A stretch of DNA of 64,000 nt from an uncultured Planctomycetota bacterium. Lineage in GTDB: Bacteria > Planctomycetota > Planctomycetia > Isosphaerales > Isosphaeraceae. Of this stretch, positions 1 through 64,000 are shown in pieces. Made by a program: the position numbers and the translations under genes. The first letter of the stretch is position 1. Each line of letters starts with the position of its first letter. The stretch lies in contig CAWGMQ010000010.1 of NCBI GenBank assembly GCA_963823665.1, forward strand, positions 544,001-608,000, read 5' to 3'. The notes beneath the pieces are model-generated. The model saw nothing but the letters and a program-made list of their open reading frames with translations, was not told the DNA's origin and ran no database searches.

Positions 1-1281
1 GCCAAGGCAGTGATCTCAGGTGTGGCGGGCGACACGCTCGACCCCAAATCGATCACCATACAGATTGGTGACCAGATCCACATCTCCGGTGACATCATCG
101 GTTCGGCCGTTGGACGTGAAGCCGAGCTGAAGGTCCTGGAAATCACCGCCGCGGTGAACGCCGCCGTGCGGGTGGCCAGAGGCCCATCGGCGCCAGGCGG
201 CACCGACGACCGCGCCGGAACCGTCCGCATCCTGCACCTGAGCGACCCGCACTTCACCCCGGAGACGAATTGGCAGGACCACCTCGACCCGCTGCTCCAC
301 GACCTCCGCCATGCCGACCTGGGCTGCGATGTGATCCATCACCTCGTGATCAGCGGAGACTTTGTGGACAAGGGCAATCTCCGCGCCTTCCCCGTCGCCT
401 ACAAGTTCGTCTCCGCATTGCGGGAGCGGCTCGGCCTCTCGATCGACCGAGTGGTCCTCGTCCCCGGCAACCACGACGTCGTGGACAACGACGACTTCTA
501 CCGGTGGAAGAGCACCAAGGATGGACTGAAACCGGGCGAGTATGTCCCGAAGGCCGACGGTTTCCTCGCCCGCGATCCAGTGAAATGGCCCGAGCGGTTC
601 AAACCGTTCTCAGACCACCTGTACCACCCGCTGTTCCAGCAGCCGTATCCCCTCAAGCCCGAAGACCAGGGCCAGGGCTTTCCGCCCGAGAACACCCACG
701 TCCAGTTCCTCGCCTTCAACTCCGCATGGGCCGTGGACCAGACCGATCGCAAGCGGAGTGGCTTGCTCACCGGCGCGGTCCTGAAAGGAATCAACGCGGC
801 CGACGACCACAAAAAGCGCCGCCCCGCCGCGCAGCAACCGCTACGGATCGCCGTCTGGCACCACGCCGTTCTCCACATGGATGGAATGAAAGAGACGGAT
901 GTCATCGGGCACCTCACGAAAGCCGGAGTCCGACTCGTGCTGCACGGCGATGTCCACGAGGCCAAGCTGGCAAGCAACCCCTTCCGGTGGCCCGGTCTAA
1001 CCGTCCTCGGCGCAGGAGCGTTCGGGGCCACCCCGGAAGCGCGCCCAGAGTCGATCCCGGGCCTTTATCAAGTGATCGAGCTGCGCCCAGGCAACGGCCC
1101 CGGCGGCTTCGCCTGGGCTCGGATCCACACCCGCGCCCGCGCGAAGACAAACGGCCCCTGGGACGGCTGGTTTTACTGGCCCGCGGCTGACGGCGCGAAG
1201 GCGAAAGTGGCCCACATCGACGTGGACCTGAACACCGGCGGCCCGCGAAAGGAAACAGCAACCATCCCCGCATCGAAGTAG
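1..1281 (+). CDS. Calcineurin-like metallophosphoesterase domain protein; C-terminal part of a longer protein truncated by the window edge
   Basis: Frame is open from base 1; motifs LHLSDPHF, ISGDFVD, VPGNHD, WHH and LHGDVH. Confidence 0.85.
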   Translation, partial: AKAVISGVAGDTLDPKSITIQIGDQIHISGDIIGSAVGREAELKVLEITAAVNAAVRVARGPSAPGGTDDRAGTVRILHLSDPHFTPETNWQDHLDPLLHDLRHADLGCDVIHHLVISGDFVDKGNLRAFPVAYKFVSALRERLGLSIDRVVLVPGNHDVVDNDDFYRWKSTKDGLKPGEYVPKADGFLARDPVKWPERFKPFSDHLYHPLFQQPYPLKPEDQGQGFPPENTHVQFLAFNSAWAVDQTDRKRSGLLTGAVLKGINAADDHKKRRPAAQQPLRIAVWHHAVLHMDGMKETDVIGHLTKAGVRLVLHGDVHEAKLASNPFRWPGLTVLGAGAFGATPEARPESIPGLYQVIELRPGNGPGGFAWARIHTRARAKTNGPWDGWFYWPAADGAKAKVAHIDVDLNTGGPRKETATIPASK

Positions 1282-1357
1282 GGCCGCAGTTGCAGAATAA
1301 GGAGCGGAGATTTCCCGCCGCGAACGTTGCGCCAAGTTTCCCCACCTTGAGAAGGGG

Positions 1358-1425
1358 CCCTCTTTCCTTTCCCCCCCCTTTGGAAGGGGGGGCAGGGGGG
1401 GTGCATTCCGGCGGCCGCCATCATA
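1358..1425. repeat. C-rich/G-rich palindromic REP-like element (CCCCCCCTT-N3-AAGGGGGG...GGTGCATTCCGG)
   Basis: Near-identical copy at 25360-25420; degenerate copies near 1500-1525 and 18721-18775. Confidence 0.8.
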
Positions 1426-1580
1426 AAATCGTCGCGCAACAGAAAACGCCGAAACGTCCACCTCGAAATTCGCCAATACGGCCCGCTTTTCATCTGCCCA
1501 GGGCCAGAGGGGGTGCATTCCGGTGGCCACCAACACAGATCTCCGGATCAGCGCGCGCCCCTGGGCTCCAGTCCAGACCA

Positions 1581-1817
1581 GGTCAACGACCGCAGACCAA
1601 CAGCCACATCAACGCGCTCTGCTTCCCCTTCGTTACCTTAGTTTGCTTATGTTCAAGATTTCCATTTCTCAAGATATAACAAAATGTTCACTCGATTTGC
1701 TTATCTTCCAGGCTGAGACCAGTGATATGCATCGACTCCCGGCGCAAACCCATTCAGCCGCCATTCGAGCAACGAACCCACAATTCCGCGATCCGAGAAT
1801 CAACCTTCGACCGTCAC
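1581..1817. repeat. ~240-bp non-coding direct repeat, copy 1
   Basis: 1607-1656 is identical (50/50 nt) to 8634-8683, and the similarity continues on both sides. Confidence 0.85.
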
Positions 1818-2099
1818 GTCCGACGAATTCCGCGGCTCATTAATTCCACAGCGCTACCTTGATCTTGCCTTGATTCCTGCTTGAGACGAAACTGTGTCTT
1901 GCCAAGGACTTCCGGAGGGCAATTGGCCCTGGTATTGCATGTTGATGAAGAGGCTGCCGATTTCTTGGAGAAGCACTTGGATCTCCGCAGCCCGCAAGTG
2001 GATTCGATTCCCCTCGCCGGCCAGTAGGGGTGAGTTGGCAATCGACGACGCGGCGATCGGCAGCGCAACGGGCACGGTTGCACCGAAGGCGACGGCGGA

Positions 2100-5000
2100 T
2101 CACCAACCCAGGCGTAGCTCCGTTAGCCGTCGATTGATTTCCACCAGGTCGAGGACAGAGATGGTGCCGTCTTTCCGACCGAACATCGCGAGGCGGCCGT
2201 CCGGGCTGAATTCGAAGCTCGATTCGGTGGCTTCAGTGTCCTCGACGATTCTCAGTAAGGGAAGTTGGCGAGCGATGTCGAATAACACAATCTCACGCGG
2301 CTGTTCGATTGAGGTGCCCAGGGACAGAGTCGCGCCTGGGCCAAGACCTTTTATCGGCAAATCAACCGATCCGCGGTACGTAAAGGCGGGCAGGTCGAAC
2401 AGGCTCATCGGCTCATTAAGTTTGGACTCCTCCAACGACGCCGCGAGCATCTTCCCGCTCGGGTCGAAGACGAACCAACCGGAATCCATGACGCCTCGGC
2501 GAGTCGGCAGCGTTCTCACGAGCTTTCCCGTCGAGCCTTCGTACACATGAAACTTCCGTGTAAGCTTTCCCTGGTCGGTCCCTACACCGTCGACGGCGAA
2601 CACCGATCCGTTCCGAGCGAGCCGAATCATGCAGATTTCCCAATTGAACTCGTTGATCTCCGCGAAAGGTTGGGTCGGGGTCGGGCTCAAGAGGTCGTAG
2701 ACACGCACGACCTTAAGAAAGAGGTCCCGAGTGGACGGATTCAATGGCCCGCCTTGGCGGCGCTCGGTCTCCGAGCGGACGAGCAGGAGCCGACCGTGGG
2801 TGGGGAAGGCCAGGCATTCCGTGAGCCCTTCGTGCAGATCCCAGCGACCGATCAACCGCCGTTTCTCCAGGTCCCAGAGCTGAGCCTGGTGACCCGCCGA
2901 ACAGGCAAAGCGTCGGTTGTCGGCATCACACGCCATGGCAACGTTGTCCGCGAACCGGCCCACCGGAGCCGGCAGAACTCCGATCAATCGACCGGAGGGC
3001 CACTCCCAGATCCCCATTTCCCACTCATGCGTGGCGCCTACAATGCGCCGGCCGTCGGGCGAGAGAGTCGTCCGTTCGACCACTCCCCGAGTACCGTAGA
3101 GCGTATGGGTCCCGTGTCCGTGGTCCAGATCCAAGACCTCCGTTGCTCCGTCCGTCGCATCTTCAGGCAGTTCCCGGGCGACGGCGATGTGGTGGCCATC
3201 GGGCGCAAAGGCCACAGCTCGAGTGAAGTCTCCGACCTTAAGGTCCAGCAGGCAACGCCCGGTGGCGACGTCCCAGAGTTTGTTTGGTACGCGTCCGCCG
3301 GTCAGCAGCATGGCGCCATCGGCACTGAATGCCATACTCCGGACATTGTGCGCTGAGCCGCGGCAGACGCTTCGGGCTTGGTCGGCGGCTAGGTCGCGTA
3401 CGGTCACGAGCCCGGTGGATTCACCCACGGCGAGGAGCCAGGATTGCGCTGACCCGTCGTCATGCCAAATCGGATCGCGGCCGAAGGCCAGGCAGAGCAC
3501 CGGCGTGCGGCCGACTCTAAAGCGACGAAGCTCCTTGCCGTCTGGCAGTATCCATACCGTGATCTCGCCTGCGATGTCCCAGGCCGCCAGCAGGCGGCCG
3601 TCGGGAGAAAGGATGAGGTCCCGGGTTGTCTTGTGTTTCAGAGCGACGATCGGCTGTTCGTGGCCGACGTCCCAAACGGTGATTGTCGTGACCTCGCCAT
3701 CGGGAACGAAGCCATCTCCATCCTTGCGGACCGGCACGCGGACGGCGGCGACGTGCGAGCCACTGCGGGACAGCGTGATCGCGCTGAAGTCCGACACACC
3801 GTCAAGGGGTGAAAGAAACTCGCGGAGGATCGCCCCGGACTTGACGTCGAACAGCCTCAGTTTCGTCGATCGACTCAGCTCGGCAACTTCCTCGTACACG
3901 CGGGACAATTGCAGCGGCGTCCCGTCGGGCCGGAACGCGATGGCGCCGCTGCCGAGGTCGCGCCGCTCGACCACTTGGTTGGTAGACCGGTTCCAGAGGG
4001 TCGTGAGGGACCAAAGCTTGCCCGATTGGTCTTTGCCTGCACGGACCATAAGCGTGCATTCCGAGCGGGGGTCGAATTCCACGACCTCGGCGGCCCCATC
4101 CAGCTTCTTCACAACGTGGGCATCGATGCCCTCCAGCGCCGCGGCGGCTTCGGACTGGACCTGTGGATCGGTGGTTCCGCGAATTCCGCGGAGGGAGCGG
4201 ACATTTTGCCAGCTCTCCTTGAACCAGTCTATCTTCCGGATCGGCCTGCGGAGCTGTGACAGCCTGAGGAACTCGAGTGAACGCTGCGTAGCATCGAGCT
4301 GCGCCTTCGCACCCAGGATCCCGACTAGGAGGAGGGCAGCAAATAGACCAGCGGCAAATGCAGTCGCTCGCTCACGACGGGACCAGTAAACCAGCCGCCG
4401 CAGCAATATCCAAGGCCAGCTCAGCAGTCGTCCGGCCTTGCTGCGGACGAAAGATTCGCCCGCCAGAGTCGGACGGACCTCCAGCCAGCGCCGAAGATCA
4501 GCAGCGAAGGAGGCCGCGGTCTCGTAACGGTTGGCTGCATCTTTCTCCAGGGCTTTAAAACAGATCGCTTTCAACTCGCGTGGGATCGAGCCGCTCCAGC
4601 GTTCGGGAGGCGCGGACACGATTTTCCGAACCACTTCGGCCACGTTCTGGCCCGGAAACGGCATCCGGAGCGTCAACAGCTCGTAGAGCGTAACTCCCAG
4701 CCCCCAGACGTCGGTATAGCGGTCGATTGGCGACCGGTCTTCCGCGGAGAGACACTCCGCGCCTCCTCCGGCCACGCGAGGCACCTGCTCCGGAGCCATA
4801 TAGCCTGGAGTGCCGACGCCTTCCGTGGGTCGATCGGTCCGAGACTGGCGCGTCGGATCGTCCGGTCCCGCCCTGAGAGCGGCGTCATTCTCAGCCTTCG
4901 ATCTCCCGAGATGGGCGAGGCCGAAGTCGAGGACCCAGGGGTGTGACGCCGGCTCGCTTGTGCCGCGAATTGGCTCGATCTGGATGTTCGAAGGTTTGAG

Positions 5001-5798
5001 GTCGCGATGGAGGACCCCCGCTTCGTGGGCGCTGTCGATGGCTTCGGCAGCCACCGCGATCACCTCGACCACGCGGCGGCGGTAGTCCCGCGGCAGCCCG
5101 AGCGGAGCTGGATGACTGCTGCTCCGGGCGGGACTTGGGGGAGTCTCGGCGTTCCGTACCACGGAGGCAGCGTGACCGAGGCTGGCAACCACACGTCGAC
5201 AGTAACGCTCTCGAGATGCCTCCGTCGTGGCTCGGCTGAGGAACTCTTCCCACGTTGAGGGCGAGCCAGTCGACGCTCTCGCGGACGATATTCGACTTGA
5301 AGCTCTGATCAGGTCGGCCAGCGTGAGGCCCTCGAGCAGCGGCATGGCGAAGTAGAGCAGGCCGGCCTCCTCACCGGCGCCGTAGATCGGCACGATGTTC
5401 GTATGATGTAGCATCGCAAGGGCCTCTCGCTCGTGCACGAAACGCTCCAGTAGCCTGGGATCAGCCAGGCGGCCATGGCGCATCGTCTTGACCGCCACTC
5501 GGCGCGATAGCACCTCGTCCTCGGCCTCATAGACCTTCCCCATGCCACCGATCGCCAAGACGCGGATCACCCGATATGGACCGAGATGCTCGGGATCCTT
5601 GACATCGCTCACAAGGCGCCAGCCTGCAACGAGACTGCGAAACTGCTCCGCCAGTTCCGGATCCCGATCGCAATGCTGCTGGAGTATCGCCTCCCGATCC
5701 TGCTCCGGCGCAGTCTCCCAAAGCTCCAGGAACGCGGCCAGGATCGCGATTGTGGGATCAGAATCCGAATCGTCAATTAAGCGCACGTCCGCGAGCAT
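2100..5798 (-). CDS. Ser/Thr protein kinase with transmembrane segment and C-terminal WD40 beta-propeller(s)
   Basis: Motifs GGMGKVY, VAVK, HRDLKPSN, DFGLA, GTPGYMAPE and DVWGLG; WD40-like repeats (FSADG, FAPDG, LWD); ATG at 5798 chosen. Confidence 0.93.
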   Translation of the reverse strand: MLADVRLIDDSDSDPTIAILAAFLELWETAPEQDREAILQQHCDRDPELAEQFRSLVAGWRLVSDVKDPEHLGPYRVIRVLAIGGMGKVYEAEDEVLSRRVAVKTMRHGRLADPRLLERFVHEREALAMLHHTNIVPIYGAGEEAGLLYFAMPLLEGLTLADLIRASSRISSARASTGSPSTWEEFLSRATTEASRERYCRRVVASLGHAASVVRNAETPPSPARSSSHPAPLGLPRDYRRRVVEVIAVAAEAIDSAHEAGVLHRDLKPSNIQIEPIRGTSEPASHPWVLDFGLAHLGRSKAENDAALRAGPDDPTRQSRTDRPTEGVGTPGYMAPEQVPRVAGGGAECLSAEDRSPIDRYTDVWGLGVTLYELLTLRMPFPGQNVAEVVRKIVSAPPERWSGSIPRELKAICFKALEKDAANRYETAASFAADLRRWLEVRPTLAGESFVRSKAGRLLSWPWILLRRLVYWSRRERATAFAAGLFAALLLVGILGAKAQLDATQRSLEFLRLSQLRRPIRKIDWFKESWQNVRSLRGIRGTTDPQVQSEAAAALEGIDAHVVKKLDGAAEVVEFDPRSECTLMVRAGKDQSGKLWSLTTLWNRSTNQVVERRDLGSGAIAFRPDGTPLQLSRVYEEVAELSRSTKLRLFDVKSGAILREFLSPLDGVSDFSAITLSRSGSHVAAVRVPVRKDGDGFVPDGEVTTITVWDVGHEQPIVALKHKTTRDLILSPDGRLLAAWDIAGEITVWILPDGKELRRFRVGRTPVLCLAFGRDPIWHDDGSAQSWLLAVGESTGLVTVRDLAADQARSVCRGSAHNVRSMAFSADGAMLLTGGRVPNKLWDVATGRCLLDLKVGDFTRAVAFAPDGHHIAVARELPEDATDGATEVLDLDHGHGTHTLYGTRGVVERTTLSPDGRRIVGATHEWEMGIWEWPSGRLIGVLPAPVGRFADNVAMACDADNRRFACSAGHQAQLWDLEKRRLIGRWDLHEGLTECLAFPTHGRLLLVRSETERRQGGPLNPSTRDLFLKVVRVYDLLSPTPTQPFAEINEFNWEICMIRLARNGSVFAVDGVGTDQGKLTRKFHVYEGSTGKLVRTLPTRRGVMDSGWFVFDPSGKMLAASLEESKLNEPMSLFDLPAFTYRGSVDLPIKGLGPGATLSLGTSIEQPREIVLFDIARQLPLLRIVEDTEATESSFEFSPDGRLAMFGRKDGTISVLDLVEINRRLTELRLGW

Positions 5799-5915
5799 GG
5801 GAGCGTTCTCGCAAAATCGGAACCTGGAAGCATCCGCTCGATTGAACAGCGCGCATGGTAATCGGCCGGCCTTTGCGAAGCGAAGAGAGTCGAGCGATCG
5901 CGCGCTCTGAGGCAA

Positions 5916-6596
5916 TCAGCCGCGCTCTGGCCCAGAGGAGGCGAAGGGGTTGGGGATGGTCTTGCGGATCTTCAACAACGCTCGCACACAGCGCTTGCGC
6001 ACCGCCTCCGGCGTGGTGTCGAAAAGCTCCGCAATGTCCCCGTACGACAGCTCGTCCAGGATCTTCAGGCGGACGATCTCAAACTCGGTCGGGCTAACGG
6101 CCTGGCGGATGAGCTCGACCGCATCTTTCAGACCTAACTGCGTCGACACCCCCAGCCGTTGGACCAGGTCGGCGACCGACTCTTCAGGTAACGGGAGCTC
6201 CCGCGCGACATCTCGACCCTCGGTGCTGTGTTTCCGGATTTCGTCTTGCAACTCGCTCCATACCTTCTTATAGAGCCAGGAGCGTAACTGATCGTCGGAA
6301 ACCGGTCTATTCGAGCGCAAGCAGGTGATGAGCCGCAGCAACGCACTCTGCAGCACGCCCTCAACGTCGATCCGCCCCTGAAGACGCGGGGAGATGCGGG
6401 CCCGTATCAACCGAAGCAGCTTGGGTTTTAGTCTCTCACAGAGGGCCACGAGTTCTTCAAGGATTCGCTTGAATTGCTCGTTCTCGAGCGGCAATTCCGA
6501 TCGACTCGTCGACGATGAAACCGGAATCGACGCTGGAATCGAGCCGAGTGACGTCCCCAGCTCCGACGTCTCAACGTTCAGCACAACCTCGTGCAT
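5916..6596 (-). CDS. ECF-type RNA polymerase sigma-70 factor (planctomycete kinase-associated type)
   Basis: Region 2-like RLQGRIDVEGVLQSA...LRSWL; region 4 HTH LSYGDIAELFDTTPEAVRKR; lies directly upstream of the kinase. Confidence 0.88.
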   Translation of the reverse strand: MHEVVLNVETSELGTSLGSIPASIPVSSSTSRSELPLENEQFKRILEELVALCERLKPKLLRLIRARISPRLQGRIDVEGVLQSALLRLITCLRSNRPVSDDQLRSWLYKKVWSELQDEIRKHSTEGRDVARELPLPEESVADLVQRLGVSTQLGLKDAVELIRQAVSPTEFEIVRLKILDELSYGDIAELFDTTPEAVRKRCVRALLKIRKTIPNPFASSGPERG

Positions 6597-6869
6597 GGTA
6601 CCTCCGATCTGGTTGGTGACTGAACCCGAAGAATCTCTCCCAATCTATCCGTGACCGGCGCGGATTACCGGACAAAAATGATTTTCATCGGGCGCGTGCA
6701 TGCAGCCTTGATCCAGAAAATCTCCGGCCGTTGCTTGCCCAGATTCAATTCATATCGAAAGAGCTCGTTCTGCGCACGGCCGGAGAGTCGAATGAAGTCC
6801 TCGCAAGAATTCCGTACCACGGCTTGTCCGATATTCCATCGGTTCCACGGAGACCATCGTGAGGGCACG

Positions 6870-7244
6870 AGAGCAGCGGGCACCACGTATACTATCAGCT
6901 TCTTCTTGACGAACGCCGACACCGCCAACGTTGCTTTGGTTCAACCCGAGATCGGCGGCACCCTTCTGGGTTCTCCTGTCAGCGCCGTGGGTGATTGGGG
7001 CGGCGGCGGGTGGCAGCAATTCTCATTCAATTGGAACTCAGGGGGCTTCTCAGGTACCACCTCGCTGATCCTCCACAACTACTCAGCATCCTCGTTCGGT
7101 AACGACTTCGGGGTCGATAACATCCTGGTCGCCTCGGCGGTTCCCGAACCCTCCTCGCTCACTCTGGCGATCGTGGCGACGCTTGGGATCATCGGCTACA
7201 GCCGAATGCGGCGGAACGCCCGGACGAGATCACAGACGCGCTGA
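6870..7244 (+). pseudogene. PEP-CTERM sorting-domain protein; apparently only the C-terminal fragment
   Basis: Ends VPEPSSLTLAIVATLGIIGYSRMRR (PEP + TM + basic tail), preceded by GNDFGVDNI; no convincing in-frame signal peptide; start approximate. Confidence 0.7.
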
Positions 7245-7281
7245 GTTAAGAACCGCGGGGCAAAGACTCCCGTCGGCCGGG

Positions 7282-8391
7282 CTAAGGTCCCGGACCCGCC
7301 TTCCCCTTGCGAAATCGCTCCAGGCGCGCCCTGTACTGCTTGAAAAGCGGGTGGCTTCTGCTTCTTACCTCGGCCTCGATCCGTTTCAACGCCTTCTCCT
7401 CAGTCGCCACGGCCCCGTCGGCGTCCCCTGTGCGGTACTGCGCTTCAGCCAATGTATCAAGGTGCGCCACATTCTCGCCCTTCGATAGCTCGACCGCTCG
7501 GCACGCAGCCCGGAGTGCCAGCCGCGCAACACGGGGGTCCGGCTCGCGCTCGAGATTCGGCCTGATCACGTTCCAGAAGAAGTTATTTAGCGCGTTCGGA
7601 TTATCCTTGTTCAGCTCCAGCAGCTTGGCCCCCAGCTCCAGCCCAGGCTCGACGTCGCCGCCATTGCACAGTGCCGCAAACTTGAGCCACGCGAACGTAT
7701 CGGCCAGTTCCGAGTCATCTCTGGTCGCCTCGTCGATGGCGGCGACGGTGGCCTTGAATTTGTTGGCATTGTAGAGCGGGAACACCTTTTCCCGGATGAC
7801 CGTCGCCTTACGCTCCTTGGTCTTCACCACGAGACGCTTCTTGGCCATATCGGCCGGGTCCCATTTGCCCGCAACGATCTTCGCCAGAGGCTCGTCGAGG
7901 TCCATCGGGTGCCCGATCCACGCGATCTTCTTGTCATGGACGACGAACGCAGTCGGAATCCCATTCTCCTCGGCCGCCTTCATCCATAACTTGGCCATTG
8001 CCCCGTCATACGGGCCCGCTCGTTCCGGAACGGCGTCGAGCGCGACGCTATAGTCCAGGGTGTCGCCCAGGGTGTCGACGAACGGCTTCACCAGCATGGT
8101 ATCCTGCTCCCAGACGTCGACCCCGATGAACCGGACGCCCTTGTATTTGTACCGATGCGCCAGCTCAGTCAAATGCGGAATGCTCTCGCGGCACGGGCCG
8201 CACCACGTAGCCCAGAATTCAACGACATACGTTTTCCCGGCTTCAAACTGCGCAACCCTCTCCCCCTTGATCCAGCTCGAGACGACCAGCGGCGGCGCGT
8301 CATCGCCAAGGTTCAGGATCTCTCCAGCCCACGCGGAGAAGGATGTAAGAGTCGCTGCGACCGCCGCAAAGATGCCCAAAGACAGACGCAT
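7282..8391 (-). CDS. Exported TlpA/redoxin-family thiol-disulfide oxidoreductase with helical (TPR-like) C-terminus
   Basis: Signal peptide; VEFWATWCGPC; GIPTAF; LDTLAEAQY. Confidence 0.9.
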   Translation of the reverse strand: MRLSLGIFAAVAATLTSFSAWAGEILNLGDDAPPLVVSSWIKGERVAQFEAGKTYVVEFWATWCGPCRESIPHLTELAHRYKYKGVRFIGVDVWEQDTMLVKPFVDTLGDTLDYSVALDAVPERAGPYDGAMAKLWMKAAEENGIPTAFVVHDKKIAWIGHPMDLDEPLAKIVAGKWDPADMAKKRLVVKTKERKATVIREKVFPLYNANKFKATVAAIDEATRDDSELADTFAWLKFAALCNGGDVEPGLELGAKLLELNKDNPNALNNFFWNVIRPNLEREPDPRVARLALRAACRAVELSKGENVAHLDTLAEAQYRTGDADGAVATEEKALKRIEAEVRSRSHPLFKQYRARLERFRKGKAGPGP

Positions 8392-8605
8392 GGCATAACC
8401 CCCGCGCCGCGTGTAAAAGGAAACCCCCCGGCGCCCCGAGGACGACAAATCGGACGAATGTAACAGCTACAACATCATAACAAGGGCGCGCCTCCGACCG
8501 CTATCCGGCAGCTCTCTCGCGCTCCGCCGGGAGAGTCTGGCCGAACGCCGGTTCCGACCGAGCTGTTGAAAACCTGTGATCGAATGAGCGGTGGAATCCG
8601 GTCCC

Positions 8606-8846
8606 GGTCAACGACCGCTGAAACCAACAGCCGCATCAACGCGCTCTGCTTCCCCTTCGTTACCTTAGTTTGCTTATGTTCAAAATTCTTATTTGCATGA
8701 TCAAACCATCAATTCCTTCGATTTCCTTATGTTCCAGGCCGCGACCAGTGATCTACCTCGAACCCCGTCGCAAAGACTTTCAGCAGCCTGCCGAGCAACG
8801 AAGTCACGATTCCGCCATCTTGGAGCCGACCCTCGACTGTGCCGCA
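8606..8846. repeat. ~240-bp non-coding direct repeat, copy 2
   Basis: Aligns by eye to 1581-1817. Confidence 0.85.
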
Positions 8847-8856
8847 TTGTCTTCGT

Positions 8857-10271
8857 TCACGATGGACCCCGACCCAGTCGCCGGGCCGTCTCCGTCACTC
8901 GCTTGATCAGAAACTGAATATGCTCCTCCCGCGTATACAAATTCAACAGATTGAATCTCAACCACGTCCTTCCCTCGAACCTCACCGTCGCGAACCACGC
9001 ATCTCCAGACCCCACGATCTCCGAAGCAATCCGCGTTTGCAGTTCGTCACTCTCCCCCCACGCGCGCAGGCGACTGAAAGCTCGCCCCCCGCCAGCACCT
9101 CGAATCCGTTCTCAAGCAGTCCCGCCTCGAGCGCGCGAATCAAGTGAATGTTCCGTACAACCGCTTGCCGGATCGTGTCCCAGCCATGCGCTCGAATGGC
9201 CATCCAGATCCCGAGCCCACACGATCTCCGCGAGGACGCAATCCCCCTCCAGAGCGGATAGATCTCCGGACTGCCCGGCAGATACGATCCCGACCCAAGC
9301 CCAAAAATCCGGCGCTCGAGATCCCGATGACGCGTCAGCAACAGCCCCGCCGCGATGGGAATAAAGAACCACTTATGCGTGTCGATCGATACGGAATCCG
9401 CCAGTTCAAGTCCTTGAAAGAGAGGCCGCAGCGCCGGCACAAGCCGGGCGGCGCCACCGTAACACGCGTCAACATGCAGCCAGAGCTTCTCTCTCTGACA
9501 GAGCTCTCCGATCTCGCCGACAGGATCCACCGCCCCGGTGCCCGTGGTTCCAATGCTGGCCACGACGGCAAACGGAACGTGCCCCTTCTCACGAGCCACC
9601 CGGATGTGGGTTTCCAGGCTCTCAACATCGATGCTTCCTCGCCCGCGCCCGCGAACGCAGATCACGTTCCGCTCTCCAACTCCGATTTCTTTGGCAGCCC
9701 GCGCCACCGTGAAGTGCGTCGCCTCGGACGTGAAGATTTGCGGAATGGCTCGGAGCGCGTGGAATCCATCCGCTTCGATTTCCGGAAAAGCGTTGGCGCG
9801 GGCCAGGAGCAGCCCCTGCAAGATCGTGAACGCACCGCCAGGCAGAACAAGTCCCCTCCAGCATTCCGGCAGCTCAAAAATCTCCTTGAAAGCTCGAATC
9901 ACTTCTTCTTCACACGCCAGAGCCGCCTGCGGTACTCCTCCATCGTTGCTGTTCAGAGCCGAGATCAAATGGTCCGCGAGCGCCGCGCCGGGAAGCGGCG
10001 AAGAGTTCACGAGCCCCAGGTAGAGCGGATGCGGAATCGCGATCGAATTGGGGACAACCGTTTCCCGGAAATCCTCCAGAGCACGAAGAAGTCCGACGCC
10101 GTCACTCTTCAAGGTGTTTCGAAAAACTTCGACGAGCGACCTGAAGTCGATCCCCGGATCAACTTTCCGGGTCTCCAGCTTCTCGTAAATCTCGACAAAC
10201 AATCGTGCCGCTTCTTCCGAGGCGCGTTCCAGGTCCTGTTTCATCGCTCGATTGTGTTCAAGGTCTGACAC
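8857..10271 (-). CDS. Group II PLP-dependent decarboxylase; frameshifted near the 3' end
   Basis: GTTGTGAVDP, WLHVDACYGG and DSVSIDTHKW (PLP lysine); the C-terminus ESDELQTRIA...WLRFNLLN...GPS* continues in another frame after the C6 run at ~9054-9059. Confidence 0.88.
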
Positions 10272-10302
10272 GGCGTCCAGATCTTTATCACATGCACCCG
10301 CG

Positions 10303-13300
10303 TCAACGGTTTTCGACGTGCTTGAGCACCGCCTCGACGTCAGCCCAAAGGCTCCGGCAGGCTTTCTGCTCGTCCATGGAAAGCTGCCTTCACGGCCGCA
10401 TCGTCGCGGATGCCCGCCAGGTCGGAGTCATCCCTCCAGTGCCAGAGCCGCTGGCCCACGACGGCCTTGGCTTCGTGCTTACCCGTCTCGGCCAGCTTCG
10501 TCCAGAAAGCCAGATCGGCGCGCAACCAGTCGAGGGCCTGTTTGCGCCAGCGGGCCATCTCCGGCTCTTCCAGCGATGGTTTGCCGTTACCTTTGCCGGC
10601 GCCCGCCAGCGCTGCGGAGCAGGCGGCGCTGTAGCGGTTCTGGGCTTGAATGTCCTCCGCCAGTTTAGGATCGGCCTGGAATGCCTCGGCGTAGAACCGC
10701 GCCGATGCGGCGAATCCCTTCGACTCGTACGCGAGATCGGCGAATCCGGCTGCTTCCCTGGCGTCGTTAGGTTTGAGGTCGCCCCGCAGCACCGCCGCAA
10801 GACGGTCCACCAGTGGGACCATTCGCTCGAGCCGGCTCACCCAAAAACGGGAGGGATAAGGCCAATCCGCTCGCTTCGAGCCCAGCTCATGACCGCGGCG
10901 AAGCTCGGTCAGGGCCTCACGGAACTGCCCCTGCTTCGAGAGCATTAATCCCAGGTTGCAATGGGCGACTGCGGAGTCGGGCCGGAGCCGGACCGCAGCT
11001 CCGTACTCCGCGATCGCTTCGGCAATCTTCCCCTGGGCGCCCAGCCCGCGGCCGAGGTTGTAATGGGCAATAGCGTTGTCGGGGTCAATTTGGATCGCTG
11101 TGCGGTACTCCACGATCGCCTCATCGGGCTTCCCCTGGGCATCCAGGGCGTTGCCGAGACCATTGCGGGCAACGGAGAACTCGGGCTTGAGCAGGATCGC
11201 CGCACGGTATTCCGCGATCGCCTCATCGGGCTTCCCCTGCTCGTTCAGGCTGTTGCCGAGGTTGCAGTGGGCGTCGGCGCCCTCAGGCTTGAGCCGGATC
11301 ACTTTGCGATACTCGGCGATCGCCTCGGGAAGATTCCCCTGGCTGGATAGGGCATTGGCGAGGTTAAAGTGAGCATTGGCGTCGTCAGGGTTGAGCGCCG
11401 TCTCCGCGCGCAAGATCGCGACGGCCCTCTCCAGAGCCGCCGCACCATCGGGATCTCCGCGTTCCTGAAGCAAGTCACCCAGGCATACCCAATGCCGGCC
11501 ATGAGCCGGCCGGAGACGTGCCAGGTCCTTGAATACGATCGCCGCCTCATCCCCGCGACCGACGCCCTCGAGCGCATGCGCCAGCTCGTGCGCCGTCTCG
11601 GGCCGCAAAGCGCGGGCGACGCTGTAAAACCGGATCGCCTCCTGAGTCCGTGGGGGATGCAGTCTTTCTAGCGCGCGCCCCAGCGTGTAGTTGATCCAGA
11701 GGTCATCGGGATGATGAGCCTGAGCTCGGCGGAGCAAGTCGACGGCCGCATCGTGAAGGTCGGCCTCTCTGAGCGCCTCGGCCAGAAGGATCGAAGTTTC
11801 TGCCGGCCAGTTTTGCGGATCGGCCTCTTTCGCCAGCTTGAGAAACGCCTCGCGCCCGGCCTTGCGGTCAGGCTCCGACCAGAGCTGCCGTAATCGGGCG
11901 CGGGTCGCGTCGGGGTCGACCGCGCGGGCCGTGGCGGTCAGACGCCTCCAGGCATCGGCGTCCTTGGGCCGCGCTTTGCGACGCGCGTACGTCCAGTCGT
12001 CCAATGCTGCAGCCAGCGCACAGCGCCACCCCCGGGGGCCGCGCCCGGATCTTGACCGCCGCCGCGGTCCCTTGCACATCAACGTCCAGATCCGCCGCGC
12101 GGAACGCCCGTGCATAGGCCGCGTCCGTGACCGAGCCATCCCGGTCGTCCTCCTCCGCCGAGCGGATATCCACCGCCGCACGGAGCAAGGCCGCATCGCG
12201 CTCGGCCGCCTCAGATTGGCTCGCGATCTGCTCGCCAAGCTTCTTCACCTGTCGTTCTTGTTCCGCGTCGATCAAGGGTCCGAGCAGGTCATCCGCCCGT
12301 TTGACCGCATCCCGCGCCGAACGCCACTTGGCCGGATCACCCTCCACGTCGGCTGCAGCCAGACCACGCAGCAAGTTCACGTCCTGGAGCGCTAGCTGCA
12401 GCCGATTCGCCTGGTCGCGACGCTGCTGGAAATAGATCGCCGCGCCACCCCCTCCCACCGTGATGAGCGCCAGCACCGCCGCAGCGAGCGCCAGCGTAAC
12501 CTTGCGCCGTTTCCGCTCTTCCTCGGCGCGTGCATCGGCCTCCACCCGCGCCAGCTCGGCCTTCCGCAACCGTTGCTGCACCCCGGTTAGATAGGCCGTG
12601 ATCCGCTCGGAGACCGCACCGGCCCGCCGCGGCCGGTCCAGAACCTGGGGCGCCAGGCAATCCTTCGCCAGCGCGATCAACTCAGAGTCGACGCCACACG
12701 CGTCGAGCCGCGCGTATGTATCGTCCAGATCGCCACGTACCGCCCGCCGCAGCGCCTCGATCGCCGTGCGATCGACGAACGCGGGCCTGCCCGTCAACAT
12801 CTCGCACAGGATGGCGCCGAGCCCGAAAACATCGGCCCGCTCATCGAGCGCCTGGATCTCACCCCGCGCCTGCTCCGGCGCCATATAACCTGGCGTCCCC
12901 AGCACCGACCCGGCCTGTGATAGATCGGTGCCCGCCTCCGACCGTGCGGTGCGGATCGCGGGGCCGGGCGCCCCGGCCTCTTCCATCGGCGCCGCCGGCC
13001 CGTCGCCGCGCGCTCCGTGCTGGGGCAAAACCTTCGCCAGGCCCCAGTCCATGACTTGCACCTCGCCGAAGCTGCCCACCATGATGTTCGATGGCTTCAA
13101 ATCCCGATGGATCACCCCGCGCACATGGGCGTAGTCCATCGTCTGAGCGATCGACTCGAAGATCGACAGGAACCGCGGCAGGTCATCGTGCGCCGGCAGA
13201 GCTTCGGTCAAATCCGCCGCAGCGGCGTCAGACCCGCGCCGGTGCGCGTCTTCCTCATCCGCAATAACTCGGCCAGGGTCCGGCCCTTCACTAGCTTCAT

Positions 13301-13861
13301 CGCGAAGAATGGACGCCGGTCGGCGAAGCTACCCAACTCGTAGATCGGCACGACGCCCGGATGCTGGAGCTGGCCACCGATCTGCGCCTCCTCCACGAAC
13401 CGGCGCACCAGGTCGGGCTTATCTCTGTGCGACTCGAGCAACACCTTGACCGCCAGCTCGCGGCCCAGGTCGACGTCTCTCCCCCTCAGCACGGCACCCA
13501 TGCCGCCGCGGGCAATCTCGCCGAAGAATTGATACTTGTCGGGCCGCTCCGACGGCTCGGGCATCTCGGGCGATGACGGCTCCGCGATCGGCCTCGGCTC
13601 GGTCTCGAAGTCGGTGTCGTGCAGCAGGATCCGAGGGAGGCCGCCGAGCACCTCGCCGAGCAGGGCCAGCGTCCCTGGAGACGCCGGCTCAAGCGAGACC
13701 GTGAGCTCGCCGTCGCCCCGGCCTGTCCCAAAGCCCTCTGGACCGGTGGCCGCATCGGAGACGGCCAGCGCTCCTTGCGTCAGGCAACGCGCACATAGGC
13801 CACCTGAATGATCACCGCGCCGCGGCTCGCCGCAGCTTGGACAGCAATCGGCGTCGCTCAT
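10303..13861 (-). CDS. Zn-ribbon + Ser/Thr kinase + TM + TPR protein (paralogue 1), split by frameshifts
   Basis: ORFs 13208-13864, 11868-13211 and 10340-12238 give consecutive parts (CxxC..CxxC, GGMG, HRDLKPSN, DWGLAK, TPRs); colinear with 54138-59354; frameshifts at ~13215, ~12030 and ~10385. Confidence 0.85.
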
Positions 13862-14097
13862 CAACGGATCTCCCCAGGATTCGGGCCGTGATGCGGATCG
13901 GTAGAGCGTTGTCGGGGCGATTCACGCTACCAGGGTTCGGCACGGCTTACCACCCTCCGGGGCAAACCGTTCGCCCCGCTGTCCGCGAGCGCAGTTGCTC
14001 AAAATCGGCGCGGCCGCGGCGGCAAGTCCTGACGGAATTTGAATTCTCAGGGTAACCTGGCAATGCGAGTACTCTACTCTCTGGAGGAGTCATCACC

Positions 14098-15837
14098 ATG
14101 TGGTCTTCTACTTTCGGTTCCATGTTCATAAATACAAGAACACGATTGACGTCCCTCACCGCGATCGCCCTGACGTTCGCGACGGTCCTCGCAACCGCCG
14201 GCGACGACGACCAGGCGAAAGACGTCGCCAAAACGGCCAATTCGAATGCCGGCTCCGCCAGGCAGACTGGAACACCGCCGTCACCGGCAACGCTCGGCGT
14301 GCTCCTGAACGACTCGCGTGCATGCCCCGGCTTTAACCTGATCAACCCCGGTCGCAAGCAGACCTACCTCTATGACAACGAAGGCCGCGTGGTTCATACG
14401 TGGAACAGTGACTATTCCAGCGGGGCGGCTGCTTATTTGCTCGAAAACGGTCACCTCTTCCGGCCCGCCGAGGCTCCCAATCGCAACCGGGCTTTCCAGG
14501 GCCCAGCCGCGAGCGGCCGTTTTCAAGAATTCGACTGGGATGGCAACCTCGTCTGGGATTTCGAGTACCACAGCGAAAAGCGAATGCCTCACCACGACGC
14601 GATCAAACTCCCGAATGGCAACGCGTTGCTCATCTGCTGGGAAATGATCGATGAGAAGGAAGCCGTCTCCAAGGGCCGCCGCCCGGAAACCGTGAAGAGC
14701 TCTCACCTCCAGCCCGATTGCCTGGTCGAGCTCAAGCCCACCGGCAAGCATTCCAGCGAAATCGTGTGGGAATGGCGAAGCTGGGATCACCTGATCCAGG
14801 ACCACGACAAAACCAAACCCGGTTTTGGCGAAGTCTCCGAACATCCCGAGCTGTTCGACCTGAACTACATGGGTGGCGAGGAAGACCCGGTCGCGAAAAC
14901 GAAAGCAAACACGAAAACGACGGCGACCAAGGATGATCCAAAGCAAGGCCAGGCTCCCGCCGTTCGCAAGAACCCCGACTGGATGCACGTCAACGCAGTG
15001 GCTTATAACGCCGACCTCGACCAGATCGCGCTCAGCAGTCCCAATTTCAGCGAGATCTGGATCATCGACCACAGCACCACCACGGCGGAAGCGAAGGGCC
15101 ACACCGGCGGGCGCGCCGGCAAAGGCGGCGATATCCTCTACCGCTGGGGCAACCCACGAGCCTACAAGAACGGTACGAGCAGCGATCGTCGCCTCTACTT
15201 CCAGCACAACATCCAGTGGATTGCCAAAGGGCTCCCAGGCACAGGCCACTTGCTCGTCTTCAATAACGGCGGCGGTCGCAAGCCCGAGGAATACTCCTCG
15301 GTCGACGAATTCGTTCCGCCCACCAACAACGACGGCCATTACATCCACCCGAAAGGCGCACCCTTCGGCCCCGCCGAGCCGCTCTGGAGCTACACCACTC
15401 CGAACAAGAAAGACTTCTTCTCATGGTTCATCTCCGGAGCCCAGCGCCTTTCGAACGGAAACACCCTGATCAACGCGGGCGCCTATGGCCTCGTATTTGA
15501 AGTGACTCCGGAAGGCGAAACCGTCTGGAAGTTCGCCAATCCGTTCAAGCCCGCCGGCGGTGGGCCGCCCAATGCGATTGCGGCACCAAAGCGGCCAGAC
15601 ACCGCCGCACAAAAAACGAAAGCGGCCGACACCAAGAAAGCTCAGCCTGCTCCAGGGCCACCGCCAGGGCGGCGGCGCCCACGCCGGCAAGGCAACATGC
15701 TCTTCCGCGCGACGCGATACGCTCTTGACCACTCCGCCTTCGCCGGTAAGACGCTCAAGCCCGGGCAGACACTCGGCGAGATCGAAGAGAATCCCGGCAA
15801 TTCCCTTCCCGCGACCAGTGCCGCGAAGGGTCGCTGA
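14098..15837 (+). CDS. Arylsulfotransferase (ASST)-like secreted beta-propeller protein
   Basis: GGAGG RBS; motifs HHDAIKLPNGN, DWMHVNAV, ILYRWGNP, FQHN and ISGAQRLSNGNTLI. Confidence 0.85.
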   Translation: MWSSTFGSMFINTRTRLTSLTAIALTFATVLATAGDDDQAKDVAKTANSNAGSARQTGTPPSPATLGVLLNDSRACPGFNLINPGRKQTYLYDNEGRVVHTWNSDYSSGAAAYLLENGHLFRPAEAPNRNRAFQGPAASGRFQEFDWDGNLVWDFEYHSEKRMPHHDAIKLPNGNALLICWEMIDEKEAVSKGRRPETVKSSHLQPDCLVELKPTGKHSSEIVWEWRSWDHLIQDHDKTKPGFGEVSEHPELFDLNYMGGEEDPVAKTKANTKTTATKDDPKQGQAPAVRKNPDWMHVNAVAYNADLDQIALSSPNFSEIWIIDHSTTTAEAKGHTGGRAGKGGDILYRWGNPRAYKNGTSSDRRLYFQHNIQWIAKGLPGTGHLLVFNNGGGRKPEEYSSVDEFVPPTNNDGHYIHPKGAPFGPAEPLWSYTTPNKKDFFSWFISGAQRLSNGNTLINAGAYGLVFEVTPEGETVWKFANPFKPAGGGPPNAIAAPKRPDTAAQKTKAADTKKAQPAPGPPPGRRRPRRQGNMLFRATRYALDHSAFAGKTLKPGQTLGEIEENPGNSLPATSAAKGR

Positions 15838-16128
15838 ACAACCCTGTGCTCCATGAAGATCGACCGAAACAGGGCATCAGATCGCCGGCGCGGCGTCCAC
15901 CGCGGGCGGCTGCCTGCCTGGAGGAAAGAAAAATGGGTCACCGCCGGTGCCCACTCTCGCGGAGCACGCTCCCCGACCCCCGTTCTCACGTCTGACAGAG
16001 GAGCATTCATCTTGCTGGGCTCAAGCAGACGCATTAGGCCGAATGGGCCGGGAGACAAACCAGGGCGAAATCGGCGTCGTGATAGACGGCAAATACTACG
16101 GGATCACCGAGTACGCGGAGGGGTGACG

Positions 16129-16434
16129 ATGTTGACTGAAGAACAGATCCGACAGTCCTTGCACGCCCGCCGAGTCATTCCTCTCGGAGTGGCCAATCCT
16201 CACGGACCGTTCGGCTTGGAGCAACTCGCAGCAGCCGTGTCGCACCACGCCGCGCAAACCGAGCCACCGACGGATCAGCCCCGTATCCGCCGTTTCATCG
16301 AGCTGAAAGCTGAGACTTGGGAAAAACTCGACGACCTCGCCGAAGCGACAGCTCGCACGACGTCCGCGCATGTTTCCGCATCCCAAATGGCCGCTGCAAT
16401 CGTCGAGCAAGCAGTCGCCAATCTCTCGGAGTGA
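16129..16434 (+). CDS. Small hypothetical protein with possible ribbon-helix-helix C-terminus (antitoxin-like)
   Basis: GGAGG RBS before the ATG; RRFIELKAETWEKLDDLA...VSASQMAAAIVEQA. Confidence 0.6.
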   Translation: MLTEEQIRQSLHARRVIPLGVANPHGPFGLEQLAAAVSHHAAQTEPPTDQPRIRRFIELKAETWEKLDDLAEATARTTSAHVSASQMAAAIVEQAVANLSE

Positions 16435-16483
16435 CGGCGGATCAATCGGAATGCGCCAATCTCGCTCAGGAAGGGTATCATCC

Positions 16484-16640
16484 ATCGCGAGCAGTACTCC
16501 GAGCGCCAGTCGCCTTTTACCCAGAAACGCGCTCCTCGATAACGGCGACCGTCTCACCCAGCCCGAGTTCCACCGCAGGTACTTGGCCTACCCCGAAGAC
16601 GTCAAATTCGAGCTCGTTGGGAGAATCGTCTACATTCCGC
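16484..16640 (+). pseudogene. N-terminal remnant of a Uma2-family endonuclease
   Basis: LDNGDRLTQPEFHRRYLAYPEDVKFELVGRIVY matches the typical Uma2 N-terminus, then similarity stops. Confidence 0.7.
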
Positions 16641-16745
16641 ACACGACAGCGATTCCCAGTCACTCTCTAACTCGAAATCTCGCGGTCCAGAAGGGTATCA
16701 TCAGGACATCAGCTCTCGCGCGTGCCCTGCCAAGAAAGCCCGCCA

Positions 16746-17683
16746 ATGATCGAACCCCCACCCACCTCCGTTGCCGCCGAGCTTCCGCACCTGGCAACGT
16801 TTGCGAGGGCCGCGGAGCAGGGAAGCTTCACCGCCGCCGCCAGCGCACTCGGCATCACTCAAGCCGCCGTCAGCCAGCGAATCGCCATCCTCGAAAAAGA
16901 AGTGCGGATTTCGCTCTTCAACCGCAGGGCAGGAAAAATCACTCTCACGGAAGCCGGCGAGCGGCTCTACCACTTCGCCCGGCAGATTCTTGACTTGCAC
17001 GAGCACGCGCGAACCTCCTTGAGCGGCGCGTACCCCGCCGTCTCCGGAGACCTGTCAATCGCGGCAAGCTCCGTGCCCGGCGAGTACTTCCTCCCCTCGT
17101 TGCTCTCCGCCTTTCACGCCGAGTATCCCGACGTGCATGTCCGGGCCACCGTCAGCGATAGCGGCCTCGTCCTGAAGGATATCGAAAAAGGCCGCGCGAC
17201 CCTCGGCCTGGTCGGACAGAAGACGGACAATCCCATCCTTGATTACCGCACCATCGCTTCGGATTCCCTCGTCCTGATCGTCTCCCCGGGGCATCCATCG
17301 CTCCGAAGAAAAACCATTTCGCCCGATGCTCTGAAAACCGAACGGCTAATCGTCCGCGAGCCCGGTTCGGGTTCCCGCTGCGCCCTGGAGCAAGGCCTCA
17401 CGCGAGCCGGCATGTCGCTCGCGGACCTGAATGTCGCCCTCGAGCTCGGCAGCAACGCCGCCATCAAGGATGCTGTGCAACGGGGCCTTGGAGTGGCGTT
17501 CCTCTCACAACTGGCAGTGCGAAAGAGCTCCTCTCGAGCGAGCTGCGAACCATCGCCGTCAAGGGCATCGACCTGAACCGCGATTTCTACCTCGTCTATA
17601 ACCGCCGCCGCCCGCTCCCACCCGCCGCGGCTGCATTCCTCCATTTCCTCGAGATGCATCCCATCGAGCCCGACAAGCAATGA
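16746..17683 (+). CDS. LysR-family regulator, CysL-like (selenium metabolism-associated type); frameshift at ~17523
   Basis: HTH GSFTAAASALGITQAAVSQRI; ASSVPGEYFLP; REPGSGSR; ELGSNAAIKDAV; C-terminus ELLSSELRTIAVKGIDLNRDFYLV...DKQ* in a shifted frame. Confidence 0.88.
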
Positions 17684-17694
17684 GGCCCGCCAGC

Positions 17695-17713
17695 CCATAA
17701 GCCCATCTTATGG
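17695..17713. promoter_or_regulatory. Putative LysR operator CCATAAG-N5-CTTATGG
   Basis: Perfect 7-bp inverted repeat containing T-N11-A (T17698...A17710), between the LysR stop and the next gene. Confidence 0.7.
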
Positions 17714-17886
17714 CAGGTCCAACGCATATCAGACCAAGCTCGGTGGTTCGATCGCCATGGACTGACGATCATAAACCTCGAGTCGCCTCTGGCGACGAAG
17801 TTCGTTCTTCGTCCCGCACGCCTGCTCGAAACCTGGCCCCCGCTCGAGCCGCTGTCCCGATTCGGGGCCGTTCCAAGGAGAAGTTC

Positions 17887-18444
17887 ATGCGATCACGATC
17901 GGTAAGGGGTATCTCGTCCGTGATGGTCTCCATCATCGTGGCGGGAACCACCCTCGCGGGAGACGCCGTCAAATCCGGCTTGAAGCCCGGTGAGCTGGTG
18001 AACCCGTTCAACGTTGAGGACATCACCGGCCCGAACAAGGGCACCACGCTCTGCTACCGCTGAAGTTACGGCTCCGCTCCTGTGGTCTGCGTGTTTGCCC
18101 GCAAGACCTCCGAGCCCTTGACCAGTTTGGTCAAGCAGATCGACAAGAAAATTGCCGAGAATTCGAGTCTCAAGAGCTTCGTCGTCATGATGGCCAAAGA
18201 CGGCGACAGCACCAAAGAAGCGCTCAAGAAGCTGGCCGAGGAGGCCGGCGTCAAGAACATTCCGCTGACGATGACCGGCGACAAGGACGGCCCGCCCGAC
18301 TACGAGATCTCCTCGGACGCCGACGTCACGGTCCTCATGTGGAACCAGGGCGCAGTCAAGTTCGGCCACGGCTACAAAGGTGAGCTGACCGAGAAAAACA
18401 TCGAGACGATCCTGTCCGATATACCAAAGCTTCTGGGCAAGTAA
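17887..18444 (+). CDS. Putative selenoprotein: exported thioredoxin/redoxin-like protein with CxxU (C56-Y-R-U59), 185 aa, read through TGA 18061-18063
   Basis: AAGGAG RBS; signal peptide; ORFs 17710-18063 and 18082-18444 are in the same frame; read-through gives TLCYR-U-SYGSAPVVCVFARK; SECIS-like hairpin follows. Confidence 0.82.
18070..18116 (+). promoter_or_regulatory. Bacterial SECIS-like stem-loop
   Basis: Outer stem GGCTC/GAGCC; inner stem GGTCTGCG/CGCA(A)GACC; apical loop TGTTTGCC begins 28 nt after the TGA, with G-U near its 5' side. Confidence 0.7.
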
Positions 18445-18519
18445 GTAAGCCGACCTTCGCCAGCCGTAGGGAGGGGTAACCGGACCGCTTCCCACTCCCC
18501 TCCGGCCAACCAATGACAC

Positions 18520-18558
18520 GCCACGACCCGGGCATCTCGCCCGGGTCGTGGCATTTCG
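18520..18558 (+). terminator. Probable intrinsic terminator after the selenoprotein gene
   Basis: Perfect 14-bp stem GCCACGACCCGGGC/GCCCGGGTCGTGGC with a 5-nt loop and a short ATTT tail. Confidence 0.6.
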
Positions 18559-18874
18559 TCCCGAGCTCGATCGTCGTCCCACCGCAGAAAATACGACACT
18601 CCTGAGGGAACCTGGTGACCCCGCCCCGCGCTATGGCCCGGTTTCGTCGCCCCGCGCCATCGAAATGGCGTCCGATCGAGCAATCGAGCGCAGACTACCC
18701 CTCACGAATGATGCGAGAAGCTCCCTCCCCTGAAAACGAGGGTCAGGGGTGGTGCATTCCGGCCGCCGCGGTCACGACGCCGTCGCGCAACAATTATCCT
18801 GGACACCTCCCGGTCTGATGCTCGGTCGGATGCCCCGCCTTGACGACCACCGCAAGAACCAGCCACACTAGGTT

Positions 18875-19249
18875 GTGGAGGTGACTGCTGTGTGCCGTCT
18901 GATGATGTTCGCGACATGCCTGATCGCTACCCTCTCGGGTACCCCGCTCCGGCTAGCCGAAGCCGCAAACGACTTCGCCCGTTGCGTGGCTGATCGGGAC
19001 GAACGTCAGAACATCGAGACGATTGACGGCGGCGTGGGCGATGACTCAGGTACCGCGATCCTGAGGACAAGCGGTCATCAATCACCAGACGCAATGGCCC
19101 CGCCCGCGCAGCCGGATGGCCCCGTCGCGATGCTCCTCCCCATCGTCCTGCCAACGAGCGCCGGGCACCAAAGCGCCAGCGTTCCCATCGCCGCGCTTTC
19201 ACCAGGCTCTGTCCCAAAGCATGTTTGGCTTCAGCGCTTCTTGTTTTGA
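18875..19249 (+). CDS. Small hypothetical protein with hydrophobic N-terminus, upstream of a DUF1559 gene
   Basis: GGAGG at ~18877 suggests a GTG start near 18890; acidic DGGVGDD; ends KHVWLQRFLF. Confidence 0.55.
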   Translation: MEVTAVCRLMMFATCLIATLSGTPLRLAEAANDFARCVADRDERQNIETIDGGVGDDSGTAILRTSGHQSPDAMAPPAQPDGPVAMLLPIVLPTSAGHQSASVPIAALSPGSVPKHVWLQRFLF

Positions 19250-19315
19250 TCGAGTCGGTCAGTCGCGAGATTGTTGTCCGCCCACTGCCCGAACCATCAA
19301 GATAGGAGCATGCCA

Positions 19316-20263
19316 ATGCCTCGACTTTCCTTGCCCTGTGCTCGTCGCGCATTTACATTGATCGAGCTTCTTGTAGTGATTGCGATCATCGCCGTCTTGA
19401 TCGCCCTGCTGTTGCCCGCCGTGCAGGCGGCCCGTGAATCGGCCCGAAGAGCCCAGTGCCTGAACAATTTGAAACAGATCGGGCTGGCGCTGCATAATTA
19501 CCACAGCACGTACGACACATTCCCGCCCGGATATATCTCGGTCACACGGGGTAACCAGCCGACCGGCCAGGATATCGGCCCAGGATGGGGTTGGGGTGCG
19601 ATGATCCTCGGCAATCTTGAGCAAACGTCGATCGCCAATTCCCTGAATTTCAGCCTGTTGACGTCTGCTCCCGGCTCACAAACCGTTCGCCAGACCAGCT
19701 TGTCGGTGTTTCTCTGCCCCAGCAACTCGGGTGGCACCGGCCCCCTCTCGATCAAGGACAGTTCGGGCAACATCCTGGTCGGCGATCTGGCGCCCGGTCA
19801 GTACATCGGCGTCGCCGGCCAGTGGGAGCCCGAGGAATTCCCCGCGCCCAATAACGGTGTCTTCTACCGCAACAGCAGGATCGGCCTGCGCGAGATCACC
19901 GACGGCTCGAGTACCACCCTCATGGCCGGCGAGCGGTCGCAAAACGTCGCCAATGCGACCTGGAGCGGCATGATCCCCTTCGGCCAGGCCTGCAATAACC
20001 CCAACTGGCCCGTCCAGGATTGCGAGGCGTCCAACGTCCTGATTCTCGGCCACACCGGGCCCTCGCCAGATGAGCCCTGGATCGACGTGCCCAACTACCA
20101 GAAGGCAGGCGCCGATGATTTCCACAGCCTGCACTCGGGCGGCTGCAACTTCCTCTTCGGCGATGGTTCCATCCGGTTCGTCAAGGAGACGATCAATCCC
20201 CAGGTCTTCAGCTATCTCTCGACGCGAGCCGGCGCCGAGCTCGTCAGCTCCGATCAGTTCTGA
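19316..20263 (+). CDS. DUF1559 protein with prepilin-type N-terminal cleavage/methylation motif and H-X9-DG C-terminus
   Basis: [65 protein letters not shown]. Confidence 0.95.
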
Positions 20264-20515
20264 TCAGCAGCCAGGTGATCCACAAGCTCGCCGGCTATTT
20301 CAACGTCAACGCACGCGTCCTCGCGAAAAACTTCTGATGCGCTTCCGTTCAAACCCCCTCCTGGCGATCCCGGTTCCCGATCCTGTCCCATGTGTCTCGG
20401 ACAGCGGTCGCCGAATATTCTTGAGGCCGGTGCGAATCGCAAGGTGGTCAAGAGCACGCGATTGTGTTCGGCTGAACGCCACGCTCTCTCTCTTTGTCTT
20501 CAACCATCCGAGCCC

Positions 20516-21070
20516 ATGATGACTGCCGCTATTGCACTCCGGAATGTCACCAAGAGCGTCAGGAACTTGGTCGCGGTCGAGAAGCTCGAACTCACGGTGC
20601 CGCTGGGCTCCCTCCACGGCTTCATCGGGCCCAACGGCTCGGGCAAGACAACGACCTTGCGCATGATCATGCACATCCTCCTGCCCGATGAGGGCGAAAT
20701 CGAGGTGCTCGGCCAGCGCGGCACGCGAGCCGCGCGCGATTGCATCAGCTATCTTCCCGAAGAGCGCGGGCTCTACAAGCGCATGTCGGTGCGCAGGCTT
20801 CTTCGCTACTACGGTGCACTCAAAGGCGCGGTTCAGCCTCAGCTCGATCGCTCGATTGCCGAGTGGCTCGAGCGCCTCGGGCTTTCCGCGTCGCTCGATC
20901 GCAAGATCGACAGCCTGTCCAAAGGCATGGCTCAAAAGGTCCAATTCATCGCCGCGGTCCTCAACCAGCCGCGGCTCTTGATCCTCGACGAGCCGTTCTC
21001 GGGCCTCGACCCCGTCAACGCCGAAGTGCTCAGGGACGCCGTCCTCGATCTCAAGCGATCGGAGACATCA
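20516..21070 (+). pseudogene. ABC transporter ATP-binding subunit, truncated at the 3' end
   Basis: Walker A GPNGSGKTT, signature LSKGM and Walker B LLILDEPF present; H-loop absent; frame runs into the antisense strand of pfk. Confidence 0.78.
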
Positions 21071-22387
21071 ATCGTGCGGATAATTCTCCAGCGACCGCGC
21101 CAGCCGCTGAAAATCCGACCCCGGCTGAATCAGCCGGATGTAAGTCAAGAGCGTCGCCGGCTCGATCAGCGTATCAAACGGGACATAATTCAAATTGAGC
21201 TGGCCCGAGACCGACACCAGCACGCCGTCACAGTGGTTCTCGACCAGCGCGCGATACGCTCCCACCCCGAGCTGGCTCCCCAGGATCACATCAAACGCAT
21301 GGGGCAGTGCGCATCGCGCCTCATAACCGAGCTGCAATCCGGTGACCCGCCGTTTCTTGCCCTGGCGCCGGGCGTACTCAGCTTCAACCAGCTTGGTCAT
21401 GTTTCGGGCAAGCTCGGTCTGCGACAGCGAGATATTCCCGTGGTCGTCAAACGTCACCCCTTCGAGATACTTGGCCGGCATGAACTGGGCGAGCCCCTCC
21501 GCCAGCACGATCACGCCGAATTCCTTGCCGTCCTTCTCGCGGGCGATCATCACGTCGACGATCATGCCGACAATCGCGTCCAGGTTCATGATCCGCCGCG
21601 TGCTCGACGCCTGGGTCTTGGGATCAGTGACCGTTTCCGTGGTCTCAAAGTCGCCGACTAAGTCTTCGACCGAAAGCACCAGGCTGGCCTCGCCGGCAAT
21701 CGCTGCGCCGTAAGCGAGCCAGCCAGCGCTTCGCCCCATGGTTTCGACCAGGAAGAACATGCGGCCGGCCTCCGCGTCCGCAAGCAGATTGCGGATCTCG
21801 CTCGCCAGCGTCTCGACCGCGGTGAAATACCCGAACGTGAAGTCGATCCCTCGGTAATCGTTGTCGATCGTCTTGGGCACATGCACCACCGCGATCCGTC
21901 GTTCATTCGGCGGCAGAAACTCCTGAAAACGCTTGAATTTGTTAGCCGATTTGAGGGTGTCATCACCCCCGATCGAGATGAGCGCGTCGACATCCAGCGA
22001 CGCAAGCGCGCGATGCACCTTGCGAAGCTGCGCAGTCCGTTCGGGGTCGGCCAGGTGTGCCGGCTCGGTGACGTCCTTGCCGGGATTGGCGCGCGACGTG
22101 CCGATCAGAATGCCGCGCGTGTTGCGAGTGCGTTTGAGGTTGGTCTGGTCCAGGACGACGTAGTCTTCGCCTTCCCGCATCGGACGGTCGTCGCCGAATT
22201 CGATCAGGTGAGCGTACCCATGCAAAATGCCCAGCACCCCGATTCCATGCCGCCGGAACGAGGCCGCCGCCGTGGAAATGACCGCATTCGCCGCCGGCGC
22301 CGGCCCCCCCGCAAACAGGATCGCCACCCGACCGATCGAGCCGGGAACGCGCGACGAAGTCGACGGAGCGTGTTCTGATAAGCTCAT
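21068..22387 (-). CDS. pfp: 6-phosphofructokinase, probably pyrophosphate-dependent
   Basis: GGPAPAAN, GTSR, GGDDT, PKTIDND, ETMGR and LGYEAR; GGDD plus the Lys of PKTIDND is the PPi-type signature. Confidence 0.88.
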   Translation of the reverse strand: MSLSEHAPSTSSRVPGSIGRVAILFAGGPAPAANAVISTAAASFRRHGIGVLGILHGYAHLIEFGDDRPMREGEDYVVLDQTNLKRTRNTRGILIGTSRANPGKDVTEPAHLADPERTAQLRKVHRALASLDVDALISIGGDDTLKSANKFKRFQEFLPPNERRIAVVHVPKTIDNDYRGIDFTFGYFTAVETLASEIRNLLADAEAGRMFFLVETMGRSAGWLAYGAAIAGEASLVLSVEDLVGDFETTETVTDPKTQASSTRRIMNLDAIVGMIVDVMIAREKDGKEFGVIVLAEGLAQFMPAKYLEGVTFDDHGNISLSQTELARNMTKLVEAEYARRQGKKRRVTGLQLGYEARCALPHAFDVILGSQLGVGAYRALVENHCDGVLVSVSGQLNLNYVPFDTLIEPATLLTYIRLIQPGSDFQRLARSLENYPHD

Positions 22388-22584
22388 GACTGTCTCCAAA
22401 CCGTTCGGACTTTTATTGACTGAACCAATTCATTCAGACATTAACCGCGATTGGAGATCGGGACAATGTTTCTTCAGCGCCAGTGTCCCCAGAGTCGCCT
22501 TTCGCTCCGCGAAAGTGCGTTCTTCCCTTGGCGGATTGCGCGGCGCCAATGCCGGCAATTTGCTCGATCGCGCATTTCCCGCGC

Positions 22585-25315
22585 TCAAAACGAATCAGCC
22601 GAGATCACCTCGCCCGCCGCCCGCGTGATGAGCCCCCGTAGCACCACGACCGAGACGTTGCTTCGAATGAATCGCACCGAGCCGTCGCACAACAGCGCGT
22701 GAAAGCCCCCCTCCGCATGCCCGCCCAGCGTTGGGGGCATCGCTTTGAGCTTCTCGAGATTGGGAGTCGGACCGTCATCAAACGGAAGATCGGTCCCGGG
22801 CTTGGTCCACGGCACGCTTTCCCTCGCTTCCACCAGAAGGATCGTACTCGACGTCCCGTCCATGATGTCGGCCATGGCGACACCCTCGCCTGCTTCCGCG
22901 TCAAACATCGCACCCGCTCCCGAAAACCCGCGGTAGAAAGTCTGACCGGCCTCGGTCTCATCCGCGTCGGGGTCGCCGAAGACCTGCGGCATCCGCGCAA
23001 CCAAGCCCTTGTTGTGCGGGCTGTCCCACGGCTCGTCCTGGTGAAACTCCTTGAAAAGCTCACCCTGGCCCAGGAACGGCAGAATCGCGACCCTCCAGCT
23101 CAGGAGCGCCTTGCCGTCCTTGCCCCGAATATCGGTAGGGAAGTGCCCATTAACGTCGTGAAAATTGTGAAACGCGAGGCCCATTTCCTTCAATTTGTTG
23201 ATCGCGCGAGCCCGGTCGCTGGCCACCATGGCGCTCCGGATTGCGGGCACAAGCGCCGCCAGGCCCGCGGGCACCGCCGTCGACGGGTTGAAGGTCGGAA
23301 TCGCCTCGCGCGAAATAAACCGGATGCCCGTGTCGTCGACAGCGAGCGCGTGCACCGAAGGAAACAGGAACGGCCGCAGATCATCGGGGTCCGGAACCAG
23401 CTCCGCATCCCACGGTGGCAACGATTGACGAGCACGAGCAACCCCCCCAACAGGCCCCACCGTCGGAGGAAGCGGAGGAATCGGGGCCTGTATCGTGAAA
23501 CCTGACCCCGTTATGAAAGGTGGAAACGACATGAATATGTTATTACCAATCATCGATTCCGCAAATCCCGGTAACCCGGCGACCAGCTCCGGATACACCG
23601 AATTCGCCGTGTCAAGGACGCTGAGCATCGTCAGGTCCCTGGGCAGCCAGTCGAGCTTGACGGCGGCCAGTGGATCACCGTGCGGCGGGCCGCCGCGCCC
23701 TTCCGTTTCCGCCAGCACAATCGCCCGCCGCGCGACGGCCGGACTCGAGGCCAGCGCCAGCGTGCGCTTGCCCAGGAGCAATGTGGGACGCAATCCGCTC
23801 GAGATTGGAATATCGCCCCCGGCGAACGACATCACGTAACCTGTCTCGCCGCTCTTCAGTCGCTGGATCGCGCCCATGGAGAGCCCGTCCATCAAATCCG
23901 GCATCGCGCAGGCCGTCGTTGGCGCGATCGACCAGCTTCTCGAGCGGCTTCACCAGCGCGTCACGATTCTTGACCTCGGCCACCAGTACCATCTTGGGCG
24001 CCCGGAACAGTCCCAGCGCGACACTCTCCAGAACGTGGGAGGGCCCGTTCACCTTCGTCGCGACGTTGTAGAACGTGAATCTCGTGCCCAGGTGCGCCAG
24101 GACTTCGTCCTCGAGCGAAACGCCCAGAAGCCGCCGCAGCGCCGTCGCAACATCATCGGCTGCGGGCGGCTCCGGGTGGCCCGAAGACGTGACGGCCGCG
24201 GCCAGCAGCATCCGCAGCCGAACCGCGAGCGCGGATAGGTCGAGCGAGACGACGGTGAAATCCGCCAGCCCGCCCGGTAAGGGCGGCAGGTTTCGCAAAT
24301 CAAGCCTCGGCTGATCGAAGAGCGTCAGCATGCCCCGTCGCGGTGCAGGCGCTTGGGCGCCCACGATCGAGAAAATCGCATCGCCGTGAAAACCCCAGCG
24401 ATACTCAAATCGCTTGATGCCGTCGAGCCCCAGACTCACGGCTTCCTTGGGCAACGGCGGCAGCGCCGCCATGTCGAAGAACGCCACACCCACCGCCTCG
24501 AACCCCGGTGCATCTTTGCTCTCAACAAGTGCCTGACGCGCGGGATGCGCCACGGCACTCGGGACCCGCCCCTCAATCGCGTCGATCATGGCAGGAGAGC
24601 CCTCGGGCGAGACCAGGCACAAGACCAGATCGTCTCCCTCGAACCACCACTCGACATTTCGCCCTCCTCTCGCGCCGACCTGATGAACCGTCCGCCCACC
24701 CGGCTTTTGCAGGCCCTGCACCTTGGAACGTGGGCCGGCATCCGCTCGCAGCATGCGTTCCACCAGCGCACGAATCTCGCCCTTCGCCCCATCCCTGATC
24801 ACCATCCCGAAGCACCTCGGCGGGCCCGTGCCCCCGGCCCGGTTGATCCCCACCGCAAACCCCCGCAGGAAAAGGTGCCACACCAGCTCGGTCAGCTCGC
24901 GTCCATCGAAGTTGCTCGAAACGTCAGCGTGCTCGCGCAACAAGGCCGCGAAGATTCTCGGCAGTGCCGCGCGATACATCTCGCCCGTGGTCGTTTCGTT
25001 CAACAGCCGGTATGCCGCCGTTTTTTGCCAGCCCTCACGGTGGCCCTCCAGACCGTCGAATTCGACGTAAGCCACCAGGTCCTGACTCGGAAAATAACGC
25101 GCAAGCGGAGGGAGCTTCACCACGCCGGCGGCGTTCTGGGCGTTGGCCCCACGCGGATATCCCACCCCCAAGCTGATCGCCAGGGCAAGGAGCGCGATGA
25201 AGCGCCAACGGGACTCACCCCCAGGGCATCGCGGCGGCGACCAGCCCACGCCGTCGCCCATGACGAATCGGACTTCCGCGTCCCGAAGCGTATACTGCGA
25301 AACAACGTTGCTCAT
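22585..25315 (-). CDS. Large exported protein with a C-terminal DUF1559/H-X9-DG domain; frameshift at ~23905
   Basis: ORF 23675-25429 (signal-like segment) joins ORF 22585-23904 (NKLKEMGLAFHNF, LSWRVAILPFL, EPWDSPHN, HAEGGFHALLCDG). Confidence 0.8.
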
Positions 25316-25359
25316 GCGCGCACACCGTCCCTTGCAATTCCCAAGGCGTTGATCGAAAT

Positions 25360-25420
25360 CCCTTTCCCCCCCTTTGAAAGGGGGGCAGGGGGGGTGCATT
25401 CCGGCCGCCGTCGTCACAAA
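25360..25420. repeat. C-rich/G-rich palindromic REP-like element, copy 2
   Basis: Matches 1358-1425. Confidence 0.8.
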
Positions 25421-25428
25421 GCCACGCA

Positions 25429-27300
25429 CTACCTATTGTTCATGGCGACTTGCTCGCCTGCCGCCGGCGCAGCCAGTGACTTCAAAAACGCCTCGAGCTG
25501 CTGCCGTTCCTTGGCCGTGAGTTTGAAGAAACTTTGACTGATCCGCGTCGACTCACCGCCGTGCATCGCGACCGCCTGGTCAAGCGTCTTGGCGCGACCA
25601 TCGTGCAAATAGGGCGCGGAGTCGCGGAATCCCCACAGCGGAGGCGTCCGCCACTCGAACCGCGAGGCCGGCCCGCTCGTAGGCCGCTTGATCGCCTGCG
25701 CGCCCATTTGCATCATGCCGCCCCCAAGCTGTATTGCGAACGGCGAGGCTGATTGCACGGTCACCGTCACCGGGAGTTGCGGCGTGGTCGGTCCGCCCGC
25801 AACGGCCGGCGTATCCGCGGTCGGAGGCGGCGGCACGCTCGGCGTCGCCTGCGCAACCGCAGTCGTCGCTGTATCGCCGACGAAAACGACGGAGGCGCTC
25901 CCCGCTGCCGTCGGAGCAACGGCGGAAACCCCCTGTTGTGGTCCCATCGGCAGAGTCCCGTCGGCGACGGTCCCAGGTTCATCCACAACCTCGTCCTCGG
26001 ATGAGCTCGGATCAAAAACACCGTACTGGCCCACGTCACCCAGCGCCGGTCCCATGTCGTGGATCAAGAGGTCGCTATACAGTCCGTCTACCTCGCCCAG
26101 CTTGGGCGTGTGGCACGTCGCGCAGCCGACTTTGGCAAACACCGCGCGCCCCGCCTCGATCTCGCTCGCTTCGCGATCGGTCTCGGGCTTCCGCTGCGAT
26201 GGCCGCGGCAGGTCGGCGACATACGCCACCAGCGAGGCACATTCCTCCCCATTCAAGTCGAGCCCCTTGGGCCGGGCCTCCGGATGCGCGGGCAATCCCC
26301 CCTGGTGATGGTCGGGTACGTCAAGTCCCAGCTCGACCGCACAAGCCGTCAGCACGAAGTCAGAGAGCGAAGCAGTCTGCGATTTCCAGCCGAACCGTCC
26401 GACTCGTTTGTCCTTGAGCCGGCTCACCCGCCCGGCGATCTCCGCAAAGCCGGGATGCTTCACCCTGGCGGCGGCTTCAATGTCGGCATCGCTGATCGTG
26501 TCGATCAAGCCAGCGCCGAAGAGCGCCGTCGGGTTGCGCTGCGACCGCGTGATCGCGAACGGCCCGATCTGGTTCTGAATCGGCATGTTCTCGAAGTTCA
26601 TGGCAAGCTGGGCGAAAGCCATGTCGCCACCGCCCATGCCCGACGGGGCCTGCGGGATGCCCGGAAGCCCCACGAACCCCTGGCGCCACTGCTGGTAACT
26701 TGCGTCGGTGCTGAAGTGGTGCAGCACGATGCTCCGCGCCGTCCGAAAACCAGGGTGGGCTTTCACCAGCTCGGTGGTGTCAACCTTGGGACGCGCCGGC
26801 TTGGCCGCCTCGGCCGCACCCGCGGGTGCCCCAGGCGCAGCAGCCGGTGCCGGTTTGTCGAGCCCGATCAGCGATCGCAGCGCCCTCTCAATGAACCCGC
26901 GTGGTCGCTCCGCCTGGTCCGCCTGCAGCTCGGGGCTCGGTCCATTTGGTGTGGCAGTAATAATATCAACATTTTTTCCGGTCGACCCGGCTCCTCCGGT
27001 CCCGCCCTGGTTGTGGCACGCGACGCACGAGCTGTCGTTGTAAACCGGCCCCAGCCCGTCGCCGCCGTGGGTGCGCGAGTCACCCGGCTGCCACTCCCGC
27101 TCGAAAAGGGCGCGTCCCTTGGCAACGGCCTTTGAATCCGGCTTCTTGCCGGGGTCGCCCCCCGCGAAAAGCGCAGGCGCAATCGTCGCGCTCGCAACCA
27201 GAATTCCGAGAATTCCAGCCAGCATCGAGCCGACAGGCGAGGTCTTCCACTTCCGGCTGCGGACCAGACCATTCCGTGGCATCGCGGTCGCGTTACCCAT
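25429..27300 (-). CDS. Di-heme oxidoreductase (DHOR/DUF1111-like) exported protein
   Basis: DGLGPVYN, CVACH, GRFGWK, CATCH, YSDLLIHDMG, WRTPPLWG and YLHDGRA. Confidence 0.88.
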   Translation of the reverse strand: MGNATAMPRNGLVRSRKWKTSPVGSMLAGILGILVASATIAPALFAGGDPGKKPDSKAVAKGRALFEREWQPGDSRTHGGDGLGPVYNDSSCVACHNQGGTGGAGSTGKNVDIITATPNGPSPELQADQAERPRGFIERALRSLIGLDKPAPAAAPGAPAGAAEAAKPARPKVDTTELVKAHPGFRTARSIVLHHFSTDASYQQWRQGFVGLPGIPQAPSGMGGGDMAFAQLAMNFENMPIQNQIGPFAITRSQRNPTALFGAGLIDTISDADIEAAARVKHPGFAEIAGRVSRLKDKRVGRFGWKSQTASLSDFVLTACAVELGLDVPDHHQGGLPAHPEARPKGLDLNGEECASLVAYVADLPRPSQRKPETDREASEIEAGRAVFAKVGCATCHTPKLGEVDGLYSDLLIHDMGPALGDVGQYGVFDPSSSEDEVVDEPGTVADGTLPMGPQQGVSAVAPTAAGSASVVFVGDTATTAVAQATPSVPPPPTADTPAVAGGPTTPQLPVTVTVQSASPFAIQLGGGMMQMGAQAIKRPTSGPASRFEWRTPPLWGFRDSAPYLHDGRAKTLDQAVAMHGGESTRISQSFFKLTAKERQQLEAFLKSLAAPAAGEQVAMNNR

Positions 27301-27450
27301 GGTGAATCCCTTTCGTTCCGATGAGATATGCCAAAGACGGGCGAACCGATAGCCTGAATGCTACATTTGTCGTGTTCCGGTCCGCAAGATATCTTGGCCA
27401 ATGCTCCGTTGCAGCACGCACACTCCGCGCGCCGCCCGCAAAGATTTGGT

Positions 27451-27478
27451 TGTAGCAGGCACACTCCGTGTGCCGTCC
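27451..27478. repeat. GTAG-class REP: TGTAGCAGGCACACTCCGTGTGCCG
   Basis: Copies at 38001-38030 and 41401-41430; hairpin GGCACAC-N4-GTGTGCC. Confidence 0.85.
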
Positions 27479-27517
27479 ACAGAGATTTGTAGCGGGATGC
27501 CCCTCGAGACCCGTTCG

Positions 27518-28465
27518 ATGACGGAAAACCCATTCCACCGCGCGATCTATTTGACCGGCCCGACCGCCTCCGGCAAAACCGCGGTGGGCGTCGAGCTCGC
27601 GCGCAAGCTCGACGCCGAGATCATCGCTCTGGATTCGACGACTCTCTATCGCGGCATGGACATCGGCACCGCCAAGCCCACCCCGGCCGAGCGCGGCGGC
27701 ATTCCGCACCACCTGATTGACATGCTCGACCCATCGGAATCAGCCAGCGTGTCAACCTACCGCGAGTGGGCGCGCAGGGCCATCGCCGATATCGAGAGCC
27801 GGGGAAAACGCGTCCTGTTCGTGGGCGGTACGCCCATGTACTTGAAGGTGCTGCTGCGCGGCCTGTTCAGCGGCCCCGCGGCCGACCCGTCGTTGCGGCA
27901 GGCGCTCGAGCACGAAGCAGACTCGCTCGGCGAAGCCGTCCTTCACGCCCGCCTGGAATCGCTCGACCCTGCCACGGCGGCGCGCCTCGACCGCCGCGAC
28001 CGCCGCCGCGTGATCCGTGCGCTCGAAGTAATACACGTGATCGGCCAGCCCTTGTCCGCGCTCCAGCGCGAGCACGATCAACCCGCGCCGTCGTGGGTCC
28101 CCGTTTTTGCCCTCGACCTGCCTCGCCCGGCCTTGCATGAGCGAATCAACCGCCGTGTGCTGCAGTTCTTCGAGGCCGGACTTGTCGATGAGGTGCGGAC
28201 GCTGTTGCATTCTCCCCGGCCGATTTCGCCGACGGCCGCGCAGGCAATCAGCTATCGCGAAGTGATCGCGATGCTGGCCGGCGAGTCCGATCGGCCAAAC
28301 ACAATCGACCGGGTGCAAGCCCGCACGCGCCAGTTCGCGAAGCGCCAGGCCACGTGGTTTCGCGGATTGCCTGAGGTGACGTCTCTGCCGGTGACAGTCG
28401 ATGAGCAGGCAGAGTCGATCGCGAAGCAACTCGAGGCAGCCGTCCTGGACTCATCCACGCAATGA
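27518..28465 (+). CDS. miaA: tRNA (adenosine(37)-N6)-dimethylallyltransferase
   Basis: GPTASGKT, YRGMDIGTAKP, PHHLID, VGGTPMY, RRVIRALEV and TRQFAKRQATWFR. Confidence 0.97.
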   Translation: MTENPFHRAIYLTGPTASGKTAVGVELARKLDAEIIALDSTTLYRGMDIGTAKPTPAERGGIPHHLIDMLDPSESASVSTYREWARRAIADIESRGKRVLFVGGTPMYLKVLLRGLFSGPAADPSLRQALEHEADSLGEAVLHARLESLDPATAARLDRRDRRRVIRALEVIHVIGQPLSALQREHDQPAPSWVPVFALDLPRPALHERINRRVLQFFEAGLVDEVRTLLHSPRPISPTAAQAISYREVIAMLAGESDRPNTIDRVQARTRQFAKRQATWFRGLPEVTSLPVTVDEQAESIAKQLEAAVLDSSTQ

Positions 28466-28484
28466 GTTTGCCGATCGGGAACTC

Positions 28485-29765
28485 TTATCGCTCATCCGTT
28501 TCGAGCGGCGTGAGATCGAAGCCGGTTACCTTCAGACTCAAGAGAAGATCGGTCGTGCGGATCAGCTCCGAAAACACCAATCGCGGATCGACGCGAATGG
28601 ATACGCGATCGAACGGTAGGTCGGGATCACATAGCATTGACGTGAGCTCCGTTCGAAGAGCCTCGAAAGTCGCGTGCTGCACTTCGCCGATCTCGGCACA
28701 CGCGATCCGCCCTCGGTCGTCGGCGGCGATCGAAATTGGAATCGTTCGCAGGCCGGCGGGCGGGTCGTTCTTGTTTTGTCGGGTCGCTGAAGCAGCTTTG
28801 CTCTCGGCCTGTTGATCGGCGGGCGCTTCCGTGTCCGGCGACTTCAAAGCAAACCGACTGAAACCGCTCTTCCCGCTTTCGATCAAGATCTGCAGGATCT
28901 TCGCGCACGGAATCTCGCCATCAGCCCGGATGGAAATGATGGCCGGGAGGCCGCGCTTGGCATCCAATGGCATTCGGATCGCCAGTGCGCTTTGCCGGAT
29001 TTGCGCTGCCAGGCGAGTTAGTGTCGGCGCGAGGTCTATGAGACCGATCGGTTTGTTCTCAAAGGTGACCGATCCATCCCGATCGACTGTGACGGAGATG
29101 CGGTCATCGCCGGCCGGGGCTTCGATCGCGGTGCCGGCTTCCTTCGGGAGGCGATCCCGCTCGTCTGCGCGGAGTGGATCAGCACGGTTTTCTCCGGGCG
29201 CACGCTCGAAGCGGCCGATCAGGAGGGGGGCGCCGCGGCGCGAATCAACGGCTTCATAAACGATTACCTTCAGAAAGAAGCCATGGAACACGACCGGCTC
29301 GCCGTCGGATGCGTCAACCCGGAAGCCCTCGGGGAGCTCCTCGGTGACGCATGCGAATAACTCGCTTTCGCGATCGGGCGGCGTGATCCACAATTCGTAC
29401 AGTTTATCCGAAGCAACAAGCTTGGATTTGCGTGAGACAATCCCGCGCACGAATCCGCGCAGCTCCACCAGCTCGCGTCTGAAATCGTCCGGACGGTCCC
29501 AGAAATCGCGAATACCAAGATCGCGGCGAGCGTTAGCGGCGAGATCGACCGGCTTCGAGTCCCTCGCGCGCTTCAAGAGGGCGGCGTAAGCAGCGAGTTC
29601 GCTGAACGCGAGCGGTTCCTTCTCCTTCAAATGATAGAACACAACCTCGTCGCTCCCGATCCCCTGATCCGGCGCTTGCGCACGGGAAGCAGGCCGTTCC
29701 AGGGCGAGGATGAGCGACACCGTCGCGATCCATCGTAATATGCAGGGCACGCGGTGAAATCGCAT
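28485..29765 (-). CDS. Exported protein with two C-terminal ExbD/TolR-like domains
   Basis: Signal peptide; ISVTVDRDGSV...IISIRADGEIP and second repeat ISIAADDRG...VSIRVDPRL. Confidence 0.6.
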   Translation of the reverse strand: MRFHRVPCILRWIATVSLILALERPASRAQAPDQGIGSDEVVFYHLKEKEPLAFSELAAYAALLKRARDSKPVDLAANARRDLGIRDFWDRPDDFRRELVELRGFVRGIVSRKSKLVASDKLYELWITPPDRESELFACVTEELPEGFRVDASDGEPVVFHGFFLKVIVYEAVDSRRGAPLLIGRFERAPGENRADPLRADERDRLPKEAGTAIEAPAGDDRISVTVDRDGSVTFENKPIGLIDLAPTLTRLAAQIRQSALAIRMPLDAKRGLPAIISIRADGEIPCAKILQILIESGKSGFSRFALKSPDTEAPADQQAESKAASATRQNKNDPPAGLRTIPISIAADDRGRIACAEIGEVQHATFEALRTELTSMLCDPDLPFDRVSIRVDPRLVFSELIRTTDLLLSLKVTGFDLTPLETDER

Positions 29766-29837
29766 GGTCTGCTCCCGCGGTTTCTCGGTCATCGATGGAG
29801 CCACGCCAATTCCGGACAAGGCGCGAAAGCTGGATGT

Positions 29838-30869
29838 CTATTCCGTGGACTGCGGCGACAAATCATTATCACGCTGCGCCCTGAGTTTCGCCAGCTCGCG
29901 CCGCGCCAGCTCGCGGACCGAATCCCTTTGAGATCGGTCCGCAAACACCCGCTCCAGCACCGGAAGCGCGACCTCCTGTTCGCCGACAACAACGAGTGCT
30001 TTCGCCGCGCCCACTCGCACTTCGGCATCGTCGTCCTGCGTCGCACTGATCAGAACGGGAATCGCGGCACGTGCTGGGGCGCCGATCACTTCAAGGGATT
30101 CAAGCGCATACCGCCGATTGGACGTCCTGTCATCCTCGCGTGTTTCAGGAGCGCCGCGACCCTGAAGGATTTCAATCATCGCAGGGACTCCCGCGCCGCC
30201 CTCTGCCCAGGCGACCAGCTTCCTTGCCGCTCGGCACCTGACAATGTTCCTTGCATCCTTGAGTGCCCCGACCAGCGCGGGGATTGCGATCTTTTTCGAC
30301 TCGTCCGTCTTGGGAACGTCTCCCAGCGCCTCGACCGCCGTGATGCGCACACGAACTTCTTCATCTTTGGTCGCTTCCGCAAGCGACGGCAGAGCCGCCG
30401 TCGACCTCATGGCGAAGCGCCATAGCGCGAAGGCGACGCTAAACCGGACGCGGGGACTGTCATCCTTCATCGATGCGATGAGAGCAGGCACGACGAGGCC
30501 AGGGTCGATGTCGTCCGCGTTCTCGGTGATTTCGGATGCCGCCTGATCTCTCGCTTCATCGTTCGGATCGTTCGTCAATGTCGCGATCCAGTTCGCCGGA
30601 CTGTCGCCAAGCAACGCGTGCCGGATCTGCGTCCGGCTCAAGTACCAACTGGACGTTCCGTCGGACCAATCCACCGTGAGCAGCGGACCAAACGGGTGAT
30701 ACCGAGTGGGGGACGGTCCGTTCATCGTGCGCGATCCATCCGACCACTTCACGAAGCTGGACATGGACGCAACCGGATGCGGCCTCATCAGCAGGGCGAT
30801 CACCACGGCTACAGCCGCGATCGCCACGAAGACAACCCAAAGCTTGAATCGCACTGGTGGCAGTCGCAC
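29838..30869 (-). CDS. Membrane-anchored HEAT-repeat protein
   Basis: Repeats of PAL..AxKD...VR..A..AL; N-terminal TM. Confidence 0.85.
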   Translation of the reverse strand: MRLPPVRFKLWVVFVAIAAVAVVIALLMRPHPVASMSSFVKWSDGSRTMNGPSPTRYHPFGPLLTVDWSDGTSSWYLSRTQIRHALLGDSPANWIATLTNDPNDEARDQAASEITENADDIDPGLVVPALIASMKDDSPRVRFSVAFALWRFAMRSTAALPSLAEATKDEEVRVRITAVEALGDVPKTDESKKIAIPALVGALKDARNIVRCRAARKLVAWAEGGAGVPAMIEILQGRGAPETREDDRTSNRRYALESLEVIGAPARAAIPVLISATQDDDAEVRVGAAKALVVVGEQEVALPVLERVFADRSQRDSVRELARRELAKLRAQRDNDLSPQSTE

Positions 30870-31153
30870 GGCTCAGATATCCCGAGGTCCAACCGCCTTG
30901 TCTTTCGCGCAGGAAGTGGAACCCGCGCAACGACCACGCCAAACGCGATCAAACCAGCGGCAATCACGAAACTGTCGAGGCCACCGCCGCGGAAGACCAC
31001 ACCCAGGTACTCGCTCCAGGAGAGCGGCTTATCGGGATCCTGCATGGTCGCAAACGCGAATGGCAGGAGAATAAACCCCAAACCAGCGAGGATCGCGGCT
31101 GGCGCTATGACGATCCGGGTCAGAATGAAACAGATTTTGCGAATCCAGAACAC
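30809..31153 (-). CDS. Small hypothetical membrane protein
   Basis: Two hydrophobic segments; co-oriented with neighbours. Confidence 0.45.
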   Translation of the reverse strand: MFWIRKICFILTRIVIAPAAILAGLGFILLPFAFATMQDPDKPLSWSEYLGVVFRGGGLDSFVIAAGLIAFGVVVARVPLPARKTRRLDLGISEPCDCHQCDSSFGLSSWRSRL

Positions 31154-31244
31154 CAGTCTGATCCTTTGGGTATTTTCGCTTGATTCTCCTCTTCACTGAC
31201 CACGGCGCGAAGGGCGACTTCGAATTCGACGGACCGGTATACAA

Positions 31245-31997
31245 TCACGGCGAATCAGCCTGCCCCGGTGAGTCAGGCATTACGCCACGTTTCTTTGCCC
31301 ACAGCGGTCGCTCATCGTCAGGGCATCCGTCGAACATCCGGCTGACTAAATCCCGCAGATAACTCGAATCTTTCCTTTCCAAAACCCCGTCTCGAAAGTT
31401 TCGGACCAGGCTCGGATCATTTACCGGCCATGATCGGACGGCATTCCTCGCGCAGTCGGGATACCCCGGTCCGCCCGAAAGCCTGTATATGCCACTGAAC
31501 CTCTCAACGCAAAGGCACCCGCCCAGCCAGCGTTGCAACCGAAGACGGCCGATCCGCTTGTGCGCACACGGTATGCCAAGGTCCGCAGCAACGAGGTCGA
31601 TAATCGATCTCGAATACTCGTTTCGAATGCTTCGTTGAGGGGCAATCGCGAAAAACCTGCTTTCGAAGACCGTCCTTCCGTGGCCGCAGGTGTCGCAAGT
31701 CTCCTCGATCCATTCCGATTCCACCGACGTGAACCAAACGCTCACCATAGCACTCAGGAGCACGGCCCCCCAAGCCACCGGGCCAAGAACGCGCCCTCGA
31801 AGCCCAGATCCGCCGCGAAGAACTTTCACCAGAATCCCGGCCGAGACGATCGTGATACCAAGCGGCACAAAGTCGAACGCCGATGGAAACGCAAAGCCGG
31901 CGCTGATTCTCCAGCACCAGAGTGCCAGTGGTACGGAGAGCACCGTCACCGCGATCATCATCCGCTGCACCGTGAACCGCACGCGGGGAAGTCGCAT
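31245..31997 (-). CDS. Hypothetical membrane protein
   Basis: N-terminus MRLPRVRFTVQRMMIAV; three TM segments; CxxC. Confidence 0.65.
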   Translation of the reverse strand: MRLPRVRFTVQRMMIAVTVLSVPLALWCWRISAGFAFPSAFDFVPLGITIVSAGILVKVLRGGSGLRGRVLGPVAWGAVLLSAMVSVWFTSVESEWIEETCDTCGHGRTVFESRFFAIAPQRSIRNEYSRSIIDLVAADLGIPCAHKRIGRLRLQRWLGGCLCVERFSGIYRLSGGPGYPDCARNAVRSWPVNDPSLVRNFRDGVLERKDSSYLRDLVSRMFDGCPDDERPLWAKKRGVMPDSPGQADSP

Positions 31998-32152
31998 CGT
32001 CCGGAGTCCTGCGAAGCAAGCGCGTTCGCGTTCGCTACTGCCAGCGCTCAAAGGTATTGCCGGGTCCGCATGTCGGCCACGCCAGATTTGACGGCTCATT
32101 CACTGCTCGCAAAATCGCGACTGCGACAGCTCCGATGCAAGCTGACGAGCAC

Positions 32153-32704
32153 TCAGGGCTTGCTGAAATCATAATTCACATACCCGTCTTTGGCGAGCCG
32201 GACCCCTGACTCCTCATACGCGGCGGGGTCGCTTGGCGCCCAGGTTCCGAGCCCGTCCACATAACGATTGAACATGCAGAACGCCGCCGCGATCAGAACG
32301 GCATCGTGGATCGCCTTGTCATCGGCGCCAGCGGCGCGGGCGCGGTCGATATCCTGCGACTGCACAAGGCGCCCGTCGCGGCGCACCTTCTCAGCGATCG
32401 CCAGCAGCGCCTCCATCTTCTCCGAGACGGGCGCGGCCGTCGCTTCCTCGAGCACCTGATCCACCAGATGCCGTTCTGCTCCGAAGTGCACGCGTGCCGC
32501 CGCCGCATGCGACTGCATGCAAAAGCAGCACTCGTTTCCGGACGAAACATAGGCAGCGATCAATTCGCGTTCAGCGGAGGTCAGGGACGACGGTCCCCGC
32601 AGCAGGGCCTCGGCCAGACCGCTCAGGTGCGTCTGCGTCTCGGGGTACGCGATCATCGGCCCGACGATACCGGGTGCGCCTTCAGGCAGCTTGATGTGTG
32701 CCAT
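32153..32704 (-). CDS. AhpD/carboxymuconolactone decarboxylase-family peroxidase-related enzyme
   Basis: ERELIAAYVSSGNECCFCMQSH; FCMFNRYVDGL. Confidence 0.9.
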   Translation of the reverse strand: MAHIKLPEGAPGIVGPMIAYPETQTHLSGLAEALLRGPSSLTSAERELIAAYVSSGNECCFCMQSHAAAARVHFGAERHLVDQVLEEATAAPVSEKMEALLAIAEKVRRDGRLVQSQDIDRARAAGADDKAIHDAVLIAAAFCMFNRYVDGLGTWAPSDPAAYEESGVRLAKDGYVNYDFSKP

Positions 32705-33043
32705 TGAGAACCTCTGAAGTTGAAGAAAGAAAACAGTTGCGGGTGTTCGATACTCGGATCGGCAAACTCTGTCAGTGATTCATGTGTGTTCCTGTTCCTC
32801 AAAAACGATGCGCGATCTGGAAGTCCTCTCGATGCGGAGTTTCTCTACGGAAGACTTGGAATTCGGTCCCCGCGCTCGCAGGCCGATACCGAGCCTGAAT
32901 TCGCTTCTAGATTGCGATCGCGCCAGGCGCGGGCTGGCGAATTAGCCACCGATGCACGACGACGACCTGAGGCGGTCGAATTCATCGAGCGCAGGCAAGA
33001 GCACGGGGCCGTCTACGCAGGTGCGCACCCGGCGCGATCGGAG

Positions 33044-33535
33044 TCAAGAAATGGCAAACGAGCGGGGAGGACGTTCGATCAGGGATGTGCAAACCGGGGC
33101 CCGAACTGAGCATTGGCCAGTTGGGAGATGCCGTGAAGCCAGGTAGGTCTGCACCAGCGCCGTCGGCAGGGAGCACCAGAGTTCGCTCGCCGTTGAAGAC
33201 GCGCGTGCCGGCACTTGCGGCAGCCGGTTCCCTTCTGAGCAGGAAGCCCCGGCACAAGGCAATTTGCGACCGGGTAGCATCGGGCCTGGACTGCCCGGCA
33301 AAGCACCGGCGAGCACGAGTTGCTGCAGGTTTGAAAACGACCCGTGCGCCGATCGGCTCGTTTCTGTTAAGACGCCGCGACCGCAGCCCCCTTGAGCCGA
33401 TTTCGAAGTAACCCCAGCGAGCGCGACAGCCGCCACCATGGCTGCCGCGACTGATATCTTCGCGCGAATACGGGACGAAGAGAACATTTCCACTCGCATT
33501 CTTGAAGTTGCGTCCGGCCGGACATGGACAGTCAA
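33044..33535 (-). CDS. Exported Cys-containing hypothetical protein ending in ERPPR
   Basis: Signal-like AAAMVAAVALAG...AQGGC; PCAGASCS; SLIERPPR; start uncertain. Confidence 0.6.
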   Translation of the reverse strand: MTVHVRPDATSRMRVEMFSSSRIRAKISVAAAMVAAVALAGVTSKSAQGGCGRGVLTETSRSAHGSFSNLQQLVLAGALPGSPGPMLPGRKLPCAGASCSEGNRLPQVPARASSTASELWCSLPTALVQTYLASRHLPTGQCSVRAPVCTSLIERPPRSFAIS

Positions 33536-33652
33536 AAGTTAACCCCGCGCGGATGAGATTTCAAGTGACGGTTGAGGACCTGTCGATCGATAGACCGGCT
33601 GAAGACGAAGGCGAGAGTGAACGCCAGACGGAGCGGCGGTCCTGAGAGCAAC

Positions 33653-34177
33653 TTATCCTTTAGAAGCAACGCGCGGTACTACGACCAGCTCAAACCAGCT
33701 AGAGACCCAGGCAAGAGCGTAAGCGAAACTCACCGGTGGGCCGGATAGCACGATTCCCAGGAACAATGGGAGAAACACAAATTGAAGAATCCAGTCACGA
33801 CCACCTGTGAATGAATTGGCCCACGGCTCGATCGGTGCCGACACGACCTCGGCGTATCCGAGGATGTAAACCTGGAAAGGTGTCAGCAGTGACGCAAGCA
33901 CGAGAGCCATGAGCTCGAGCCCAGCGAGGACAGTGAAGCGGGTAATCCGTGCGGCACGCCGCTCCTCTGGCTGCCGTCGCAGCGAGATCCGGTACCGCTT
34001 TGAAATCACGTACAAGCTGAAGAAGACGATATTCGCCAGCGGCAACAGGCCGCCAAGCAGCAGCAGATGAATGGCGCGTTCAGGAACATTGGCGAAGAAA
34101 CAGGCGCGAACCGCGGCGCAATTGCCAGCGATGATCGCAATCACCGCCATCCCCTTGGAAATAGAGAAGCGACGGAT
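33653..34177 (-). CDS. Hypothetical 4-TM membrane protein
   Basis: Hydrophobic ORF; extended to an in-frame ATC at 34177 that follows GGAGG (IRRFSISKGMAVIA). Confidence 0.6.
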   Translation of the reverse strand: MRRFSISKGMAVIAIIAGNCAAVRACFFANVPERAIHLLLLGGLLPLANIVFFSLYVISKRYRISLRRQPEERRAARITRFTVLAGLELMALVLASLLTPFQVYILGYAEVVSAPIEPWANSFTGGRDWILQFVFLPLFLGIVLSGPPVSFAYALAWVSSWFELVVVPRVASKG

Positions 34178-34408
34178 AGAGCACCTCCAGATTCACGAAA
34201 TGCAAGCTGAGACTTCTTGGCAAATCCGGATCTAACGCACAGGCCCCCGAGAACCAAAAGAAAGCCACGCCCGCCAACCACGCCGGGTTTGAGAGCTCAA
34301 TCATCGCGCACACGATCTCGTCGAACCCACAGGCGACCAGTGCCTATAGAGCCGAGCGCAACAACAGGCTCCCAAATCCACGGCGGAAAACGCGTGATGG
34401 CGCCCGAA

Positions 34409-34978
34409 TCACGACAACGGCTTCCGGCCCATCCAACTCGCGGTCCCAGATGTAGCAACGAGCGCGCGGATGTGTCGCTCGAGTTTTGCAATTGCCGTGA
34501 TTCGGCGATCATGTCCGCACTGGACGACGGCTGTCATCCGGCACACGTCGTTCCTCGAACAGCGGAAGCTTGGTGCCCTCAATGCGTCGATGCTCTTGGT
34601 TTTGCACGTCTCGACTCCGGGCGCGCCGTTCCCGCAGATTTCGAATGAAACATATCCATTGCGTGCGACCGGCTTCGATTCTTCCGGCCCGAGGGTGATT
34701 CTCAAATGCAATCCCAGCGCTCCTGAGTACTTCGCAAGATCGCCAAGCGTGAGCTCGCCGTCCGTCATATTTTCAAGCTTGGAAATCCTGCTTTGTGTGC
34801 AGCCGAAGCTGCGGGCGATGTCCTTTTGGGACAGCCCGCTCATGGCGCGCTTGATCATCAGATCCTTGATGACTCTTCGGTCAGCCAGTCTCCGTTCATA
34901 TGCGGCGGCGAATCCGTCATTGCCAGATGCTTCTTGCACCATGTCTGAGACGCTATTGTACGTCTTTCTGTCTGCCAT
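34409..34978 (-). CDS. XRE-family HTH protein, probable antitoxin
   Basis: GLSQKDIARSFGCTQSRISKLEN; overlaps the upstream toxin-like gene. Confidence 0.8.
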   Translation of the reverse strand: MADRKTYNSVSDMVQEASGNDGFAAAYERRLADRRVIKDLMIKRAMSGLSQKDIARSFGCTQSRISKLENMTDGELTLGDLAKYSGALGLHLRITLGPEESKPVARNGYVSFEICGNGAPGVETCKTKSIDALRAPSFRCSRNDVCRMTAVVQCGHDRRITAIAKLERHIRALVATSGTASWMGRKPLS

Positions 34979-35360
34979 GGTCCCGCTCCGCCTTTCCTCG
35001 CAGCTTGGTGATGAATGACTTGCAGAATTGAATGGCGTCTTTCTGTGTCCACTGGTCTCCTATCGTGAGGAGATGCAACTCCCTCGCGACAATGTCTGGG
35101 TAGACGTACAGCCGCGTCTCGGCGAGATTTGGGCCACCCCCCTTTTGATCAATCGCGACAACTCCGAGCGGCTCGTCATGGGTGAAGCCAAATCTGATCT
35201 GCAAAGGCTTGACGCCATTATTAAGCGTTTTCATGTATGTATCGAGGTTGTCGAGGACCGCAACGAGCTCCTTCGGATGCTTCTTCGTGTAACGCTTTTG
35301 TCGCCTCTCATATTCCTCATGGCGCCGAATGACCCAGGGATCACCGGATCCATCGGACAT
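34953..35360 (-). CDS. RelE/HigB-like toxin (putative)
   Basis: Small basic protein with ETRLYVY...LHLLTIGDQWTQKDAI; toxin-first order with the XRE gene. Confidence 0.6.
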   Translation of the reverse strand: MSDGSGDPWVIRRHEEYERRQKRYTKKHPKELVAVLDNLDTYMKTLNNGVKPLQIRFGFTHDEPLGVVAIDQKGGGPNLAETRLYVYPDIVARELHLLTIGDQWTQKDAIQFCKSFITKLRGKAERDHGRQKDVQ

Positions 35361-35856
35361 TCTGATTTCCGTGCTCACGAGAATTATATTCCAGTTTGGA
35401 ATTTTGTCCAGATCGAGCTAGCTCGCGCAGTTCCGCGCATTTGGCAAATCGCCAATTGCCGCCGAGGTCGCCCGAGGCGCGTGATTCCGCCTCATTTGGC
35501 TAACGGCGACACCATCGGAAGTAGGCGTTTCGGATCTCTCTTGATGAAGACGGAGTATCCTGCCGCGCCCGACCGTCTGGGGCAACACAGTTGAGCACAC
35601 CGGTGAGGCGCACGACGATCGCCTATATGCCAGCGCGCCAGCACGGAACTTGCTCTTTCCCCATTCGGAACGATCTGGTATGAATCCCCCCGCATCAACC
35701 GCCGCACTTCTCGGTCTGCGCTTGATTTGCGCCCCAGATCGCGTTGTGCTGCGGCTTCTCCCTGTCCAGACGCAGCTCGGACCATCGAGTCTCACATCTC
35801 TCTCGCGTTCAAGGCGTCGCGTAGACCAGGGCGTTCCCAAGGAGGGGATCGATTCC

Positions 35857-37890
35857 ATGGGCCGGCGACTACTGTTGATTCTCGGAATCTTGCTCGCGGC
35901 ATCCTCCGGCGGCAGCACTGCGCTCGCGCAGGAACAGGACCAGGGGCAAGACCGCCCGCCGGCCGCGCCGACGCCGGTCCCCTTCTCCCCACCCTCGGGC
36001 GACACCAACGCCGAGACTGCGATTCCCGAGGACCTGAAATTGCCTCCGGCTCCGGTTGAAGCCGGTGAGAAGATCGACGAGCCCGCGAGCCGCCCTGCGG
36101 CGAAAGACGACAACACCGGCGATTCCCACCCGCGAACCGTCAAGTCCACCCCGGCCAATCCCAGGGGGAAGTCCGCGAAAGAGAAAGACAAGGAAAAGGG
36201 GAAGGGGCCAGCGACCGAGGAGGAGAGCGAGCCCCCCCGTCAACTGGACGCCGGAATTGATGATCTCATCCGCGGCGCAAAGCCAAAGGGCAAGGATCCG
36301 CTGCGCATCCGCACCGATCCCAGCGTGGTTCGCACTCAAGGACCGGCCGCCCCTGACGGTGCGCCCGCCTGCGCCGGCTCGCACGGAAGCCACCGGCCCG
36401 ACCGTGGACCGGCTTCCCATCGGCAAGCAATCGGTCGCCGTGACGGTCGACGTCCAGGCTCCCGCCAGCATGAATTTGAACCAGGTCGCGAATCTCAAGC
36501 TGTCCATCCGCAACACCGGGACCTCGGATGCGCTCAACGTCGACGTCGAGGACGAGCTTCCCGAAGGACTCAAATATGTCGCCAGCGTCCCCGAAATGGT
36601 CCGATCGCACGAATCGCATCTGAGCTTCCGCATTCCCACGCTCGCGGCCGGCTCTGAGCGGACGATCAGCGTCAAGGTGAAGCCGACCAAGACCGGGCCG
36701 TTCGACCATGCCGCGACCGTGAAGTTCGAGACCGGCTGCCGGTCGCGCACACGAGTGCTCGAGCCCAAGCTCAAGGTCGACGTCGTTGCCAATCCCACCA
36801 CCGGAAAGGTCCTGAAGGGCCAGCCGGTCGAGTTCAAGGTGACCATCACGAATCTCGGGCGACGGCCGGGCGCGAAACGTCGCGATCCAGGCCAAGCTCA
36901 GCCCGGGCCTCCGCCACGATACTGCGCTCCAAGAGCGAAGATCCTGTCCTCTACGAGCTCACTCTGCCCGAGCTCTTGCCCGGCCACTCCGAGAAGCTCG
37001 ACACCTCGTCGCCGACGCCGTCATCGGCGGCGAGCAGAGTTGCACCGTCACCGCCAAGAGCGATGACGTCGTCTTCGTGCAAGAAGACGCCCAGGTGACC
37101 AAGACCATCGCCGTGGTCACGCCCCAGCTCGAGGTCCACGTCGTCGGCCCCGACCAGCGTTTCACCGATACCATCGCAGACTACGAGGTCATTCTCCAGA
37201 ACTCGGGCACCGCCCCGGCCCGGAGAATCCGCGTCACCACCACGCTGCCGACCAGCGGAAAACTGGTCGGTCAGCGTCCCCCCGACGCGCGCTACGACGC
37301 GACAACCCGCCGGCTCACATGGACGATCGACCAGATCGACCCGCAGGCCAAACCACTCTCATTTCCGTTCCATGTCCGGGTGGGCGACAAGGGCCGCTAC
37401 GAAGTGCTCGCCGAGGCGAGCGGCGACAGCGGCCTCAAGGAAGACAGACCTCAAGCGCACCGACGTCCTCGGCATGCCCGACGTCGATGTGCTCGTGAGC
37501 GAAGCCAAGCGAGTCGTCGATCAGGGCGGACAGACCACGTTCGAGATCCGCTTGAGAAACTACGGCACCAAGGACGCGACCAACATTCAGGTCACCGCCA
37601 CACTCTCGCCCAACCTCGAAGTTCAGAAGGTAGGCGGCGGGTCGAAGGAAGTCTCAATGCAAACGTCGCCGACTAAGGACAAAGTCATGTTCTCCCAGAT
37701 CCCCAAGCTGGGGCCGGGAAAAGAGATGACCCTCTGGACGACCGTGAAAGTCATCGGCCCGGCGCCGAAGCTCGCGACTTGCAAGGTGGTCATCACCCAC
37801 GACGATCTGAGCGATACGTTCGAAGACATGGCCGGCGTCAAGGTAACCGCCGCCCGCGGTGCCGCCCCCGAAGCGACGAGCAAGCAATAG
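35857..37890 (+). CDS. Exported DUF11/OmcB-like repeat protein; several frameshifts
   Basis: AGGAGG RBS; signal peptide; repeats IRNTGTSDA, ITNLG, LQNSGTAPA and LRNYGTKDA spread over ORFs 35650, 36056, 37077 and 37372. Confidence 0.78.
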
Positions 37891-37907
37891 CGATCAAAGC
37901 AGGAACC

Positions 37908-38095
37908 GCTGCCATTCGCTCCGCGAAATTGCGTCCGCGCTCGCCCGCTCCGGCGGCAGAACTTCGGCCCTGCGTGGCACCGGCACTGCCGGTGGTCCGG
38001 TGTAGCAGGCACACTCCGTGTGCCGCCCGCTGAACGCGCTCGATGGGTGGCACCGGCTCCGCCCGTAGCCCTCGTTCCCACGCTCCGCGTGGGGA
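37908..38095. repeat. Mosaic cluster of different REP-like palindromes between convergent genes
   Basis: TTCGCTCCGCGAA (also at 22494-22520), GTGGCACCGG twice, the GTAG REP at 38001, and CTCGTTCCCACGCTCCGCGTGGG at 38071. Confidence 0.7.
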
Positions 38096-38247
38096 TGTCC
38101 CAGCTACCGCTCTGCGGCGAGCCCGACTCTGGTCTGGCAACTCGATGAGTGACCCGTTCCCGTACGTCCGCGTTGCTCAAAACGAGTTCGCGACGGCCCG
38201 AATGACCCAGTCGGCATGCAGCCTATCGAACCCGACGCGGCAACCCC

Positions 38248-38847
38248 TCACAACACCACCCCCGGCTCCTGCTTGTAAGCCGACCCGATCCTGCAAAGCT
38301 GCTCGAGCAGCGCGGCAAATAAGTCAAACAGCGATTTCAGCCGCTCCACGTCCTTGATCACCCCCACGACCAGGAAATGCAGCTCATCGACATTGTCCGG
38401 AAACTTGGGCCCAAACCACCCCTCGCTGTCTTTCACATCAAGCTTGATCGTCGGCTGAGCCTGCACGAGCGCCCTGAGCTTTTTGTCGGCGAAGAGATGC
38501 TGCACTCTCGGCTCGTTATTTCCCTGGATGATGAACGCTTCGTCGAATTCCGGATCGCCCACCTCGATGTCCTGCATGCCCAGCATCTTGCCTAGCCCGC
38601 TGAAAACTCCCTTCCGGTAGATCGTGAACCGGAAGCCCTCCGTGTTGAAGTAAGGAGCACGCATGCGAGTATAAGTGATAGACGATTTTCCCGTTGAGAC
38701 CGTGTAGGTATCAAGGGTAATCGTCCATGGCCCGACAACCGCCTGCACCGTGTTCCCTTTCCATCCGCCACCTTCGACAAACTTCGCGCCGATCTCCGCG
38801 CAAAGCTGCCGCCACACTTCATCTTTGCTAGGACCGAAGAACGCCAT
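38248..38847 (-). CDS. Conserved hypothetical protein (DUF3137-like)
   Basis: Clean ORF with RBS; YTRMRAPY; GMQDIEVGDPEFDEAF. Confidence 0.75.
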   Translation of the reverse strand: MAFFGPSKDEVWRQLCAEIGAKFVEGGGWKGNTVQAVVGPWTITLDTYTVSTGKSSITYTRMRAPYFNTEGFRFTIYRKGVFSGLGKMLGMQDIEVGDPEFDEAFIIQGNNEPRVQHLFADKKLRALVQAQPTIKLDVKDSEGWFGPKFPDNVDELHFLVVGVIKDVERLKSLFDLFAALLEQLCRIGSAYKQEPGVVL

Positions 38848-38965
38848 CGGAAACTCCCTTCAGAATGACAGTCGACGCAGTTCACCACGGCGTGACCACG
38901 GTCGTGAAACCGTGGTCTGGACGGGGAATGTGTGCCTCGCACGTCAGTGCGACCGCCCCGGCGGA

Positions 38966-39520
38966 TCACGCTTGCGCCCAGGATAATCCCATGCTCTCCC
39001 CTTCCAGATCGATACCCCACTCACTTTTCACGAACTCGGGAACGAAACCCATCGTCGCCCTCCCATCCGCCCACCAGATCGTCTCCTGCCGCCTGGCGAT
39101 CTCGGTGGAGAGATAGCGAGGATCAGGCAGCATCCCCACCCGTCCCAGGTCGAGCCGGTCCGCGTCCCAGCACGTCTGGATCGTACGGTCCGGATGGGTG
39201 CGCTCCCGCGTGTGGCCAGCGCACGCGCGATGCAACAGGCGGAAATGCTCATCATCAATTTCAAATACTTCACCCCGAAGTGCCCGCGCCAGCTCCGCCG
39301 CGCGCGGCCCGTGCTGCGGATCGTGGTGTTCGTTCACGCGCCGGCAATCGTGCAGCACGGCGAAAAGCTGAACCACTTCAATCGTGGCACCCGTCTCCTC
39401 CGCCAGACGAAGCCCATTCTCGAGCACCCTGGCCCAGTGCGCCACGCCGTGAAATCCAATCCAGGGCAGAGTGTAGTCCTCGAGAACGGTGTGCAAGATC
39501 AGTGGCAGATTCAGGGGCAT
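38966..39520 (-). CDS. HD-domain phosphohydrolase
   Basis: [16 protein letters not shown] and CWDADRLD. Confidence 0.85.
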
Positions 39521-39799
39521 GGCACTCTGTCTCTCTTCATTGGCGGAGTGGCACCTCCACGAAGCCGAATGGTGCCGCGCAGCGATTCTTATCATACCGC
39601 GCGACCGGTCCTCTCCGCTGGCCCGCGACCGTCGTTCAGCGGCCGGCTGCAGGGGCGAACACGTTCGCGGCCAGCTCCGCCTCGCACCCCGTCAAGGAAG
39701 AAGAGGTTCCGAGGCCAGGCGCCAGAGATGGCGACCAGCAACGTCTTCTTCGTTGCCGTCGTTACCTTCTGTTCAAAGACTTATGGAATCACGGTCGGG

Positions 39800-40270
39800 A
39801 AGGCGACGCTCCTGGCCAACCTCGAGCTGCTCGAGGGCGCAGGGGGCCACCCCGCCACGATGGCCTGGTGGCAGAAGAACAAGGAAGCCTGGGACCAGAC
39901 CCGCACCGAGCTCCAGACCCCGCTCGCCGCAATGCAGAACTACCTCGCCTGGCTCAAGCGACTTCCGGGCAAGCCGGTCTTCGTGCGCTACCCGGCTGCG
40001 TATGACTTTCTCTTCGTCTACTGGTACTTGATTCGTTTCGCCGGCGAGAGCCCGTTCAGTCACTCGGCGCTCGACATCAAGACCTTTGCCATGGCCATGC
40101 TGCGTGTGCCATACCGCGACGCAACCAAACGGAACATGCCAAAGCAATGGTTCTCAGACGCTCCGCACACGCACAACGCTCTGGACGACGCAATTGAACA
40201 GGGCCGGCTGTTCTGCAACATGCTCGCCGAACACCGGCGTCAATGTGCTGCCGCCGGCAATTCACCGTGA
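39800..40270 (+). pseudogene. DEDDh 3'-5' exonuclease (Rv2179c-like), lacking the ExoI motif
   Basis: ExoII AAYDFLF, ALDIK and Exo[12 protein letters not shown] present; no upstream DxE motif seen; start approximate. Confidence 0.7.
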
Positions 40271-41271
40271 CCGCGATACCACGCGACGATATCGGCCAGT
40301 GTCTCGTCGAACGGCCGAAAAGATACGCCGATCTCCCGCTCGCTCTTGGCGTGGTTCATACGGCTTCGCTCGTTTTCACGCGCGAGCAATTTCACCGACG
40401 CCAGGCTGATCAGCACGGGTCGACCGGTGATTCTGGCATAAGCCTCATACCCGGTCGCGATCACGAACAAGAGCGGGATCGGAATGCGCAAGCTCGGTGC
40501 TTTGGTCCCGGTCGCGCGCTCGAGGCCCGCGGCGACTTCGTACATCGTCATGTGACGCCCCGCGCACAGGTACTTCTCGCCACGCCGCCCGCGTTCTGCC
40601 ACCGCAACCGAAAACGTCGCCACGTCGCGGGCATCGACCACCGCGAACGACCCCGGCACCAGCCCGGGCAGCTTCCGCCGGGCGAAATCGAGCACGAGCT
40701 GGCCGCTGGCGGTCGGGCCGGCGTCGCCGGGTCCGAACATGAATCCGGGAAGCACGAATGTCGCGTCGAAATCCGCATGGCTCTCGAGAAAGGCCATGAT
40801 CGCGTGATCGCACAAGATCTTGCTGCGGAAGTAATCGTTCGCGTCAGCCTCGGCCCGTGGCATCGTCTCGTCAATGCGCGATCCTGGCGGCCCGTCCAGC
40901 ACGCCCCCCGACGAGGTGTGCACCATCCTCCGCACCCCCACCCCATACGCAGCGTCCAGCAGTGCCTCGGTCCCCGTCACATTAACGCGAAAAAGCTCGT
41001 CCCAGTGCCGTCCACCCTTGTAACTGTCGCGAAAGAACGCCGCCGTATGGAACAGCACATCCACCCCTCGCAACGCCTCCTTGAACGACGAAATGTCCTT
41101 CATGTCCCCCTCGACAATCTCCACGTCCAGTCCGCCGAGAAGGTCCTTGGCTTTTGGCCGCGAGCGCACGAGCGCCTTCACGCGATGCCCTCGCTCCACG
41201 AGCGCGCGCACCAGGTTGTTCCCCAGAAGCCCGGTCGCACCGGTAACGAAAGCGGTCGTGAACGGAGTCAT
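40240..41271 (-). CDS. NAD-dependent epimerase/dehydratase (extended SDR, dihydroflavonol reductase-like)
   Basis: [17 protein letters not shown] and YFRSK. Confidence 0.92.
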
Positions 41272-41581
41272 GTCGGCCACTCGTCGAAGGATGTTGCCGG
41301 ACCAGTGTTCCATGTCATTACGTCCGGAATGTCGCCATACTACCCGCCCCGTCGCCCAGGAAGAACCGTCCGCCGGTTGTCGCGTGTGGACGACGATCCA
41401 TGTAGCAGGCACACTCCCTGTGCCGCCCGCGTCATTCATCGGTCATGCGCTGATCATCTTGCCAGCACATCGCTCCGCGGAGGAGCATGGATTCACCACA
41501 AAAATCGAGATCGTGGAATACAACATCGGCGTGGTGCGTCCAAGGTGTATGAGAAGTGTCGCCAATATGGAGGGTATTACC

Positions 41582-42472
41582 ATGCATCAGCCCCCTGTGA
41601 ATCGAAGCGGGATCTCGTTCACGCTCAGAGCGCCTGCGTGTTTCTCGGTGCTGGGCGCCATCCTGATCATTGCATCGACCGGCTCCGGCCTCGGCGATCG
41701 CCGGGCCGCCCACGGCCAAACTGCGAAGGCGGCACCAAGTGCGCCCTCGGCGGGAGGCTCTGGCAGCCTCGACGAGATGCGAGCGCTCATCCGCGAGCTC
41801 GAATCCCAGGCCGAAGTGCAGCGTGATCAGCTCCAGAACACCGAAACCAGCTTGCGGCGGGCGCGAGCGATCCTCACCGATCTCGAACGAGTCCAGCAGC
41901 CCCAAGAACCCATCTCGCCTGAGCGTTCATCCAAGCACACGTTCAATCCCAATGATCCGATGCAGGGCGAGACGCTCTCTCAGCAAGCGCTGGCTGAGAA
42001 AACGCCATGGTCATGGTCTGTCGAAACCGCGACTCCCGAGGCGTGTGCCCGCCACTTCGGCGGCGGTTACGACGTCGAGATCAAAGCCCCCGATGTGCCC
42101 TCCCTGCCGCCGATGGTCGAGGTTCGAAAAGGCGGCAACACCATCGTGTCCTGGCGCGCGCACATCGCGTCGGTCTTCCTGCGAGGGGTCGATACACTTT
42201 ATTACGCCGAATTCAGTCCCTATTCCTCCGGCTGTAGCATTGTCGCTTACCACCTCAAGCATGGCGAACAATGGAAGACCCCGCTCTGGGGCATCGGGCC
42301 GCTCGGTAATTCGATGTACACGAACCGCGTCAACATGAAACTGGACGGCAACCACGTGATCCTTTACGGCGACGAATCCGCCGGCCGCTACATCCAGCTC
42401 CTCGACATTCGAACCGGCAGAGTCGTCGGGCGCCGCAGAGGCGCGGACTTGAAGCTCACCGTGCCGAGGTGA
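41582..42472 (+). CDS. Hypothetical exported protein with coiled coil and beta-rich C-terminus
   Basis: GGAGG RBS; hydrophobic N-terminus; heptad region. Confidence 0.65.
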   Translation: MHQPPVNRSGISFTLRAPACFSVLGAILIIASTGSGLGDRRAAHGQTAKAAPSAPSAGGSGSLDEMRALIRELESQAEVQRDQLQNTETSLRRARAILTDLERVQQPQEPISPERSSKHTFNPNDPMQGETLSQQALAEKTPWSWSVETATPEACARHFGGGYDVEIKAPDVPSLPPMVEVRKGGNTIVSWRAHIASVFLRGVDTLYYAEFSPYSSGCSIVAYHLKHGEQWKTPLWGIGPLGNSMYTNRVNMKLDGNHVILYGDESAGRYIQLLDIRTGRVVGRRRGADLKLTVPR

Positions 42473-42632
42473 GTGATACCGAGCACGGCCCCACGATCGA
42501 GACCCCCCGGCGGAAATACGTTCGCAAACTGCGGACGAGACCGACGGTATTAAACCTGGTCCGGGTAGGCGACCTCGTAAGTTTCAAGTAATATTGACCA
42601 TGCAAAGAGATCTTCGTTTCCGGGGCACCGCA

Positions 42633-43253
42633 ATGGCGACCGCACCGCACACCATGACTGATGTTCCATCCAGCCAGGAATGGAAGGACGTGCTCGAAGA
42701 AATACTTCCGCGGCAGGGCCAGTGGAGCGAGCAAGAGTATCTCGTTCTGACCGACCACCGGACGCGCCTGATCGAGTTCACCGACGGTTTTCTGGAAGTT
42801 CTGCCGATGCCGACCGACAAGCACCAGGCGATCTTGGGGTTCCTCTACACTGCCTTCCTGAGCTTCATCGAGCCTCGAGGCGGCAAGGTCCGCTTTTCGC
42901 CGTTGCGGCTGCGAATTCGGTCGGGTAAGTACCGCGAACCCGATCTTCTGTTGCTGCGACATGCCGACGATTCGCGCCGCCAGAACCGGTTCTGGCTCGG
43001 CGCCGATCTGGCTCTCGAAGTCGTCAGCGAAGAGAAACCGGAACGAGACCTGGTTGAGAAGCGGGGCGACTACGCCGAGGGCCGCGTTCCGGAATACTGG
43101 ATCGTTAACCCGCAGTCACAAACAATCACGGTCCTGGCATTGCGCGGAGATTCTTACGTCGAAGCAGGCGTCTATCCGCGCGGGGAAACAGCAGCATCGG
43201 TGGCGCTGCCGGACTTTTCGGTCGCCGTTTCCGCGGTTTTCGACGCCGATTGA
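42633..43253 (+). CDS. Uma2-family (DUF820) endonuclease
   Basis: REPDLL, ADLALEVVS and KRGDYAEGRVPEYWIVNP. Confidence 0.92.
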   Translation: MATAPHTMTDVPSSQEWKDVLEEILPRQGQWSEQEYLVLTDHRTRLIEFTDGFLEVLPMPTDKHQAILGFLYTAFLSFIEPRGGKVRFSPLRLRIRSGKYREPDLLLLRHADDSRRQNRFWLGADLALEVVSEEKPERDLVEKRGDYAEGRVPEYWIVNPQSQTITVLALRGDSYVEAGVYPRGETAASVALPDFSVAVSAVFDAD

Positions 43254-43301
43254 AGCGGCAGACCCGGCAACGCCGCGATCGCTGCTCCAATCCGCGTCGC
43301 T

Positions 43302-44627
43302 TCACTCGATCTCTTTGATAAACAAATTCGTGAACTGAACCGGATCTCCATGATGCTGCAGCCCGATCGGCCCACGCGCCGGGATCCCCGGCAATTGCAC
43401 CTGATCAATCACCGTCTGCCCGTTCAGCGCGACCGTCACCCTGTCCTTCTTCATTGTGATCAAGAACCGGTTCCACTTGCCCGGAGCGCTGTCGGCCTTG
43501 ACCTTTGGAATTGCCCCTGATCGCACCTCTGCGGGCATCGTCTTGTCCACTCGATAGTCATAAAGCTCACCCGAGCCGATTGTGTTGCACGTGATATTCA
43601 CCTGCGCTCGTCCCGACCCGCGTAGCAAGACGCCGCTATCCCCGGCATAGGGAATCTCAATCGTCTTCGCTGAGCCGTCGTCGTTCTTCGCGTCGTCTCC
43701 GTTAGGAAGCACGACCGCGCGTTTCCGCGGCGCCGGCTTGCCGGGCAGGCGCCAGTCAACCGACAGCACGAAGTCCCCATAAGCTTTCTCTGTCCAGAGG
43801 TCTTTCTCCTTGGCTGTGCTCTTGCCGTCGTATTCGAGAATCGAATCCTTCGCCCGCCAGTGTCCCTCGTGGCCCGGGTCAAGCCGCCAGCCGCGCAGGT
43901 CGAGCCCCGAATAGACCGAGACGAAACCTTCGTCCAGAGTCGCCCTCTCCGCATCGCTCGGCCGCGTGGAGGGCAGTTCCTTGATGCGCAGATTGCGGAA
44001 GTGGCACTCCGACCCCTCGGATTCGAGGCAGATATAGCCAGCGCGCGGCACGCACTTGCTCGCGCCCGACACCTCTTTACCGTTGACCGCGAGCTTCAGC
44101 ACACCGTCCTGGCACGTCACCCGGTAGTGGTTCCACTCCGGTGAAGGCCGCGCCCGATTTTCGCTCGGCAGACAGCGCATCCACCCGGCCGGGTGCGGTC
44201 GGTCAGGCGTCATCGTCGCGCCCCAGATCCCAAAAACGTCGCCGTGGCTCGTATAGTTCGGAGTCTCATGACCGTCCAGGATCTGCACCTCGAACGACCG
44301 CGTGAACGGCACTCCGACCGCCGGCAGCGCATCGCTCCAGACAAACAGCCCCGCATTGCCCCCTGCTTGAAGGTGCCGCCACTCCAACTCCATCACGAAG
44401 TTCTCATAAGGCCGGTCCGTCCGCATCACGCCGGTCGGCTTGCCCGTCGAGACAATCATCCCGTCGCGCACCGTGAACGTCTCCGGCGCCACGTTCACTC
44501 TGACCCAGCCCGAGAGGTCCTTGCCGTTGAAGAGCGGCCGGAAATCGTCATCGGCTCGCGTCGAGCTCGTTCCGGCCCAAACGACGCAGACGATCAATCG
44601 CAACATCATGACCAAAGATCGTTTCAT
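43302..44627 (-). CDS. Exported tandem DUF1080 (3-keto-disaccharide hydrolase-like) protein
   Basis: LFNGKDLSGW, GNAG, EVQILD and EWNHY; second domain GDSGV...GPIGLQHHG. Confidence 0.9.
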   Translation of the reverse strand: MKRSLVMMLRLIVCVVWAGTSSTRADDDFRPLFNGKDLSGWVRVNVAPETFTVRDGMIVSTGKPTGVMRTDRPYENFVMELEWRHLQAGGNAGLFVWSDALPAVGVPFTRSFEVQILDGHETPNYTSHGDVFGIWGATMTPDRPHPAGWMRCLPSENRARPSPEWNHYRVTCQDGVLKLAVNGKEVSGASKCVPRAGYICLESEGSECHFRNLRIKELPSTRPSDAERATLDEGFVSVYSGLDLRGWRLDPGHEGHWRAKDSILEYDGKSTAKEKDLWTEKAYGDFVLSVDWRLPGKPAPRKRAVVLPNGDDAKNDDGSAKTIEIPYAGDSGVLLRGSGRAQVNITCNTIGSGELYDYRVDKTMPAEVRSGAIPKVKADSAPGKWNRFLITMKKDRVTVALNGQTVIDQVQLPGIPARGPIGLQHHGDPVQFTNLFIKEIE

Positions 44628-44668
44628 CGTGAATCTCTCGATGCGTACTTGATCGCACAGGAACGGAT

Positions 44669-45621
44669 TCATTTGTCGAGTTTGACAGCCTCACCGCCGG
44701 CGCGGGTGATGAGAGCGTACCAGGTCGCCCGGTCTTGCTTCGGCGAGAGAGACCGGACCGCGCCGTCGCAAAAGAGGGCATTTGGCCCTTGCGCGTGCGT
44801 CGAGCCGCTGTACACCTTGCGGGCCAGCGCGTCGTCGCCCTCGTAGGACGGCGACGTGTGCACGTCGAACTCACTTCCGCCCCAGCCGCCGACCGCCCAG
44901 CCGAAGCTGTCGAGTTTCTCGACGAAAGCCAGCGTGAACGCGAGGCCATCGGTAATGTCCGCCACTTTAACACTGCGGGCCAGTGGTTTGCCGTCTTTTG
45001 CATTCACCAGACCATCCGGCGTGGAAACGGTCATGATCACACCGAGGTACGTCCCACGCTCTTTCACGAAATCTTCGCCCCACGGCCTGCGAGCATCCCC
45101 TTTGGGAGGAAGTCTGCGGTAACTGGTGGTGCCCAGGTGCCAACGCATGTGGCCGCCGCCCCAGTTCGCGCCAAAGTGGCCCTTGGCGAAGACGGCCTTG
45201 GGCTCGGGATATCGCACGTCGCCGGCAGCGACTTTATCGATATTGGGATTGTCCGGACACAGGTACATGTTCACTGAAGTACCGACGACAGTATGGTTGG
45301 CGATGTACCAGTTCTCGACGTAGAAGTTGTATGCGTTGAAGAGCGGGATCTGCTCCGCATAAGCTAAAATGCTCGTAAATGCACCCTGTCCGTTGCCATG
45401 ACCCTCGCCGAGAATCAAGGCCGGCGGCAGCGTTCCCCAGGCTTGCGAGTAATTGAGCGTCGCCAGGCCAATCTGTTTGAGGTTCATGACGCAGCTCGCC
45501 CGCGCGCCGCTGCTTTGGAGGACTGAACGGCCGGTAGCAGCATCGCGACCGATAGGCAAGTCACGGCCGTGACCACCAGCAGCTCGATCAGACTGAAGCC
45601 CCTCGCGTGATCTCGTCGCAT
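44669..45621 (-). CDS. DUF1559 prepilin-type protein; frameshift at ~45510
   Basis: [10 protein letters not shown]...LLPAVQ in one frame; [15 protein letters not shown] and [12 protein letters not shown] in another. Confidence 0.85.
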
Positions 45622-45726
45622 CGGAGATTCCTCCTGTACCTGAGTCACTCGTCCGCAGCGCTTGTCCGGCTCTCCGCTCATTCTACCCGGCGCACCCGCC
45701 CCGCGCACATCGCTCTGATCCCCGTT

Positions 45727-47088
45727 TCACTCCTCATCTTTTCCCGCGAGTGTCTTCCGGATATCAACGCCGATCCACGCCAGCGTTCCCAGGACATAAC
45801 TCCCAGCCAGAAGGAAGAAGGGAAGCACCAGGTCGTGCTGCTTGAGCAATCCTCCCAGCCAGCGTGCTTCGAGCGCCGCCATGAAACTGGCCATCATGTT
45901 CATCGTGCCCGAGAGCACCCCGGTATAACGCCCTCCGATGTCCGCCGCCGCGGCCCAGGCCGGCGCCATCGCCAGGTCGTTGCCGAAGAACGCCAGAGTC
46001 AGCAGGAAACCCAGGGTCACGGTATCTTCGGCCCAGGGCACAAGAACGATCGCCGTCGCAGCCAGAGCAAGGCCCGACACGCCCACGATTCGCCGGCTCA
46101 AGGCCTTACCCCACCGGCGGATGATCGCGTCCGAGAGCGACCCGCCGGCCAGGCAGGCCAGCACTCCAAACGCAAACGGCAGCGAAGTCAGCCACGCCGT
46201 CGGCCCAGACTCGAGTCCGCGGTGGTGCTTCAAATAGGTCGGCAGTAAGGTCAAGTAAAAATTCCCGCTGAACCCGAGGAAGCCATACATCAGGCACAGC
46301 GACCACACGCTCTTCGATCTCGCGAACAATCCCCAGGGAATAGCCCCATGACCGTGACCACCGCCAGACGCCCGCCCCAGCACGATCAGCTTGCGCTCAG
46401 CCTCATTGATCGACGGCATCTCTTCGGGCCGATTGCGAAACCATGGCCAGAAAAGCGCGCACCAGACAATTCCCAGCAAGCCCACCAAAACAACCGGCAG
46501 CTTCCAATCGCCAAGGTAACCGAAGAGGCCCGCGAGGAGCAGGGGAGCGATCGCTCCGCCCATACGGCTCGACATCCAGATCGCGCCCTGGGCCGAACCC
46601 CGCTCGGTCGACGGCATCCAGTCTGCCATCATTCGTGCGATCGAGGGAAAAGTTCCGGCCTGGAACGCGCCGAACAGGAAGCGGACCACGACCAGAAAGC
46701 CGACAATCACGAGCACTCGCGGCGGAAGCAGCGCGACCAGCACGAGCATGACGGTCAAGCTCGATCCGCCCAGCACGATCGCGGCGATCGTATGCCGCAC
46801 GCCGAATCGGTCTCCCAGGGCACCCCACGGCATCTCGAAGAGCCCGTAGCCGATCATGAACGCCGCCATCACGTTGCCCAGGTCATCCTCTGATAGACCG
46901 AGCGGAACCTTGAACTCGGCCCATGCCGTCGCGAAACCCACCCGATGAAGGTACGTCACGATCGCCAGGCTGCACGCCGTCGCCAGAACCTGATAACGCA
47001 CGCGCGTCGGTCGTTCGGGCAGCCCCACGTCAGGGGCCTTGGTCGCCCCCACGTCGGCCCAGTCGGTGTGGCTATCGTTGGATTGCAT
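45727..47088 (-). CDS. MFS transporter (anion:cation symporter/sugar-acid type)
   Basis: ITYLHR-like N-terminal motif (VTYLHR), GALGDRFG, RFLFG, WMPSTERG and ~12 TM segments. Confidence 0.92.
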   Translation of the reverse strand: MQSNDSHTDWADVGATKAPDVGLPERPTRVRYQVLATACSLAIVTYLHRVGFATAWAEFKVPLGLSEDDLGNVMAAFMIGYGLFEMPWGALGDRFGVRHTIAAIVLGGSSLTVMLVLVALLPPRVLVIVGFLVVVRFLFGAFQAGTFPSIARMMADWMPSTERGSAQGAIWMSSRMGGAIAPLLLAGLFGYLGDWKLPVVLVGLLGIVWCALFWPWFRNRPEEMPSINEAERKLIVLGRASGGGHGHGAIPWGLFARSKSVWSLCLMYGFLGFSGNFYLTLLPTYLKHHRGLESGPTAWLTSLPFAFGVLACLAGGSLSDAIIRRWGKALSRRIVGVSGLALAATAIVLVPWAEDTVTLGFLLTLAFFGNDLAMAPAWAAAADIGGRYTGVLSGTMNMMASFMAALEARWLGGLLKQHDLVLPFFLLAGSYVLGTLAWIGVDIRKTLAGKDEE

Positions 47089-47221
47089 CGCGTCGCGTGG
47101 TATCGTCAGGGGAGAGCAGGTCGCGTGCGCCGAGTTGTTGACAGTACGAGGCCCACAGACGCACTGCAAGCCCCGCAATCGGCTGAAATCTTGTTTGCTA
47201 CGCGAATGGGAGTTTCGTGGC

Positions 47222-48376
47222 GTGAAGATCACCGGCTTCGAAACCTGGCTGGCAAACGCGGGCTTGAGGAACTATCTGTTCATCCGCCTGCGCACCGATA
47301 ATGGCTTGACCGGCCTGGGCGAGGCTTCGCTGGAATGGCAGGAAAAGACCGTTCAAACGCTGTTGCACGAATGGGTCGAGGCCCGGGTTGTAGGCAAGGA
47401 TCCGTTCGACATTGAAGCCACAATCGGCGGCATGATCCGCGACCAGTACCAGGGAGGCGCGACCGTCATGACCGCGATCAGCGGCGTCGAGATCGCCATG
47501 TGGGATTTGATCGGCAAGGCCTGCCGCCAGCCCGTCTACCGCCTTCTGGGCGGCCGCTATCACGCCAAGATCCGCACCTACGCCAACGGCTGGTACGGCG
47601 GGGCTCGCACGCCCGAGGAGTTTGCCGGCCGCGCCGCGGCCGCCGTCGATCGTGGCTATCACGCGCTCAAGTTCGACCCCTTCGGCACAGCCTGGAAGTC
47701 CCTCGATCCCGAGGAAGCCGATCTGGCAGTCGAAACCGTCGCCGCGGTGCGAAAGGCCGTCGGACCTCGAGTGGGTCTGATGATCGAGTTTCACGGTCGG
47801 CTTGGCGCCCGCGCCGCCACCGCGATGATCCGCCGCCTCGAGCCGTTTGACCCCGCGTGGTGTGAGGAGCCCGTCGCGCCCGAGTGCGTGGAGCTGCTCG
47901 CCGAAGTGAAGCGATCGGCCCGCCCCCCCATCGCCGCCGGCGAACGGCTCTACACGCTCGCGGATTTTCACCGGCTGACCGCCTTGGGCGCCGTCGACAT
48001 CGTGCAGATGGACCTCGCCCACTGTGGCGGAATCTCGATGGGCAAGAAGATCGCCGCCATGGCCCAGGCCCAGGACATTCAAGTGGCACCGCACTGCTCG
48101 ATCGGGCCCGTCGCCCTGGCAGCCGCTCTTCATTTTGATGTGAGCACGCCCAACTTCATGATCCAGGAATCGTTCGCCGAGTTCGATGTCCCCTGGCGAA
48201 ACGACCTGGTCGCAGGCTGGAATCCGCTCAACCGCGGCGAGCTCTCGCTCGGAGACGCCCCCGGCCTCGGCCTCGAGCTCGACGACGCCGCCATCGCCAG
48301 CCATCCGTATGTCGCCCACGCCTTCCCCAGCCTTTGGGACCGGCAGTGGCAAACGAATTTCACTCAGAATGAATAA
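47222..48376 (+). CDS. Mandelate racemase/enolase-superfamily sugar-acid dehydratase (galactonate dehydratase-like)
   Basis: AISGVEIAMWD, YANGW, LKFDPF, EFH, EEP, AGER and APH. Confidence 0.9.
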   Translation: MKITGFETWLANAGLRNYLFIRLRTDNGLTGLGEASLEWQEKTVQTLLHEWVEARVVGKDPFDIEATIGGMIRDQYQGGATVMTAISGVEIAMWDLIGKACRQPVYRLLGGRYHAKIRTYANGWYGGARTPEEFAGRAAAAVDRGYHALKFDPFGTAWKSLDPEEADLAVETVAAVRKAVGPRVGLMIEFHGRLGARAATAMIRRLEPFDPAWCEEPVAPECVELLAEVKRSARPPIAAGERLYTLADFHRLTALGAVDIVQMDLAHCGGISMGKKIAAMAQAQDIQVAPHCSIGPVALAAALHFDVSTPNFMIQESFAEFDVPWRNDLVAGWNPLNRGELSLGDAPGLGLELDDAAIASHPYVAHAFPSLWDRQWQTNFTQNE

Positions 48377-48390
48377 CATGGAGGGTCATC

Positions 48391-49476
48391 ATTCCCGTCT
48401 TTCGCCTCGCGCTCACCGGCGATTTCCTGAATTCAGCCGGCTCCGTCGCCTGCGGTGACGCCGGCCTCGGCGTGCTGTCAGGACGCCCCGATATTCGCTG
48501 GCATTTCATCAACGACCTGGCCCCACGTGCCGATGACTCCGGTTACTGGAGCAGGCTTTATTCCCTGGAGCTCAGCCCCGCCCATATCAAAGATGTCGAT
48601 GGCCTGATCGTGCTTCGGCCCTGGGTGACGAAGCGCACGTTCGCCTCGGGCGCCGGCGATCTGTGCGTGATCGGCCGTTCGGGAGCGGGCTACGACAAGA
48701 TTGACCTGGAGGCCTGCACCGAGAACGGCGTCGCAGTATTCAACGCGCCCCTGGCGCTGAATCATTCAACCGCATCCTCGGCGCTCCTCTTCATGCTGGC
48801 TCTTTCCAAGCGCCTGTTCGAGCAGGACCGCACCACCCGGGCCGGCCGCTGGGACCGGCAACCCGAACTACTCGGCCAAGAGATCGCCGGTCGAACCCTC
48901 GGAATCGTCGGCCTGGGCCACAGCGGCAGAGAGCTCGTCCGATTGGTAGCTCCGTTCGAGATGCGACTGATCGCCTTTTCGCCACATGCTGATCCAGCCC
49001 AGGCCAGCTCACTGGGAGTACGTCTCACCTCGCTCGAAGAGGTGATGAGCCAGTCCGACTTCGTGAGCCTGCACTGCAAGCTGACCGAGGCAACGCGAGG
49101 AATGATCACCGCCCAAGAGCTCGCGAAGATGAAACCATCCGCCTATTTGATCAACGTCGGCCGCGGCGAGCTGATCGACCAGTACGCGCTCTACGAAGCA
49201 CTTCGCGCTCGCAAGATCGGCGGCGCCGGCCTCGATGTCTTCGAGGTCGAACCCTTGCCGATCGACGACCCGTTAATCGCCCTCGACAACGTGATCCTCA
49301 CGCCGCACTGGTCGGCATCGACGTTGGACGTCTGGCAGGCGACCGGCCGGGAGATGGCAAACGGAATCATCCGCGCCGCCCGCGACGAGGTCCCGGAAAA
49401 CGTAGTCAACCCCGAGGTGCTCGATGTCGCGCTCTTCCGCGACAAGCTGGCAAGGTTCGCGGAACGTTCCGATTGA
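48391..49476 (+). CDS. D-isomer-specific 2-hydroxyacid dehydrogenase
   Basis: GAGYDKID, GIVGLGHSG, INVGRG, LDVFEVEP and TPH; frame extends upstream to an ATT at 48391 after GGAGG. Confidence 0.9.
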   Translation: MPVFRLALTGDFLNSAGSVACGDAGLGVLSGRPDIRWHFINDLAPRADDSGYWSRLYSLELSPAHIKDVDGLIVLRPWVTKRTFASGAGDLCVIGRSGAGYDKIDLEACTENGVAVFNAPLALNHSTASSALLFMLALSKRLFEQDRTTRAGRWDRQPELLGQEIAGRTLGIVGLGHSGRELVRLVAPFEMRLIAFSPHADPAQASSLGVRLTSLEEVMSQSDFVSLHCKLTEATRGMITAQELAKMKPSAYLINVGRGELIDQYALYEALRARKIGGAGLDVFEVEPLPIDDPLIALDNVILTPHWSASTLDVWQATGREMANGIIRAARDEVPENVVNPEVLDVALFRDKLARFAERSD

Positions 49477-49481
49477 TCAAA

Positions 49482-49760
49482 GACCCGGAGGGTCGACATC
49501 ATATAGCTCGGGCCGTGAGCCCCGAGCGGCGGAGGCAAATACCGCGCAAATTCAACAAAGACCCGAAGGGTCGACATCATATAGCTCGGGGCGTGAGCCC
49601 CGAGTGGCGGAGGCAAATTCCGCGCAAATTCAAAGAAGACCCGAAGGGTCGACATCATATAGCTCGGGGCGTGAGCCCCGAGTGGCGGAGGCAAATTCCG
49701 CGCAAATTCAACGAAGACCCGAAGGGTCGACATCAGATACCTCGGGGCGTGAGCCCCGAA
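49482..49760. repeat. Tandem array of ~3.6 x 78-bp units, each with two hairpins (REP/BIME-like)
   Basis: Unit starts at 49482, 49560, 49638 and 49716; hairpins GACCC-GAA-GGGTC and CTCGGGGC-GTGA-GCCCCGAG. Confidence 0.92.
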
Positions 49761-49777
49761 GGGAACCGCGTCGGAAT

Positions 49778-50560
49778 TCAATCCCGGCGCTCGAGTCGAT
49801 ACCGAATCGTCAGCTTCCCCGTTTCGTTTGCCGCCGCTTCTAATTGCAATAACCCGACATCGCCCCCGCGCGTCTTGAATGCAAACGTGTCGGGGCGTTC
49901 CACCAGATGGGCGTCGATACTCATCCACGCGGTGCCGGACGGATTCCCCGGCTGCCGATCCAGAATCTCGCGGGCGTCTTCGACCGTCAATTCTCCGAAA
50001 GACTGCGGCAGAATGCGAGCTTCGACCATGTCGAGTCCAATGAGTGCAAAGCGAAGCTCCGGACCCGCGTCCGCGTCTTTCGCCGCGCCGCCCGCCGGTC
50101 TCGCGCCACGTTGACGGCTCACGTTACTGAGGAGGTCGATTCCTTGATCCTGGCACCACCGTGCGAATCGTTCATTCCGTCGAAAGGAAGGCCCGTTCGC
50201 AATCTCATCCGCAGTCAGAAACTCCGGCGGAGCCATTTTTCGCCCGGTTTCCAGATCCATCAGGCACTCCCGTCCTTGTGCCGGTAGTTCAAGCGTTGTC
50301 GTGACCGTTTGCGCGAACGGCGTTCCGTGCGTTTTCGCGGTGCGCGGCAAAACGACCACTTGGGCCAACTTCGCCGCCGTGCGCTCCCGGCTCACCCTGA
50401 GGGGCCAACCAAAGCCTGTACCGTAGTCGATACCGATCGGTGTCTTTATCTTTTGGAAAGACCTGGATGATCCCGTGCCCTCCCTCTCGCGTCGTGAACA
50501 AAAACGTCGCCAGCTCGTCGTATTTGAAGTCGGTCCACGTTTCTTCGAAATGCGCCAGTG
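49778..50560 (-). pseudogene. Frameshifted C-terminal fragment of a repeat-domain protein
   Basis: Motif TFxFxTRxGxxGxxQ...RYRL occurs twice, once in ORF 50289-50696 and once in ORF 49778-50743. Confidence 0.5.
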
Positions 50561-50694
50561 ATCCGGTTGCTTCACGGCCAAGCCGCAATGGCTCCCCTCG
50601 GGCGTCGACTCTTTCTCTGCTCGTCTGTATCGGCACAAATGCCGCGAAAAGGTATGATGAAGCGGAAGCAATCGATTGCACGATAGGAGATTCC

Positions 50695-50995
50695 ATGAGT
50701 TCCGTCGAAGCTCAAGCCGCTCCCGCTTTGCCGAGCCCTCCAAATGACAAGTGGCGCAGAAACACGGGCCTTTTACCGGCTCTTGCCGGATCTACTGAAC
50801 AGTCACCGAGGCCAGTATGTCGCGATCCACGACGAGCATTTGGTGGAATCAGGTGTTGACAAGCTAGCAGTTGCTCGACGCGCCTATTCGCGCTTCGGTT
50901 ACGTTCCGATCTTCGTAAGTTTGGTCACCGACCGGCCACTCACCCCCGTGCGCACTCCGTCGCCACGACTCGTTCGAGACGAGTATTCGGCGTGA
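50695..50995 (+). CDS. DUF5678-like small protein; frameshift at ~50760
   Basis: AGGAG RBS; MSSVEA...KWR then RAFYRLLPDLLNSHRGQYVAIHDEHLVESG. Confidence 0.7.
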
Positions 50996-51370
50996 TTCGA
51001 TACAATTACAACCGCCAGATCGATCCTCCTGCTCCGTTCGTTCACGTCTCACTGCGCTGCGCGGAATCGGGAAAATCCCTGTCCAACCTGCCTGCTCAAA
51101 TCGATCCTGCTGCGGACCGGACGGTGATACCGGAGAGCTTGGTCGAACTATTGGGCCTGACCCCATAGATGAAATGCCGGTCGCGGGATTCGGAGGCCGG
51201 GTGATCCTTGTCACCACGTACGTCACTGAGTTGGGGCTCAGCACGCTACCGCCGCAGTCAGTCGAAGTGATCGCGCACTCTGATGAACCGTACATCCTGC
51301 TTGGGGCGCCGTATTGAACCGCCATCGACTGCTACTGGACGGTCCTTCACTCATCCTCGAAATCGGCTGA
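50992..51370 (+). pseudogene. Retropepsin-like aspartic protease with frameshifts and an altered catalytic motif
   Basis: GTGA overlap with the previous gene; DPPAP, AQIDPAADRTVIP, AGFGG, ILLG and LNRHRLLLDGP across frames. Confidence 0.7.
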
Positions 51371-51534
51371 ACATGAGCTGGAGGTGCCGACAGAATCTTG
51401 TCAGCCACCGTTTCCCAATCCGGAAGCGGTTCCCCCAATTTCCAACCGTCGCTATAATCCACCGCGCACTCCAATCACAACCAGGAAGGCAGGACCGCTG
51501 CACCGCAGCGACCCTCAATCTCAAGGAGGAGACA

Positions 51535-52382
51535 ATGGCAATCATCCGTCCCGTGTTGGCGCGCACATTCGCAGTGCTGCTCATCTTTCTCGGCACGATC
51601 TCCACAAAAACCCAGGCGCAACCCCCATCCGGGGTCGTAGTCGAAGCTGCCGCGAACAAGCTGCTAGATCCGCTCGGCGGCCCGACCCATCCCGCGCCCG
51701 AACTGAAAATCGACGTCCAGTTCCAGAGCGCCCCCACTCTCTTCCGCCAGGGCAAGTTCGCCGAAGCCGAACGGCAGTTCGCCTGGATCGCCCAGGTCCG
51801 CAAGGGCACCACCTGGGGCGAGCGCAGCCAGTATTACCTGGCCGAATGCCAGTATCGTCAGAAGAAATACGTCGAGGCCCTCGCGAGCCTGGAACGCCTC
51901 CAGCTCGAGTACCCCGCGACCGACTACTGCAACCAGCTCATCCGCCGCGAGTATGAGATCGCCCAGCACAGCATCACTTGGACCAAGCCCGCAGTCTTGA
52001 CCGGAAGGAATTCGCCTTTGCCGCCAAATGTTGACGGTGGCCAGCGGGTAGCCAGCGCCGAAAAACTAGCTCTCCGGGCGCTCGAGAACGTCCGCCACCA
52101 TGCTCCGTCAAGTTCGCTGGCGGCCGAAGCCTCCATCAAGGTAGCCGAGTACTATATGGCCAAAGGCGACTATGCCTCAGCCGCGATCTATTACGATCTT
52201 TTCATCGCCGAATACCGCAAGAGCCCGCTCTGCCCGCGCGCCGGCTCGGCGCGGTCGAGGCTCGAGTCCGTAACTACCTCTTGAGCCAGCGCGATTCCCC
52301 AGGGATGCGGCTAGCTCGCGAGCTGGCAACACTCTCGCTACCAGCCTTCCTGAAGTTCGAGAATACCGTGTTGGGTCGCTGA
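51535..52382 (+). CDS. Exported TPR protein, BamD/YfiO-like; probable frameshift at ~52242
   Basis: AAGGAGG RBS; signal peptide; YYLAECQY...LEYP; AAIYY...EY. Confidence 0.7.
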
Positions 52383-52579
52383 TCCATAAATGCACGGCCT
52401 GACCTCGATGAACTACTCCCAATCAGCCGGCAAGCACCTCGAAGGCGGGGGATGGCCGGCTTCGATCGCGCCACCAATGGTACCCATGGAATGCACGCCG
52501 TTGTCGCAGAGTTCAAAACTCGGTAGAACCGATCACAACGAAGAGCATTTAGCCACGGATGAAACCCGAGGATCACCAC

Positions 52580-53431
52580 ATGCGAAACTGGGGCTTCATC
52601 GGCGCCGGCAAGATGGCCTCCGCTCTGATCCATGGCATGCTCCGCGCCGGAATCGCCCCGGCCGGAGCCATCTTCGCCAGCGATCCCTTGCCCGCGGCCC
52701 GAAGCGCACTCGCCAGCGAAGCCGCCATCACCGTATTTGAATCCAATATCGACGTGGTTCAGCACAGCAGCGTCTTGGTCCTTGCGGTGAAGCCGCAGAG
52801 TATGAATCACGTCTTGGCCGAGTTGCGACCCGTGATAACCCCCGAGCACCTGGTCGTCTCGATCGCGGCCGGAATCACGATCGAGTCAATCGTCCACGGC
52901 CTCGGCCGGCATTCACGCGTCATCCGGGTCATGCCCAACACGCCCGCCTTGGTCGGCGAAGGCATCTCGGCGTTTGCCCCCGGCGGTGGCGCTCGCCCTG
53001 AAGATCAGGACCTGGTCGAGGCGTTCCTGGGCTCTGTGGGCAGGGCGGTCCGTGTCAGCGAGCCGATGCTCGACGCCGTCACGGGGCTCTCGGGCAGCGG
53101 TCCGGCGTTCGTCTACTTGATGATCGAGGCCCTTTCCGATGGCGGCGTTCGCGCCGGGCTGCCTCGCGACGTCGCCAGCCTGCTGGCCGTCCAGACCGTG
53201 CTGGGCTCCGCCAAGATGGTGCGCGAAACCGGCCTCCATCCCGGCGTGCTCAAGGACCAGGTCGCCTCCCCCGGCGGCACGACGATCGCCGGGCTCCATG
53301 CGCTCGAGCTGGCCGGAGTCCGCGGCGCGTTCATCGAAGCCGTCGTCGCCGCCAGCCGTCGCTCGTCCGAGCTGGCGTCCCTGGCCGCTTCCATCACACC
53401 TCCCAAGTCGCCCGACGAGACCCACCCATGA
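52580..53431 (+). CDS. proC: Pyrroline-5-carboxylate reductase
   Basis: GFIGAGKMA, LAVKPQ, SIAAG, RVMPNTP, GLSGSGPA and SPGGTT. Confidence 0.97.
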   Translation: MRNWGFIGAGKMASALIHGMLRAGIAPAGAIFASDPLPAARSALASEAAITVFESNIDVVQHSSVLVLAVKPQSMNHVLAELRPVITPEHLVVSIAAGITIESIVHGLGRHSRVIRVMPNTPALVGEGISAFAPGGGARPEDQDLVEAFLGSVGRAVRVSEPMLDAVTGLSGSGPAFVYLMIEALSDGGVRAGLPRDVASLLAVQTVLGSAKMVRETGLHPGVLKDQVASPGGTTIAGLHALELAGVRGAFIEAVVAASRRSSELASLAASITPPKSPDETHP

Positions 53432-54042
53432 AACTCGGGGTGATTTCCGACATCCACGGCGACATCACCGCCCTCGAGCTCGCCTGGTCACACCTGACCG
53501 TGATGGGCGCAGACCAGATCGTCTCCGCAGGAGACCTCGCCGGCTACGGCCCATTTCCCGACCGCGTCGTCGCGTTCCTGCAAGAGCACAAAATTCCCTC
53601 GGTCCGCGGCAACCACGACCGCTGGGCACTCGAGCGCGGCCCCGGCGTCCCCGACTCATTCGGCGGCGGCACGCCCAGCAGTGAAACGCTTGATTTCCTC
53701 GACACACTCCCCGCCGGCATTCGCCTCAACCTGACCGTCTCCGTTTCCATCTTCCACGGGTCGCCGCGGTCCGACATGGAATTCGTCAATCGCGACAGCC
53801 ATCCCCCCAGCGTCCTTCGCGGTTATCTCACCGGGCAGTCATGCCGCCTGCTGATCCTCGGCCACACTCACACGCCCATGTCCTTCCGCTGCTCGGAGGG
53901 CCTGGTGATCAATCCCGGATCGATCGTGTCGGTCCCGGGCGTGGATACGTCGAGAACATTCGCCGTGGTTGATCTACACACCCTCGAAGTGACCTTTCAC
54001 GACGTCGAGAGCGGAGCCCCTTTCACCGCCGCCGAATGGTGA
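53428..54042 (+). CDS. YfcE-like metallophosphoesterase
   Basis: ISDIHG, GD, RGNHD, HGSP, GHTH and NPGS. Confidence 0.92.
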   Translation: MKLGVISDIHGDITALELAWSHLTVMGADQIVSAGDLAGYGPFPDRVVAFLQEHKIPSVRGNHDRWALERGPGVPDSFGGGTPSSETLDFLDTLPAGIRLNLTVSVSIFHGSPRSDMEFVNRDSHPPSVLRGYLTGQSCRLLILGHTHTPMSFRCSEGLVINPGSIVSVPGVDTSRTFAVVDLHTLEVTFHDVESGAPFTAAEW

Positions 54043-54137
54043 TTCGAAAATAATTCCAAGAATCTCGCGACAGGTTTCGCCCCAAATGCCTTACAAAGAG
54101 GGAGGGATGAAGATCGACCCGATCCGGAGCTTCGCCC

Positions 54138-59354
<5,217 letters not shown>

Positions 59355-59406
59355 TCATCGCACGATTGGGTCCTTGTCCCAGGAATCCTTTTTATCCCGG
59401 AAACCG

Positions 59407-59820
59407 TCAAACCGACCAGTCCTCCAGCACAAGCCCGGGAACTTGACCGAAGTCGCGGCGATTTCGCGTGACCAGGATCGACTGCCTCACCAAAGCAATC
59501 GAGGCGATCTTCCGGTCTTGTGTGCCGACGCGAATTCGAACAAGGCGCTGAAAATTGGTCTCGGCGGCCTGGTCGAACGGGAGAACTGGGAATTGCGCAA
59601 AGTCCAGGAGCGCTTGTTCGAGCATAGCGTAAGCTGCGATTCGTTTCGGCCCATCGTTTGCCCGAGCCAAGGTTGACAGCCGGCCGCGAAGGGTCTCCTC
59701 GACAGTCACCACGCTAATTCCGACCTCACCCAGGGAGCGCAACGCCAAGCGACGCGCGACCTGGGGGTGCCCATGCTGAAACAGCGTCAGGTGGTCGGTG
59801 TCAAAGACGTATCGGGGCAT
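59407..59820 (-). CDS. PIN-domain (VapC-family) toxin
   Basis: YVFDTD, VTVEE, TQDRKIA and LVTRNRRDF. Confidence 0.9.
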   Translation of the reverse strand: MPRYVFDTDHLTLFQHGHPQVARRLALRSLGEVGISVVTVEETLRGRLSTLARANDGPKRIAAYAMLEQALLDFAQFPVLPFDQAAETNFQRLVRIRVGTQDRKIASIALVRQSILVTRNRRDFGQVPGLVLEDWSV

Positions 59821-60158
59821 TCACCGGGGCCCGAGTTCTGCTGCTCACGGAGATCCATCTCTTCGCGGAACTTGCGAATCTCTTCTAGGTAGATGTCGAA
59901 GTCGGGGTCATCTTTGGCGTAGCCAAAGCGGCTCATGATCGGATTCTCCCGCCAAATCTCGACCCACTGAAGCGATCCCTCGTCGAACTGCTGGCGAACC
60001 GCGGCGCGGAGCCGCTCGATGGCTTCCTCGCGGGTGGGCGCCGTCGCCGACAACTCACACTGACCCACGAGCCGGGCCGTGAATTGCCCTGCGGGCTCCG
60101 CGCGGATCTGGACCAGGCAGGTAGGATACACGCTAGGCACTTGAGTTTCCGCGCTCAT
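59787..60158 (-). CDS. Putative antitoxin with HicB-like N-terminus
   Basis: GQFTARLV...[14 protein letters not shown]; acidic tail [16 protein letters not shown]; overlaps the PIN gene. Confidence 0.7.
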
Positions 60159-60362
60159 GCGATCAGCTCCGCGATGTTCTGGCGGATCATATGCACAGTC
60201 TATCGCCCTGGCCAGCACGCGGCAATCCGAACACACCGACCCGCGGTCCGAGGTCGATTCTCGCGATCCATTCTCCAAGACACCCGGGGTTGGTACACTC
60301 GGAACGCATGGTGGCAGCCAATCCGACCCAGCCCTGATTCCTCCCCACTCAAGAACCCGCTC

Positions 60363-61928
<1,566 letters not shown>

Positions 61929-62059
61929 TCCGCACAGCTTTTACTGGAAGCGTTTCCTGCCCTCATCGGCCTTCCCGGACGATCGATTCGTGATATCATC
62001 TAGACGAAGCAGGCTCGTTCTCGGTGTTGAAGCCGCGGCAGGAAGAAGGAGACCAGTTC

Positions 62060-63277
62060 ATGGGGCGAATCTCGTTGCGACTGACGGCGATGTGGCTGCT
62101 GGTATGCGCAAGCGCGATTTCGGTCGCTCAGGCCGAAACGAAGACAATCGCCCGCTGCGGGGCCGGTTTCCTCGAGGAAATCGACGGCTCTCGCGTGCTC
62201 CACGTCTCGGGCGAGCCCTATGAAATGGGCTACCAGCAAGGAGCCTTGCTCCGTGACGACATCCGCGAGAACATCCGCTTTCTCTTCCAGGTGAAGGCAA
62301 AAGAAATCACAGTCGAGGTCAAGGGCCTGAAGCTCCTCGATCCCAAGCGAGTCATTCAGGGCATCGTCTCGCAGCAGCGCAAGCACATCCCCGCGCGGTT
62401 CTTCGACGAGATGCGCGGAATTGCCGACGGCGCCGGCGTGGACGTGCAAGACGTGATCGTCGCCAATTTCATCCCCGAGCTCTTCCATTGCTCGGGCTTT
62501 GCATTGAGTGGATCGGCGACCAAGGACGGCACTTTGTACCACGGCCGTATCCTGGATTACGGCTGCGACTGGCGGCTCCAGGAGCACGCGGTCCTCACCG
62601 TCGCACAGCCCCGCGGCCGGATCCCGTTCGTGAACGTGACCTACGCCGGCTTCGTCGGCTCCGTGACCGGAATGAACGCCGAGCGAGTGTCGATCGGCGA
62701 AATGGGTGGGCGTGGCATGGGCCACTGGGACGGGGTTCCCATGGCCCTCCTCGTCCGGATGGTTCTCGAAGAGGCTGACAAACTCGACCGCGCAATCGAC
62801 ATCTTCCGCAACAACCCCCGAACCTGTGAGTATTACTTCGTGGTCGCCGACGGCGAAACCGGCAAGGCGGTCGGGATGGAAGCCTCCTGGGATAAGTTCG
62901 GTGTCATCGGAATGGGCGAAAGCCATCCCCGGCTGCCCCACCCGTTCAAGGACGCCGTCCTCCTCTCTGCCGGCGATCGCTACGAGCATCTCGTGAAGCG
63001 AGTCGAAAAGGGCCTGGGCTCGTTCGACGCCGAGTCCGCCCGCAGTTTGATGGACCGGCCCGTCGCGATGAAATCGAATCTGCACAGCGTCTTGTTTGAA
63101 ACCACCACGACGCGATTCTGGGTCGCCAACGCCTCCAAGGACGGCAGGCCCGCCTCCGAGCAGCCATACCACGAATTCAAGCTGCGCGACCTCCTCGCTC
63201 ATCAGGCTCACACAGGCTCCCCGGAGCTCGCGCCACCACCGGCGCCTCGGGCCGCGTCCGTCGGTCTGGCACGTTGA
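62060..63277 (+). CDS. Exported C45-family Ntn-hydrolase (autoproteolytic acyltransferase/hydrolase)
   Basis: Signal peptide; GEPYEMGYQQG; EMRGIADGAG; HCSGF; HGRILDY; TGMN. Confidence 0.85.
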   Translation: MGRISLRLTAMWLLVCASAISVAQAETKTIARCGAGFLEEIDGSRVLHVSGEPYEMGYQQGALLRDDIRENIRFLFQVKAKEITVEVKGLKLLDPKRVIQGIVSQQRKHIPARFFDEMRGIADGAGVDVQDVIVANFIPELFHCSGFALSGSATKDGTLYHGRILDYGCDWRLQEHAVLTVAQPRGRIPFVNVTYAGFVGSVTGMNAERVSIGEMGGRGMGHWDGVPMALLVRMVLEEADKLDRAIDIFRNNPRTCEYYFVVADGETGKAVGMEASWDKFGVIGMGESHPRLPHPFKDAVLLSAGDRYEHLVKRVEKGLGSFDAESARSLMDRPVAMKSNLHSVLFETTTTRFWVANASKDGRPASEQPYHEFKLRDLLAHQAHTGSPELAPPPAPRAASVGLAR

Positions 63278-63362
63278 ACATACAGATCCTTGCCCGCTTC
63301 CCCGAATTCCTGATCCGTATCCTGGACCGCTCAAGCGTCACACATCCGAGGAGAGTAGTTTG

Positions 63363-63970
63363 ATGCGGAATCTCTTGACCGCCGCGGCTCTGCTTGCGGC
63401 CTGGGCCGTCGTTTCGCAACCCGCGGTCGCAGCAATCCAAGAAAATCGACCTGCGCACCAAGGAAGGCGCCGCGGCTGTCAAGGGAGAATGGAAGTACCA
63501 CGACGTCAAGATCGTCGAGGTCGATGGCAAGGCACCCGACGGCAAGCCCAACAAGACCTACAACATCGAGCCTCATGCCGAGAAGGCCGAGTTCGACGAC
63601 AGCAAGTGGGAGACGGTCGCCCCCGAGACCTTGAAGGACCGCCGCTCCACCGGCCAGGTCTGCTTCTGCTGGTATCGAATCAAGGTCACCATCCCCCCGG
63701 AAGCCGCAGGGCAAAGCCGTCTACTTCCAGACAACCGTCGACGACTACGGCGAGATCTGGGTCGACGGCCACCTCCCTCGCACTCCCGGCAAGGGGGGCG
63801 AGGCCGTCGTCGCCGGCTTCAATGCGCCCAATCGCGTCGAGCTCAAGGAACCCAAGCCCGGCAAGGTCTATCAAATCGCCGTCTTCGGAATCAACGGTCC
63901 GATCTCGGCCGCCCCCACCAACTGGATCTTCCTGGGCGACACCTTCCTCGAGATCGTTGACAAGAAGTGA
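63363..63970 (+). CDS. Exported galactose-binding-like domain protein; two frameshifts
   Basis: Signal peptide MRNLLTAAALLAA; FDDSKWE; WYR; then TVDDYGEIWVDG...FLEIVDKK* in another frame. Confidence 0.7.
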
Positions 63971-64000
63971 GCGGCTCGAACGCCATGGTTCTGCTCGAAA

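Follow-up and report, generated by a model that had tools for sequence, protein, structure and literature searches.

A probable exported selenoprotein family of Planctomycetota with a displaced Cys/Sec pair on a redoxin fold and a proposed two-hairpin, long-distance SECIS

The window analysed here is the whole 64,000-nt stretch of DNA from an uncultured member of the Isosphaeraceae (Planctomycetota; GenBank assembly GCA_963823665.1, contig CAWGMQ010000010.1, positions 544,001 to 608,000 of the forward strand). The frame at positions 17887–18444 of the window contains a single in-frame TGA at 18061–18063, codon 59, and the ORF listing cuts the gene into 17710–18063 and 18082–18444. As an earlier note on this DNA had proposed, both halves lie in one frame, and read-through yields a protein of 185 amino acids. 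The mapped parts of the locus are as follows:

17887–18444, + strand: gene inferred to encode an exported redoxin-fold selenoprotein of an uncatalogued family, 185 aa, from the read-through frame, fold and homologues
17876–17880, + strand: ribosome-binding site AGGAG, 6 nt 5′ of the ATG, from the sequence
17887–17958, + strand: probable signal peptide, residues 1–24, with the T-L-A cleavage site placed by eye
18052–18063, + strand: C56-Y-R-U59 motif at the start of a short helix (57–61) ahead of strand β1, from conservation, DSSP and profile alignment
18061–18063, + strand: in-frame UGA, inferred selenocysteine (Sec) codon, from the TGA/Cys alignment of 173 distinct genes
18076–18115, + strand: hairpin 1, the core of the stem-loop described in the earlier note; a selected structure and proposed spacer
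18117–18135, + strand: hairpin 2, proposed SelB-binding SECIS with a 7-bp stem and the loop A-G-U-U-U at 18124–18128
18520–18552, + strand: perfect 14-bp inverted repeat 3′ of the stop codon, a possible transcript end, read from the sequence

The gene product opens with a basic stretch followed by a hydrophobic one, and a hydrophobic 10-mer is present in 110 of the 112 aligned members with an N terminus of sufficient length. These features, the AGGAG sequence and the C-Y-R-U motif followed by VVCVFAR are as previously described, the signal peptide being a prediction. The inverted repeat behind the gene is missing from the terminator scan, which requires a T run. A 151-nt contig of the public DNA run X1 spans 18027–18177 with 0 differences, but is not independent confirmation because X1 may be the source sample; contigs from RNA runs of relatives also span the gene, mostly at 85–95% likeness, and are no measure of expression. 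Neighbouring genes in the window encode an arylsulfotransferase-like protein (14098–15837), a DUF1559 prepilin-type protein (19271–20263) and a phosphofructokinase (21068–22399), with no evident link to the gene. Just upstream lies a LysR regulator (16722–17576, + strand) whose best NCBIfam match is NF040786, selenium metabolism-associated LysR, at 231.8 bits, below the cut-off of 250; its frame appears to end early, possibly through a frameshift, and LysR-overlapping ORF clusters adjoin the family gene at 6 of 170 loci.

Homologues of the read-through protein define a family in which codon 59 alternates between TGA and Cys codons. An HMM search of the collected loci returned 200 domain hits, and dropping 9 without a locatable motif and removing duplicates left 173 distinct genes. 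The equivalent of codon 59 is TGA in 111 of these, TGC in 54 and TGT in 8, and none of the 173 genes with a located motif carries TAA or TAG there. This is the mixture of TGA and Cys (62 genes) that the earlier note had predicted for position 59. UGA59 aligns with a near-invariant Cys, conservation extends on both sides of the codon, and the same codon is TGA in family members down to about 25% identity. Protein database searching gave 608 matches, and among the best 120 of these, 12 are full-length proteins with C-Y-R-C and 108 are C-terminal halves of 117–126 aa; the close relatives that bear names are Isosphaeraceae or other Planctomycetota. Existing family models do not describe these proteins. 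Pfam has no match for the query, and a single one of 116 members weakly matches AhpC-TSA (E 0.004). NCBIfam release 20.0 gave no relevant match, whether for the query (E ≤ 1) or the 116 members (E ≤ 0.01) (NF041199, NF045827, NF041383 and NF047660 were not matched), and a sequence search of the PDB found no matching family. Across the 116 members, model searches give only weak matches of single members, and in the ESM Atlas the Cys paralogue of this genome falls with unnamed Planctomycetota clusters at 0.98, compared with only 0.86–0.87 for YtfJ/Redoxin clusters.

The predicted structure places the protein on a thioredoxin fold, as the earlier note had anticipated. AlphaFold2 run on the 116-sequence alignment gave a pLDDT of 91, with low values over the first 20–25 residues, and a structure search returned FetE (Z 17.1, r.m.s.d. 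2.3, 137 residues aligned) and DsbE (Z 17.0) as top matches, with further matches to ResA and BCP/Tpx peroxiredoxins. The model has the thioredoxin fold with an N-terminal hairpin and an inserted helix-strand, and hhalign gives a probability of 93.9% (E 1.6e-7). TlpA/ResA/DsbE/FetE proteins (PDB 8t4c, 3gl3 and 2f9s) and BCP/Tpx thus share its fold at Z 15–17 and r.m.s.d. 2.2–2.6, and probably its export. By contrast, identity to these proteins is 9–19%, ARKTSEPL stands in place of WCxxC and Val occupies the cis-Pro position.

The motif itself lies at an unusual place on this fold. The predicted elements run helix 57–61, strand 66–71 and helix 76–91, and CxxU therefore precedes strand β1. Profile alignment to 21 ordinary redoxins encoded in this genome puts their WCxxC on ARKTSEPL and CxxU in the segment ahead of the G-K-x-V-V strand entry. 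CxxU, which the earlier note had called a typical thiol/selenol redox motif, is thus away from the usual active-site position of thioredoxins. Cys56 is conserved in 112 and Cys59 in 109 of the 116 aligned proteins, and only 4 of the 116 have a Cys at the usual CxxC site (residues 71–82). At position 147, the usual place of the cis-Pro loop proline, 84 members have Val, and Pro is outside the five commonest residues. We found neither a CxxC/UxxC directly after β1 at the start of helix α1 with a cis-Pro loop nor a peroxiredoxin PxxxTxxU/C motif after β1. As both the CxxC site and the cis-Pro are absent, the motif differs from the standard active site of thioredoxins, and on sequence conservation Cys56/Sec59 is the only conserved redox pair of the family. 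The geometry of a helix N terminus activates CxxC motifs, and in the model CxxU caps the N terminus of a helix, where it may be activated in a similar way. The modelled fold is TlpA/ResA/peroxiredoxin-like, and the family can at best be called a thioredoxin-fold redox protein outside the TlpA/AhpC-TSA families.

What the relocated pair does is, on balance, best predicted as thiol/selenol redox chemistry in the periplasm. The exported product would cycle Cys56/Sec59 between a selenol-thiol and a selenenylsulfide state, and would serve as a relay or reductant that possibly links a DsbD-type donor to a partner of the haem/peroxidase kind. A gene for a β-propeller/di-haem peroxidase lies near the family gene at 15 of 170 loci and a DsbD_N gene at 8 of 170, mostly beside Cys forms (12 of 15 and 8 of 8), the Pfam check of these redox neighbours covering the representatives in L226 only. 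No redox neighbours surround the gene described here, and the neighbourhoods of family genes are mostly unconserved. In one cluster, L226:353–4464, a Cys copy and a Sec copy stand together with genes for a DsbD_N protein and a β-propeller/di-haem cytochrome c peroxidase; tandem family copies also occur in L046, L162 and L163.

A different function for the same selenoprotein is possible but doubtful, namely that Cys56/Sec59 binds metal or forms a structural selenenylsulfide, with the redoxin scaffold catalytically dead and acting as a chaperone, adaptor or sensor. Roles of still other kinds are less likely. A metal-binding or structural role would leave the recoding model described below untouched, since only the function differs. 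It would account for the loss of the canonical CxxC and cis-Pro positions, for tandem-domain homologues with one Cys or none, and for the lack of a conserved operon around most TGA forms. Against it, Sec has been kept together with a costly two-hairpin signal in distant lineages, the motif is still at a helix N terminus, redox neighbours do occur at some loci, and most known CxxU/UxxC selenoproteins are thought to be redox-active (PMC13188914). In some homologues and fusions of tandem domains, one or both of the Cys residues are missing; P0128, P0144, P0145, P0203 and P0194 include tandem homologues of two to three domains, several of them without the Cys pair, and one of these five proteins is fused to a thioredoxin/AhpC-TSA domain.

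The RNA downstream of UGA59 folds into two consecutive hairpins. The earlier note had read a stem-loop at 18070–18116 as the SECIS, and its fold and loop distance stand: hairpin 1 folds at −15.4 kcal/mol, its apical loop UGUUUGCC begins 28 nt after the UGA with G at loop position 2, and loop and spacing formally agree with the canonical rule. In this gene alone, hairpin 1 is no better than shuffled sequence (z −0.59, with 52 of 200 shuffles folding equally well) and no stronger than synonymous recodings in the +13 to +54 window (z −0.1). Across the family it is under selection in TGA genes, where its energy is −18.1 against −11.7 after synonymous recoding (median z −1.9); in Cys forms the values are −9.9 and −8.4, with no such excess. 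Covariation supports the structure, with 77.9% of cells paired and double changes at 7 of 11 pairs, and its register varies between clades. The SECIS role proposed for hairpin 1 is not supported. A lenient test for a SECIS at canonical distance is passed by 33 of the 111 TGA genes and by 22 of the 62 Cys genes, and therefore shows no enrichment. The loop G rule obeyed by this gene holds in only 11 of 110 TGA genes, and the Cys paralogue of this genome retains the upper stem.

It is hairpin 2 that tracks the UGA. Folding of the 105 nt past the UGA revealed this second hairpin directly behind the first, at −9.2 kcal/mol in this gene, with a loop that begins 60 nt after the UGA (58–69 nt across the family). 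Defined as an N-G-[G/U]-N-N loop closed by 5 bp or more at this far distance from the UGA, it occurs in 110 of the 111 TGA genes and in 1 of the 62 Cys genes, against a background of 21 in 3,195 arbitrary window positions. These counts overstate independence because one taxonomic family dominates the TGA genes, and in the tree Sec and Cys have replaced each other independently only a few times, with weak support for some of these events. The energy of hairpin 2 is −10.2 in TGA genes compared with −4.2 in synonymous recodings, and neither Cys genes nor control windows show any excess over recodings. In a covariation alignment of 53 of the 111 TGA genes, picked for diversity and absence of indels, 99.5% of cells are paired, double changes occur at 5 of 8 pairs, and sliding the partners cuts pairing to at most 48.3%. 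On four of five covariation measures, 0 of 500 shuffles reach the observed value; on the remaining measure, the alignment is not better than shuffles (249 of 500). Codon choice bears the same imprint. Of the 111 TGA genes, 93 have AGT and 11 have GGT as the loop codon; in the rest of these genes AGT accounts for 5% of the Ser codons. The Leu of the stem is encoded by TTG in 100 of 111, compared with 11% elsewhere. Where one to three residues are inserted after Sec, hairpin 2 shifts to 63–69 nt. Its stem length, N-G-[G/U]-N-N loop pattern and energy fit the bSECISearch model, but its distance of 60 nt from the UGA in this gene lies outside the canonical range. An RNAalifold run on a mixed alignment of 42 sequences by 66 columns, which ends before the 3′ arm of hairpin 2, gave no consensus structure, and a search of Rfam gave chance-level matches only.

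A covariance model of the element finds only this gene, the Cys paralogue and one chance match in this genome. Among 11 further matches examined across 41 genomes, 8 are new TGA members of the family with hairpin 2 at 60 or 69 nt, tracking insertions in the protein, and the other 3 are a frameshifted Cys form and 2 unrelated sequences. This model thus gives no instance of the layout in other gene families. A chance look-alike of hairpin 2 occurs in an unrelated gene, L267, which resembles and by our reading alone is presumably gatB.

Cys forms nested in TGA clades, including the paralogue of this genome, have lost the loop signature, and the same difference separates the TGA copy in L226 from its tandem TGC copy. 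That paralogue (L033, C11:1000356–1000907) is 61% identical to the protein described here and lies among TGA forms in the tree; it retains most of both stems with a change of the hairpin 2 loop from A-G-U to A-G-C, and is likely a Sec-to-Cys reversion with a remnant SECIS. The single Cys form with a perfect hairpin 2 is a TGT gene (L222:2178–2258, + strand). It is either a recent reversion or, possibly, a gene in which Sec is encoded by a Cys codon, as mentioned for some bacteria in PMC8124441. The sole TGA gene without hairpin 2 is a distant member with the motif C-P-V-U (L062:1585–1665, − strand), which has a SECIS hairpin at canonical distance instead, and suggests that far and canonical layouts can replace each other.

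The arrangement of the two hairpins offers a way for the distant element to act on the UGA. In an estimate that forces the first 10 nt to stay unpaired, hairpin 1 starts a median of 13 nt after the UGA, and a median of 1 nt separates its end from hairpin 2. The effective spacer from the UGA to hairpin 2 has a median of 13 nt (5–95% range 11–20; 110 genes), and the effective distance from UGA to loop with hairpin 1 folded has a median of 21 nt, within 16–37. Five other probable selenoprotein genes of this genome, all unannotated, have canonical SECIS elements with 7–8-bp stems and the same loop type, and these stems start 11–18 nt after the UGA. They encode FdhA, an FwdB-like molybdopterin subunit and three U-P-x-C redoxins, and lie at C5:531591 (L126), C10:1189390- (L134), C6:1670717 (L094), C4:2630214- (L115) and C4:2823527 (L132). 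Searches of the genome with PF13899 and PF00085 gave no TGA-interrupted matches, and a redoxin match with a TGA on C3 was set aside, its TGA codon not being at a Cys position and the case looking like a frameshift. In the mechanism that we propose, SelB would bind hairpin 2, with its loop 60 nt past the UGA. Hairpin 1, which starts 12 nt after the UGA in this gene and ends 1 nt before hairpin 2, would fold out about 40 nt and so leave the SelB-binding stem some 13 unpaired nt from the UGA, as in the ordinary selenoprotein genes of the genome. We speculate that the SECIS loop may have been placed in the more tolerant helix α1, away from β1, because the codons after Sec encode that conserved strand. 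A further idea, that hairpin 2 is the inherited SECIS of an ancestral UxxC site (both would lie in helix α1), was not adopted because the register is 2–3 codons off that of the UxxC redoxins of this genome.

The two hairpins could also be read the other way round, with hairpin 1 binding SelB as an ordinary SECIS and hairpin 2 having some other role, for example pausing the ribosome, stabilising the mRNA or enhancing read-through. Hairpin 1 does stand at canonical distance, has its loop G at position 2 in this gene and is stabler than recodings in TGA and not in Cys forms, but the canonical test does not tell TGA genes from Cys genes and the SelB-type loop is on hairpin 2, which makes this assignment unlikely. 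We consider it likely that hairpin 2 is the SelB site and hairpin 1 the spacer.

The genome encodes the machinery to decode UGA59, with selA (503.6 bits), selB (364.1 bits) and selD (381.1 bits) all above cut-off, a SelD of the Cys form and a tRNA-Sec with a UCA anticodon. These are the Sec genes that the earlier note had proposed to look for. Across a phylum sample, 35 of 301 genomes have a match to the family. In 36 genomes picked by the analyst, with selA as the only marker, selA accompanies a TGA-interrupted match in 14 of 14 other genomes, and where selA is missing but a homologue is present (14 genomes), all matches are uninterrupted. Within the taxonomic family to which this genome belongs (121 genomes, a list put together by hand from tables), selA occurs in 54 of 61 genomes with a TGA form, and the remaining 7 are 69–83% complete; every checked genome that is at least 85% complete and has a TGA form has selA. 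Kin are not independent in these comparisons, yet there is no exception among well-assembled genomes. We have little doubt, from the alignments and the gene content, that UGA59 would be decoded as Sec by the SelA, SelB, SelD and tRNA-Sec of this genome. A true stop (in a pseudogene, two small genes or a sequencing error) or a UGA read as Trp or Cys without selenium fits the split by gene callers, the 108 C-terminal halves among the best 120 protein matches, the intact Cys paralogue and the frameshift errors in some relatives, but is very improbable given TGA at the same codon in 111 genes with TAA/TAG in none of 173, two conserved halves that fit one domain, and selA beside the TGA form in all checked genomes at least 85% complete. 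On the sequencing-error variant, the earlier note had remarked that the errors elsewhere in the window are indels and not stop-codon substitutions; the public contig over 18027–18177 is identical, and TGA is present in 111 of 173 homologous genes. This mis-annotated gene almost certainly encodes a genuine selenoprotein, one whose family is uncatalogued, and the machinery, fold and homologues support the original proposal of an exported, redoxin-like selenoprotein from an unannotated planctomycete family. Taken whole, the likely explanation is a single Sec gene with hairpin 2 as its SECIS, hairpin 1 as spacer and a relocated redox pair.

Spatial rather than linear proximity of a SECIS to its UGA has an engineered counterpart. 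Su, Li and Gladyshev (2005) reportedly obtained some Sec insertion in E. coli from a 3′-UTR SECIS held near the UGA by base pairing. That arrangement was artificial; the one described here is natural, lies inside the coding region and is conserved across a phylum. Hairpin 2 resembles the FdhA, FwdB-like and redoxin SECIS elements of this genome in loop type, and the canonical bacterial SECIS of the E. coli fdhF type in stem length, loop pattern and energy. It differs in having its loop 58–69 nt after the UGA and behind a second conserved hairpin, compared with a loop 16–37 nt after the UGA in bacterial SECIS elements according to PMC13188914 and PMC10778597.

The protein shares with the thioredoxin-fold selenoproteins in Table 1 of PMC13188914 a thioredoxin-superfamily fold, the pairing of Sec with Cys, Cys homologues elsewhere and the splitting by gene callers. 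These relatives are a Prx-like thiol:disulfide oxidoreductase (PF00578, UxxC), the Redoxin family (PF08534, UxxC), a peroxiredoxin (TxxU), a Trx7/PDZ protein (NF041199, CxxU) and Prx-SUH (NF045827, CxxU). CxxU stands before β1 in our family, whereas the motifs of those families follow β1. No entry of the table has C-Y-x-U on this scaffold, a comparison made by domain model and motif only because the table gives no sequences. None of the 119 families in the accessible part of PMC13188914 matches by model or motif, and the accessible part of PMC12013277 adds no matching family. The P1 'hypothetical' selenoprotein candidate of Kim et al. 2016 (S9 Table of PMC4807772) is likewise a planctomycete gene split at UGA with a planctomycete Cys homologue as its closest match (Rhodopirellula sallentina), the two being compared by description only; P1 was scored with the default bSECISearch SECIS. 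BSepDB reports canonical elements in 87.4% of its entries and leaves the rest unexplained (PMC13326102), and the species list of its supplement, as far as searched, contains none of three motif strings. We found no natural distant bacterial SECIS in the available passages of PMC10778597, PMC8659212, PMC1794560, PMC8124441 and bioRxiv 10.1101/2022.07.06.499078, and no matching passage in PMC1802603. Neither this family nor a natural bacterial SECIS built of two hairpins came up in the literature searched on planctomycete selenoproteins and SECIS spacing; Haft and Tolstoy 2025 or Su et al. 2005 may bear on novelty.

The family owes its interest to two features, a SECIS that would act over a long distance by means of two hairpins and a Cys/Sec pair at a new site. 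It is fairly probable that together they represent a natural bacterial design, with about 40 coding nt folded out by a spacer hairpin to let a SECIS 60–69 nt downstream serve the UGA, in an exported family whose Cys/Sec centre has moved on the redoxin fold to a position unused by the redoxins aligned to it. The family is mis-split in most databases, as the 108 half-proteins among the best 120 matches illustrate. If the proposed mechanism is true, the codons after Sec are freed from SECIS constraints, which has a bearing on the production of recombinant selenoproteins without rewriting the residues after Sec. If the layout is general, it would explain part of the bacterial selenoprotein genes without a canonical SECIS, and as a natural case of another layout the family is compact, well controlled and testable with a few point mutants.
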